A DNA stretch of 63,160 nucleotides, filler included, from Choristocarpus tenellus KU-1152 (lineage: Eukaryota > Protista > Phaeophyceae): NCBI GenBank assembly GCA_964200185.2. It is 11 parts of 11 records of this genome, joined end to end, with 100 filler letters (N's around TTAATTAATTAA, not from the genome) between each part and the next. Parts side by side here need not be neighbours in the genome. Positions count along the whole stretch, not along the records: positions 48,277 to 56,882 come from CAXNAD020004536.1; 10 more parts are not named here. One strand, 5' to 3'. The position numbers and the translations under genes were made by a program. The notes below the pieces were generated by a model. That model ran no database searches. It was not told where the DNA came from and was given only the letters and a program-made list of their open reading frames with translations. This document shows positions 1 through 63,160 of the stretch, piece after piece (positions within the stretch are counted from its first letter, which is position 1; every line of letters starts with the position of its first letter).

Positions 1-65
1 ATGGGAAGCCAAGACCCAAATGGACAAACAGGGCAAAACTCGTACCCTCCAAGATACTTTCACTC
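1..65. mobile_element. MITE family A, terminal part (cut by window edge)
   Basis: CAAATGGACAAACAGGGCAAAACTCGTACCCTCCAAGATACTTTCACTC matches the ends of full copies such as 41605-41679. Confidence 0.85.
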
Positions 66-239
66 AATAAACGTATCTCTCACATTTCCCTTGTCCTCTC
101 GATCAGTCCAGGAGATACTAGTCTGAACACCCCCCAGCTCTTGGACTGAGAGTAGATACGATGTGTCCTCTAGTTCTCGGGAGATGTGAAGGGAAGTATG
201 GAGATAACAACATATAAAACACCGGAACTATCTCGTCCT

Positions 240-500
240 CATCCTTCAAGCAGACATTAGGATACAAGATTGCATGCTATATTCGGGACAAATGCGACAG
301 ACGCCAAAGTAACATGCACCCACTCATCGCGGCCAAACATTGAATTTTCAATCAATCTTGCCATACACCACAATGGGTAGTGATGTGCCGTCAGCCGTAG
401 TCATTTTGCAGCCTTATGGACATGTGGTGAAGTCATAAATGTACTTTAGGTCTTTCGTCATTTTATTGGAAGCACCCGAATCAAAACACCATGTTTAGAA
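240..500 (-). mobile_element. Decayed Ty1/copia protease region
   Basis: Minus strand reads WCFDSGASNKMTKDL...TADGTSLPI...VAFVPNIACNLVS, matching the copia WxxDSGASxHMT and VP..NLxS motifs; in-frame stops present. Confidence 0.75.
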
Positions 501-3095
501 AGCATTCGTTCTCACCTTGCAATTTTCAGTCACAGCGACTAACATGGTCTTTAAACTTCCTTCCTGTCCTAGCCGGTTCCTCTGATCCAGCTAGTTCTTC
601 CGCCGACTTTAGCGGATTCGCCCTCCAGCGATATAAGCGAAATGAGTAGACTACGAGTGAAGAGGAATCATGGTGTTGTAAAGCACCGATGAGTAGAATA
701 CGTAGTCTGTGATATGAGTTGATGTGATTGTGATGCAAATCACAGATGTATTTGTTCTGTTGCAACTGAAGTCATTGATCTCTCAGTCAAGAATGATGTA
801 ATTTGAATTCAGTGTTACTTCATGAGATACCCAACGAAAGAAAGTCCATGCTCTGTGGAGAGGCTTGTGACCTTGGCTGGCAAGGGTTTCCGTAGATGGT
901 TTTAACTCTGTATGTATTCCTTCCAAGTGTGAGTCACTGGCACTATTGCAGAGTGAGCATGGGGCGCTCAGTGGGGGCAATGACAACCGATGGAAAAATA
1001 TTAACCAACAGTTAACTTGCATCTGGGGTCTTATGCGAATAAAAAAAGAACAGAGATGACAGACAACAACAACGAGAAAAAAACAGAAGATAACAGTGGA
1101 ATGCGCTTGGAACAAGTTCCGAAGTAACTTGTATGACGCGTGCTATGATGTTCCTGTGTGTGATGTGTATCAACTGAATATCAACTGATGCTATACTTCT
1201 ATCTACTGTCATCGATATGATGATGAGTTGGGATGCGCAATAAATAAATCAACAATAACGACCAGTGCAGTGTACTAATCAACAGTCGGTAGAAGCTGGT
1301 AGTTTTTGTATCATATCAACAAGAAACAATTGAGTAGCCTATGTTTTAACACTAAGCACCCCATGTGGAAGTGCCCTTGTATGATCAACGCCCACAGTAC
1401 CACGGTAACATGGAACGAGTTTGTCCACGCATACACCCCGATTGTGGAGGGGGACCTAGAAGGAAAGATCTCCAACGAGATCATGGTAGATGTGAGGCGT
1501 GGCTATGTAAGGGAAACCCAATAACACCATATATGTCAATTATTAGAATTATTAATCTCCCCATTGTTGCAATATCGGACAGGTTACCCTGGCCCACACA
1601 TATTTTTTGGAAAACACTTTCAATTTCAATAACACGCCCCCCGCTAACACTGCACAAAAACCCTGTCTTCAAATTGCCATGCCTAGCACTGTTCTGTCGT
1701 CTTGGGCTCGTAACCCCCTGTGGCACAACGAAGGATGAAATAATCGAGAGGATCAAGGCGAAGTACACGGTATTCAGAGCCAAGAATCTAATGACTGACG
1801 ACTTCATCCTCGCCATTTCCATGGCGGGCGAGTCAAATCCCATCTCGAGGAGGACAAGAACCGAAGAGAACGACGAAGAAGACGACACAGGGTGTTCAGA
1901 CAAGGCCAACACGAGGCGAAAGGTCAATATGTGGTCATTAGGACCAAAGGGACGCGATGGGCACCGCATGTGTGACGATGTAATTGACTTTTCCTGTACT
2001 AATCCCCATCCCACATGCTTCAGCAACAACACACACGGTTGTCCACAACAGGAAACGCGTTACTTGGTAAGACTTGGCTCCACCTCTTCCAAATATATAA
2101 CACATGGCCCCACAGAACTACTGCTCCTCCTCTGTAAGACCAGGTCCTATTCCCACGGACAGAGGGGTTCCCCACACTCCTTGAGGTCCTCTTCACCAAC
2201 TTCCACAGTAATGTTTTCCTTCATCACAACACAACCATCTGGCAGGCGCGGCAGTATAGGCATCGCAAATCTCGCCTCCCGAAAGGTCACGCTGCCATGT
2301 CCATTGACTTCAGTTCCCAACTTTCCACACAACCACAAGGTTCTGACAAAAAAAAAAATTTTTAATCTATTGTTGACAGCGCTCCTGACCATTGTTTGGT
2401 GGTCGAGGGACACGAGGGAAGGGGGAAATTTGGGAAGTGAAGGATATGTGTTACAGGCGAATAGCACGAGCATTTCTTCCTGTGTTTTGAAAAAGCGCGA
2501 GCATTTCTTCTCATGTTTTAGCAAACACGAAAATTTGTGACAGACAAATAGTGCAAGGATTATTTCTCGCGTTGTAACAAGTGCGAACAATATACGATAT
2601 TAGTAACACATAGGTAGCCTTACAGGATAAAAGTTGATTTCATAGAAGATACAGAGTAAGATTTGTAATGCATACGTAACATTACAGAACAAAACGTTGA
2701 AGTCCCTAAGAATTTGCAGAATAAAGGTGTATGATTGGAGTACCTGTAGGGCAGTTGATAGAAGACCAAAGAAATTGGGTGGATGGTGAAAATGATAAGA
2801 GAGCTTTTGGTCAAGCCATTACCTCACTTTTGCCTCAATCTTACCTTTTGAACTAAACATTGAGTCAAGCTTTGAGCTATGTACAGAGTGGAGTATCAAG
2901 AGAAGGCTATCTGACACCCTACAATCTGTTATCAAGGGCAACGTTTCCATAGCGTCGTTTTAAGGTCGTTGGATTTGAGATGTACATCCTGTGTAGGTGA
3001 GTTCTGAGGGGCGCCTGTAACATGGAGATCCTACCCCGCCTCTCTTCAAACTTCTGTGGCTCCAAAGGAATCGTCCTTCTATAACCGTAAAACGA

Positions 3096-4761
3096 GTGGC
3101 CTCTGATCGCCACGGTTCAACGCCACCCCACCCTCAAGAGAGCAATGGCTACTCTCTCAGATGTGCCAGAGCTAGTGGAGAGGCAGAAGAAAGACCCCTT
3201 CTTGGGCAGCATACGGGACGTACTCGAAGGCCAAGAACACTGGAAGTCGTCACTCAAAAGGGGAAAAGGGAGTATAGATGTGGAGTCATATTCCTGGATG
3301 ATAAGGAGTTACTTTGGTACAGCCCTGGGGAGCATGCACCTAGGCTAGCAGTCCCTCGTTCACTAGTATCAGACACCATAGCCCTAGTACACCTGCAGAC
3401 TAGCCACCAGGGAGTTGGACGTACAGTAGCCCTAACCCGTCGATACTTCTTTTGGGCCTCACTCCACAAAGACACACAGGATTATGTTTTATCCTGTGAC
3501 TGTCGCAGACGAAACAGGACTAGGAGCGCACAAGTAGCAATGCTGCCAGCCAAGTTCCTGGAACCATGGGATGTACTCGAGATGGATCTACAAGACATGG
3601 GACACATCCCCGCAAAAGGCAATAATTATCTATTAAATGTAATTGATAGAGCTTCGAGATTCCCTTTTGCATTCCCAATGCCATCAACGGAAGCAAATGG
3701 AGTAGCAACAAACGTGTTAGAATTATGTCTTACATTTGGGATCCCACTGTCAATTCGTAGTGATACAGGAGAGGAGTTCACAGGAGACATAATGAATCAC
3801 CTTTGTCGTTGGCTGAAGGTACCTATCAATTTCGGACCAACTGGCAACTCGAAAGGACAAGGGGGAGTAGAAACGATGGGAGGTTTGCTTTTAGAAGTCC
3901 TGTGAACTATGTGTGAAGTGGACAGATAGATGGGATGAGTACATATCTCTGGCATGTTGGGCACAGCGCACTACTCCAGGCCCATCTGACCCCCTTAACC
4001 CCACCCCCTTCCAACTCTTGTTTGGTCGTGATCCCCGCTCACCGATAGACGCCGTCATACCCAAGTTGGATGGGGACATAGAGGTTGGAGGATTGGACTC
4101 CTTTATTGAGCAACGCAGACAGAACTTCAGGGAGGTACGAGAAGTCCTGGAGAGACGGATGTCTACAAGACAGAAATACAGAGAAAGAGCCAATGCTTTG
4201 ATTGCTAGGTCTTCCCCAGGACTCAGGTCTAATCCAGGTGACCTAGTTCTAGTAAAAGAAGCGGACAGCTCTATCCATGGAGAAAAACTAGCTGAGACAA
4301 AGAGTAGGCAGAAAGCTAGTCCATGAAAGATGTACGGGACCGAGGACTGTGAAGGAAATTTCACATCAGAGTAGCAGCATGACAGCCGAACTGCTAGGTA
4401 GGCAAACACGCATTCGTAATGTTCATGCTTCTCATGTGAAACCCTTCCACGTAAGGCCCATCCGCCTGAGACATAGCTTCCAAGAAGAAAACGCACAACT
4501 AGTGTGGGAGTCGGACCTGGGTCTAGCAGAGCATTCAGTGGTAGCAACTCCCATGTTCACTCTCACCGATAGGAAAGCAGTATTGTCGCCATCCAATGTA
4601 TGGCACTGGGAGTACCAAGGGAAGTATCAGAATGGAGAGTTGTCAAACTGGACAACCGAGAAAGAGGCTATGGATAGCTTCACTCCACTCCAGTTAGATG
4701 TCTTCCATGCCCTATGGGACCTCTATAATCCAGACACGAGCCCACGCCCTACTGACACCTC
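3096..4761 (+). mobile_element. Ty3/gypsy pol remnant: integrase zinc finger, DDE core and chromo-like C-terminus, frameshifted
   Basis: HLQTSHQGVGRT...FFWASLHKD...CDC zinc finger; LEMDL, YLLNVIDRASRF, FGIPLSIRSDTGEEF core; TPFQLLFGRDPRSP; VHASHVKPF; WEYQGKYQNG...WTTEKE. Split over three ORFs. Confidence 0.92.
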
Positions 4762-4861
4762 NNNNNNNNNNNNNNNNNNNNNNNNNNNNNNNNNNNNNNN
4801 NNNNNTTAATTAATTAANNNNNNNNNNNNNNNNNNNNNNNNNNNNNNNNNNNNNNNNNNNN
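4762..4861. other. Artificial contig linker, first of 10 (others start at 9512, 14782, 18137, 26469, 35842, 41505, 45537, 48177, 56883)
   Basis: Identical N44-TTAATTAATTAA-N44 blocks that put stop codons in all six frames. Confidence 0.98.
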
Positions 4862-6649
4862 CCACCAGCAATACACCTTTCCCCCCCCCCCCCTTCCCCC
4901 CCAGATACTTTGGGTCTCCATCACAGAACCATTGTGCAAGAATGTAAAAAGGATAAGCCGTAAGGTGTATGAGTTGGAGAGTAATGATGGGAGTAGTGGA
5001 TCTACCATACATGACCTCGCATACATACTGAATGTTTACAAGATTGCCTTAGCAAAGATAATGCCTGCAGTGGAGAAATTTTCAGGGTCTAAGGTGGAGG
5101 TGGAGAAAACTTAGGGTCCATGAATGCGTTTCTGCACCTAGTAGGGTCGGGGCTGACTGGAAGTTCATCGTTAATTTGGTTTGTCCCCTGTGGTATTCCA
5201 GGCGGCATATTTTTTGTTTTGGGCGGGTATTCGAATGCCTTTGAGCTGTGTGGTACCTACATCGTAGCCCTGGGATATTTGTTTTCCTCCTGACAATTTT
5301 TGGACACTCATGTGTACAGTTCCTTCACACACTCTCCCTGCCCATGTCATTTGTTTCTGTTCTTGTCACTCTTGTTGTCTTACTTAATATACTTTCGTTG
5401 CGCTCCACCCCATTGTTATCTTACACTCTGTACACACTGGGGGCGTACGGATCAGATCTCTGAAATATGAGCAGGGCATTTTCCAATCCCCTTTTTCGTC
5501 AATGGATGTTGTAAAATAATGATTGTAGCAATGGTTATTTGGGAGTGTTTGCCAATCTCTCTAATACCTTCTTGCCTGTCAGTGATTGCCATAAATTATT
5601 TTTCTTGTACAGCATACCTACTGCTAGTCACTGGGGCATTTTTCGTTAAATATAAAAACATGTTTAAGGTCTTTCTACGTAATTTTATCCGTCCTCACCC
5701 CATGTGAGGTTAACGAGAACACGAAAAAGGAGTATACCATTATTTATTGTGTCCATACCGAACATCAGGCTACTGTACTACATAAGCAAAACACAGTATA
5801 CACACTAGTCTTGAAGAGAAAATACGTACGAGGAAAGGAATAGCATGGATGCAGATAAACAACAAAACCAAAGAAGGAAAGAAGACAATAAACGAAAAAG
5901 GGTTGCTGGAAATGGAAGTTTATTGCACATCAACAATTAGTGTTGACCACAACTAATATCCAATCTTAGAGGGTACTACCTAAACACACATACCATCACC
6001 AACATACATGCAATGTGATCCAGGCAAAAATAGGCAGCAAGAGAAACATGCAAAAAAGGCAACACATGTTGGAGTATCGAACATTTATCGCTTGGACACT
6101 ACAAGAGGATACATTTAAGAGAGTGTAGATACAACGGTGGAAGGGTGGAAGAGGAAACCACTGTAGAGATACCTCCACCACACCCTATGTCTGTATACCA
6201 TGTGCCTATTCCAATAAGTATTGGCAAGTCACAAACTAGTCCACCTAGGCTACACTCAAATACTCCTATGAAACCAATCATATTTTCACAACGCAGACTT
6301 TTATCCTGTGACTGCACCCCTTGAAACCATGCAAATCTAGACTGCTATTTGTGTTAGTATGGAAGAAAAAGAAAGAGATTGGAATCTCACATGTTTTCCC
6401 CTTGCTGATTGTGATGAGGTGGTTGAAAAGAGAAGAGTGATACCAATAGAGATGGTGAGTCGTGGTTAGCACCTGTTGCTTCTAGAAGAAATAACTACAA
6501 CTGAACACTTCCAACGCTTCTAGGTTACTTCATCGAGATATATAAATAACACGTTTCGAACATGTGGACATTAAAACCCAGAATTGATTCTCTGTCATTA
6601 TCAATGTATACAGATTCTTCTACGCTCATTTCCTGCCTTCCTGTGAATT

Positions 6650-6885
6650 GACACAAAGCATTTTGAGGGTAGGGGTTTTGTCTGTCCGTTCAGGGCTTGG
6701 CTTTCCACGGGTTTTTATGCCCTTTTTCGGTTTTCTGTGTGAATGCAGTTACCTAAAATGCATACGACTATGAAGGTTGTGTCCGGAGCTAGGGTATGGA
6801 CACAAGATAGCCAAAATTCATCAAAATCGCAACATTGGATTAATGACCCCGAACAGACGCCCTGCCCTCTTAAATGCTTTGGCTC
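6650..6885. mobile_element. MITE family A, full copy (AAAGCATTT subfamily)
   Basis: TIRs GACACAAAGCATTTTGAGGG / CCCTCTTAAATGCTTTGGCTC; interior homologous to 29868-30125 and 33673-33932. Confidence 0.88.
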
Positions 6886-6966
6886 CTTCCTATTCCTGAG
6901 ATGCTGGCCTTCAGGCAGCGTTGCGAACAACTTAGTGCGTTGGTCAAGTGGCTCTCTTTTCTTCTA

Positions 6967-7740
6967 TTACCTCTGTACGGTAAGTTTGTGCCGCGAAACA
7001 TCTGGTCTTGCCGAGCAAGAACGGCGTCAAATCGGATGATAACCCCATAGAATGAAATTGGGTTGACAATCTCAACTTTCAGAAAAGGTGGGGGTCGAGA
7101 ATCATCAGTTACAAACTCTCGAGGTGCTTCAAGTCGTCAAAGTAGGGGTCTTTGGGGGTGATTTTGAGGCCAGAATTGTGCACGTCGAGGGTCAGAACAT
7201 CGGCATGACAACCCCTCTATCTATCCCCCCACGTAGGAAAGGCACCCAAGAGTCCCTGAATACCAAGTTTGCGCTTGCAGCGTGGCATGCCCTCGCAGCG
7301 GAGTTTGGAGTGTCCGAGCTTTACATGTGAGGGCTATGGGAGGACGTTGCCGATCAGCTCGCCTGTGACCACACGCTTGACCTGGGAGTGGTGGCAAGTA
7401 GTGGACGGCCTTCGGAAGTCAAACCAACCAAGATGGCCGCAATACACAGTATAAACTCCGATAATCGGTCATCCACAGTGCGTCAGGTGATAATGAAGAT
7501 GACCGACAAGGGGCTGAATTATAGCATGAGTACCACAAAGAGGTGGTTGGATGATATGGGGGCCATACCGAATCGCTGCTGGATCAAGGTTAAGCTAACA
7601 TCGTTGCAAAAGGTATGGAGAATGGACTTTGTTTGCGATCAAGTGGACCGGAAACGTGGTGTGTACGCCTCTATGGCGAACACGATCCATGCAGATGAAA
7701 CCTAATTTTACTTGATGGCTGATGGGGAAAGGGTTAGGAT
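6967..7740 (+). mobile_element. Plant-type mariner, 5' half (truncated)
   Basis: TA followed by TIR TTACCTCTGT..TAAGTTTGTGCCG; colinear with 37411-38140; encodes WRMDFVCDQVD...IHADET*FYL, the first catalytic Asp motif (HxDEKWF type). Confidence 0.85.
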
Positions 7741-7750
7741 GAACAACCTA

Positions 7751-9115
7751 TGTAAAGGATTACGGTATGTTGGTATCACAAGATCCCGGTAAGACACAAA
7801 AAATAAAATAATAAATTAATAACACGCAAATAAACAAAAAAAAATGGTAAGGATCTGTACCACACATATATACAACCATCCCTTTACTGAAACGATAGTT
7901 TACAATACTACGCCAAAAGTTAGAGTTAGATACACAGATTATGCAAAGGAGTATGGTAACAGTAAATACAAATTCTCAAGTCAACACTGTGTGGGACGAG
8001 AATTTTTTGCTGGCTATCCAATTCATTTTCTGCACGGTAGGCTTCAATCATTTCACGACATCGTGGGATATTTTCTATTCTTTTGTGAAGATGACAAGAC
8101 AGTCCATAGTCACAAAGACGATGGCGATAGATAACATTAGTGGACGAATGACAACGAGGACCAGGCCTATGTCCACCAATGTTATCAATAGTGTAATACC
8201 AATAACAGGTTGATATATTTGATGGTCTACATCCGGTAATGGTAATGGTTTCCCAGAAGCATATAATCCAGTTCATTTAAATCTGGTGTGGGAGGGTTCG
8301 ACTTGAGGATAGCAACGCTTCATTCAACCCAGATGAAGGAAAAGGGAGGTGGGTGTTTCCAGGTACTATTACCCTGTACACGATGGGTGAGACCTTAGAA
8401 TGTACTTCATACGGACTTCTTCAAGAGTGAATTAACTTCGGATTCGGAGCATCAGTACTCTCATGTGACCTATGGACTAGAACTTGATGACCAGATACGA
8501 AAACGGAGAACACGAGACGTTAGTTTACACGCCCCTGACTTTTAACTTGTTCATGGAGGCTGCAGCGGGCCAACTCGAATGCAAGCTGTAAATTTTCTTT
8601 GGTTTGCTGAGTAAACTCTTCAGTAGTAGTAGCATCTAAATCAACATGAGACGATGAACCAAAGATAATACCAACAGGTAAACGGACTTGTCTTCCAAAC
8701 AGAAGGAAAAAAGGAGTTCATGCAACTTTGCACTGAATGCTGTGTTATAGGCTAACCGTAAGAAAGACAGTAACGATGCCCAGGTATCCTCAGCAACAGA
8801 GAGATATACGTTGCTAGCATAGAATGCAACGTAGCATGTACCGTCTCTAACACAGAATTTCCTTGGGGGTGATACGGTGTGGTTTTGGTTTTCTTGTAAC
8901 CAAAGACAGACTACAACTCTGCAACAATACTGTTTTAAAATTCGGTACCTTGATCAGAGTGTAACGACTCAGGTGGGCCAAAAATTGAAAATACACTTTC
9001 TACCAGCGTACGAGCAATTGTTGTGGCCTCTTTATTTGGAACAGGGCTCAGCAGAACAAAACGAGTGAGGTGATCAATGGCAGACAACACAGAGGAGCAT
9101 ATCACAACATTTGCT
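7751..9115 (-). mobile_element. Ty3/gypsy integrase and GPY/F remnant, with a possible short LTR at 7751-7888
   Basis: VLSAIDHLTRFVLL...FSIFGPPESLHSDQGTEF; downstream PKLIHS*RSPYEV...SPIVYRV; TGTAAAGG...CCTTTAC inverted ends at 7751-7888. It truncates the adjacent mariner. Confidence 0.8.
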
Positions 9116-9149
9116 GTGTGAGGCATTTCCAACAGAGAGGTAGGAGGAA

Positions 9150-9489
9150 TATCTGTGAGTTAGATGAGACATGCAAGGTGCCAGAAGTGGCTGGGGGGGG
9201 GGGTAGATGACCCTTTCTTTGCAAGGATGTATGTCGATGAACGTATTTTGGTAGAAGTCCAATGGTATGAGGATGGGAGGAGATTAAAGTTGGCAACAAG
9301 TTCCTTAGTCTCAGATCACATACGATTATTTGGTCTGCAACAGGTGGAAGAACCTCCTATCTTGTCGACTAAGGAGTTGAATGGATGGCATACCACACAG
9401 GTAGTAGTGGGATAGAAGATAGATACTGAGACTATGACAACTGCGTTACAAGACGGAAAGTTAAAGGGACTGACGAGAGTGCTAGAAGA
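9150..9489 (+). mobile_element. DIRS/Ngaro-type (tyrosine-recombinase retrotransposon) reverse transcriptase fragment
   Basis: FFARMYVDERILVEVQW...SLVSDHIRLFG...VVG*KIDTETMTTALQDGKLKGL resembles the YVDD...LGWxIDTxxMTIxLPxxKL signature. Confidence 0.7.
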
Positions 9490-10868
9490 GGGTCAAAGTA
9501 TCTTGGGGGGGNNNNNNNNNNNNNNNNNNNNNNNNNNNNNNNNNNNNNNNNNNNNTTAATTAATTAANNNNNNNNNNNNNNNNNNNNNNNNNNNNNNNNN
9601 NNNNNNNNNNNTCAAACCCATCCTCCATAGTATGCTCCATCCTCAATTTTGGTGAGAGGCTGTTAGAGGTAGGGTGCATATGCTAACAATCGGTCATGGG
9701 TTTTGCTGTAATGTTGAGGGAGTGTGGAAATCATCACTTGAAAAGCACATCATTCCACCTGCGACAGACAAGACAGCGTGCTTACCTTGGCTTTCAACTG
9801 AAGCACTCCTTGCCATCTGTCTGTCCCCTTACACGAAGTGAACAAATCGTTGGAAATCGATCTTGAAAGTGACAATTGCATATTATAGCAAACACGTTCA
9901 AACTTCATTTGTTCATGGTCAATGGTGGCGAGCATGACATTGGGGCTGCTAGAGTTGGGATACTATTCTCCAGGTACCATGTAGAAGTTGACGAATCTGA
10001 GCCTCTACTTGAATACTTCGAAGTAGTTGATATCAAATATGACCCAGCAATACTCGGCGAACTCCAAGCATCATTTTTCTTCTTAAAATGTTCCGCACTG
10101 TCAACCTGAACAATTTGAGGTACCAAAAAATGTTTCCTTTGAATGTTGTGTATATCAGCAATCCAATGATACAGGTTTCGCATCATGTGAACTTGAAACA
10201 GTTGTGTGAATATGAAAGCAAAAGTACCCCAAGAACAGAAAATTCATTTTATGTTGTAAGTTGAAGGTGCTACTACAGCTTGATTGATGCTTTATGATTA
10301 CAGCTTTCCTTCCATACATATTTCACAGGATGAAACGTCCTGCGCCAGATTTTGGAAATGGTTTGAAAGCGTCCAGCGTATTTTGTAGGATCGAACCTTT
10401 TTTTCCCAATTGGGCATAAAACGGCAAGTATATAGGGTTCCATGGGGAGTTAGGACTACAAAACCAACTTAGTGAGATCCACTTTGCTGCCATGTTTCCA
10501 TTCATACATACATAAATTCGTTTGACTCAATCATTTCCAGAAGACATTGAAATAACTATTATTTCCCCCCATAATAGGCCAACATAGTGATGTATATTGG
10601 TTTGGAAATGCCACCAGACCATGCACACGCGCACAACACAACTCTACACTGGGTCTCATTTTGACAAGGTTCTCTCACCAGTACGAAGTACACTATGCAT
10701 AAGAAAATTCCAGAAAAGAGTTTCTAGAAATGGTCACTCAGGGTTTCAATGAGCGACTCTGAATTAAAAATATCCTGTGTGGCTATAACTCCCATGGATG
10801 CATAATATGGAAGACATCAGCAGGGAACAGCTATTTCACCTTGATCCCATCGCCACACACTTTGCAGG

Positions 10869-11478
10869 TACTAAATACCTTTTGTTGTAGGTACTCTTGT
10901 TCCTCAGCCCTGTGTTTTTATTCAGACCCATTTTAAGGCAGGCTGCCAAAGATTTCAAGAACTTGCCCTTTTTACCGATTAAGAAATTGATTATCAGCTG
11001 AGCATCATCAGACATCGTTAATAACTGCAAATGGTACAAGCATTCCGAACACACGGTCAAATATATATTTTTCATGTTGTACCTTTGACCAAACCGAACT
11101 TACATTTCGAACACTGCTCCAGCCCTCGTCACTTCTCAAAACAAAGAGTCAAAGTAAACGAGAGCTATACCCAGGTTTGGCCCAATTTGCATTTTGAGTC
11201 TTTTTTTTCGATATTTTGCAATTCACCCATACTTCTATGGATGATTCTAAGTTTCATTTGAGAATTTTATTTCTCTGTTGTTTCAAACAATTCCGACACA
11301 ATCCACAAAACATCCGTAACACATTTATAAAAAAAAGAATTACACATATTGGTTAAAATCCTTAAATGCAACTCTGGGTTCCTCTCGTTTACTTTGACTC
11401 TGTACAGAGCAGACACCTGCTGTATGTAGTCAGTAACAGAACTACACTCTACCCAACAGAAACGATCAACACCTGGAC
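10869..11478 (-). CDS. Probable internal exons of an unidentified gene (about 11418-11478 and 10869-11023)
   Basis: AG/GT-bounded, phase-compatible open exons: PGVDRFCWVECSSVTDYIQQ | LLTMSDDAQLIINFLIGKKGKFLKSLAACLKMGLNKNTGLRNKSTYNK. No recognised domain. Confidence 0.35.
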
Positions 11479-12110
11479 TGTGGTAGGTGATGAACACAAT
11501 GATGCTATTAGACTTTAGACTTAGACATCTTCAAGCAAAATGCACAGTGGGAGGTAGCATGGTTGCAAGACACAAATATTCATCAACAGCTGAGGTAGAG
11601 ACGACCTCAATCACATGCTACCAGAACGAAACTATCTGTGTGGAGTGGTGGTGGTGGGGTATCATCATATTGTTGTAAAAATATGGAAACAGGGATCATC
11701 ATCATTAGAGACTTTTTACAGCGATAGCTGGGCACTGCAATAGCGTTGACAACCAGGTAGAAAATTGTTGTACATTAGACAACAGAGCTCCACTCCAATA
11801 TGTCAAACACATTAACGTATGGCAGACTAGTTTAACAGCCAAAGAGCTCTTGCATCATACAAAAGAAATCTGGCACAAGAACCCCCCAACTATATCCGCA
11901 GCTAACCATGATCAGAGTGAACTGAAACATGCACAGAGAGAAGTGGTCGGGTCGTTTCGGAGACAATAATGCCCTTGAACTGTTCTTCACCTCTCTCTCT
12001 CCTGTGTGCTACCTTTCCCCACCCCTCTCACACCGCCCCTGTAGGATAGGAAGTCAACAAGAATCACTCTCACCACCAATGCCAATGACTACATTTCTTA
12101 CGCCAAACTT

Positions 12111-12952
12111 CTAGCAGAACTTCCACCGATTGCGGCAGTTTCCACAGGTAACAAATGTGGTCATAGGCTCATCCGCAGAACGGGTTTGCTTCTGGAAGTA
12201 GGTGGTCTTCTTGGACTTGCATCGACCGCACTCAAACATCCCCTGCCAGGGATATTCATGTACACTAAAGTGTGAGCAAGAGTACAATACAGAAAGGGTA
12301 ACTAGCAAGCTTGTCCGTTTGCACACAAATTAAAGACCCAAAGTATCTGGGGGGAAGTCTACACCAGGGTGTCGATTTGGGTCAAAATCAGGAAAAGTGC
12401 AATTACATTATCCATCTGAAATATGCAACCAAATCACCCAAAAATCGCGACACGAAAAAATTGATCCCAAATGGACAGCCGCCACCCCCCCTCAGATACT
12501 TTGAGCCAAAGTTAGGTTGTATGGATTTCGATTATAAATATACTTGTGCAACAAGCGAGGAGGCATTGCACATCTATGGCGGGTTAAGAAACAAACTGTT
12601 ATGTAAGTGACGTCGGACATCTTGCGTGCCTATACCATACGTAGACATTCATCTCTTGAAGCAGGGATTCCCCTGCATCATCGACATTGATCACCATAGG
12701 CTTTTGTAGAAATGAGCACATTTCACTGTTCACTTTAACTTTGAAGAATCTTCAGAACATGGTCGCAGTTGCAGAAGGTAGGTAGTTTGGGTTGGTTTCG
12801 GTTGATTGATTGGTGTAAACAAAAAAAACAACATACAAATTACTGCAACAGGTGAACATATCCACAACACGTATTCCATCCTCATCACCTCCATTGACTT
12901 GATTCCGCACTCCTTGTTGATAATATCCTGGTTCTTGTCTGCCCAATCAAGC
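12111..12952 (-). CDS. TFIIS: Transcription elongation factor S-II, last two exons (12889-12952 and 12111-12242)
   Basis: Spliced product [21 protein letters not shown]|[43 protein letters not shown]; C4 zinc ribbon with QTRSADEP; canonical phase-0 intron. Confidence 0.93.
12335..12507. mobile_element. MITE family A, short G-rich subfamily, inside the TFIIS intron
   Basis: GACCCAAAGTATCTGGGGGG / CCCCCCTCAGATACTTTGAGCC TIRs, flanked by AAA/AAA. Related ends at 4862-4916, 9490-9511 and 18085-18136 abut gaps. Confidence 0.8.
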
Positions 12953-14451
12953 CTAAAAAGTCACTCACATGCACACACACAAACAAATAGGCACCAAGGT
13001 TGAGCAAAAAAGGGTTAGGGATACTACAGAGCAATTTCAACTTTCTACACGAATGTGGAGTGTAGGTTGCTCCATTATTAATTTCTTTTTGTCAACAGCA
13101 ATATGCTCTCTAGAAATCAATCTTTGGATCATTGTTGAAAAATTGTGCACAAAATACACTTCGCATTACCAGTCTACAGATTAGCACCACTCTACTAAAA
13201 AAAACAACTGAACCAACCATCCACATCAAGGTAGCCAACACAAAATGTACAGGCCAGTTAAGAGTCATCTTATTGAGGCTCTTTTTTAGCATTCAGGGCC
13301 TCTACTCCTGCCTGACACCCTATTCAAATGCCTGAAACGCAGCGGACCCCCTTTAGGAAGGGGTGAATGCAGAAGATAAGACAAAAAGGTCATCCACATT
13401 AGCAAAAAAGCACCCTCTCTGGGGTCCTAGAACCAAACACATCAGAAAGCAGTCACAAGGCCCCACACTCAAGAAACACTCCCCATCTACAATATGTTGC
13501 CTTTCAATAGTCTCCCTTCCGGATAGTAGATTCTACATTGCAGCATAGAATATGAGGTTCTTTACTGCATTTATCTGAGATTTTCTGAAGACATGCTTGG
13601 AAGCAAAAACGGACAATTTCTTTTTTAAAAAAAATGAATGACCTGTACTTGCATTTTGACTATAAAAAAACACCTCTACACCATCATGATATCAACTTCA
13701 TATGATGGATTATGGTCAATGTGGGAAGAAGTTCGGAAAGAGAGATCTAGAATATTTGTACTTATTGCATTCCCTTAAAAAATAAATAAATAATGTACAT
13801 ATTACTACTGCAACATTGAAACAAAAATGAACTGCAGGACCACAAAATATCAAGGGAATGCTATTCTTGACTTGACCCCCTCCGCAATAAATACATCCTG
13901 TATTGTTGCTAAATTAATCCTCACGAACAATCTTAGGATTTAACAGATAATGGAAGACTTCTTGTTGACTTTGTCCCCCTCCCCCAAATATTCTTATCAC
14001 TACTATATGAAAGAAAGATAGGAATATGTCCGCAACTGTAGACCTTCATGCTCAAATTGGACAAAAGCCTTCTTGAGGTGAAAACCGAGGGCAAGGAGTA
14101 TCTGGTTCTAGGATAGAAGTAGAGAGTTGGATTTGGACAGGTAGCACATGGTATGAGACCTTCACAAGCATCTAGAGATTGTTCAAATGGTGTATAAAAA
14201 CGGAAAAAAAAACATTGCTGGGAGAAAAGAGAGTGATACAAAAAAATTAATCATGTGAGGAAAAAAATACTGGCAGGGACCACAATCTCAATACCCTTGT
14301 TAGGAGTGATACAGGACTATAGAAACACACCATAACATTTTGGTTCAGCCGTGAAGTATTCTTGGCTATTTATTGGGTGCATTCTCCTCATGACCGAGAT
14401 AAATAATATATAAATAATAACGAAGTAATATGATACTATCATAGCATGGTG

Positions 14452-14548
14452 TTGTGTGACCTGATTGGACATGATACTACATTATAGGTTATTGTGTGAT
14501 CTTACTGGACATGATACCACATTATATTTTACTGTGTAATCTGATTGG
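14452..14548. repeat. 40-bp tandem repeat, about 2.4 units
   Basis: TTGTGTGACCTGATTGGACATGATACTACATTATAGGTTA / TTGTGTGATCTTACTGGACATGATACCACATTATATTTTA / CTGTGTAATCTGATTGG. Confidence 0.75.
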
Positions 14549-15109
14549 TAAGTATGCCTGAATGCTACTGTGCTGGACCGAGTTTCCAGGCCTAGCTCAT
14601 TGGTACTTGGGGTCACCAAACAACAGGAGCATGTAGGCTCGTTTCTTTTTTCAATCTCGACACCAGATGGCACATCTCGACCCATCTCTTCATCCACATC
14701 TTCCACCCGCTCTTCGCGATTCTCCCCTGTATCCCCCTCAATCCCTAACACTCAGGGGATGACATCCTCAGTCCCGGGGGGNNNNNNNNNNNNNNNNNNN
14801 NNNNNNNNNNNNNNNNNNNNNNNNNTTAATTAATTAANNNNNNNNNNNNNNNNNNNNNNNNNNNNNNNNNNNNNNNNNNNNCCCCCCCCCCTCCTCCTCT
14901 TTTCCTCCCCCCCTCCTAATTTCTCCCCCCACTTTTTTTCCCCCCCCCCCCCCCCCCCCCCCCCCCAAGAAAATGACGAAAACCTGCCACCATATAGTGC
15001 ATTTATTTTGCCTGTCCTGCATACTGTTCAGACTGATGCTTGAACAGAGCAAGCATTTATTTATGTTTTTTCTACTCTTGAGATGTGTGGCAAGATGGAA
15101 AAGATAGAG

Positions 15110-15127
15110 GTGCACACACACACACAC

Positions 15128-15167
<40 letters not shown>
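15110..15167. repeat. (CA)n(TG)n fold-back microsatellite
   Basis: Directly visible. Confidence 0.95.
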
Positions 15168-15357
15168 ATTTAATAAGGAGGGAAGAGGGAGGATGTGACT
15201 TGTTGGTCTATTGTGTTTCTACAGTTCACAAGTCGGATCTCTTTTTTTCTATGATTCCCCAACCTTGACCCTAGTCCCCACCCATCCTCCCTATATCTTG
15301 TGTCAAGAACACGGTTTATTCTCTTTTGTGAGAGGTTACACAAGAGAATAGTCAGTT

Positions 15358-15551
15358 GATGAACTAGAGAAAGGAAGAGATCTGAGATAAGATGAACTAG
15401 AGAAAGGAACAGTTCTGAGATAAGATGAACTAGGGAAAGGAAGAGATCTGAGATAAGATGAGCTAGAGAAGGGAATAGTTCTGAGATAAGATGAACCAGG
15501 GAAAGGAACAGTTCTGAAATAAGATGAACCAGAGAAAGCAATAGTTCTGAA
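15358..15551. repeat. 33-bp minisatellite, about 6 units
   Basis: Units of GATGAACTAGAGAAAGGAAGAGATCTGAGATAA start at 15358, 15391, 15424, 15457, 15490 and 15523. Confidence 0.95.
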
Positions 15552-15642
15552 AAGGAAGGAGGTGTGGAAAAGAGGAGGGAGAAGAGAAACGACACCTGAA
15601 ATCCAGCCTCTTGCATCTCATCTCGCATGAATATGTCAATAG

Positions 15643-17974
15643 ACGAATCATCTCGACCAGATTGGAGAAGGCAGGCTCGACTTTACAACTGGCGGTCTCT
15701 ATGGCATCATCTATGACGTCAGTCCTCCTGTTTCCTAGTTTGTGATCATATATGTGTGTATATTGATCTGTCTGTGCTTATTGAATATATGTATTTTTAA
15801 TGTGTGTGTGTGTGTGTGTATCCTCAGGAGCGGTTGAGGAGGATGCTGGATCAAGCAGAGGCAGAGGAAAGGACGCGGGTGAGTCAGTCTGGGTAGATAA
15901 TGGTAGACTATTGATCTATTTACAGCTGAAGTACCAATTGAGAATGTAAGCAGCTATGTTGCTGCAAATAGATAGATTCAGAGCTAGGGAACTTTTTGTA
16001 TGGACTGGCAGTATATCCATTTCTAACAAGCTGGACATAAAGGTGATGTGTGTTGTACTACTACATCGTGCGATGTGCAACTTGCAAAATATTTGTCCCC
16101 TTTGAATCAAATCAAATCCAGTTAAGACTGATGAAAGGTTCTTCTACTATGAGATTGTATCTTCAATCCTTTGGTCATAGCCCTGGAGTTCAGATCAAAG
16201 CTAATAGGTGCGTGTTACCCTCCTTTGATACAGAGGGAATATATGCAGGAAGTGAGGGGGTGGGTTAGATTGAGCTAGAAGGATCAGTGCTGCAGTTTTC
16301 AATCAGACATTTTTGGCGTTCTCTGCAGTGACTACCCTAATGTGGTAACTAACTACATCGAAAAATTACTGGTTTGGTTCCCGTGTTTGTTAAGGGTCGA
16401 ATGTCTAGCAACTAGGATTATAAATTATATATCTAGACAATGAGATTGTGTGGAGACATGCTGCATCATTGAAGTTGCAAGCATGGTAGTCATTCTTGCA
16501 TGTACTACTGATGCAGGGTTGACGGTGAACTGGATCGTCTTTTGCAGTGGTAGAATGTTCAGATTGGCTGCGGTAAGTGGTAAAGGACACTTTAGAAGCT
16601 TGACACGAGAGACATGAATTGCTTCACCCAATATCTAAATGGCGGGGGAGGCCTCACTCTGTTTTCAGTTAAGTTCTTATCAAGGAAAGGGGGGGTTACA
16701 AGCATGAAACAAACACTGAGGAACCATGGCCTGATCAGAGCCAGAAGAAATGAGTTCACTAAGGGCGGATAGTTCACTAAGGGCGGATATGTACAAGATC
16801 GAATGAGCTCCAGCTACACCCTGAATCCCCTTTCCCGGGTCATTGAACCTCATGCATTACATGCAGGGGTGGTAATCGTGTGAATTGTCAACAAGTGGAT
16901 GTACGTGAAGAAGCAAGTACTTTGTACTTCGAAAGCATACAATAAAGATATCATCGGCATGTGAATTTCTTGTGCTCCCCTCATTGATTTGACATTGTCC
17001 CCTGCTTGCATCTAAAGTTAAACTCCTTTTTTAAAATTGTTTTCTCAAAAGGAAGTAATGTCTTCTTACATTACTTAGGTGGGCACTTCATATTCTTAAA
17101 ATTGTGGGTGTCCGTAATATCACGACTGTCAATCATTGTGGTAAAATGCTTTTGGGGCTGAGCTGAAGCAAACGACAGGCACCCAGGTTTTGGCAGTTTT
17201 ACATTTTAAGCCAGTTTATTAATCTTTGCCAATTCTCCACATATTTTCGTGGAATAAAGTGTTATGCTTGACTTGAGAACGTTGATTTCTTTAGTGCTTG
17301 AAAAATATCGATGCAATTCAGAAAATATCCTGCCTACATTTGAAAAAATTGACGAAAATTGAGCATGTTTGTCAGCATCCTTAAAACGCAACTCTGAGTA
17401 CCTCTTGTTTAAATTGACTCATTCACATTCTTTCAAACAGATATCCCCATCCCTTTATAACCTTCCCCTCACCTACTCCATGTCGACCCTCCCCCCCCCA
17501 CATACACACACCCTGTACTCTTTACTTACACACACGCTCATTCTGCCTTTTTTGTCTTGCAAAAACACACTGCTGCGTAGAGGTTAGTGAGAGACTTTTC
17601 GTTCTTACTATGTATAATATCACAAGGGTGAAACGAGGGGTGCAAGGACAGATAGTAGTACCTCTGGCCATGTGTTGATACACCAATGTTGCCTTTGCTT
17701 CTTTCTACAAAAATAATTACATGCACTAAAAGTAGTAGTCACGGATAAAATAATTTCTATTGCCCTCCCCTTATGCTCCTTCACCCCTCCTCAAAACTAC
17801 CAACTTCCCCCCAATGTGAAATAGTGTCAAGATGAGCAGGACGATCGCATGCATCAGCTTGAGGAACAGCGAAGGGAGCTTAGAAACCGCCAGATCAGAG
17901 GGCGGCAGGATAGATTTGGGGTCATTGATCACACCACTGGCTTGTACGCCGGTTTCGGGAAGTCCTGCCGTTGA
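15643..17974 (+). CDS. 3' exons of an unidentified charged/coiled-coil protein (15643-15717, 15828-15878, 17825-17974)
   Basis: Phase-0 AG/GT exons: TNHLDQIGEGRLDFTTGGLYGIIYD | ERLRRMLDQAEAEERTR | CQDEQDDRMHQLEEQRRELRNRQIRGRQDRFGVIDHTTGLYAGFGKSCR*. Intervening exons may have been missed. Confidence 0.5.
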
Positions 17975-18236
17975 GCGGACACAAGCACTCCCAAAACAGT
18001 GAAAATAATTGTTTGTTACAAAGTTCACTACTGGAGCATTTGGATTTGATCAAGGGGGGAGGGGGGTGGTTGGGCAGGCTCAGAGGCTCAAAGTACCTGG
18101 GGGGGATGGCGGCTGTCCATTTGGGGCCCACTTTTTNNNNNNNNNNNNNNNNNNNNNNNNNNNNNNNNNNNNNNNNNNNNTTAATTAATTAANNNNNNNN
18201 NNNNNNNNNNNNNNNNNNNNNNNNNNNNNNNNNNNN

Positions 18237-20928
18237 GGGAGATTTGCGGCACTAAAAAATGTCCTGTCTAATTCTTCCACTCCCCCCCCGCCTGCTGAAG
18301 ACCCATCCTTGCAAGTGATAGGAGGAGGTGCTGGTGCAAGTGCAAGCAGTGTTGTATGTGGGGGCAGTGAAGATGCAAACCAGGCGGCCATACTGCTGAG
18401 ACAAGGTGGAGGGAGGATGATGGGGTCTGTACCTGCCCGAGGGTATTGCTATCGAGCTGGGGAGCCAGTGATGCTGGTGGACTCCTCTGCAGGAGTGGAA
18501 CTCAGGAACTCGCTTGGTTGGACCACCGTTTTGGCATGGCCAACAGGGCTGGGCAATGACTTGAGGGAGGGAGATAGTGGGCCAGTTGGGACGAGGATGA
18601 AGTTAAAGACAACAGCATGGAGGTCACTGGAGATGTCGAAACTTGTGGGGGGATGGCATGAGGACACAAGACCGTTTGATGATTCTGTGATGGGGTAAGT
18701 GGAACAGGCAATTCGTTTGGAGAGCTTGATGCCAAAGCTCCAATCAAGGAGGTTTTTCCCATATCGTTGCTCTGCATGTGTTGACTGTGATGCTGCTGAC
18801 GGTCTAAAGTAGGAGCTGATTTTATTGTGTGTGAGTGTAAACACACAAGGTGTCAAGAATGTGAGTGAAATCAGGGCACTGGGGATTTAGTTCTGTGCTA
18901 GTTTTTATTTGCACTGTGGAATGTAATGTTGATGCAGGTCACTACTCTTTTGGGGGTAGGTCAATGGTGTTCAGGAATGATGAAGGGGGAGAGTTGCTCA
19001 ACTTTAAGTCACTCCATCCCTGTTGCTCCCATAACAAATGTGGGTTGGACCCGCCTACTCTGTCTTTGCTATCATATGACTCTGGTGTAAGTCCCTACTA
19101 TTGAAGGAATAACCTCAAATAGAAGAAATTTCGTCCGTCTTTGGTTTGGGTTAACGTCTGATTTTGTGACCCAATGTAGAAGATAAACCTTCATGATGTG
19201 GAGTAACCTTTTCTAGGTGTAGTTTTCATTTTGATTTGAGTTAAGAAAGGAGAGGGGTAGGTCTTGCCAGTTTTTATCTCGGTTGCAGTAGGTGATCACA
19301 AGGAGAGTTATGCAAACGCAAGTATACCCTGCTTAGAAGCAACAGCACCTTCCCACAAACTATTGCTTGATGTTCAAAACTGTCCTCTTTTGCCCCACCC
19401 TGGCTTGTCCCCATTCCTGTTGTGACACCAGATACCCTGCCTTTGCCACAGGTAGCAGACACTTCCCTGTGTCCCCCACACCTGCTGATGATCATAACCC
19501 TTGTGCAGGGGCCATGCTCCCACTAGCCCGGGTTCGGGGGGTAATTGTCTGGGGTGGAGACTTTATCAATGGTGTACAGGTTATCTATGAGGTACCAGGA
19601 CTGGTCCAGGAGGGGATAGGGAATGGCAGTTGTAGCGGCGTTGTCACACTCCATGGCCCTGTGCACAAGGGAGACCATGGCGATTATGGTCAATCCATTC
19701 TGTCCCTTGATGTCGAGAGTGGAGAGGTGGGTTCATGTGAAGGGCATAGAGGTTGTGATGTATTGGGTTGTGGGTGTAAGAAGTTTGTTTCTCAGAGCGG
19801 TGAGGTTGCTCAAGAGGTGATGACTGGATGAGTTTATGAGGTGGGTTGCCTCAACTGGTAAGAAACAGTAGCTTACGTTATGGTAGGGGAGTAAGGTGCA
19901 GTGTTTGCATGCCATTTTGAGGGTACACTATTATCTTCTCCTCATTCAGTGTACTTCATGTGAGTAATATGTTTGGTGGTGCATGTGGTCCTCCTTACCC
20001 CCAGTCGCTTTCTCTTTGTTTCTTTGGTTAGGTAATGATCGGTTCTCTTGCTTTGCTTTGACACCATTTGGGTACTAGAACATCTGACACAATCTTTTTT
20101 GCCCCTTAATGAGGATAAACCCCCTCTTTCCTCCACACCAACACCGACTCCCCTTCTCCTCTCCTCAAGGTGGTGACAGAAGTAGCTATCAGGGGCGGAG
20201 CAATTATCGACCATCTTCGCATCAAAACCAGTCGGGGCCAGGAAAAGCGGTGGGGTGGTGGAGGGGGTGGGACAGAGGTTGTATGGCCGGTGCCAGCAAA
20301 CCAAGCATTTATTGGCTTTCATGGTGGAGTTGGTGGGCATATGCATAGCCTAGGAATTGCCACGATAGTAGCAGGAGGAGAGGAGAGTGCACTAGCAAAT
20401 GTAATGCTCTCAGAGTCTGTTCTCCGAATGCTCTATAGCACTGACAAGGTAAAGAGGGCAGTGGCTCAACTCCTTGCTCTCCAGGAGACACACGAACCTC
20501 TTGCCACTTCCCTTGGCACATGTGATAGGACTGAAATGGAAGTAGAGATGGGGGGGGCAAAGTCTACTGCTGCTGAAGAGGATGCTTTGACTCTGTGTAG
20601 GCTTGCCTGCAAAGTTGCAGTTCGTACTGCTAGAATTTATGTGGCCAAGTTGCTGGCTTCCCCATCAGACCCCCTTCTATCTCGCATCCGCCTTGGCAAC
20701 AACTTCTTCGACAGGAAGATAGGCTGCCTGTTGGGTGGGGGTGGTCTAATGCGGGCCCTGGGGTTCGAGGCTATTAGTGAGGGGGGACAGGTATTTTATG
20801 TTCACCAGAAGGATGGATCAGAGAAACAGGACCAGAGAGGGCATAAGGATTTGGAGCAGGGTGACGGATGGATTAAGACTTTAAGGGAGGCCCGTGATTC
20901 ACTAGATTCAATACTGCTTGAAATGTAG
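18237..20928 (+). CDS. Jacalin-like lectin + PUB domain protein, 5'-partial (exons <18237-18694, 19432-19726, 20170-20928)
   Basis: Jacalin beta-prism motifs VGGW...FDD, VIVWGGDFINGVQVIY, VTEVAIRGGAIIDHLRIKTS, WGGGGG, FIGFHGGVGGHMHSLG. PUB motif YVAKLLASPSDPLLSRIRLGNNFFDRKI...LMRALGF. Splice phases (2, 0) are compatible. Confidence 0.85.
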
Positions 20929-21229
20929 TGCAGCGGATACGACCTCTAGATGTTCTCGATATTGCTGGAAAGGCTTCAGGCGACAAATGATAACTCTTTG
21001 CCCATTATGTGCCAGTTTTGTCCCTAGGATTTGACCCTCCAAACCCTTTACATGTGATCGCTGATTATGTATACAGAGTTTTTCTCGCCTCTCCCTCTGG
21101 CTATACCCAGGTACTGCCAAGTCCATCTTTCTTTACAGATCTACGTATGGAACTAACTACAACATGCAATAGTCGCAGTATAGATGTGTTCATTATCGCA
21201 CGTCCCTGACTCCCCTTCCATTTAGCTAC

Positions 21230-21720
21230 GTGGCAATCATTCGTAGTTATGTCAACACCTTTTTCATCTTGAAAGAGAATGTTCGGAATGATATACTTAT
21301 TGAGTTTAATGAGCTTAATGTTGAATTTGGAAGAGGTCGCCTTTTGCCTGGTGGTCTTACGTACCCACTGGAGTTTCTAGTGCAGTTGTGTGTTCTGGGT
21401 CAGCAGGGTATATTCTTGATGGATGGTTATCACCTGTTGTAGAGCATTGACTGCATTTGATTTGGTGCTAAATATTGAGTGGTGACATCTTGGATATTCA
21501 AAGCTGAGACCAACTGCCTGCCCTATGGACTGGGGTAATTCTTGTCCTTTTGACTTCCTGACTTTTTTTATTTTTGAGGTATCATCAATGACAGATACAT
21601 TCAAAAGAATGAAACTAGTTAGATGACCACACAGCATGCTTTTAACTATCAATCCAGGTTATTTAATCGAACAACAAAGGAAAGCTATCTCCTCTATCAG
21701 CACAGTCATGAGCAAGCTTT
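21230..21720 (-). mobile_element. Highly decayed Ty3/gypsy RT-RNase H remnant
   Basis: IEEIAFLCCSIK*PGL (cf. EVxFLGHxIsxxGI) and ITIHQEYTLLTQ...KLQW...SKFNIKL...IIPNIL (RNase H end). Weak match. Confidence 0.4.
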
Positions 21721-23619
21721 TGGTAATCAATACACTACTCTACTCACGTGAACTAGTCACCCACTTTCCATGCCAGGCATAAGCTCAGCATCGAATGGGT
21801 TTAACTGAGCAACACCACAATGCACTACTCGATCTTGTCAAGGACTAGACCAGATTGTGGAGAATCGTATTAGTTTTAGTTAAGTAATTGTAAAGATCGT
21901 TACCATTTAGTGTCATTGCTGGAGATATCTTGAAGAAACCCTACTGAACTGGGCTAATAGTCCTTCACAAGTGACGCTGGAAACATGGTACAAAAAAAAG
22001 GACGTAAATGTCGTTGCCCATGATACGTGGAGGTGTACAAGGTGTTTGGACCAGATTTGTCCAAGAAGGTTAAGGGCAAGACAGAACAGTGGTCTTCGTG
22101 TTTGACTATTCTCAATCAATAGAGGTGAAGTAGTCCTAGAGATTGTTGTAATGTGTATAGTTTCATTTTTGGTTACACCTCAGAAACCGAGCAAACTTGA
22201 AAAACATCAAACGTGAATAACTAGAACACTGTGCAAAACATCCCCAAAATGCCAAAGCAATGTCGGAACATGTCCTCCTCATCGATACAAAACATTGCCA
22301 CACCAACCCTGACCACAACTACAGCACAACAAGGATGAAATGATGGCAAAGAGAAGTTTAAAAGTAATTATCCTCTTTTGTGAAACATAGTTAACAAAAC
22401 TAAGGATCCAAAACTGGCAAAAATCATACACACACACACATTGCCTCTACATGACAATGGGCATACCTTTGCTGTTGCCAGACAAGATCAGATCTCATTC
22501 AAAGCAGTCTCCGAAATCTTGGTAGTTCTAGGCATGAAATTAGGGTCTAGTAGTGTAACAAGTTTTGCATGACTGTCACCCCATGCATCAACACCACGGC
22601 AAAAAGAGCACTCTGTACAGTGAATGGTTCCTACTACTCCCTGACAAAAGAATGACCTGTTCCAGGCAGACCTCTGCATCCTCAATATCTACATGACAAA
22701 GGTTCCCTGATGTAGTCTTGTCATACCCTCACATAGCAGCATCACAATGAGGATCTACAGCCATCCACAATTTTCAGTGTTCAACACCATATCTCTACTA
22801 TGCCTCCAACACATATGCCAACTCTGGGCATCCAGAACATATCCACAAAACCTCCAGATCTCATACTTCATTGGGTTCTAAAACGAGAGAGAAGTCTGCT
22901 GTTTCAGGAAAAATGGCAAGAGGTAATGTGCCCTCCCTCCTTCAACGCACACATCACTCTTCCATATATTAAACAATGCCATTGACACCTAAACTAGGAA
23001 TGTGTACTGAAAATTCCTACATCTCAACCCCTCTGCAAAAAATCATCCAGTTGACTCTTCAATCAATGGTCATGCATTGTTCTTGCCCAGATTCGGGGCA
23101 CCTCAAACTTGCCATGAATACACATTAGTCATACATTCCCCCATCTACTTCTCCCCCCCACAGCTCTCAATCCGTTACATCATGGGACTTAATGCACCAT
23201 GACATACCCTGACTGAAGTATCCCTGGAATCTGAATAAATATGTCAAACATGCTGATAAGCATCACATTATCAGGATCTATAATGAGATACTTCAATAAT
23301 ATAAAGAGGACAAAACAAGACGGCGTCAAGACACTCCTGGGCATCAATACACAACATGTAGGTGTACGTATATATATTTGTCAAATTTGAGTTAGTATCT
23401 CTCCCACAAAAAACACCACATTTCACCCGAGAAAAAAAAAGTGTATGAAAAAAATACTGTGTGTTTTGTAGCACTTTGATAAAAGTTTGTCGTCAACAAG
23501 CACCGGACTGTGCTAAACATGGTTGTAAAAAGCATGGTGTGTCTGTCCGACTATAATAGTACAGTCCACATCCCCCCAGCATCCATGCCCTCCGCCCTTG
23601 CCCCATATCACCGTTCTCA

Positions 23620-24717
23620 TTAAACCAGGGCCTGCTGCAGTTCATCATTTTGCTGTCTCGCCCTTACTCTATTGCAGTTTGCAAAAAAAGAAGTGTGACA
23701 GTATGGGGGTAATGGCAACATTGCAATAGACGGATAGTTAAGTGTTGAGCATAAAAAATGCACAACAATGAAAGGTAGAAAGATGGCCATTGGTAGAGAT
23801 GGAGGGAGACCAGAGTGCCAAGGAAGTGGGGGACCTACGAACATTAGAGTAACGCGAATATCACGGTGGAACACTAACTCTCGCATGTCAGCACCATCAG
23901 TTAGGGAGTTTGGGTATGTGGTGGTGAGATGTAAGGCTCAGGAAGTAAGTCTCCCACTACTTGTGGTTATGAAACGACCGAAATAATTTTTTTTTCTCAA
24001 TCTACTCGAACCCTCACACTGCTAGGACCAAAGGGTGGATGGGGGGTGACAGAGGTTGGTGCGACTTGGCACTGGAATCCACAGAAGAGCTCGAAAGGAT
24101 ACATCTTCTAGAACGAGATACCTTATCAGAGAACTATCATTCGAAGTTGCGTGAAAGAAATTGCAAGAATTGGAGAGGTGATGCACTCTTTTCTTCAAGA
24201 AAACTTTCAAATGTTTCGATGACGGAAGAGCAAGAACCTCAAAACATGGCCTATGTGGTCACAGTATGCTCCAATATGTTGAGCAACTGCAAGTGAATGA
24301 CTTCAGGAGAAGAATTCGTCTTGAAATAGATTCCCCATTCAAAAGGCAAATCAGCTGAAGCAAAATCTCTTTTACACTAGCAACCTTCAAGCCCTCTCTC
24401 ACCGATACACGTAGACCCCACCAGCAACAAACACCAAAGCAGCTCCCACCGCTGCCACTGTGTACTCAGTTGATGCGGAGCTCGAACTCGATCCTGAATC
24501 TGAGCCAGCGGAGGGGCTTGGGGTTCCGGGGAACTCTGTCGGAGTGGATAATGATGGGGCAGGAGATAGGGATGAAATCGAGGATGACGTTGGGGACGAG
24601 GTTGGAGATGAAGTTGGGGAAGATGTTGGGAACGATGTCCTGCTGAAAGATGTTGGCGACATTGTTCCTCCACCGCGTGGAATAGGAGATGGAGTAATGG
24701 TCTGTGATTGGATTGAC
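23620..24717 (-). CDS. S/T/P-rich (SPTS repeat) single-pass membrane protein, last two exons (24403-24717 and 23620-23668)
   Basis: Spliced: SIQSQTITPSPIPRGGGTMSPTS...SSPTSSPTSSPTSS...YTVAAVGAALVFVAGGVYVYR|VRARQQNDELQQALV*; hydrophobic helix followed by basic residues; phase-2 intron fits exactly. Confidence 0.8.
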
Positions 24718-25380
24718 CTGTGTATGGGGGAAGGCTATTACGTTAGTTGCGTGACGGGCTTTTGGTGACGGGAGTGTATACATTGAATCGTTATCAGTAC
24801 TTACCAACCTCTGGGCACAACGATTTTCATTCTCTACACTCAGGTTCGTGTGTCATATCCCATGGCCTTGGCATGGACTAACTCTGCCTTGGGTATTTGC
24901 CTGCACCCTGGACAGTACTCTATACGCACCAAGATATAAGCATCCCCAAAAGCATCGTGAGTAGCCCTTTCTTCCAATAGGCTCCACGCGACTGCATTTT
25001 GGATGAACGAACTGGGACAACTGCAAAACGACCTTTCACACCCACCTATTGCGGGGAATGACTTGCCCTCAACTTAATGACAAATTTCGACAATGGGCAG
25101 TGAGTGCTATGTAGCCTGTTTGTGTAGTTGTAGTGAGATGGAATCACTTAGTATATTTCACAGGTGTTCGACTTCTTTCCACAACCTTTCACCAGCCCAT
25201 TACAACTGTATTTCTAGCATATTAGCGAGTGTCCTTTACCTGCCGAAAATTCCCGAAATGTTCAAGAACCAATGGTAAAGCGTGATTATTGTGTGATCAA
25301 TAGTAGATCCTTTGCTGTCAAGATGTTTATCTCCTTCTACCAACCACGGATACAGATGCGACACCTACCAATAATAGTAA

Positions 25381-25730
25381 TAGTATTCATTGGTTTTCCC
25401 CCTTACATAAATGCAAAACGTCAGAGGGCATAATAACAGAAATATACACAATACTTTGTTCCTCTTCTAACCATAAACATATTCTACTTTGAACAACTCC
25501 TGCTATTTGCACAGGTTCTTTTTAAGGACATGGTATATATTATTATGCCCTCTGACATTTTGCAGATGTGTCAGGGGAAACCAATGAAAACTATATATAT
25601 AGGACATGGTATTGTAATAGTTGATTGAGGTCTTGATATGATAATTACACATCTGCAAAATGTCAGAGGGCATTATAATAAAATAATACCATACTGAATT
25701 GTCATTTTCCTGACACGTCTCCAAAATGCC
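25381..25730. mobile_element. Cluster of 3-4 extreme 3' ends of the RLE/CRE-like LINE (25381-25437 +, 25539-25593 -, 25647-25688 +, 25706-25730 degenerate)
   Basis: TTTTCATTGGTTTCCCCTGACACATCTGCAAAATGTCAGAGGGCATAATAA motif, shared with the ends of longer copies. Confidence 0.75.
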
Positions 25731-26149
25731 AATACTTTTTAATAGTAAAATATAAAATAGATGATAGAAAAAAGTCTCACATTTTTTATTATTTTATATC
25801 AATTGCTACTCCTTACAAGAAACAATATACATGATTTCATTGAAATTTAGTGAGGTAGATTAGGATCGTTCGAACTATTATATTCCTTAATTTATTGTAT
25901 GCGTTGTATTTTCTGTAACAAAAAAAATTATATGTGTGAAAATCTTCTAAACTCTCAGACCACAAGCAGTTGAAATGGGTTCGTCAACCAACGTGCACAC
26001 ACCCATTATCAAAGGTGGTGAGCTGAAAGAAAAGATGTACAACAAGATCAAGGTGATGTTGGGATGACCAACAGAATTTCAACACTTGGTACAAAGTGAA
26101 AGTAAACTAGAGTTGCCCCGAGTTGCATCTATAATAATGTTGAAAAATA

Positions 26150-26468
26150 CAGTACCTACCCCGATTTTGGGCCGGATATTATGAACCAAATCGAAAAATA
26201 TGCCAGTTTCTATCGCTTTTTTCGATATGCTCAAAAAAATAGGTTTCTGTACCGGAATTCTCGTATTCGGGCGATTTGGCGCAAAATCCCAGAGATATTC
26301 ACGCGCGATGCTACCATACAGCAGTACAGTACGTTGCTGGTCGGGGAATAAAGTGGAAGCCATGCCTTTTGCCGCGGAAACCTCTGCAAGATGCCTTCAA
26401 ACACACCAGGTCCGCCTTCTACACAATCCACAAGTGCTGTAAGTGCGGTGGGTACCTCCATGGTATAT
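26150..26468 (+). mobile_element. Possible left end of a TA-targeting DNA transposon (pogo/Tc1-like), cut by a gap
   Basis: TA|CAGTACCTACCCCG start, CpG-rich relative to its flank, then the Cys/His motif HKCCKCGGYLHGI. The other end is not seen. Confidence 0.35.
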
Positions 26469-27496
26469 NNNNNNNNNNNNNNNNNNNNNNNNNNNNNNNN
26501 NNNNNNNNNNNNTTAATTAATTAANNNNNNNNNNNNNNNNNNNNNNNNNNNNNNNNNNNNNNNNNNNNAAATCGCGGCGACAGTGGTGGGGGGGGGGGGG
26601 GGGGGGGGGGGGGGGTTCGGGTTTTTGATGGTGGACTCTGCTGTAGATCTAGAGTGCTTTTGCTGAGACCTGTAGCTGTTGAGGGGAAGGCGTTGTGGTA
26701 AGAGGTGCGTGCAGTTGGGAGGTTTTTGTAGTGATTACAAGAGGTTGAAGAGATGTGAAGGGAGAATTTATTAGATCACTTATTATTATCACTATTTTTT
26801 ATTTCAATATCTCTCCCTTACCCTAACCAGTACATACTGAAGGCTACACCGATTATATATCTTTGTTTGGTGGATGGATGGATGGATGGATGGACCTACT
26901 TGTGTGTGCATGTATGGATTGGTGGGTGGGTGTGTTGTCCTCTAGTGTACTGTTTGGAAATAAGCTGAAGTTTGAGCAATGCAACCCATGCATGCCATTG
27001 TGTACATGTCTGGTAGTTGACAAGGGTTGTCTTGGTGGAGGGGTGAGATTGAGCTGTCCAATGCTATGTGTAGGATAACTACAACATACTGAAGTATTGT
27101 TGGTTTGTTGTTGGTTGAGCATTACACAAGTCCACCTCCCTTCCGAGACATAAAATTTCGTGTCTACTACTTTTTATTTTATTTTATAAGGACAAACGCA
27201 CCCCTGTAGAATCAAAGTGTGATGAGTGTGTGTGTGTGTGTGTGTTTGTATCATGTGTTTTTTAAATGTGCCGCAGAGTTGATCTGTGGAGTGTGTATAC
27301 GGGATGTGCTGCTTATTGAGCAATCCAACTGGTAGGTGATTAGATGGCTTGAAATACATTGTTTTTTTAAGAATTACTTTCATTTTTGGTAGGGGAACTA
27401 GGCCCCTCAATATTTTCTGGATTTAAGAAATTAGTATCGTCTCCTTATCATGATACAAACACATTTACCTTCCAATACCATTGCATATATTACCAG

Positions 27497-28881
27497 CCAT
27501 TCAGCTGTGTAGAAATCTCCCATGTGTCGGAGTTGATCAAGCTGCCTCTTGAGAAGGTGGAGCTGAAGCTGAGCCAAATGATCCTGGACAAGAAGCTTCT
27601 TGGGATCCTTGACCAGGGACGGGGTCAGCTCATTATCTACGAGGATACTCGAGATGATAAGGTGGGCAATGAAGCTATTTTGTTGGATAATTGTCTTGAG
27701 TTGACTGACCAATAGAAACGGCGAATTGACCGGTGCAGTTGAAGTTCCGCTTGCAATAGGTGTGTGAATTATTTTTGGTCTTGTTGTGCAGGGTGTTCTT
27801 TTTTGTTAGTGAATGGTAGTCTCTTTCCTTATCCTTTCATCACTGACCTACCCAGTTGCTTGTCAGTGGTTGTAGCGATGGTGTATCTGAGAGTATAGAT
27901 TTTATCCTACATACATACATGTTTAAAAGTGTGTTTGGTTCAGCAGTGCCAGACCCCGTTGTACTCTGCTGTTGATCATAGTTTTGAATACCCTTGTGCT
28001 GGCTTTTGTATTATTTCAAGTGAGTCGTAGCAACTCTCATACCTACAATATGGAGACGCAAGACTCACTGCTTAGACCAGTCTTTGCGGGGAGAATTTGA
28101 CCCCAATGATGGAATGTAGAAGATAGTAAATTGGAAGGGAAAATATCATTATAGTTGCTTAAGCCTTTTGATTGGTGGATATATTTGGTCAGGAGGAGAA
28201 AAGAAATCTTCCAAGAAGTGCCCAAAGTGCTTCTCTTAGCTTGTCGTTGATTCACCTGCCCACCCCCTCCTACCATCCATAGATATATTACTATTTTATT
28301 TTGCTTGAGTCAGAGTTAAAGGTTACTGACTGAATCTTACATGCTTTTCTTTGTTGATACAACAGCGACTTCCTGGAATTAGGATATGTCTTATGCCGGC
28401 GGACATCAAGTTCCCTTTTCAAAGAAATATATAAATATCATCTTATTATAGATGTCAAAACTTAATCGTATCGTGATCTCATCGTTATCTAAAATTTGAA
28501 CTAACCCTAACCCTAAGTATGCCAACAAAATACTTGTTATTTTCAACAGCATTGACACTACCTAACTCTTATTTTACTACCTCTTTAGTATTTCCCAAAA
28601 TGTGTTTTGAATCACTCTGTATGTATGTGTGTGTGCGTATTCATAGTAATCCATCTCTTATTTTTTTCCCTCAACTAAGTACTCCCATTAGTGTGATTGT
28701 TGCTAACAGTCAGCAGTGATGGTTCACCTCTAGTGATGATTCCCCCGCTGTTGTTATTATTTGTATTGTGTCCTCGTACTGACAGGTCTTCACAGACGGT
28801 CTGGAGGTGATCGCCAACATGGGAAATGTTGTGGACAGCCTGTTCCTTAGGGTGCAAAATAATCTGGTGCCCACAGCGTGA
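27497..28881 (+). CDS. RPN6: 26S proteasome regulatory subunit RPN6/PSMD11, last two exons (27497-27661 and 28786-28881)
   Basis: [55 protein letters not shown]|[31 protein letters not shown]: PCI winged helix with [16 protein letters not shown] plus C-terminal helix. Confidence 0.95.
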
Positions 28882-29867
28882 TACCAGGCTTTTGGGGGGC
28901 ATCACCTCTTAGTAGTTTGTGTTCCTTGTTCTATTTTGTCCTCAACATGCCCACTTAGGTTGTTTCGTCCTTTGGGGACTGAGCAAGGTAGGGAATGTGT
29001 AGTGGAGTTAGGGGGGTTGCAACAGGAAGTGGGTAAATTGGGTTCGAGGGGGACCTTATAACTTGACCAGCTCTGCGCAATAGGGAAGCTGCTGATGCCT
29101 TCTCTGATGAGGGGTGAGAGTAGATGGCTTGTTTCCTGAAGGAATGTAGGAGGCCTTGTCTCTAAGGGTAGGCAGGAGGGGCATTAGTGTGCTGAAGCCT
29201 TCAACAGTGGTATTATCGTTGTTGCCAGAGTACCTTTGCTTGACAATACCTTTCTTTGTCTGAGCATTAGCCAGTGTTGTGTTGAGCTCCCCACCATGCG
29301 CTACACTCTCTGTACTGTTGACGCCTCACCGTGATCGTGTGGAACTCTGCTGGAAGGGGTTAATCTGCTGTGAAGTAATTCTACCTGACATTGTTGGAAC
29401 TTTCTGCTCATCTCACTAGAAGAAATAGAGGGCTTGATGGATCAAATAGTAACAACTGGTTATGTATGTGGATGTTTATAATTCAAAAATGCGCGCTCAA
29501 TAAAAGGACACACATGACCAGTCCTCTTTTCTATTTTTATTTTGTGCTCTGCGAGGAGGTACATTGTGTGTGTGCTGCAAACAATGTTGGGTGTTGTGAT
29601 CCTATCATATTTTTGAAAGATTAATCTTCGCAATAGAATGAAGGGCCCCAGAGCCGTGGTGGAGAGGTAGTCGGAAGATGGCAAACATACGCTGCCTGAG
29701 AGATACAGGAAGTACTTGTAAGAGAATAAAATATAGTAAAGAAAAAATGGACAAAGAGGGAGAAAGGGCTCAGCATACCTGCGAGGCTAATAAAGGGAGC
29801 AGGTGTAACGTACTCAGACCCAAGAATTGAGTCATATGAGGTCCAGTCCAAAAAATATTTATGTTAC

Positions 29868-30125
29868 GAGTCAAAGCATTTAAGAGGGAAGGGCCACGTC
29901 CGTTCGGGATCCTAAACCCAATGTTGCGATTTTGATTCATTTTGGCTATCATGTTTGTTAGCAAGTGTCAATATACTTGCTCTGGACAGACCTTTCATAG
30001 TCGTACAAATTTTAGGTAATCGTGTTCACACAAAACGCCGAAAAAGGGCATAAGAAACCCGTGCAAAATCAAGCCCCGAATGGGCTAACAGGGCAAAACT
30101 CCGACCCTCTTAAATGCTTTGGATC
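29868..30125. mobile_element. MITE family A, full copy (inverted relative to 6650)
   Basis: GAGTCAAAGCATTTAAGAGGG / CCCTCTTAAATGCTTTGGATC. Confidence 0.9.
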
Positions 30126-30466
30126 TATTAAAGGGCTCAAGTGGTACTGGAAATGAGTACATGGCAGCACAGGTGGAACTTTGACGAGAACACCATTGTT
30201 CGACTGCTGAGTTTAGGGTCACTTTTGCGCAAATTGGAAGAGTTCTTTGAGAAGAGGACTCTCGTAGGGCTGAAACGGAAAATGGGAAAGGACAATGCGG
30301 ACTGTAGAGTTCATCAATGAAATCATAATAAGAACGACGTAGCCATGGTTTGCTTCCTTCCTAGCCCAGTCGCCTTGACTGAAATTGCTTTTGCTATCTG
30401 CAGGAACTGGTGCATAGGTGAGGGCCTACAGAAGATAAGCTGGGAAATATTCAGTTTCCACCCGTA

Positions 30467-31056
30467 ACAGCCGATTACAAAAATTGAGGATGGGCTTGAC
30501 CCAAAATTGACTGGGATAAAGTGTCGATATGTTTGTTTTTTTTAATGATGGGAGTGAGAACGGGTGTATGACAACTTAGCAGGGGTCTCGTAACATAGGG
30601 CCCCTATAATCCAACTCGTTTTCCAGTACATCCGTTTATAACCCAAGGTAGCACAGGTATACGATTTCTTGTCCACTACCCTATTTTTTACATTGACAAT
30701 CACAATTTGAGAGAATAGTTTTCAGAGAAAATAGTTTTTCTGATACAATATGCCATAACGGTTGATCTTAAGAGGTCACGCTGTTAATAAATCAAAAATC
30801 ACGAAGGACAACTCTTACGTATTTTAGTTACAGTAGTATATATTCACTTGTATGGCATTGTTGTTGCACTTGATTGTGTCTGAAACGGTGCTATAGCAGA
30901 TACTTCATTATATAAGTTTAACAGCCGATTTCAAAAATTGAGGATGGAGTTCACGTCAATAAAAAAAAAAAACATATCGACGCTTTATCCCAGTCAATTT
31001 TGGGTCAAGCCCATCCTCAATGAAAAGCTCCATCCTCAATTATTGAAATCGGCTGT
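30467..31056. mobile_element. Tc1/mariner-like non-autonomous element (family B) with long TIRs
   Basis: TA|ACAGCCGATT..AAAATTGAGGATGGGCTTGACCCAAAATTGACTGGGATAAAG is inverted at about 30962-31056|TA. Extra left end at 30921; related ends at 9612-9664 and 35788-35841. Confidence 0.85.
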
Positions 31057-31544
31057 TACATGGTGACAACCTACTACTGACGGTGTCAATGGGAGTTGAT
31101 GTGGATTGACACCCATATTGACCTCATCAACCAACCACTAAACAGTCCACTATATTTAGTTCGCTACAAATAAAACAACAGTACGGTACACAATGCTTTG
31201 CTACGTCATTTGAAGTATTGCCGCAGTATGTACCTTCCAGCAATACATGGTTTAATGCACACTCCAGAGTTATAGGTAGTATTGTGCCAGACCTCTAGCG
31301 ATCTACCTTAAGTTCATTCTATATATTAGTAGCATGGAGGAGACTGAGCGAAGTGATTGTGTATTAGGACCAACGCGTAGTTACTTCATTGGCTGAGTTA
31401 GTACTCAGGATGTGCTATAATCCTCAAGTTGAAACTACAACACATCGCGGCACAGTCAGTTGGTTGGTACTGTACACGCCGGTTGCATTTTCCACATGTG
31501 TAGGAGGAGGTACTGACAATAATAACGATACAAAGTCGACGTAT

Positions 31545-32218
31545 GGAGTCAGTTACGCACACGGTAGGGGGGGGAGGGGAAGGAGGCTACAGGAGGAAAG
31601 GGACTGTCAAATCCCGTCCACAACAGATAGTCTCTGTCACAACACAAGTAGCTCTAAGTGAACGTATCTTAGAGGGTATGAGTTTTGCCCTGTTTGTCCA
31701 TTTGGGGCTTGACTTCCCATCCATGGGTTTTTAATGACATTTTACCAACTCCAAAATGTTCCGGAGTAGGTAAAATATATACGTTATGAAAAGGTGTACC
31801 TGGAACAAGGATATTGACACCTCTTAACAAATATTTCATAGCCAAAATTACATCAAAATTGCAACATTGGATTTTGACCCCCAAATTGACTCGGCTCTAC
31901 CCTCTAAGATACTTTGTCTCTCTATTTAGACTTGCCGTGCGTTTTAAGCTGGAGACACCAGGGAAATGGGCAAGGAGGGGCTTGTTAGATTCTTGGGATG
32001 CTTCCCTAGCTCCTCACCCTTGGGTGATGGACTAATCTATGTTGGAGCTACAGGAGGGCAACGGTGTCGCATAGTTGGTAGTAAGACAGTAAATAGTTTA
32101 ATGGCTTTCGCATTTACGACAACTGTTACTTTTTTAGGGGTTATTCTGACATTTTAACTGTTTTCATTGGGTTTTCCTCTGACACATCTACAAAATGTCA
32201 GAGAGCATGGTAATAAAA
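31545..32218 (+). mobile_element. 5'-truncated RLE/CRE-like LINE, interrupted by MITE A
   Basis: RKGTVKSRPQQIVSVTTQVAL[MITE]FRLAVRFKLETPGKWARRGLLDSWD, then 3' UTR, stem-loop and TAATAA tail. Confidence 0.75.
31656..31920. mobile_element. MITE family A, full copy nested in a LINE, TCT duplication
   Basis: AAGTGAACGTATCTTAGAGGGTA / TACCCTCTAAGATACTTTGTCTC; removing it plus one TCT restores the LINE codon register. Confidence 0.92.
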
Positions 32219-32474
32219 GAATGTATGGATATAATATATCGAACACACAACAGTTGTTGGAAGTATGCAATACGAAGCAACACCTAAAATTTGAACACCT
32301 GGAATACACTGTACTGTTGTACTACTGTACTTCAAAACACAAGTTTGATGGTCTTATTGGTCCATATGCATTTTTGTACATTCCATGTGATCCTAATCCT
32401 GTATGTGGGTTGTAGTTAGAGGTCGGTAAAAACCAGTCCTTATTCTAGAGCCTCTAATAATAACGATGGTACAA

Positions 32475-32600
32475 AATGGATTAGGGTTTTTCACATTTAT
32501 GACATTTCACTTCTTTAGGGCTTACACTGAAAATGTCTATAGTTTTCGTTGGTTTTCCCCCTGACACATCTGGGAAATGTCAAAGGGCATAATAATAAAA
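32475..32600 (+). mobile_element. LINE 3' UTR fragment
   Basis: AAATGGATTAG..TTTCACATTTATGACATTT is shared with 35512-35545 and ends in the stem-loop plus ATAATAATAAAA. Confidence 0.75.
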
Positions 32601-33672
32601 TAACGATTGTACGTACTGGTGGTGCAGAGACAGCTGTGTGTTAGTTTCGTTTCAACACGCACACGTTAGTTTCAGAACCTGTGGTTTGTGGATAGTTGTA
32701 AAAGCGGGCTGCTCTGATACACAGAAAATGATCAATCGCAACAAGGACCAGACAGAGGAAAACAGAACTAGGCGAGGAACGATCTGCGCAGTGTGGCAAA
32801 TTGAAGTGAAAACAGTTATGACATGGACACACACACACACTACAAAGGCGAGATATTATGCCGTTAAGTTCGGAGTGGGTCATACGCCATGATAAGCTGC
32901 TTGCTGCCTGACTGGATGAAATATGTAGCAGGTTATTTATACTAGAGCAACTATTTGCCTACTCTTATGTTGGAGATTCAGATACTGTCAGGGTGGTAAC
33001 AAAGGAAAGCAGAGCACAATAGACAAAAAACACTGAAGGATCTTTACATAGTGCAGTGTGGCGCTATGGGGCACCTGGTGGTAAATAGTGAGAGCTCATA
33101 GGTCTACCTCAAAGCTGGGTTCTTCCCAACCACCCTTGACACGCCATGGCTGCTCACTTTGGCATGTCCGACTGATATGATGACTCAAACATTCCGTCGG
33201 TACGAAATCGACATCGGCATTTAATCATGCCAAAACAAGTCAACGTGTCTTACGTTGACCAGAATGTCTCTCCGTAGTGTTGTGGACAGTGCAAACTCAG
33301 AGTAGAATTCATCCAGATAGTAGTGTCTCTCCAAAGGATCACGCTCAAGTTTAGCAGAGTAAAAAATGGTCAATCCAGATAACAGTTTGTGCGAATGTGC
33401 TGTCCAAGAAGTATCTCGATGCTCAACATTTAGGAACAGAGACTACAGCTTTAAAGTGAAAACGACCTTCCTAGTCACACACGCACACACACTCCTCTGA
33501 TATGTGCATTGTGAACCAAATTTTTGCCATCCCTTTGGGCATGACTTCCAACAAAGACTCCTGCAAAGGCAATGGATAGTCTACAATGCTGCAAGACAAG
33601 TATGCAAGTACACAACAGTTCTTCTACCTAGACCACTAGACTACAAGGGAAAACACATGCCAGTCCGCCACT

Positions 33673-33932
33673 CACCCAAAGCATGTAGAGGGTAGGAGTT
33701 TTGCCCTTTTTGTCCGTTCGGGGCTTGGCTTCCCACTGTTTTTTTAAGCTCTTTTTCGGTTTTCTGTGTGAGCACAGTTATATAAAATGTATACAACTTT
33801 GAAAGGTGTGTCCGGAGCAAGGATATTGACACTTGCTGCTAACAAACACGATAGCCAAAATTCATCAAAATCGCAACATCGGATTTTGGACCCCAAATGG
33901 ACGCGGCCCTACCCTCTTAAATGCTTTGACTC
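33673..33932. mobile_element. MITE family A, full copy
   Basis: CACCCAAAGCATGTAGAGGGTAGG / CCTACCCTCTTAAATGCTTTGACTC; flanked by CACT/CACT. Confidence 0.9.
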
Positions 33933-35162
33933 CACTCTAGAAAATCTCTATCTCATCTCCTACCACCTATTGACACCACCAACGCCACATCTAGCTTCCT
34001 CCCCATTCCCAAAGAGGGGATTAGGACCTAGGCCTTCTTCCTCGCTGTTGACCTCCTTTTTTTCTCCTTCTCTACTGAGCTCTTGCCCCCACCATCTTCC
34101 CCTGACCTCACACCCCAATGGTCTCCCTCTCAGCTCTCGTCCCTATCCTCCTCATCTGAGCCTTGCCCCCCCTCATCCTCATCATCATGCCTATACTAGT
34201 CCTACAGAAGAGAGGCATTAGGGAAACAGAGACCAGAAGGACCGCTGTTGGGGGTCAGACGGATAGCCAATGGAATTTTTTCTCAATTATTGACCGATGT
34301 GGCTACCTTGGTGGGAAACTTTTTTGTTTCTTTACTTTCGTCTGGGGAATATCCCGACCCACCATCAGGGGCACTATTAGCACACACTGTACTACTTCTC
34401 ATACTAACCACTGTAACTAACTCCCGAATTGCGACTAACTGCACTGCCTCCATTCGCGCTTGCTTCTTGAGGGTTGGTGCTTCTTGAGCGTTGGGTTCAG
34501 CACTCCCACTGGTCGTAACTCTGTCTCCTCTCATTTATCTACTACTGGACCCACCTCGAGGCTGCCTTCTCGACCTTTGTCCGGCGTTTTTGTGGTATAA
34601 CGATAAGCAGTAAGGACAATACTAGTATAAAATCTATTATCCTTCCCTCATAAAACCGGATAATCGAAACCAGTGTAGCATGAAAAGAAACCTGGGGTTG
34701 ATGGAGTTCGAACAGGCAGATGTTTTGCACAATAATTTTCCACGCTGTTAACCCTCGAGTATCTGTTCCACTACTACCAATATGTACGCAACAGGTACCA
34801 CAAACCACAATGTAACTTGTATCTGCTTAACAAATCAATGGACAAAAATATTTACAAATATTTGTACGTAAATATTGAAGGAAGAGGTGAATATGTACAA
34901 AGGTATTGGGTACAACTCGACGTTGACGAATTATGTAAAATTCCGGATTTGTCGATATAACCTTGTTAGTTAAGAATGGACACATGATCTGTAGATATAC
35001 ATATGTATATAGTTTTCATTGGTTTCCCCCTGACACATCTGCAAAATGTCAGAGGGCATAATAATAAAATACCTGTAGATACCAGTCACCATACATTATT
35101 TATTAATATTATTTTCTCTCTCACATTTTGCAGCATACAGCATATCATCAAAGTATATAACA

Positions 35163-35600
35163 TAGTTATATAACCTCAACACCTTTGCGGTGGAAAGTTT
35201 TGGGCGCTTCGGCAAGCAAGCGGAATGCTTCCTGGATGAGCTGGCTACTCACATGGTAGGGGGGAGAGGGGCGGAGGATATAGCAGGAAAGAAGTAGTTA
35301 AGTCTCGGCTACGCCAAATTGTCTCGGTTACTACGCAAGTGGCACTTTCTAGATGCGTCTTACGTTTTAAGCTGCAATCACCAGGGACATGGGCATGGAG
35401 GGGTTTATTGGATTCTTGGGATGCCTCCCTCGCTCCTCCCCCGGGGCACAGGTTAGAGTAGATTGGAGACACAGGAAGGCAGTAGTACAAGATAGATAGT
35501 GATGAAGTAACAAATGGATTAGTGTCTTTCACATTTATGACATTTTATTTCTTCAGGGCTTATATGACACATCTCCAAAATGTCAGAGGGCATACTAGAA
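35163..35600 (+). mobile_element. Longest coding remnant of the RLE/CRE-like LINE, with extra 3' ends at 35008-35070 (+) and 35693-35790 (-)
   Basis: TFAVESFGRFGKQAECFLDELATHMVGG...RKEVVKSRLRQIVSVTTQVALSRCVLRFKL: the AVExFGxxG motif that follows the restriction-like endonuclease in CRE-type elements. Confidence 0.78.
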
Positions 35601-37410
35601 AAAATAGCACATCATCAAAATGTAAAAATAGTTGTGTTTATGTGTGAACAGAACACCATTTTGTATTTATTGTTGTACTCTTTGACATTGTGTATTTTAT
35701 TATTATGCCCTCTGAAATTTCGCAGATGTGTCAGGAGGGGGGAAACAAATGAAAACTATACATAATATGTCAGTATAAGCCCTAAGAACAGTGGACTATA
35801 AAAATTGAGGATGGAGCATACTATTGAGGATGGTTTTGACCNNNNNNNNNNNNNNNNNNNNNNNNNNNNNNNNNNNNNNNNNNNNTTAATTAATTAANNN
35901 NNNNNNNNNNNNNNNNNNNNNNNNNNNNNNNNNNNNNNNNNGGGGGGGTAAAAGGGAAAAGTGGATATATGTCACAAGGTTGATTCAACACAGAGTGAAG
36001 TGCCCTCCTGGTGGGTGTGCAAACAACGCTGGTCGCATTTTGCACCATGCATATTTGATATGTTTTAAAGGAGAGCTATCATGGCGCATTCCATATACAC
36101 GAGGAAGGCGTTTAGGTGGGCAAAGCTAGGGGTAGTTTGAGTACGATGTGAATCCTATGTATGCTTCTTAGAGTTGGGGTCACACCGGACATATGTAACA
36201 AGATAATATTGCGTGGGTGCGGCGAGAGTGTACTTGCATGGGCAGCAAAATGCTTTTTTTGGGGGGGGGAGAGCGGGGATTGTTTCGAGTGATGGGACTG
36301 GGTTGGAGCGGGAGAGAAGAAATGGGAAGGCGTCCATGATTCGGATGCAAATTGAACTTGCCCGACCTTGCGATTCATAGACTAGTAGTACATGTCCACG
36401 CAAATAGAATTTTCGAAATCTCTAATGGAGTCTCACCGTTAGTCTCCCATCCCCCCTCCCCTTCCTTGTCCTTGGCGTGGAAGGCCTCGCTATTTTGGGT
36501 TATTAGGATGAAGACCGTACCCATAGTTGTTGATATTTTTTTGGGGGGGGCAGGTCTGAGTTGAAGGTGTTACATGTAAGATGAATATAAGTTTATTTTT
36601 ATATTTGTGGGTTGTAGTTGTGTCTGGTTGTTTCTTGTTCCATTTTGATTTTTTTTTTCTCTATCGGGGTCATCTTGCTCCACTCTTTCCTCTATTTTTT
36701 CTTTTTTGATTGCACACTGCGTTTTTCACAATGTGTATGTGTGTGCGTTTTTTTCAGAAGAAAAAAAGAGATTGCAGAAGCTTTGGAGCAACCCTTTGGT
36801 TTTAGATAGCAAGTGTAAGCGACTAGTTGACTGTGCAGGCGTATTGTCTTTTAGGTGGGGGTTATATGATGGTGCTTGAGGTTAGGTAAATGTTTTCAAC
36901 ACATTGATTTGTTTTTTTTTATTGTTTGGGTTGGCAAATCAGTGAGAAGGAAGGCATCAGTTGTTTGTGCTTGTATGCTGTCGTTGCATTTTGCTGCACA
37001 AGTGCGACTGTCAGCATGCAGCTGCCTCGTTTGTTGTGATGTATTCACTTGCCACAATCTAGGGATTTACTCTAGATTCCCTGGCAGCCTGAAGATAGAG
37101 AGATTGATTGTTACTGTGCCCCTTCTATTGTAGCCAGAGGTGGCTGTGGATGCCTGCCTGGTATAGTAAATATTGTCATACTGATCCAGGAGATAAAGCA
37201 GTGACCACCTGGAACCCTGCACAAATGTGCAGCCAAAGGCATAAATGTAATTTGTCTTGTGTGCAGCTGTTCAAGTTTGATTGGGCTGATGTTGACCTTG
37301 CACTCTTCCATATATGCTCAAGTATATATATATACATAATTCATCTTGTTAAAATTCATACCCACGATAATAGGAGGAGCTTCTCATAACAATTCTGGAG
37401 CATTTGTACT

Positions 37411-38996
37411 CTACCTCTGTGCCATAAGTTTGTGCCGAGAAACGTCTAGGCTCACCGATCAAGGACGGCGCCAAATTGGATGATAACTCCCCAAAATGAA
37501 ATCGGGTTGACAATCTCAGCTTTCAGAATAGGTGAGGGTCGAGGATCATCAGGTACAAACTCAAGGCGCTTCAAGCAGTTGAAGTAGGGGTCTTTGAGGT
37601 GATTTTGAGGCCAGAACTGGGCACGTCGAGCAGAACATCAGCATGGCAACCCCCCCGTTGACCCCCCCACGTAGGAAGGATGCCCAAGTGTCCCTAAATA
37701 CCAGGGTTGCACTTGCAGTGCGGCACGCCCTTGCGATGGTCCCTGGTGAGCATTAATTGCTGTGACACGTTGGACCAGGCCTTGCAGCAGAGTTTGGAGT
37801 GTCGGAGTGTTACATGTGAGAGGGCTCTGTGAGGATGTCGCCGATCAGCTCGCCCGTGGCCACATGCTTGACCTAGGGGTAGTGGCATGTAGTGGGCGGC
37901 CTTAGGAACTCACACCAATCAAGATGGTCGCAATACATAGTATCAACTACGATAATCGGTCATTCACAGTGCGTCAGGTGACAATGAAGATGGTCGCCAA
38001 GGGGCTGAATTATAACACAAGCGCTATAAACAGGTGGTTGGATGATATGGGGGCCATGCCGAATCACCGCTGGATCAAACCCAAGCTTAAATCGTGGCAA
38101 AAGGTATGGAGAATGGACTTTATTTGCGATCAAGTGGACAAGGATGATAGCGACCTTCCAGGGTCCCCTATTACGCAACACAAGAGTCATATCCATAAAA
38201 CCGTTATCATTGCAGCCAATGCCCACCCAGATTCGACTCACAGCTTTGATGGGAAACTTAGTTTTTGACATGTGTATGCACCAAAAACGGCAGATAGGAC
38301 AAGCAAGAACCATAAAAAGGAGGATGTGTATGAGCAGTACTGTACTTTAAACCATTTGAGGTACAGGAAGTGGTACATGGAGGAGTTACTGCCCGCAATC
38401 AAGACTAAGATGCCTTGATTGCTGAGGAAGCACATTGTCATTCAGCAAGACAGTGCCACCCCCCACACGGGCAAGGACAACTCGGAAATCTTGTGAGGGG
38501 CAGGGAAGACTGCGGGGTGGTCGATTAGGCTTGTGATGCAGCCATCTAACTCCCCCAACCTCAATATTATGCACCTGTTCTTCTTCAGGTCTTTGAAATG
38601 CCGGGTGATGGAGGAGCGGTTTGGGTCCATTGAAGAGATGGTGAAGGTGATTAAGAAACAGTATGAGGAGTATGATGAAACCGCACTTGAGAGGGCTTGG
38701 CAGCTCCTTTTTGTGGTGTACAATCAAGTACTTAGATACAAAGGGGGGAATGACTTCAGTGTGGAACACACAGGGGTAAGGAAGAGGCAGTTGTCTGTTA
38801 AGCTTGAAAACACGCCAAAGGTAGACATGGAGGCTCTTTTTGTGGCTGATAAAATGGTGATGGATGGGGAGCAATAATGATAAAAAGAGCTGACCTACCA
38901 GAAATTCGTCAAGGATTCCAAATCTTCTTTCAGAAATGAATTTCATCATCTTTAAACATTATGGACAACGCGGCACAGACTTATGGCATGGCGTAG
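37411..38996 (+). mobile_element. Plant-type mariner with both TIRs; transposase pseudogenised
   Basis: TIRs CTACCTCTGTGCCATAAGTTTGTGCCG / CGGCACAGACTTATGGCATGGCGTAG|TA (cf. CTCCCTCCGT of Stowaway-type ends). Motifs FDGK, LLPAIKTKM, IVIQQDSATPH, QPSNSPNLNIMHLFFFRSL. Stops, frameshifts and an internal deletion. Confidence 0.93.
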
Positions 38997-39387
38997 TAAG
39001 AATTTGCAAGTTGTACTTGAAGAATTCCACCAATTTTCTTCTCTTCCTTGGAATTATTAACTCGTACCATTTTTGAGGATGGAATTTCATTACCTTACTT
39101 CCCCATCACATAATTTATTATGTATGTGTGATGAAACGATAAAGGTATGGGCATAGATGAGTATCTGCACAAAGAACTGTTCAACCAAGACTTTTATTAT
39201 TACACAAGTTTGGTTGAACTAACGGCAAAGAAAAATGCTTATTGACACGCGTGCAGGCAAGAAGCAATGCCTGAGGAGCAAGAGGTATGACTGGTGTCAA
39301 CCTCCAACGCTTGCCACTCCCTACGATGGTGTCAACAACACCGTGACTATTCCCGAGTGGACAGGAGTCAAATCCACCTGGGCTCCC

Positions 39388-41359
39388 CTAGGGACGAGGG
39401 ACATAATGGCCTGGTGTTGGCTGTCTATCATCACGAACACGACCACCATGACCCTTTCCTCTAAGACACAGGTGCAACCTACGAGTACCCTTCGGATTGT
39501 CGTGGCACGACTGGGTTGTATGACCCTCACGAGTCGCCGTCTGACAATCCAGGTACTGGCACACACTACTTTGGTGTTGATCAACAGTGTACTGAAGTGT
39601 TGATGGTGTCTCCGCATAGTGTGACGTGTCCAGGGGTCGTGATGATCGGTCAGTTGAACTGGCTGTGGTTGGTGGACTTGTCAACGACCGAGCTGGGGAC
39701 CTGTTGAGGGTTGCTTTCCTCGCTTGGTGACGTCCCACCTCCGTACGGAGCTGTTGACATTCTTGTTGTAATTGTACAAAATCTGCCCGAGAAACCTGTC
39801 CACGACGAGGGTTGTGGGTCACAGCACCAGTGTAAGTTGTTGGGGTGGAGTTATTACCAGACAGATTGTTGGCTTCATGTCGTTTGGCACGGTCACAAGC
39901 CTGGGCAAACGTGGTGGAAGGTTCTTCCCTAATTTGCTCAAGACGAATCGTAGGGAGTAAGCCGTCTTCCATCAGGGTTATTTTCAGTTGTTCAACAACT
40001 AAAGTTGTTGTGTCGATCGAATCTGAGAACGATTTTGTACAACGAACATTATCCTAAAAACGATTCATTGCTGTTGTGCAACGTAAAGTATATTTGTCGG
40101 CAGACTCAGTCTCTCCTTGTTTCAAGGATGTTAGTCTACGGACTGATACACTTACAGCATGGACGGGAGTGAATGCGTTGATTAAGGCTTTCTGGACATC
40201 ATCCCACGTCTTTCGCAGTGTAATGGGGGAAAGGGGTGTCAAGGGACGATTGCAATCGAGGCAAATCACTTGTTGAACGCCATTCTATCATACCAGCTAA
40301 CACCTGAAAATAGAATGTTTCGGCAGGTCCCTGAAGAATTTTCGGTAAAAATTCTACACAACGAGCATCAACTGTTTCAGGGGATGCAGGTCCGTACTGG
40401 CTAGAATGCAGGGATATTGCCACATGCCATTTAGAAAACAGAAGTGACAAATCTTCTTCGCCAGAACCTGAAATTGTCAGACCATACAGGATTTCCGAAG
40501 CGGAAAACCTGAAACGACTCCCTTCTGACAATGGTTGTGGGTGTGCGACGTCACTACTCTGTTCAACAGATCTTACTTGACCGATGCTCGTTCCCCGAGC
40601 TTGAAGTTTTAGCAGGTCCTGAAGCCATTCAGGAGGTGCAGTGTTTGTTCTTGTGCACTTGTTGACGTGGCACGCAGTGAACGCTGGTACAGCATCACCG
40701 AATTTGGCCTGCGAAATGTTCATCTCACAAGGAGTGGAACTTGGAGGCGGGACAGGTTCTTCCTGAAAGAGGACCCAACGAGTGTCACAGTCGCCCGAGC
40801 TAACACGATGCTCTAGGGTTGATGACACAGGTCTGGTATAAGCCTGCAATCTGTTGGGGGGGAAGGAGGGGAACCTCGTCTACGTTCGGCAAGTGTTCTG
40901 TTACTAGACTAAGTAGATGCGACACTAGACGAGTCAGAGTCGATATTTGTTGAAGACTCCATGTCCTCTAGAGACTCGTGTCCCTGAACCTCTTCTTCTG
41001 TTGTTCTGGACGGTTCCAGATGTGGGGTCAGGCGCTCCTGTGCACAATGTTTTCACCTCGATCTTGAATTCGGCATGTTTTGTCCGTGGTCAAACAAAAA
41101 TTCCCTGTCACCCTATTTCTGAGGTCACCAGTGTCGCCAATGTGAACCGTGTGATTCTGTGGCGGCATGGTTCACTCAGGTAAGGGTGGCGAAGAGAATC
41201 ACCGGGCAAGACAGACCAGACGAGCAAAGACAAACTGTATCTGAGGGTACAAGGTTAAGTTTGGACAAGTGCAAAACAAGGAGTGATGAGCATCTTCAGA
41301 GATGGGCTTCATCACCACAAGTCAAGACGCGAGAATAAAGTGAATCTTTCATGTGTGAC
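39388..41359 (-). mobile_element. LTR-retrotransposon gag remnant (Ty3/gypsy-like) with putative 5' LTR (41141-41359) and PBS
   Basis: KTWDDVQKALINAFTP...RLTSLKQGETESADKYTLR (Retrotrans_gag-like); TFAQACDRAKRHE; CQYLDC...GHTTQSC knuckle-like motif. Minus strand reads TGTCACA...GTTCACA then TTGGCGACACTGG. No pol or second LTR seen. Confidence 0.7.
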
Positions 41360-41377
41360 AACTCTGAATGACGAGCT

Positions 41378-41679
41378 GACCCAAAGTATCTTAGAGGGTA
41401 GGGGCGCGTCCATTTGGGGCCAAAATCCAATTTTGCGATTTTGATGTAATTTTGTCTGTCGTATTCGTTAGGAAGTGTCAATATCCTTGTCCCCGACACA
41501 CCTTNNNNNNNNNNNNNNNNNNNNNNNNNNNNNNNNNNNNNNNNNNNNTTAATTAATTAANNNNNNNNNNNNNNNNNNNNNNNNNNNNNNNNNNNNNNNN
41601 NNNNAAAAATACCCGTAGGAAGTCAAGCCCCAAATGGACAAACAGGGCAAAACTTGTACCCTCTAAGATACTTTCACTC
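41378..41679. mobile_element. MITE family A spanning an assembly gap
   Basis: Left and right halves are in consistent orientation on either side of the 41505-41604 linker. Confidence 0.8.
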
Positions 41680-41683
41680 TAGC

Positions 41684-42119
41684 CACACACGGGGTAGGGC
41701 GTAGAGGGGCGGAAGGATCTTGTAGAAGGGGACTGTCAAGTCCCGTTTGAGAGAGGTAATATAGTGTCCGTCACTGCAAAGTGACTCTCTCGAGACGGGT
41801 CACACGTTTCAAGTCAGAGACACCAGGCAGATGGGCAACAAGGGGCCTGTCAGATTCTTGGGATATTCCCCTAGTTTCTCTCCCTTCTTCCTAGGGCTAA
41901 GCTAGGTTAGAAGGCATCGCAATGTACACATTACTTTGTATGTGCCAACTCTTAGGGGAGCATTTTTGTATAGTTGGTTTTGAAATGGTAGTAAATATTT
42001 CTTAGAGAGGTAACTTTTGCATTAACGACAACTACTGTTATTTTTACAGGAGGAGTCCATGTGATATAGCTTTGTTTTTTCCCTAACACATCTGCAAATT
42101 GTCAGATGGCATAATAATA
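41684..42119 (+). mobile_element. 5'-truncated RLE/CRE-like LINE copy, followed by a partial MITE A at 42174-42297
   Basis: Homologous to 31555-32218; ends CCCTAACACATCTGCAAATTGTCAGATGGCATAATAATA. Confidence 0.72.
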
Positions 42120-45100
42120 CACATCTAATAATTATGAGACACCAGATACTATTTCTGCTGTGCTGTTGCAGGGGAATGAAAGTATCTTAGAGGGGTACAA
42201 GATTTGCCCTGTTTGTTCATTTGGGGCTAGACTTTCGTAGGGGTTTTTATGACATTTTCCTTCTCCGAAATATTTCGGAGTAGGTAAAATGTATATACAT
42301 ATCTTCTTCTGTTTATTATTTAATACTTTTCGTAGTAACTCCAGATTGTATCCTATTTACTACTTCGTATAGAGTGGAGTAGTAGTAGTCCGGAGTATTC
42401 ACACATTTATTTCAATATACTCTGTACTAACTGACCTTCGTGATCACCTGACCAGGATACTCTCTGAGAAACTCACTTCACTCTTCTATGACCTGTTAAA
42501 CTTCATAACTCCTACAATATTGGCATATGGTTTTGCACATTTTCCATATTTCAACCTTGTAGATCTACACCGTAGGTGGGGTGTTTTTTCAAGTGTAAGG
42601 CGCACAGTATGTTGCAGACTTTTTGCTGTATATACCTGTTGTAGAGAAGAGAAATGAAATAAACAAAGCAGAAGAAGACCTCTGCCGTGCTAGTTCTACT
42701 GTATGTAGCATTAGCGGAACTCTGTTTACATTTTCTTTTGTGGCAGTTCCATCTGGTCTTCGTTTTGTCTTTTTTCCTCATGTCAATGTCTAAGTACCAT
42801 ATCTAAGCGTATTAATACTACAAAGTAATACCTTGTACGCAGTATTTCCCCCGTAAGAACGACTGTTGATATCGTACGTAAATGCACGTACTATACTTGC
42901 CTTGTAAAATATCGTCAAGATACTAGTAGCGCTACTGTAGGGGCCTGGTACACGGACAGTAATGTGTCTGAGAATTGAAATGTTTTGACTGTTAGAAGAC
43001 AAGGAAGGTCTTTGTCTTGTTTGCAGCACAAGGAACGTGAGTGCCTCCAAGAATTACTCATAGTAGTAGGAGAGGTTGTTCATTAGACTCCAGGAAGCAA
43101 GGTCATCCAGTCCATTCCCGTCCGTGTAAGCGCGCACAGGCCATTCGGTCCTTATCATTAATTTAGTAATAGTATTAGTATTAGTATTAGTATTAGTATG
43201 ATTTTTATTGTGTTGAGGTAGGCCCCTTTGTTTCATTTTGGGATGATTTATTATAGGATGGAATAACAATACTCAGAGTCGACCCGGGATCACCATTGAT
43301 CGCAAGATTGCAGCTCGAGGTGAGAACGGATGATAGAATGCTGCTGATGCTGTAGAAGAGTTGCAAACTTGCCAAAGCTACCTTGGGACACACATGAGGT
43401 CTATCTGTACGCAGGACATCTATCACATTGTGGCTTGTGAAACAACCAACCGTCCACGGATCATGCACCATCAATCGTCATACAAAGTCTGCAGCCAAAG
43501 AAAGGGAAGGAGGAAAGAATTGGGATGGAGAAATGTAAGAATTTGGATCATTCCAGTTAGGGAAAGCACACAATGTGAAATGAGATATTTGGCAAGCATC
43601 AGTGGAGGATGACAACACCCAGGTAAATACGATACAATGTATATATTGTTACTAAATACTACCAGTAGCAGAGGTCTAGTGGTACTAATAGTACTTACTA
43701 GTATGTTTTGCAACAAAAAGTACGACTCTTTTTTGTGGGTTGACTTGATTGAGGACCTGACAAGGATTCCTGGCAACCTTCCTGTTCGCTGATGTGATGT
43801 ACTGATTTATAACGTACCTTACATACTCTAAACCTTGGTACCCATACCAAAATTCTTCGCTTAAGTCAACAGGAGGAGAGGAATGAGTAATAATAATATA
43901 ATAAAAATGTAGAAAGGATTTGAGATGCACTAGTATATTCGATCGGTTAAATCTTCCTGGTTGGTGGGTCTCCCAGCTTTTGAGCATAGTTTAAAGATGT
44001 GAGGGTCATACTCGACTTCCTTCAACCGATCAATAGTGGAAAACCGCGACCTCTAGATCCACGCTAAATATGTACAGGTTATCTACCACATATGTGGATA
44101 GCTTCGTAATTTCCAGAACCACTCATCAGTCTGAAACAGTAGTACTAGGACATCACTATTGCAGCTGCTGCACACAGTGGGGAGTGGCCGGCAGACAAAC
44201 AGTCGTCTAAATCCCCAATTGATTAGTACTGTACTCCCGAGTAGTGTATGATATCTCGATTAAATTGGACGTTGACTCAAAGGAGCACTAGGGTGATTAA
44301 CAAGAGAGGTATCTAACGTACAACATTCAATTTTTCACTTCTTCAATTAGTGCTGTGGACTACACAATATTTCGCTATGTAGTATCTACCGGGTAAATAT
44401 TATTGATCATTAAATGACTAACCACATTAAAAACAAGATTCAGGTGTACCACTAGGTAAGAGATGGAGACTTTAGGTGAGTCACACTTATTCTTTGTTTT
44501 TGGAGTGTCATGATTCCCCCGACATGATGTAACGACTGTACAGTTACCTCGTACCGTTTTTGTAGAGTTGAGCCACCAACATCGTACGTCCAAGGTGTCC
44601 ACTTGGAATATTGTAGTAATCGTGAGCAATATTCCAATCGTTATCAGAATGAGAGGAAGGAGAATGGGTGCACACATTTGATCTCGTCGCCTGCTGTGTT
44701 CATATTGATCACAGAACATGCGCTTGTGCTTTCATCCACTGGGGTGTTTATCAAAACAATCTTATAACACTTGTATAGCAATGTCAGATCATAAAAACGC
44801 TAGTCAATCAGTTTATTGACATCGTATAGTACTTTCTCCTTTGTATCCCCATTCTGAGTATCCTCTGTTTATACAAGAAACAAGAGACCTATATACTGGC
44901 CACATATACCCCTCGCCTTGTATTTAGGCTGATTGATATGCTGATCCCATACTCTCAGACCTTGTAGGCTTGATTGGTACACTGACCACATACCATCAAT
45001 CTTACTTAGCCTAATGATATCCTGATCAGATATTCATGAATGCCTCGTTTATTTTTTACACTTTATATTTTGATTGAATGAAGTCGCGTAATGTAATGGC

Positions 45101-45227
45101 GCAATAGTATAATACGAAGAGTCATACATGTTTCCCATTTTCCTCCTGTACAGCTCACTTTTTCGTTGACCTTAAATCATGTTTACATGTCTTCGACTAC
45201 AATCAGTAATGTTTTTCAAATTTGTAA

Positions 45228-45536
45228 CAGCCGTTACTTCTTTAGGGATTTTTCTGACATGTGAATAGCTTTCATGTTTTCCCCCCTGACACATCTGCAA
45301 AATGTCAGAAAGCATAATAATATGCTTTCTATCAGAAAGGGGGGTGATGTGGAAAGAAGGTTTGTCTGTTGTTATACCATTATTGCCGTACTGTGGGTGT
45401 ACCTTTATAAAAGAGTTCGATATGTTTCCCCCCTGACACATCTGGAAAAAGTCAAAGGGCATAACTATGGCAGGAAAGGAGTAGTTAAATCCAGGCTACG
45501 CCAAATTGTTTCGGTGACTATGCAAGTGGCATTGTC
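45228..45536 (+). mobile_element. Head-to-tail cluster of LINE pieces (3' ends at 45228-45322 and 45420-45464; ORF-tail piece from 45468 to the gap)
   Basis: Two stem-loop ends, then GRKGVVKSRLRQIVSVTMQVAL starts immediately after the second tail. Confidence 0.75.
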
Positions 45537-45784
45537 NNNNNNNNNNNNNNNNNNNNNNNNNNNNNNNNNNNNNNNNNNNNTTAATTAATTAANNNNNNNN
45601 NNNNNNNNNNNNNNNNNNNNNNNNNNNNNNNNNNNNAAAAAAAAGGGCCGGGGGGAGTGTTTTTTTTTTTTTTTGTCTTTTCGTAGGTCGGGTCTCCCCC
45701 CCCCCCCCCCCCCTTCACTTTTGTTCTTCCATGCTCTAACTTGGGGTCTTGAAGTCTGTATTTTTTTTACTTTTTTGTTGACAG

Positions 45785-47798
45785 GTGTGTACAGGGTCAA
45801 GAAGCGCCTCTTCGGTCAGAGCTAATGAGTTGGCTGTGCAGGCGTCCACATATGGAGGTACGGATTGTTTTTCTCATTTTTTTTTTTTTTTTTGGCCAAT
45901 GATAGGTTGTGACTTTACCTGTTGATGATGTCATTTTGATGTTTTTTGATGTTTTTTGATGTTTAGAGATCGGTAAGAAATAGTCCAACATGGTCAATTC
46001 AATTTTCTTAACAATCTTTTTTGACTTGAAAGAAATAAGTTAGGCTTATTGTATGCATCTGTTGTGAGTATACCATGTTACAGTGTGTGTAGTGTATGAT
46101 CCAGTAGGAGTGCTGCATGTAGGAGCGATGCAACTGTTTGGTGAGACAGGATCATATGTTTGTGTTCACTGCTGAGTGCACTGTTTTCTCACTGCTTTAG
46201 TACAGTGTAGTGTAAATGATGTGACACAAAAATTATCACTGAAGTGTAGCACTTATCACTAATAAGTATTATTTATCACTGAAGTGTAGTACTTATCACT
46301 AATGTGTATTGTTTATCACTAAAGTGTAGCACATAACACTGATGTGTATAATATATAACGAAAGTGTAGTACTTATCACTAATGTGTAACATTTGTCAGT
46401 AGAGTGTAACACGTATCACTAAAGTGTAGCACGTAACCTTAATGTGTAACATGTATAACTAAATGTAGCACTTACCATTGATGTGTATAGTGTATCATTA
46501 AAGTGTAGCACATACCACTATTGTCTAATATGTATCACTAAAGTATAGCACTTATCATTAATGTGTAAAATATATCACTAAAGTGTTGCACTTGTCATTA
46601 ATATGCAACACATATCACTACAGTGTAACGCACACTACGCTTTTGACAGTGGTCAATGCACAGCCTGTGTCTACATGTTGCAGCTCTCTTTACACCCAAA
46701 GGTATTGCCGCTAGAGGCAATAAAAGGTACAGCATGACAGAAGATAATACACACTGGAGCAAAAAACTTCATACCATACATAGCCTTATTACACCTGAAG
46801 GTGTGGGCACCTCTCTGACACAGTCCCAGCCCACTTGGTCACTGATTGCCATGTCCCAAATCGTGCTTGGATTTAATAATGACAATGTCTACCCAGGTCT
46901 ATACTGACCAGGATGGGGAGGGGTTAGGTGGTATTCGTGAAGAAGAAGTCCTCCCCTGGGGAGGCCACAGTGGCCCTGAGGACCGGATTGCTCTATGGGA
47001 TGCGATAGCCAGGAAGCGGGTTGATGGGGATGGTGAGCAGGGCCTGGCAGGTGATACATGTGCTGCTGTAATAGTAATTGTAGTTATTGTAGTGTAATAG
47101 TAATTGTGGTTATCGTACGATAGTTGCTTCACTTCCGAGGGGGAAATAAAAGAAGCAATTTTTATTGATTTTTTCTTTAATTTAAAAAATAAATAAATTA
47201 TTGGTTGTGTCTTGTTGTTGTTTGTGTTTGTATCTGCGATTGCGTGATTCTATTCTTTGGCTCTTTTCGGCTCAAGATTCGAAAAAACGTTACGGAGTTG
47301 TTTAGAACTTGAATATTATTTTTCCTCTTTAAAAATAAATAAATATATATATATATATATATATACCGGGAATGTATTGCGTGAGACTGTAGAGCAAGAA
47401 AAGTGTGAGGTAACAATAAAAATCTATTACGATGATGACCCTCGGCATTCAGATTTTTTTGTTTTGGAGTTAGCTTATAGTTGTAGCGGCTTTCGAGGTT
47501 CTGCAGTAGTAGAGTTGACAAGAGATTATTGGCACCTCTTGAGGCTTGGTTCCTGTTTTTTTCTTCTCCCCCCCTCCCCCCCCCCTACCCCTACCTCTGT
47601 TCTCTCTCCAGAAATGCCTTCACGGTGTAACCTGGCTAGTTGGTTGTCTGCACAGCCACGCCTCTTTGTCTATGCCGGGCAAGATCTTACAGGGGAGGAG
47701 GCGTGGTTTGGGGCGAAGGAAGCGCGATCAGTTGCAGACAGCTATGCCGCTTCAAAAGCCTTGTTTAGGGGCGATCCAAACGAACGCATTCCACTATG
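45785..47798 (+). CDS. Tandem BRK-like domain protein, internal exons (45785-45857, 46897-47032, 47612-47798)
   Basis: Spliced: CVQGQEAPLRSELMSWLCRRPHME|VYTDQD...EDRIALWDAIARKRVDGD|EMPSRCNLASWLSAQPRLFVYAGQD...NERIPLW. Two repeats plus the start of a third match the BRK pattern ERVxxxNxxxxKxxxGxxAPxxxxLxxWLxxHPxxEV. Phases (0, 1) fit. Confidence 0.78.
46232..46632. repeat. 20-bp minisatellite (about 20 units) with 40-bp dimer structure, intronic
   Basis: TTATCACTAAAGTGTAGCAC alternates with TTATCACTAATGTGTAACAT-type units. Confidence 0.93.
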
Positions 47799-48663
47799 GT
47801 ACCCTAGGGAGAGGCGGATACTGTTTGGGAGAGGTGGGTGGTGTCACCCAAATGACTTTTTTTGCTGCTGGTTGTCTTGTTAAACTGCTTCTGTTTTCCA
47901 ACTTGAGTCTCTCTGTGTGTTTGTGTTTGTTTCTTGGCTACTCTGTCTCTCTGTCTGTATGTTTTATGTGATGTTGATCAATGTGATGATTTGATTGGTG
48001 ATTGTAGACTATACTTCACACGAAGCTGTTTCCTTTTATGTATACAATGTGTACTATGTATGCATGCACTTGTGGTGCCAATGGGTGTATGTGTGTGTAG
48101 GTGAGGGGGGGGGGGGGGGGGGGGGGAGGGGGGGGGAGACAAGGCGGAAGCCCCGGACCCCCCCCCACCTCATACCNNNNNNNNNNNNNNNNNNNNNNNN
48201 NNNNNNNNNNNNNNNNNNNNTTAATTAATTAANNNNNNNNNNNNNNNNNNNNNNNNNNNNNNNNNNNNNNNNNNNNAGTTCACCCCCCTACTGTGACCTG
48301 AATCTCCCCCTCCCTCCCCCCCCGCCTTTTTATTGACTTGCACTGATTATCATACTCTTGGGCACTCTCCTTTTGTTATCACTTTCCTTCACTGTGGCGA
48401 CTTGTTCCTAATTGTAACAGACAGAAAAATGCCTACAAAGGCTTCCTTTAACGGCCATACCCCCCCTGTTTCTTTCTTAGGTGTAACCTCCCATCTTTAA
48501 CAGTAGCCTTTTATTGACACCATTATCCCATATTTGTACACGGGGTGTTGTAGGCGGTATAGTTATTCATTTCCCTACCCCCCTGTTTATATTAGTTCAC
48601 CCTTCTTTATTCGCATATTTCTTTTATGTTCTCGTCCAGTCCATTTTTCTCCCAACTACTGCA

Positions 48664-48709
<46 letters not shown>

Positions 48710-49636
48710 CTTTTAACATACATCTACTGCCAATCCCCAATTCTTACTTTCGAGACGTTCACCCCACCTAAAATTCCCACCTAATGCATGTCCATCCGGG
48801 ACTCTGCCATTATCTGTACTTAATCTCGTAGCTGTGACTCAACCTAGAATCTCCACCTACCCTGTGGCCTCATTCAGTACTCTGGAATCCTATGTAGGTT
48901 TTCTTATTTGTTTTGTTTTCTATGCCACGTTATTTCCCAGTTTGTAGCTATAACCCATAAATTCTATTGCTACTCATAATGACGTAACCACTGATTCACA
49001 TGTAGCCTGTGCTTAGTAAACGTCCATCACTAACCTCTTAACTTCCACGCGTTATCCTTAAACGAAATGGGCCCCTCTACCTCCTCCTACAGTGAGCCCG
49101 CGCACCTGATTTTCTTTTTCTCTATTGGGTTAGGTTGAACGATGCAAGCAGCGGAAAACAAATCCACGTGATCCCACCGATCGATATAAACCTAGCATCA
49201 TTCCCAGCCCTATCGTTCGAGCGATATCTAAAATGAACTTACTCCACGATATTAGCGCATGCACACTACTCCGCCCCCGAACCATTAACTTTCCCCTTTT
49301 TATCGTGATTTCCATGGGCTAACCATGTTTGTGGCATAACCGGCACGGCACACTCTACTCCTACTTTCCGTCACCCTCTTGGACTGTAACTCTGGCAGGG
49401 CCCTCAACCCTTTCCCTTATTTCACTCCACCATTACGTCGTGGTCCATCTTTCGTACTTTTCTTGTCCTACGTATTTTTCCCGATACCCCTTGCATTATT
49501 ATGTCTGAATCTACCCACTTCACTACCCGTATTCCTTACCTACCTACCCTACACCTATCCACACTGTTATTCATCGTCTCATTCTTCAGCCCCCTCCCTT
49601 ACCTTGTCCACCTTTTCTTACCATTTCCGTATCCGC

Positions 49637-49852
49637 AAAAGAGCAGAGAAAGACAGATATGATAGGGAAGAAGCTGTTGAAAAACTACTGAAGAAAATCA
49701 GCGCTAATGCAAAAGCTGACAGCCTAATCTCAAATTATGGTTATAAGAAGTACCTAAATATCGATGGTAACAGCACAGTGACAGTAAATGAAGAGAAAAT
49801 CCAAGCAGCGGAGAAATGGGATGGCATACACGGTATTATCACTAATATCAAG
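49637..49852 (+). mobile_element. Fragment of a bacterial IS1634-family transposase
   Basis: KRAEKDRYDREEAVEKLLKKISANAKADSLISNYGYKKYLNIDGNSTVTVNEEKIQAAEKWDGIHGIITNIK matches the KRAxKDxxDRE...SNYGYKKYL...EKIxxxxxWDGxHGxITN pattern. Purine-rich block inside pyrimidine-rich flanks; CCGC on both sides. Confidence 0.82.
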
Positions 49853-50687
49853 CCGCTTCTCTAGCATCCCCACCCCTCCCCTCGGACCTTTCTCCCTTCC
49901 AGCTGTCGGAAAGATTGTTCGGGTTATGTCTTGATCCACTCCGGCGAGAAGCTTGCTCGGAGGTTGCCTTGGTCTCCTCCCCTCCTCGTCTTGTACCCCT
50001 GGTTTTCTTTCCCTCTTTTCACTGACTTGCTGCTGTCCTGCCACTCATTTCCATTAACCATCTCGTTCCTTCCTTGATTATTCCTTCTCTTCCTGCTTCT
50101 TTCTTTTTCTTTCCCCTCCCCCAAGCTTGTCCTGTGCCCCCCCCCCAACCAACCAGAATTCTTCCGCTCACAAAACTCAGATTACTTCATATACTCTCGC
50201 ATTAAAACGTGTCCTGCCGTTTTATCGTACTATGTCACTTATCTTGTGAAGTTGTACTATGCCAGAACTACTTAATCAAGTTATAAGAAATCGATCATCT
50301 GAGATTCGAACTCATTTCTTCAAACACACAATCACAAACCAATGACACTTGTTCCAGTTAGCGAACATTTCTGTTGTCTAGCTGTTATCACTAAATACCT
50401 ATAAACCATATAGACTATCAGCCTATATTGCACACACATATCCACACTCCCTAAACTTCCTCCCTTCACTCCATTTCTGCCAACAACTCTGCTCCTATAG
50501 CTTTTGCTTTGAGCTAGTAGGAGTGCATTGTCAAACATTTTAGAGCTGCCCACTTATGAGAATCCAATGCTATTTCAATATCCCACCCTTCTCCTAACAC
50601 ATGGCTGGTCCTCTTCAGTATTGCATGGTCTCTTGTTGAGATCATGGTTTGTTGTATCGTTTGTGATCTGAATCGTGTGTTCTACAG

Positions 50688-50831
50688 GATAACCTCTCTG
50701 GCCGGACACGGATCACTGTGCTGGCGACTGTCAGCCCTTCCGCAGGGACTCACAAAGACACCCTTAATACCCTTACATATGCTGAACGACTGTCCAGACC
50801 TCTGTCCTTGAAGGGCACAAAGGGCAAAATG
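50688..50831 (+). CDS. Kinesin motor domain, C-terminal exon
   Basis: DNLSGRTRITVLATVSPSAGTHKDTLNTLTYAERLSR corresponds to DSLGGNSxTxMIATxSP...ETLSTLxYAxR; AG/GT-bounded, 48 codons. Confidence 0.88.
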
Positions 50832-52247
50832 GTGAGTTAGATTTCACACCTGGAAATTATGTATGAGAACGAGTGAGATACTCTGCAAAATTTCATCTCT
50901 TGGAAGAAAGTAGAGGGCATGTCAGAAGAATGATTTTATTTTCCCGCATATCCTGGAGGAGATAGTTACTATGCTATGAGGAACATGTTGTTTGTTGGAG
51001 TATTCGTCCCTCCAAATGGATCAAATATGTGGTACTTCTGCTAACATTTCCGGACAGTTCATGGGAACTCCAGCAGACACAGTCATACAGGTGTGAAATG
51101 AGAACAACCTTCCCAGGCTGAACAGATCTCTACAACTCCAGGGTAGTTCTTAAATGTTTTGTCTGCACAGCTTCATTATTTCAACACTGCTCCACCCAGT
51201 AAGTACAGTACCCTCTCCATATTTACTGTGTTTCAGGAGAGATCTACTATTAGCTGGGATTATTGCCTTTTGATTTGGTCCTTGAGATTAAAGCAGGAAT
51301 ACATAGATAACGATATACTGAGGAGTAATGTGCTGCAGGCTATCACAACCCATACTCTGATAACCCTGGCCAGTTGCATGAAGTGCTTACAATTTCAATC
51401 CCAAAACCTTTATACATCCGACTTGCTTTGAAATTGTTTCGTAGTAGTAGATTCCAAATGAAGTCATGATTCCCATGGGGTAGAACGAGCGCGCCCTGTG
51501 AATCTTGCACTGGAACAATGCATGGAGAGGACCTTAGCGCCATTTGGGAGAAAGGTCGATCAAGTAGAAGTGCCCATAGATCAGAGGGGCAACGGGGGTG
51601 TTCCTCTCTCATTACATCTCATGATCCCCATGAACCACACGGGGAATGGCATCCTTGTGTCTGTAATATGCTGAGGGGCTGTCAAGCGAACAAAGTTTCA
51701 TTATCCTATTGGAAAATATTTGAGAAATGACCCACCTTCGAGATTTATTGCAGTGGAAAGAGCATACATACATATATACATACTCAGAGCCAGTTCATAT
51801 GAAAAATATACACGGCACATATATTTTCAGCAATTGTGGTTTTAGGGATACCCATTTAAATTATCTGTGTCTGCTACAACCTTTCCTTTGAGTTCCATGG
51901 TGCATACGGAATCTAGTTGTTGGCGATTGACTGGTATGTTGGTGAAGATAGGGATGGAATGCTGCTCTGGAGTATTGCGTACATACGGATGGGTGGCTTA
52001 AGAATGGTCTTGTTGTTCTCTGAGGTAAAGTTTCCAAGTGCCACCTTCCTCCTATAAACAACTTGAGGTGGGCTCATTTGGAGAATCTTAGTGCATTTGG
52101 CCCCCTCTTGGTACCATCTTTCAGGAACGCACGAAGTACCACAGAAGGTCTCCTGTACTGAAAATATATGAAGGAATCTAATCCAAACTTGCTCTTCCCT
52201 CACCCCTCTAGCCATCAAATTTCCTCAATTGCGTCTTGCCCTGAGCA

Positions 52248-55200
52248 GAGTCGATCGGATGTAACTCCACGCATCAGGAGTCTAATTGGTGAGCTGAGGG
52301 CAGGGAGCGATTGCACGAGCAGGGAGGCAAGTATTTCCTGCATCTTGAAGTATGTTGTGTGCGCACATTATCTTTGTCACAAAAATTGCTGAGATTGAAA
52401 AGTATCTAAATTGTACTCGATGAGAACCTGAAGCCAAAACGCGGTGCATACATGTACGCATAACCTTTCCCCACTCCCTCCTTGACACCGCCAAAAAAGG
52501 TCTTCCTTGCTGGCTTGAAAAGGTGCTATCAACATCTAGACCAAGATCCAGTACCGAAAACAGCACTGGAAATGCTGTTTTTCCTGCTAAAATCATTCCC
52601 ATTTCTACGAACCAGTCGGTTCTCCTGGCACACAAATGTCACCCCCCCAACAACGATGTTTCAGACCAGATCTCACTCAGTCTGAGGCTCTCCTTAGACC
52701 TATTAGGGTTGCTCGTCACATAGGGTCAGAGGTGATGCCATCATCCATGAGTCACAGGGAGGCGTTTCCCAAGGCCACATTACTGCTGTTGACATCATGT
52801 CCTGTGTCAGTAGCATTAACAGTGACTTCAACATAGTTCCTGCCACCAATGCCGCCCTCTACCTCATCTTCCTCGAGATTAACTGCACTCGCGATGATAT
52901 TGCTGGTGGTTCCATTACATCGATGTATCTCCCTTTGTCCACTTGTTGCACTTGAGTCCTTCCCACTTGTTTTGCAATACAAATCCATTCACAGATAATA
53001 TATATTCAGGGGACACATGATCCCTTATCAAAACACCCCCAACTCCCTCAGTGCTCTGTGCTGGCGCAGTGTTGACTGACTTTCCACTTCCAGGTCTGGG
53101 TACGGTGTGGGACCATTGGTTCTAGGGTTTGGCCAAGCTGCTGCTGAGGGTCAGTCACTATCAGGTGATGTACCTGGTTCAGAGAGTGGATTGCTTGTCA
53201 AGGAGGGGCGAGGTAGGGTTAGTTACTCTTCATATACCAGTGAGGTACACAAGTCCAACAAGCACAGAAACATGTATGTTTTGCCTAATAATGCGTGAGG
53301 GAAGCATGTGTGAGGAATCACAAAATCCACATTTGACATATGAGTGTGTGAATGAGGTAGAGGCAGATGTGCAGAATATTGTTTTTATTGTTACACGGAA
53401 ATTTCACACTCTTCCCAATTCGGTTAAGAGAAGAATACTTAAAGTTCTTTTATGGGGAGATGAAGAAACCAGAATAATGCAGGAAATCTAGAGTGTGGTG
53501 CCAATAGAACCACCGTGACAAGATTTTATCGGCACTGTTTCTCACATACTGCAAGATAACAAAGTCGAGTGGAATGCGGATGGGAGAGATCTGCGGTTTG
53601 AAGTCTAATTGGCGCGGCTGTGTAGTGACTGCCCTCTCCTCAAAAAACATAGACCTGACTCATGCAGTGGGAAGGAATAATTATTTTGTGCGTTAGAGGG
53701 CTAGGCGAAGGTGAAAGCTTGGAGTTTGCTGTGAGGTTGGAGGCGTGTTCTGTCAGGAATGGTGAGGAAGGCAAAGATGTTCGAGCAGGATACTTGTGGA
53801 ATGAATATTTCAATAATACACAATTTGGAGTAGTATGTTACCCGGATCCCAGTGCAGGGAGACTCTGTGAGGTGTGCCATATTTTATCAACAGTTTTGAT
53901 TTTGTCTTGGGAAGTCTACCCTATTTTGGTATTTCAATAAAATTCTTGGAAATTGTTGTTTTCCATCTCAGATATGGTGTTTAGTGATGTAGTTTGGAAA
54001 ACAAGTCTTATTCCTAGAGCACTATGGGAGGACTGGAAATTCAACACAGGACATGCTGCAAAATAATCTGTTTGTCGCTGTTATATATTGTGATGTGTAC
54101 AGATACTTTGCTCTATGCACATCAAGCAATACAAAATTGGGGCCAGACGTTATACTGTAGACCTTTTATTTACCTTCCACTTCAGCTTTGTTATCTTGCA
54201 ATGTGTGAGAAACGGTTGGATCGAATATTGTGGCAGCGATCCTAATGGTACCACCCTCAAGTTTTTCCTGCTTTATTTTCTACCTCTGTTCATCATGTCC
54301 CTCTTTCACTACTTACCTGTTCACCGAACCAGGAAGAGTATTGACGCACATCTCTTTTTTTAACCCATTCACCTACTCGCATTTCAAATGTTGATGTTGT
54401 GATTCCTCTGTCGTGCTTGTTGGACTGCTGTAGCGGAGCAATATTTGATGAGAAACTAGCCCTCCTCACCCCTCCTTGGCAATGGTCCCCCACTCTCTGA
54501 ACATGGTGACTTGCCCCCAACAGTGTTTTGCAAAGCTTCCAAAACAACACCCCCATTTTGCCCAGACCTGGAAGTGGGGGGCCAGTCAACACTCCGCCAG
54601 CACAGACCGCTGGAGGGAGTAAGGGATTGTGGTATGAGATTATGTATCCTCTGTGTGAATGAATAGATGTGAATTAGAAAGCGGTGGAAATGACTTGAGT
54701 GCATCAAGTGTACAAAGGGAGACACATGACAATAATAGAACTATTTCCACTACCATGAATATCAAAGCTTAACTTCAAGGAAGATGACACATAGAGAGCA
54801 GTCATTGCAGCATTTGTGGCAAGAGCTACAATGAAGTCATTGTTGACTAGTGACACAGGAGGTGTAAACAGCAGTGATGTACCAAGCGGAAGTATCCTGG
54901 AGGGTACGAGTTTGCCCTGTTTGTCCATTTGGGGCTTGGCTTCCCTCGGGTATATTTTGACAGTTTACGTGCTCCGAAAAGTCTTGGAGTGTCCGAAACA
55001 AGGATATTGACATCTCCAAACAAACACGATAGCAAAAATTACATCAAAACTACAACATTGGATTTTGACCCCCAAATGGACGTGGCTATACCCTGCTAGA
55101 TACTTTGTCTCATAGGCTGCTGTGCATCTGGATGTCCCTTTACCCTTCCCAATCGAACTGACCCGTTCAATACTATTTAAATAGGAGCGCTTGTACTATT

Positions 55201-56111
55201 CCTGCAGTTTCGTGACAGTCTCGAATGTGTCGTCGACATTTCATCCTTGGCAGTTTAAGGTGGGCATTGGATAAAGAACAGCTACGGCCAAGCTTGTTCT
55301 GTTCTGTCCCCCACCAAACACCCTACCCTCTATTCCTCTCTGGGTTTGTTTTGCAAAGGTAGGGCAGTTGGAGAAGCTGAATAGGCGGTCCATTGAGGCG
55401 AACAAAAGGCTAGAGAAGTATAATCAACAGGAGAAGAGGATCCAGGGTGAGAGGAACAAGGGCATATATGTACTCTCTATTTATCCATGTTCCCATATAT
55501 CACGCAAACGCTCATATGAACGTGTGTACTTATAGGCAATGTCACATAGGCAAGATAGTGCAGTGCCCTCAACACCTGCGGCATGCCTCAAAGTATGTAT
55601 CATGCACCCTTGGCATGCGTACCCTGCCCTCACTCAGACTACTGTGTTTGCTGTGTTTAGGTGGTGGAGTGAAGCAATCCACTACTACTCTGCCTTGAAG
55701 TTCAGTTGGCTGAGTACTTTGCAATACCCTGCAATTTCTGGCAGGTGATGAATAGAGTTGTATCTGTCCCTCACACAAGGCACCACTGTATGCACTGTTT
55801 GTTGACTTCTTCCCCTTCTCACAGAAGCAGCATTCAAGGGAAAGGTGGCAAGGCTCCGTGCTGAATGTAACAGGGTACGTGACAGGTTGTGTTCGAAGCC
55901 GCAACTTGAAAGCTTTTGGTTGTCTGTGTTTTTCTATTGATACTCCGGAGTATGTACACCAAGAGGGGAGGCTAGATTGTTGTGCTTTGCCGTGTGACGA
56001 GTGACCAAGTCCATGGGTTCGTACTAGCACGAGCTACTTCAACAACACCAATGTTCGCTATGGAAGTATGTACTCCACAGGCAGATTATATCTAAAACTC
56101 AAGAACTTCAG
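52248..56111 (+). CDS. Probable downstream kinesin exons (about 52248-52326, 53094-53211, 55359-55446, 56034-56111); structure incomplete
   Basis: AG-bounded open segments, e.g. coiled-coil-like VGQLEKLNRRSIEANKRLEKYNQQEKRIQ. The joins could not all be resolved. Confidence 0.4.
54884..55111. mobile_element. MITE family A, full copy
   Basis: AAGCGGAAGTATCCTGGAGGGTA / TACCCTGCTAGATACTTTGTCTC. Confidence 0.88.
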
Positions 56112-59100
56112 GTCAGTATTTCGAAGGGCTAGATGCGTAGTATAGTGTACACTAACAGGTTTTCCCTAGCCCTCTCAACACAGAAACGGTGCTTGAGCTG
56201 ATATGTGACCTGGTTGGTGTTGGTGCTTTGAATGAGCATGTTTAAAGCAGAGAGACAGTTGAACACCCTTTTATCGTCCTGTATCTTCCATAAATCCTCG
56301 GGACAGAAAGTTGTACTTCGCACAGATTGTGGATTACATAGTTTGAAGTTCTTCAGAGCATTCACCAATGGACCTGAGGATCTTTGTGCGATGGTGAGAG
56401 TGTGTTGGGTGCAATTGATCATCACACACACATTTTAAGGTCTGACTATTGAGGAAGATCTCGTTGATGTTCCAATCTTGTTACCATTTGAATACCTGAG
56501 AACATTTCGCATCTTTGGAGGGTCTTGGACCATGCCCAGATTGAAGGTGTAGGGGACATGCCCACGCATTTACACCAAAAATAGAACGACCAAAATGTTG
56601 TATCGATCCAGGACGATAAATACATCCCCCCTCCCTCGTACGATATTTTGGTTCCTTATGCAGGGATTTCTCACCTCCGATGGTGTCGCATTCTTCCCCC
56701 CCACCCCCCCCTTTTGGGAATATACACATATAATACTCTATTGTGTACTACAGTGTATAACCAATATTTCCCTGAGGAATATTACTGAGAACCTTAAAGG
56801 AAGAGGTGACCATTTGGCCGTCCAGTTTAACCATTATTTCTGAGGTGGAGGGTGTTGAAACAGAGGTAAATCCCTGAGCTACNNNNNNNNNNNNNNNNNN
56901 NNNNNNNNNNNNNNNNNNNNNNNNNNTTAATTAATTAANNNNNNNNNNNNNNNNNNNNNNNNNNNNNNNNNNNNNNNNNNNNCCAGAAGCCAACCCAGGT
57001 GGAACTAGAAAAAAAAAAAAATCCTATGTGTTAGGGTGAACAAGGAGTAATCTCTCCAGTTTGAAGAGAGGCGGTAGGACCTCCATACTCGCTCTATTCG
57101 CCTATAACAAATCAGCCAGCAGAAACATCGGAGTGGGTCATCGGATTTATGCAGACTCATTATTTCCTGAGTATGCTGCATCTTTGAAGAATGAATCAAT
57201 CTTCGACAAGGCTCTCCTTTGCCATTTTATTATGGAGGTGAAGGAGAGCATTACTGTCAAGAATATGCTTGAACTCTCGTGTGAAAGAAGATTAAGCAAG
57301 AGACTGTTAGTGGAGAGTAGGAAATATGAACGAGTTATAGAGAATAGCGGTAGAATGTTGACAAATGAATACCAATATAGGAATGATTTTATTTTGGAGA
57401 ACAGGAGGATATTCAGTTTGTTAATTGATACATGGAGACTAGTGTGTCGATGGACAACGAACGGACTAGTAATGAACATGGAAGGGGTTGATACTTGGAA
57501 TAGGTTGTTTGAACTAGTAACAATGGAATGGTAACGAGAATTACTGGTAGCAAGGATACCCATCCTTAATGGGTGAATTCATTCCTCCCTATTTTTTCTC
57601 TCCAGTTCACAACGATAGTCAACAACAGTTAAGCGTATAACAAGTCCTGGAAACATCAGCCTCTTATACATTCGTCTGAAAGTTGGGAACATTTGTTCAA
57701 TGATTAAGTGAAAGGCGAGGTTTTGAATGTCATTTTTTTTTGTGGCTTTCAACTGATGTCACTATAGTTGCCGCAGTCGAGTACTGCACTGCTACTACTC
57801 TCATCCTGGTAGTGGGGGACTTCATGGGTGGTGAGTACCACAATAGCCTCTCAATAGTGGTATATTTCCTGGGACACGCACCTCCTTCAGGTGCAGATAT
57901 CAAGCTTTTTTAGATCGGGAAGGTCAGTTTCATGTTGCGCCCTCCTTTCTTTGTAGTCAAGACCTTGAAGTACATAACACGGGAAACATTTCACTGTTGA
58001 TCATTTCCTCGATCCTACCATGTCAACAAGACATATTCCTGTCCGCTAAACACAAACACAAACAAATTGATTCCACCATCCATACCCACTCTATCTAGTT
58101 GTACCATTTGCAGATTCGTCAGATTGGCCCCTCTCCACAACTTCGTTGTTGGGAACAGGCCTTTGTGAGGAGTAGGAACTATCAACCTAGGTGGTGATGA
58201 CTGTGTATTTGATGTGTCGTTAACAATGCTGTTTTTGTCACTCCTATTTTCACTGTTGCTACTACAGGTGGACTTCCACAACTTCATCCCTTTCACCTCT
58301 CAACACTCACAAAATTCAATTTATGGAAAGGGGTTGCTATATGGTGAGGGGGATGGGAGGCACTCACGAGCCAGAATCAAACGAGAGGTTTGCAGGTTTG
58401 GACCCTTCTGCATTCTAAGCCATCTTTCTCGCAGGTTTTACCCTGCGCAATAACATATTTTTTTTATGTGTGCAATAGTGTTGGCAAAATTGATATACCC
58501 CATTTTCACACACAAAGTATCACCATAATTCAGCAAAGAAGGTTCTTCCTGCACTTGTACAAAAAGTCGCCTTTACTGGAATCCTTAAAATTGAACCCTG
58601 TCTCCCTATTGGTTTGACTCTCATCAATCGTCACTCATCAAAATATTTGTAAAAAATTGATACTTGGTTGGATTAGAGTTGTACTTCAATTAGACAATTC
58701 CACTGTACTATGTAGTAGCGTGTTTTCAATTATAATTTTGAATTTTTCACATTAACGGTAACAAAATGTATGATGTATATAAAAAATTTCAATGTAGCGT
58801 AATGGGACCAGTCCATAAACATTATTAGTGTATTATTAAACCAGGTCCTATTACTGTCAGAGAAGTTTAAGAGGGTTGGACTGGATCCATCGAGATTGTA
58901 AATCAGACTGGGTAACTGATTGGGTTGGGTGGTGGATGGGGGTCGAAGAGATTGTATAGTGGACGGGACCATGGACTGGTAGGTGTAATCCAATACCCTT
59001 CGAAAATCTATACCTTAATATCAGGACGGGTTCTATCCCTCGAAAAAGCAAACGATTCCTGTGTATCTTGTTAGTATTACAGACGTTAAGATGTAGGTCA

Positions 59101-59723
59101 TGTATGGATAATTCAAGTCAATCAAGAAATGATCAACCCATTCTTTTCTAATAAGAATAGTAGTGTAGGTGAGTATAGGATTTCTTAAATATATCAGTTG
59201 AATTATGTATATAGGTCTAAATTTGTCATATGATGTATTATTTTTGTTTTCCGCTCACAAAATTACACCACACACTCCATCAAATATAGGAGAAATATAT
59301 TTGAGCCTTATGACTAGTAGAAAAATGTATCGGACTACCTACTACAAAAAAAATTATATGTATCTAGATTTCAAGGGTCAAACAAAACCAAACGTCAAAA
59401 AGAGTCCAACTTCAATTTCACAACTCTCAAGTAACTGATCATTGACAACCCTTCCCAGATATTACTAACTCCTAATATTATAGGCACAATAAAGTAAAGG
59501 GAATATGATGTGATAAACCTGTCAAACAGAGTGTACAGATTGTTTGATCCTTCTTACACAAGAGGATTGCAACCTTATAGATTTCGTCAATCTAGCGAAG
59601 AAAGAAAGGGGTTGATTCAGGTTGCCGTCCACCCTTTGGACAACCGGGATAGACTCCTAAGATTGCTTCGTCTGTTTTTCTCTTCACTTTTCTCATCAAA
59701 TCTCGAGAGGGCCTCGTCTTGAA

Positions 59724-62700
59724 ATGGGAAACAGAGCGTCCAGTGACGAGATAGATAGCGAAAGCCCAGCTAATGACGGTAATGGATCGCGCCTTAGAAG
59801 GCGGGGCCGACATGTTTCATCACGTGGGGGGGATATGGACGCTGCTTCAGGGGATGTCGAAGCACACGCCCCAATGGAGACCAATCCCAGGGACATTCGC
59901 ACAGAGAGTGACATGGTAGATACGGAGCCGAGCCACGACATGTCCTACTGGCAGATGGCAAAGGTAAGAAATAAGGGATGAATAATCCCGTTACCATTCC
60001 TTGGCAGCCGTAGGTGTGAGTTACTCGCCGTTCGAAACTCAGCAAGAAAGAGGTCGCCTCTCGCTGATTCACTCTATCAAGCCCTTCTTCGTTGCCCAAT
60101 CAGAAGCATCTGATTTGATGTATTTCGAGGTCGAGTAGGGTGTGAAACTCGTGCTCGATTGCAGGATTGTCTAGCAAACCTTCTGTTGGCACTATTCTTC
60201 ACGAAACCACTTGTATCCACTACAACAGTTGGGCTACCAGGAGCTGGTCTCTGCCATAATTCGACCTCCCCGTGCAGAATACGACTCGGAAGACCTCGGT
60301 CCGACAACTTTCAAGTTTATGGGAAAAAATTTCAGACGTATCGATTTCGAGCTGCAGAACGAGCGAGGGCTCCTCCTTCAATGCAGGTGTGTATCCGTGC
60401 CTCTCCATGGGGTTGAATAGCTTTGAGAAAATGGTCGGGTGGAAAGAACCAGGTCGACACTGGGCAACGTTTTGTCTAAACTTTGGTTACGCTGTTTATG
60501 GATGACCAGGCAGTAATAGCATATCCCCCTTGCTAAGGCGTGTCCCCTTCCTCTCCTTTCCCTCTCTCTGATCCTGTTATTGTTTTGTCTGAACACGCAG
60601 CTTATGGGAGCCAGACGGTTGGCGACATGCAGAGCAGCTACCTTGCATAGTCTACATGCACGGGAACTCCTCAGCGCGTGTTGAGGCTCTCCCGCAGCTC
60701 TCCTTGGCCCTAGGCCTGGGGGTCACTCTGGTTGCGTTTGACTTTGCAGGTAGTGGGCTGAGTGAGGGGGATCATGTGAGCCTGGGTTTTTATGAGCGAG
60801 ATGATCTCAAGGCGGTGATTGATTACCTGCGGATGTCAGGGAAGATTGGGGCGATCGCGCTGTGGGGGAGGAGCATGGGGGCAGCTACTGCTCTATTGCA
60901 TGGTGATCGCGACCCGTCCATAGCTGCCCTTGTCCTTGATAGTGCATTCACGGATCTCGCACAGCTAGCAGAGGAGATGGTCGAGAAGGGAAGAGAAGCG
61001 GTATGTGGGAAAGCGACAGGGGGTTCCTAAAAGGGAAGGCCTGCGGAGATGTGGACTGGTTTGGGGATGGGGATGTAAGGAGTGGGAGGGTGCTGAGGAA
61101 CTCTATCTATTTGCTGTATGTGTTGCCTTGTATTTTTTTTCTGGGGGTAAACTAGTTGATGCTATTTGCTTGCTATCCATAGGACTTGGTATTAATGGGA
61201 AGAGATGTGTAGGGGTTACTTACCTCTCTTTCATTTTGATCTTTCTTTTTGAAGGCATGTCTGGGAACTAATCAGTTGAGTTGGACACTCTTTGCAACCC
61301 AAGGTATTGACTCCCCACCTGTATTTTTTTCCGAGTTGATCATGGAAAACAGTGTTACAGTTCTCTCGGAATGAACTGAAATATTGTCCCTCGCTTCGAA
61401 CCTCACAGTCTCAACGTAAACAATCTCATACCCGCTCTTCTCATTATACGTCCACGTTGACTGCAACTGGTGCCCTCAGGGGCTTGTGGTCCCCGGCTTT
61501 GTGGTGAAGTTGGTCTTGCGCATGATCCGTGGCACTGTGAGCAAGACAGCAGGATTCAACATCAAGGACCTCTGTCCCATTGCCCATGCAGACCGCACCT
61601 ATATCCCGGCACTGTTTGTAGCTGGCAAGGATGACGACTTTATCCGCCCACACCACAGTCAACAGATCCACGATGCTTACGCAGGCGACAAGAATTCCAT
61701 CGTGGTAGAAGGGGACCACAACAGCCCCCGCCCTCGCTTCCTCTATGACTCTGTGTACATCTTTCTTCAGAACTACCTCATGGTACCAACAGAGTGGGGT
61801 CTTGAGGGCGGCAATGCCCGAATTGGAGAGCCCCCCTGGTCTTCGGACCTACCACCCTCACTAGGAGAAGGAGGATTTGGAGATTTCTTGGGGTGGGATG
61901 AGGTTGAACCCATGGCACTGGGGGGGGCTGGACATGGAGAATTGGGAATGACTCAGAGTCGACAAGCAGAATTCCAGGAAGCCCTTTTCCAGATGCTCTC
62001 ACAAGTGGGTGATACTGTTTCATTTGACTCGGTCTTGGAAGCATGAGGTAGTTGAAGGTTGATAATGTTAGTTGGATGGGTTGCACAGTTCTGTGAGCAT
62101 GGAAGGCTTATTTTTTTACATGTGCTGCATTTCTGTGCTTGTGATTTTTCTTGAAAACAAAACAGGCCTTTTGTTTTATCGTTGTTTCTGTTGGCATGGG
62201 GAAGGGAAAAAGAGGAATAGAGAAAGGGACGGTGCTTCATTTTCACCTTGGTTCTTATGGTGTGTGATGTGGTGCAGTAGTTGATTGATCTGGACCAGTT
62301 ATTGCCGGAGTTGTTACAAGTCTTTCGCTGATTCAACCCCACTCAAATTACAAATGATGGGATCTTTTTTCCTTCCTAGAAGTAGGAGACTCAGGAACAC
62401 CTCTACCCTCCTCTCCCTCCCCCCCTCCCTGCAAGTATTCTCCTCCCTTGTTGTGTCACGATCAAAATCACCTGAACACCCCCTTTCTGACACTGCCCCA
62501 GGAGTACCCTGGTGGAGGTCAATTAGGCAATACCTCGCCTACCCATGACGTTAGACCCAAGCGGAAAAAGAGTGTGCTTAGCCTGGAAGGTTCACTCAGT
62601 CAAGTGGCAGGTGTGTTAGAAAGGTCTGATAGTGTAGTGTCATTGGCAGAGGCTGGGGTGAAGGGAGCAGCCAAGTGCACGGGAAAGGAGAAGAGTGAGG

Positions 62701-63160
62701 GGATGGGGGGGTTGGAGGAGGGGGAATTGCAGGAGTATATCACCCCACTTCGAGTTGTTCGACCACCTATGCCAGTTTTAGCCCCATGCTCTCAGAGTGA
62801 CACCTCATCAAGTGCAGAGCCAGGGTTTGACTCTGTGTGGTGTCAGGGGTCGACTGCAGCAGAAATGCATGCAGGACTGGGGGTAGGAACAGGGACTGGA
62901 GCTGGGAATGAAGCTGGCTCAGGTATTGGGATTGGCAGAGGGCGAGGGGCAGGTGTTGGGAGCGATGCTTCTCCCCCACGGCCTGCGCATAGACCACCAA
63001 TAGGACAAATGGAAAGTGAGATTGCTGACTACAGAGGTGTGGAGTTGTTGCTGGAGAATTTGAGAACCAATGAAAAGGCAGGATTGGAAAGGACACGGGA
63101 GGCGTACGCAGGATCTGAGTCTGAAGCCGGGGTGGGGTGGAGCATGGGAGCAAAAGCAGG
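59724..63160 (+). CDS. Alpha/beta hydrolase (YqkD/ABHD-like) with MGNxxS N-terminus; exons 59724-59963, 60229-60386, 60601-61000, 61480-62004, 62502->63160
   Basis: IIRPPRAEY, PCIVYMHGNSSAR, FDFAGSGLSEGDHVSLGFYE, nucleophile WGRSMGA, acid GKDDDFI, base EGDHNSPRP. All introns are GT-AG and in phase; the last exon is open to the window end. Confidence 0.93.

Follow-up and report, generated by a model that had tools for sequence, protein, structure and literature searches.

In the genome assembly of Choristocarpus tenellus KU-1152 (Phaeophyceae; GCA_964200185.2), one copy of a high-copy repeat is interrupted by 216 bases from the interior of a bacterial IS1634-family transposase gene. The insert lies in an 8.6-kb record (CAXNAD020004536.1), which occupies positions 48,277 to 56,882 of the window, that is, of the whole 63,160-nt stretch of DNA that was analysed, filler included; all host coordinates given here are those of the window. 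With a probability of roughly 0.6, the block arose recently in vivo, when part of a marine bacterial IS1634-family element was captured or copied into a break in the host repeat as NUMT-like filler. The sequence data show which fragment this is and how far it extends, the family of the donor, the empty site in paralogous repeat copies and the microhomology; we infer the occurrence in vivo, the passage through the germ line and the polymerase or ligase pathway. The features on which this reading is built are collected in Table 1.

Table 1. Features of the insertion locus, in window coordinates.
Feature	Position	Strand	Evidence
Left flank, one copy of a high-copy pyrimidine-rich host repeat	49250..49632	.	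organism-A contigs, empty-site joint
Left junction, host/donor microhomology	49628..49636	+	donor context in 11 loci, blastn extends to 49628
Insert, internal piece of a bacterial IS1634-family transposase gene	49637..49852	+	NF033559, blastn, protein match, X1 contig
Second CCGC, right junction, host sequence	49853..49856	+	X1 loose end behind 49852, donor loci
Right flank, same high-copy host repeat continued	49857..50250	.	depth table
Exon for the C-terminal end of the kinesin motor domain	about 50687-50830	+	PF00225, AG acceptor, GTGAGT donor

The block is a stop-free run of 216 bases between CCGC at 49633-49636 and CCGC at 49853-49856. Its translation is KRAEKDRYDRE...EKWDGIHGIITNIK (full reading KRAEKDRYDREEAVEKLLKKISANAKADSLISNYGYKKYLNIDGNSTVTVNEEKIQAAEKWDGIHGIITNIK), and excision of the block together with one CCGC leaves TTCCGTATCCGCTTCTC. 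The insert contains 37.5% GC and 66% purine, and the 400-nt flanks on each side contain 48-50% GC and 29-30% purine. The preliminary description of an A/G-rich, stop-free block of 216 bp, bounded by CCGC and set in a C/T-rich tract, is therefore accurate in both coordinates and composition.

The peptide encoded by the block matches the NCBIfam model NF033559 (IS1634 transposase) with an E-value of 2.6e-12 and 46.5 bits at model positions 289-366 of 483, the score falling under the 100-bit cut-off for whole proteins because just 72 residues are present. A HMMER search against 1.84 billion representative proteins returned 407 matches at E ≤ 1e-3, led by proteins of ~545-570 aa aligned at residues ~345-445, with shorter partial fragments among them. 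A protein-pattern scan of metagenome contigs led to L012, a contig of 2.15 kb whose full-length transposase shares 94% identity with the peptide, and a word search with this protein gave a cluster of 24 near-identical proteins of 551 aa (P0153 and its members; PF01609). These proteins share 68-69 of the 72 residues with the window peptide (69 in P0153 itself) and are encoded on contigs from several ENA, NCBI and Logan metagenome assemblies (L025-L034). Membership of the IS1634 family, which had earlier been proposed from the peptide pattern, is thus established by the NF033559 match and by the identity of 69 of 72 residues with full-length bacterial transposases.

Several other matches were set aside. 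Pfam analysis of the 77-aa peptide gave a meaningless match to CBP4 and nothing useful; the fragment falls within a poorly modelled insertion region of PF01609. The protein P0082, a repetitive Gly/Thr/Ala-rich bacterial surface-type protein of 5,236 aa, produced six matches to the 73-aa query (32% identity, one per 244-residue repeat), which are spurious and do not make it a relative of the transposase. A 142-aa IS1634 transposase fragment with 79% identity to the window peptide (P0179) is present at 8001-8429 of L035, a bacterial contig from long reads with a length of 34 kb and 1.98x coverage, in which SRP54, FolD and ZnuA are also in pieces; these gene breaks are probably sequencing-error frameshifts. 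P0179 has no bearing on the host.

Comparison of the metagenome contigs delimited a donor element of 1,900 bp with perfect 19-bp terminal inverted repeats (46-64 and 1927-1945 of L029). By its sequence this donor is an ordinary insertion sequence of bacterial type, complete and with a 551-aa transposase, and it is predicted to be functional. In blastn searches the block aligned with L012 and L025-L034 over 225 nt (IS positions 1230-1454), gapless and with 93.3-94.7% identity. The inserted bases themselves correspond in frame to transposase codons 356-427 of 551 (about nucleotides 1239-1454 of the element) and are placed after the second D and before the E of the DDE triad, containing neither. 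In the donor protein the candidate catalytic motifs, assigned by motif reading and not from a structure, are D ~209, D ~288 (VADSGL) and E ~445 (WQVEE), all outside the fragment. The block is alike to bacterial IS1634-family elements (IS4-like DDE; NF033559, PF01609) in its DNA identity of 93-100% to metagenome copies. Unlike an intact member of the family, it is restricted to this internal segment, with no inverted repeats and no catalytic D/D/E.

When the whole element was compared with the 8.6-kb piece as DNA, and the whole transposase by tblastn, the 225-nt block was the sole similarity, and a search of the window for the 19-bp inverted repeat of the donor (TCCTGACTTCGGAATAAAA) with up to three mismatches allowed found no copy. 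The fragment has neither terminal inverted repeats nor a start codon, nor the gene's own stop, nor any of the three DDE residues, and it is accordingly predicted to be inert, a passive piece rather than an element. This agrees with the original argument that an internal piece devoid of inverted repeats could not have transposed itself.

The donor element is found repeatedly in environmental DNA. Its copies (46-1945 of L029; also in L012 and L025-L034) are 95-100% identical and lie on contigs of ~2 kb from many metagenome assemblies; in L025, a Y1_Tnp (IS200/IS605-type) ORF is located immediately upstream of it. A blastn search of the block against plasmids gave no match, and tblastn against plasmids gave just 44-49% identity, to the IS1634 transposases of Persicobacter and Aliarcobacter. 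Against the GTDB species representatives, the best among the matches listed showed 60% amino acid identity and belonged to Melioribacteraceae MAGs, and an exact 30-mer of the block had no match in JGI metagenome contigs. A literature search by accession for the metagenome samples that carry the element gave no match. Small shares of the sampled 31-mers of the locus were present in metagenomes from a further 14 studies, among them cold seep, marine sediment, marine water, estuary, biofilm and soil.

The host side of the locus is eukaryotic. The kinesin exon, located 835 bp downstream of the insert on the same strand, matches PF00225 with an E-value of 8.3e-8 (model positions 287-324 of 327), and its splice sites, a ...tacag acceptor and a GTGAGT donor, were read from the sequence. 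An exon of this kind identifies the piece as eukaryotic nuclear DNA, and with a spliced kinesin exon downstream the insert is probably intronic, as had been suggested.

Both flanks belong to a repeat that is very abundant in the two organism-A runs available as Logan contigs (X19 and X20). Across 49250-50250, X19 contributed 408 contig pieces and X20 538, which are 90-99% alike; their summed depth ranges from hundreds to tens of thousands over the flanks and from 7 to 94 inside the block. Rfam and tRNA scans of the piece gave nothing by which the flanking repeat could be typed, and it carries no coding signal. At 50134-50201 the summed depth in the organism-A Logan contigs rises to 29,000-106,000, far above the remaining repeat, which marks this segment as either a short repeat or a low-complexity motif of very high abundance.

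An empty site, in which 49632 is joined directly to 49853 with 220 bases skipped and four bases ambiguous, is present in two contigs of X19 and three of X20, all of them paralogous copies of the repeat and not the orthologous or allelic site. The summed depths of this joint in the two runs are 1372 and 2320. The insertion was initially described as clean, and the exact empty site in other copies of the flanking repeat bears this out.

No host bases are missing at the insertion. At the left junction, host CGTATCCGC and donor CGTAGCCGC are identical at eight of nine bases (CGTAnCCGC), the terminal CCGC being perfect, and because of this match the blastn alignments reach nine bases into the apparent host flank. 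Ahead of AAGAGAGC the donor has ACTCGTAGCCGC (AGCCTC in some copies), where the host reads TTCCGTATCCGC. When host and donor sequence were paired at random in a simulation, at least eight of nine bases including the last four agreed in 1.25e-4 of the pairings, and the four terminal bases alone in 0.5%. The left junction thus reads as a microhomology junction common to the host repeat and the donor element. At the right junction, the donor continues with GACCAACC or GATCAACC and the window with CCGCTTCTC, and there is no homology between them.

A new observation is that the left CCGC is also present in the donor, inside the 8/9 match. The preliminary description was correct in placing CCGC on both sides of the block, but since the left copy falls within the donor match, these copies can be explained with no target duplication. 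The pair may represent either a 4-bp target duplication or a donor piece of 220 bp inserted with no duplication, two possibilities which are indistinguishable here.

The bacterial copies also provide information on the age of the insert. A 208-nt contig from a cold-seep metagenome (X1) is 100% identical to 49737-49852 (116 nt), and beyond 49852 it reads GATCAACCAGCTGCAGAGC..., which is downstream IS sequence. Between the window and the sampled full-length copies there are 15 differing positions, 12 of them synonymous, and the right-half differences of the window are all common to X1, which argues that they arose in bacteria under selection and not through decay in the host. At one position at least, 49680, no sampled bacterial copy agrees with the window, which has an A (Glu), and all of these copies, including those in X19 and X20 (C there), encode Ala; the base may have changed after the insertion or belong to a variant outside the sample. 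The proposal of a recent origin is strengthened by 116 nt of complete identity with bacterial DNA from the environment and by the mostly synonymous nature of the other differences.

These features suggest a break-repair event of the following kind. A break would have occurred next to CCGC in one copy of the high-copy repeat, inside an intron of the kinesin gene, and DNA of an associated marine bacterium would have been used for its repair. The host 3' end ...CGTATCCGC may have paired with CGTAGCCGC in the IS1634-family transposase gene, after which ~216 nt would have been copied from the bacterial template, or a fragment beginning there would have been ligated after annealing. The new end ...ATCAAG would then have been joined to the other break end with no homology, leaving no host loss and CCGC on both sides. 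Capture of filler in break repair had been put forward from the start, and it continues to be the best-fitting mechanism: the signatures of filler or NUMT-like insertion seen at the locus are the 8/9 microhomology on the left, the homology-free join on the right, the CCGC on both sides and the precise empty site.

A close parallel in junction structure is provided by NUMTs. According to part of the account by Hazkani-Covo & Covo (2008, PMC2567098), 54% of the NUMT insertions at chromosomal breaks occurred with no deletion, part of the junctions carried microhomology, and target duplications came from cohesive breaks. The combination of one microhomology junction and one homology-free junction with no deletion and a possible 4-base duplication fits this pattern of capture. 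Like NUMTs and NUPTs, the insert is a short and apparently non-functional piece of extrachromosomal DNA, acquired with no host loss through microhomology and blunt-type junctions and possibly accompanied by a duplication. Its donor, unlike theirs, is no organelle: the DNA comes from an insertion sequence carried by a marine bacterium, environmental or associated, and must therefore have entered the nucleus either from a symbiont or from the surroundings of the cell.

In synthesis-dependent microhomology-mediated end joining (SD-MMEJ) and repair by polymerase theta, synthesis starts from a 3' end annealed at a short and imperfect microhomology, another template is copied, and the extended end is joined to the other side of the break; foreign DNA can integrate by this pathway. 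Typical templated insertions made in this way are between a few and some tens of bases long, and their templates lie nearby in cis. The junction pattern of the insert, with its short imperfect microhomology as a putative priming site, also fits SD-MMEJ (Yu & McVey 2010, PMC2943611) and POLQ-dependent random integration of foreign DNA (PMC5508229). In contrast to typical templated insertions, the insert has 216 bases and comes from a foreign molecule, and the likeness is one of sequence.

Nuclear insertions of Wolbachia in arthropods and nematodes also place bacterial DNA, often fragmentary and non-functional, in chromosomes. For the integration of Agrobacterium T-DNA, filler and microhomology junctions are described in part of a further account (PMC8395108). 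The insert shares with these systems the presence in a eukaryotic chromosome of bacterial DNA that is fragmentary and probably non-functional, with end-joining-type junctions. It differs from them in being a very small fragment whose closest donor copies come from free environmental metagenomes, whereas the known cases have an intracellular germ-line symbiont or dedicated transfer machinery.

It is also conceivable, if rather unlikely, that the block is an artefact, in which bacterial DNA from the sample was joined to a host read or contig in the library, during amplification, in read correction or in assembly. This would be in line with the occurrence of the same insertion sequence as bacterial DNA in the organism-A runs, where contigs continue into IS sequence: one 165-nt contig per run is identical to 49746-49852 (0 mismatches, 107 nt) and runs 58 letters past the match into bacterial sequence, with no branch at 49852. 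Since these contigs do not stop at 49852, a host junction of comparable depth is absent from that assembly graph, which constitutes weak negative evidence on the host junction. All contigs listed over the insert in X19 and X20 begin inside the block or run off into non-window sequence, and none was listed across either junction in these Logan contigs, which contain 20-23% of the sampled locus words (roughly the insert and a few repeat words), perhaps do not come from the assembled individual, and drop rare variants of high-copy repeats. A raw-read run from a different organism (X21) had 0 reads on the locus. An artefact would also agree with the result that no junction-spanning ORFs were present in a collection of 5.8 billion proteins, with the size of the record, which at just 8.6 kb may rest on few reads, and with the left microhomology, given that template switching in vitro also uses microhomology.

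Yet beyond the insert the host sequence picks up again at precisely the next base, nothing being lost, so that an artefact would require two switches, the second of them with no guiding homology. Chimeras formed by ligation, PCR or MDA do not normally restore exact host continuity, and an imperfect match of nine bases should be far too short to lead a k-mer or overlap assembler astray. In addition, the A at 49680 distinguishes the insert from the bacterial copies that co-occur with it in the same runs. The donor as bacterial DNA in the organism-A runs fits a natural donor and a contaminant alike; its physical presence there means that donor and host DNA meet.

In another scenario, which we regard as improbable, a polymerase or reverse transcriptase switched templates in vivo while copying the repeat (during retrotransposition or by MMBIR/FoSTeS) and returned at CCGC. 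A return at CCGC or CGTAnCCGC would account for the duplicated CCGC and the exact resumption of the host sequence, and the flank is indeed a high-copy repeat and possibly a mobile element. However, the repeat has no reverse transcriptase, poly(A) or SINE head of the tRNA or Rfam type, the first jump would have taken place with no homology, and bacterial RNA or single-stranded DNA would have been required inside the replication or TPRT complex. On present data this course of events is indistinguishable from capture in break repair, and it was ranked below the latter because nothing marks the repeat as a retroelement.

Very little weight is left for a relic of a resident eukaryotic IS1634-like family or a larger bacterial segment reduced by deletions, for which nothing specific speaks beyond an IS1634-like coding sequence in a eukaryotic contig: similarity to the element in the 8.6-kb piece is confined to the one block and the terminal repeat is absent, the block has 93-100% DNA identity to bacterial copies with synonymous variation of the bacterial type, its depth in the organism-A runs is 100-fold below that of the flanks, the contigs listed over it in X19 and X20 never enter the host flank (the exact ones leaving at 49852), and the exact empty site is not expected from trimming by deletion. 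The undescribed eukaryotic IS1634-like lineage mentioned as an alternative in the preliminary description is consequently disfavoured by the single block, the missing inverted repeats, the low depth and the bacterial context of the contigs.

For capture in break repair, the more specific version, in which a eukaryote with ordinary spliceosomal genes very recently took up into its germ line a 216-base piece of an insertion sequence from a marine bacterium that lives on or in it, after priming at the 9-base near-match, is given slightly better than even odds. Read-level confirmation is needed before the insertion can carry weight. Events of this kind are already known, and the value of the present case would lie in its resolved junction and identifiable donor; the fragment itself, probably intronic and lacking the catalytic residues, is presumably functionless. 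If real, it provides a dated, junction-resolved entry of bacterial DNA into a eukaryotic chromosome by the break-repair route that generates NUMTs, with a donor still recognisable at 93-100% identity and an improbable microhomology that shows how the joint was primed. If the specific version is true, the flow of DNA from bacteria to a eukaryote would have been caught in the act, with its mechanism resolved and with no intracellular germ-line symbiont, and micro-insertions of this type would appear to be a regular but overlooked class that is routinely discarded as contamination. The debated transfer of bacterial genes to eukaryotes has its raw material in small, inert captures such as this one, which contamination filters usually remove. 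If the block is an artefact, it would still be useful, as a warning of how clean a chimera can look.

Two further features of the host piece were observed outside the insertion locus. A (TA)n microsatellite of ~20 units is located at 48668-48707. The segments 52894-53564 and 54186-54756 form five colinear inverted-repeat blocks with 73-90% complementarity, corresponding to a long imperfect foldback with arms of ~670 nt and a centre of ~620 nt, perhaps an inverted duplication, perhaps a foldback-type element.
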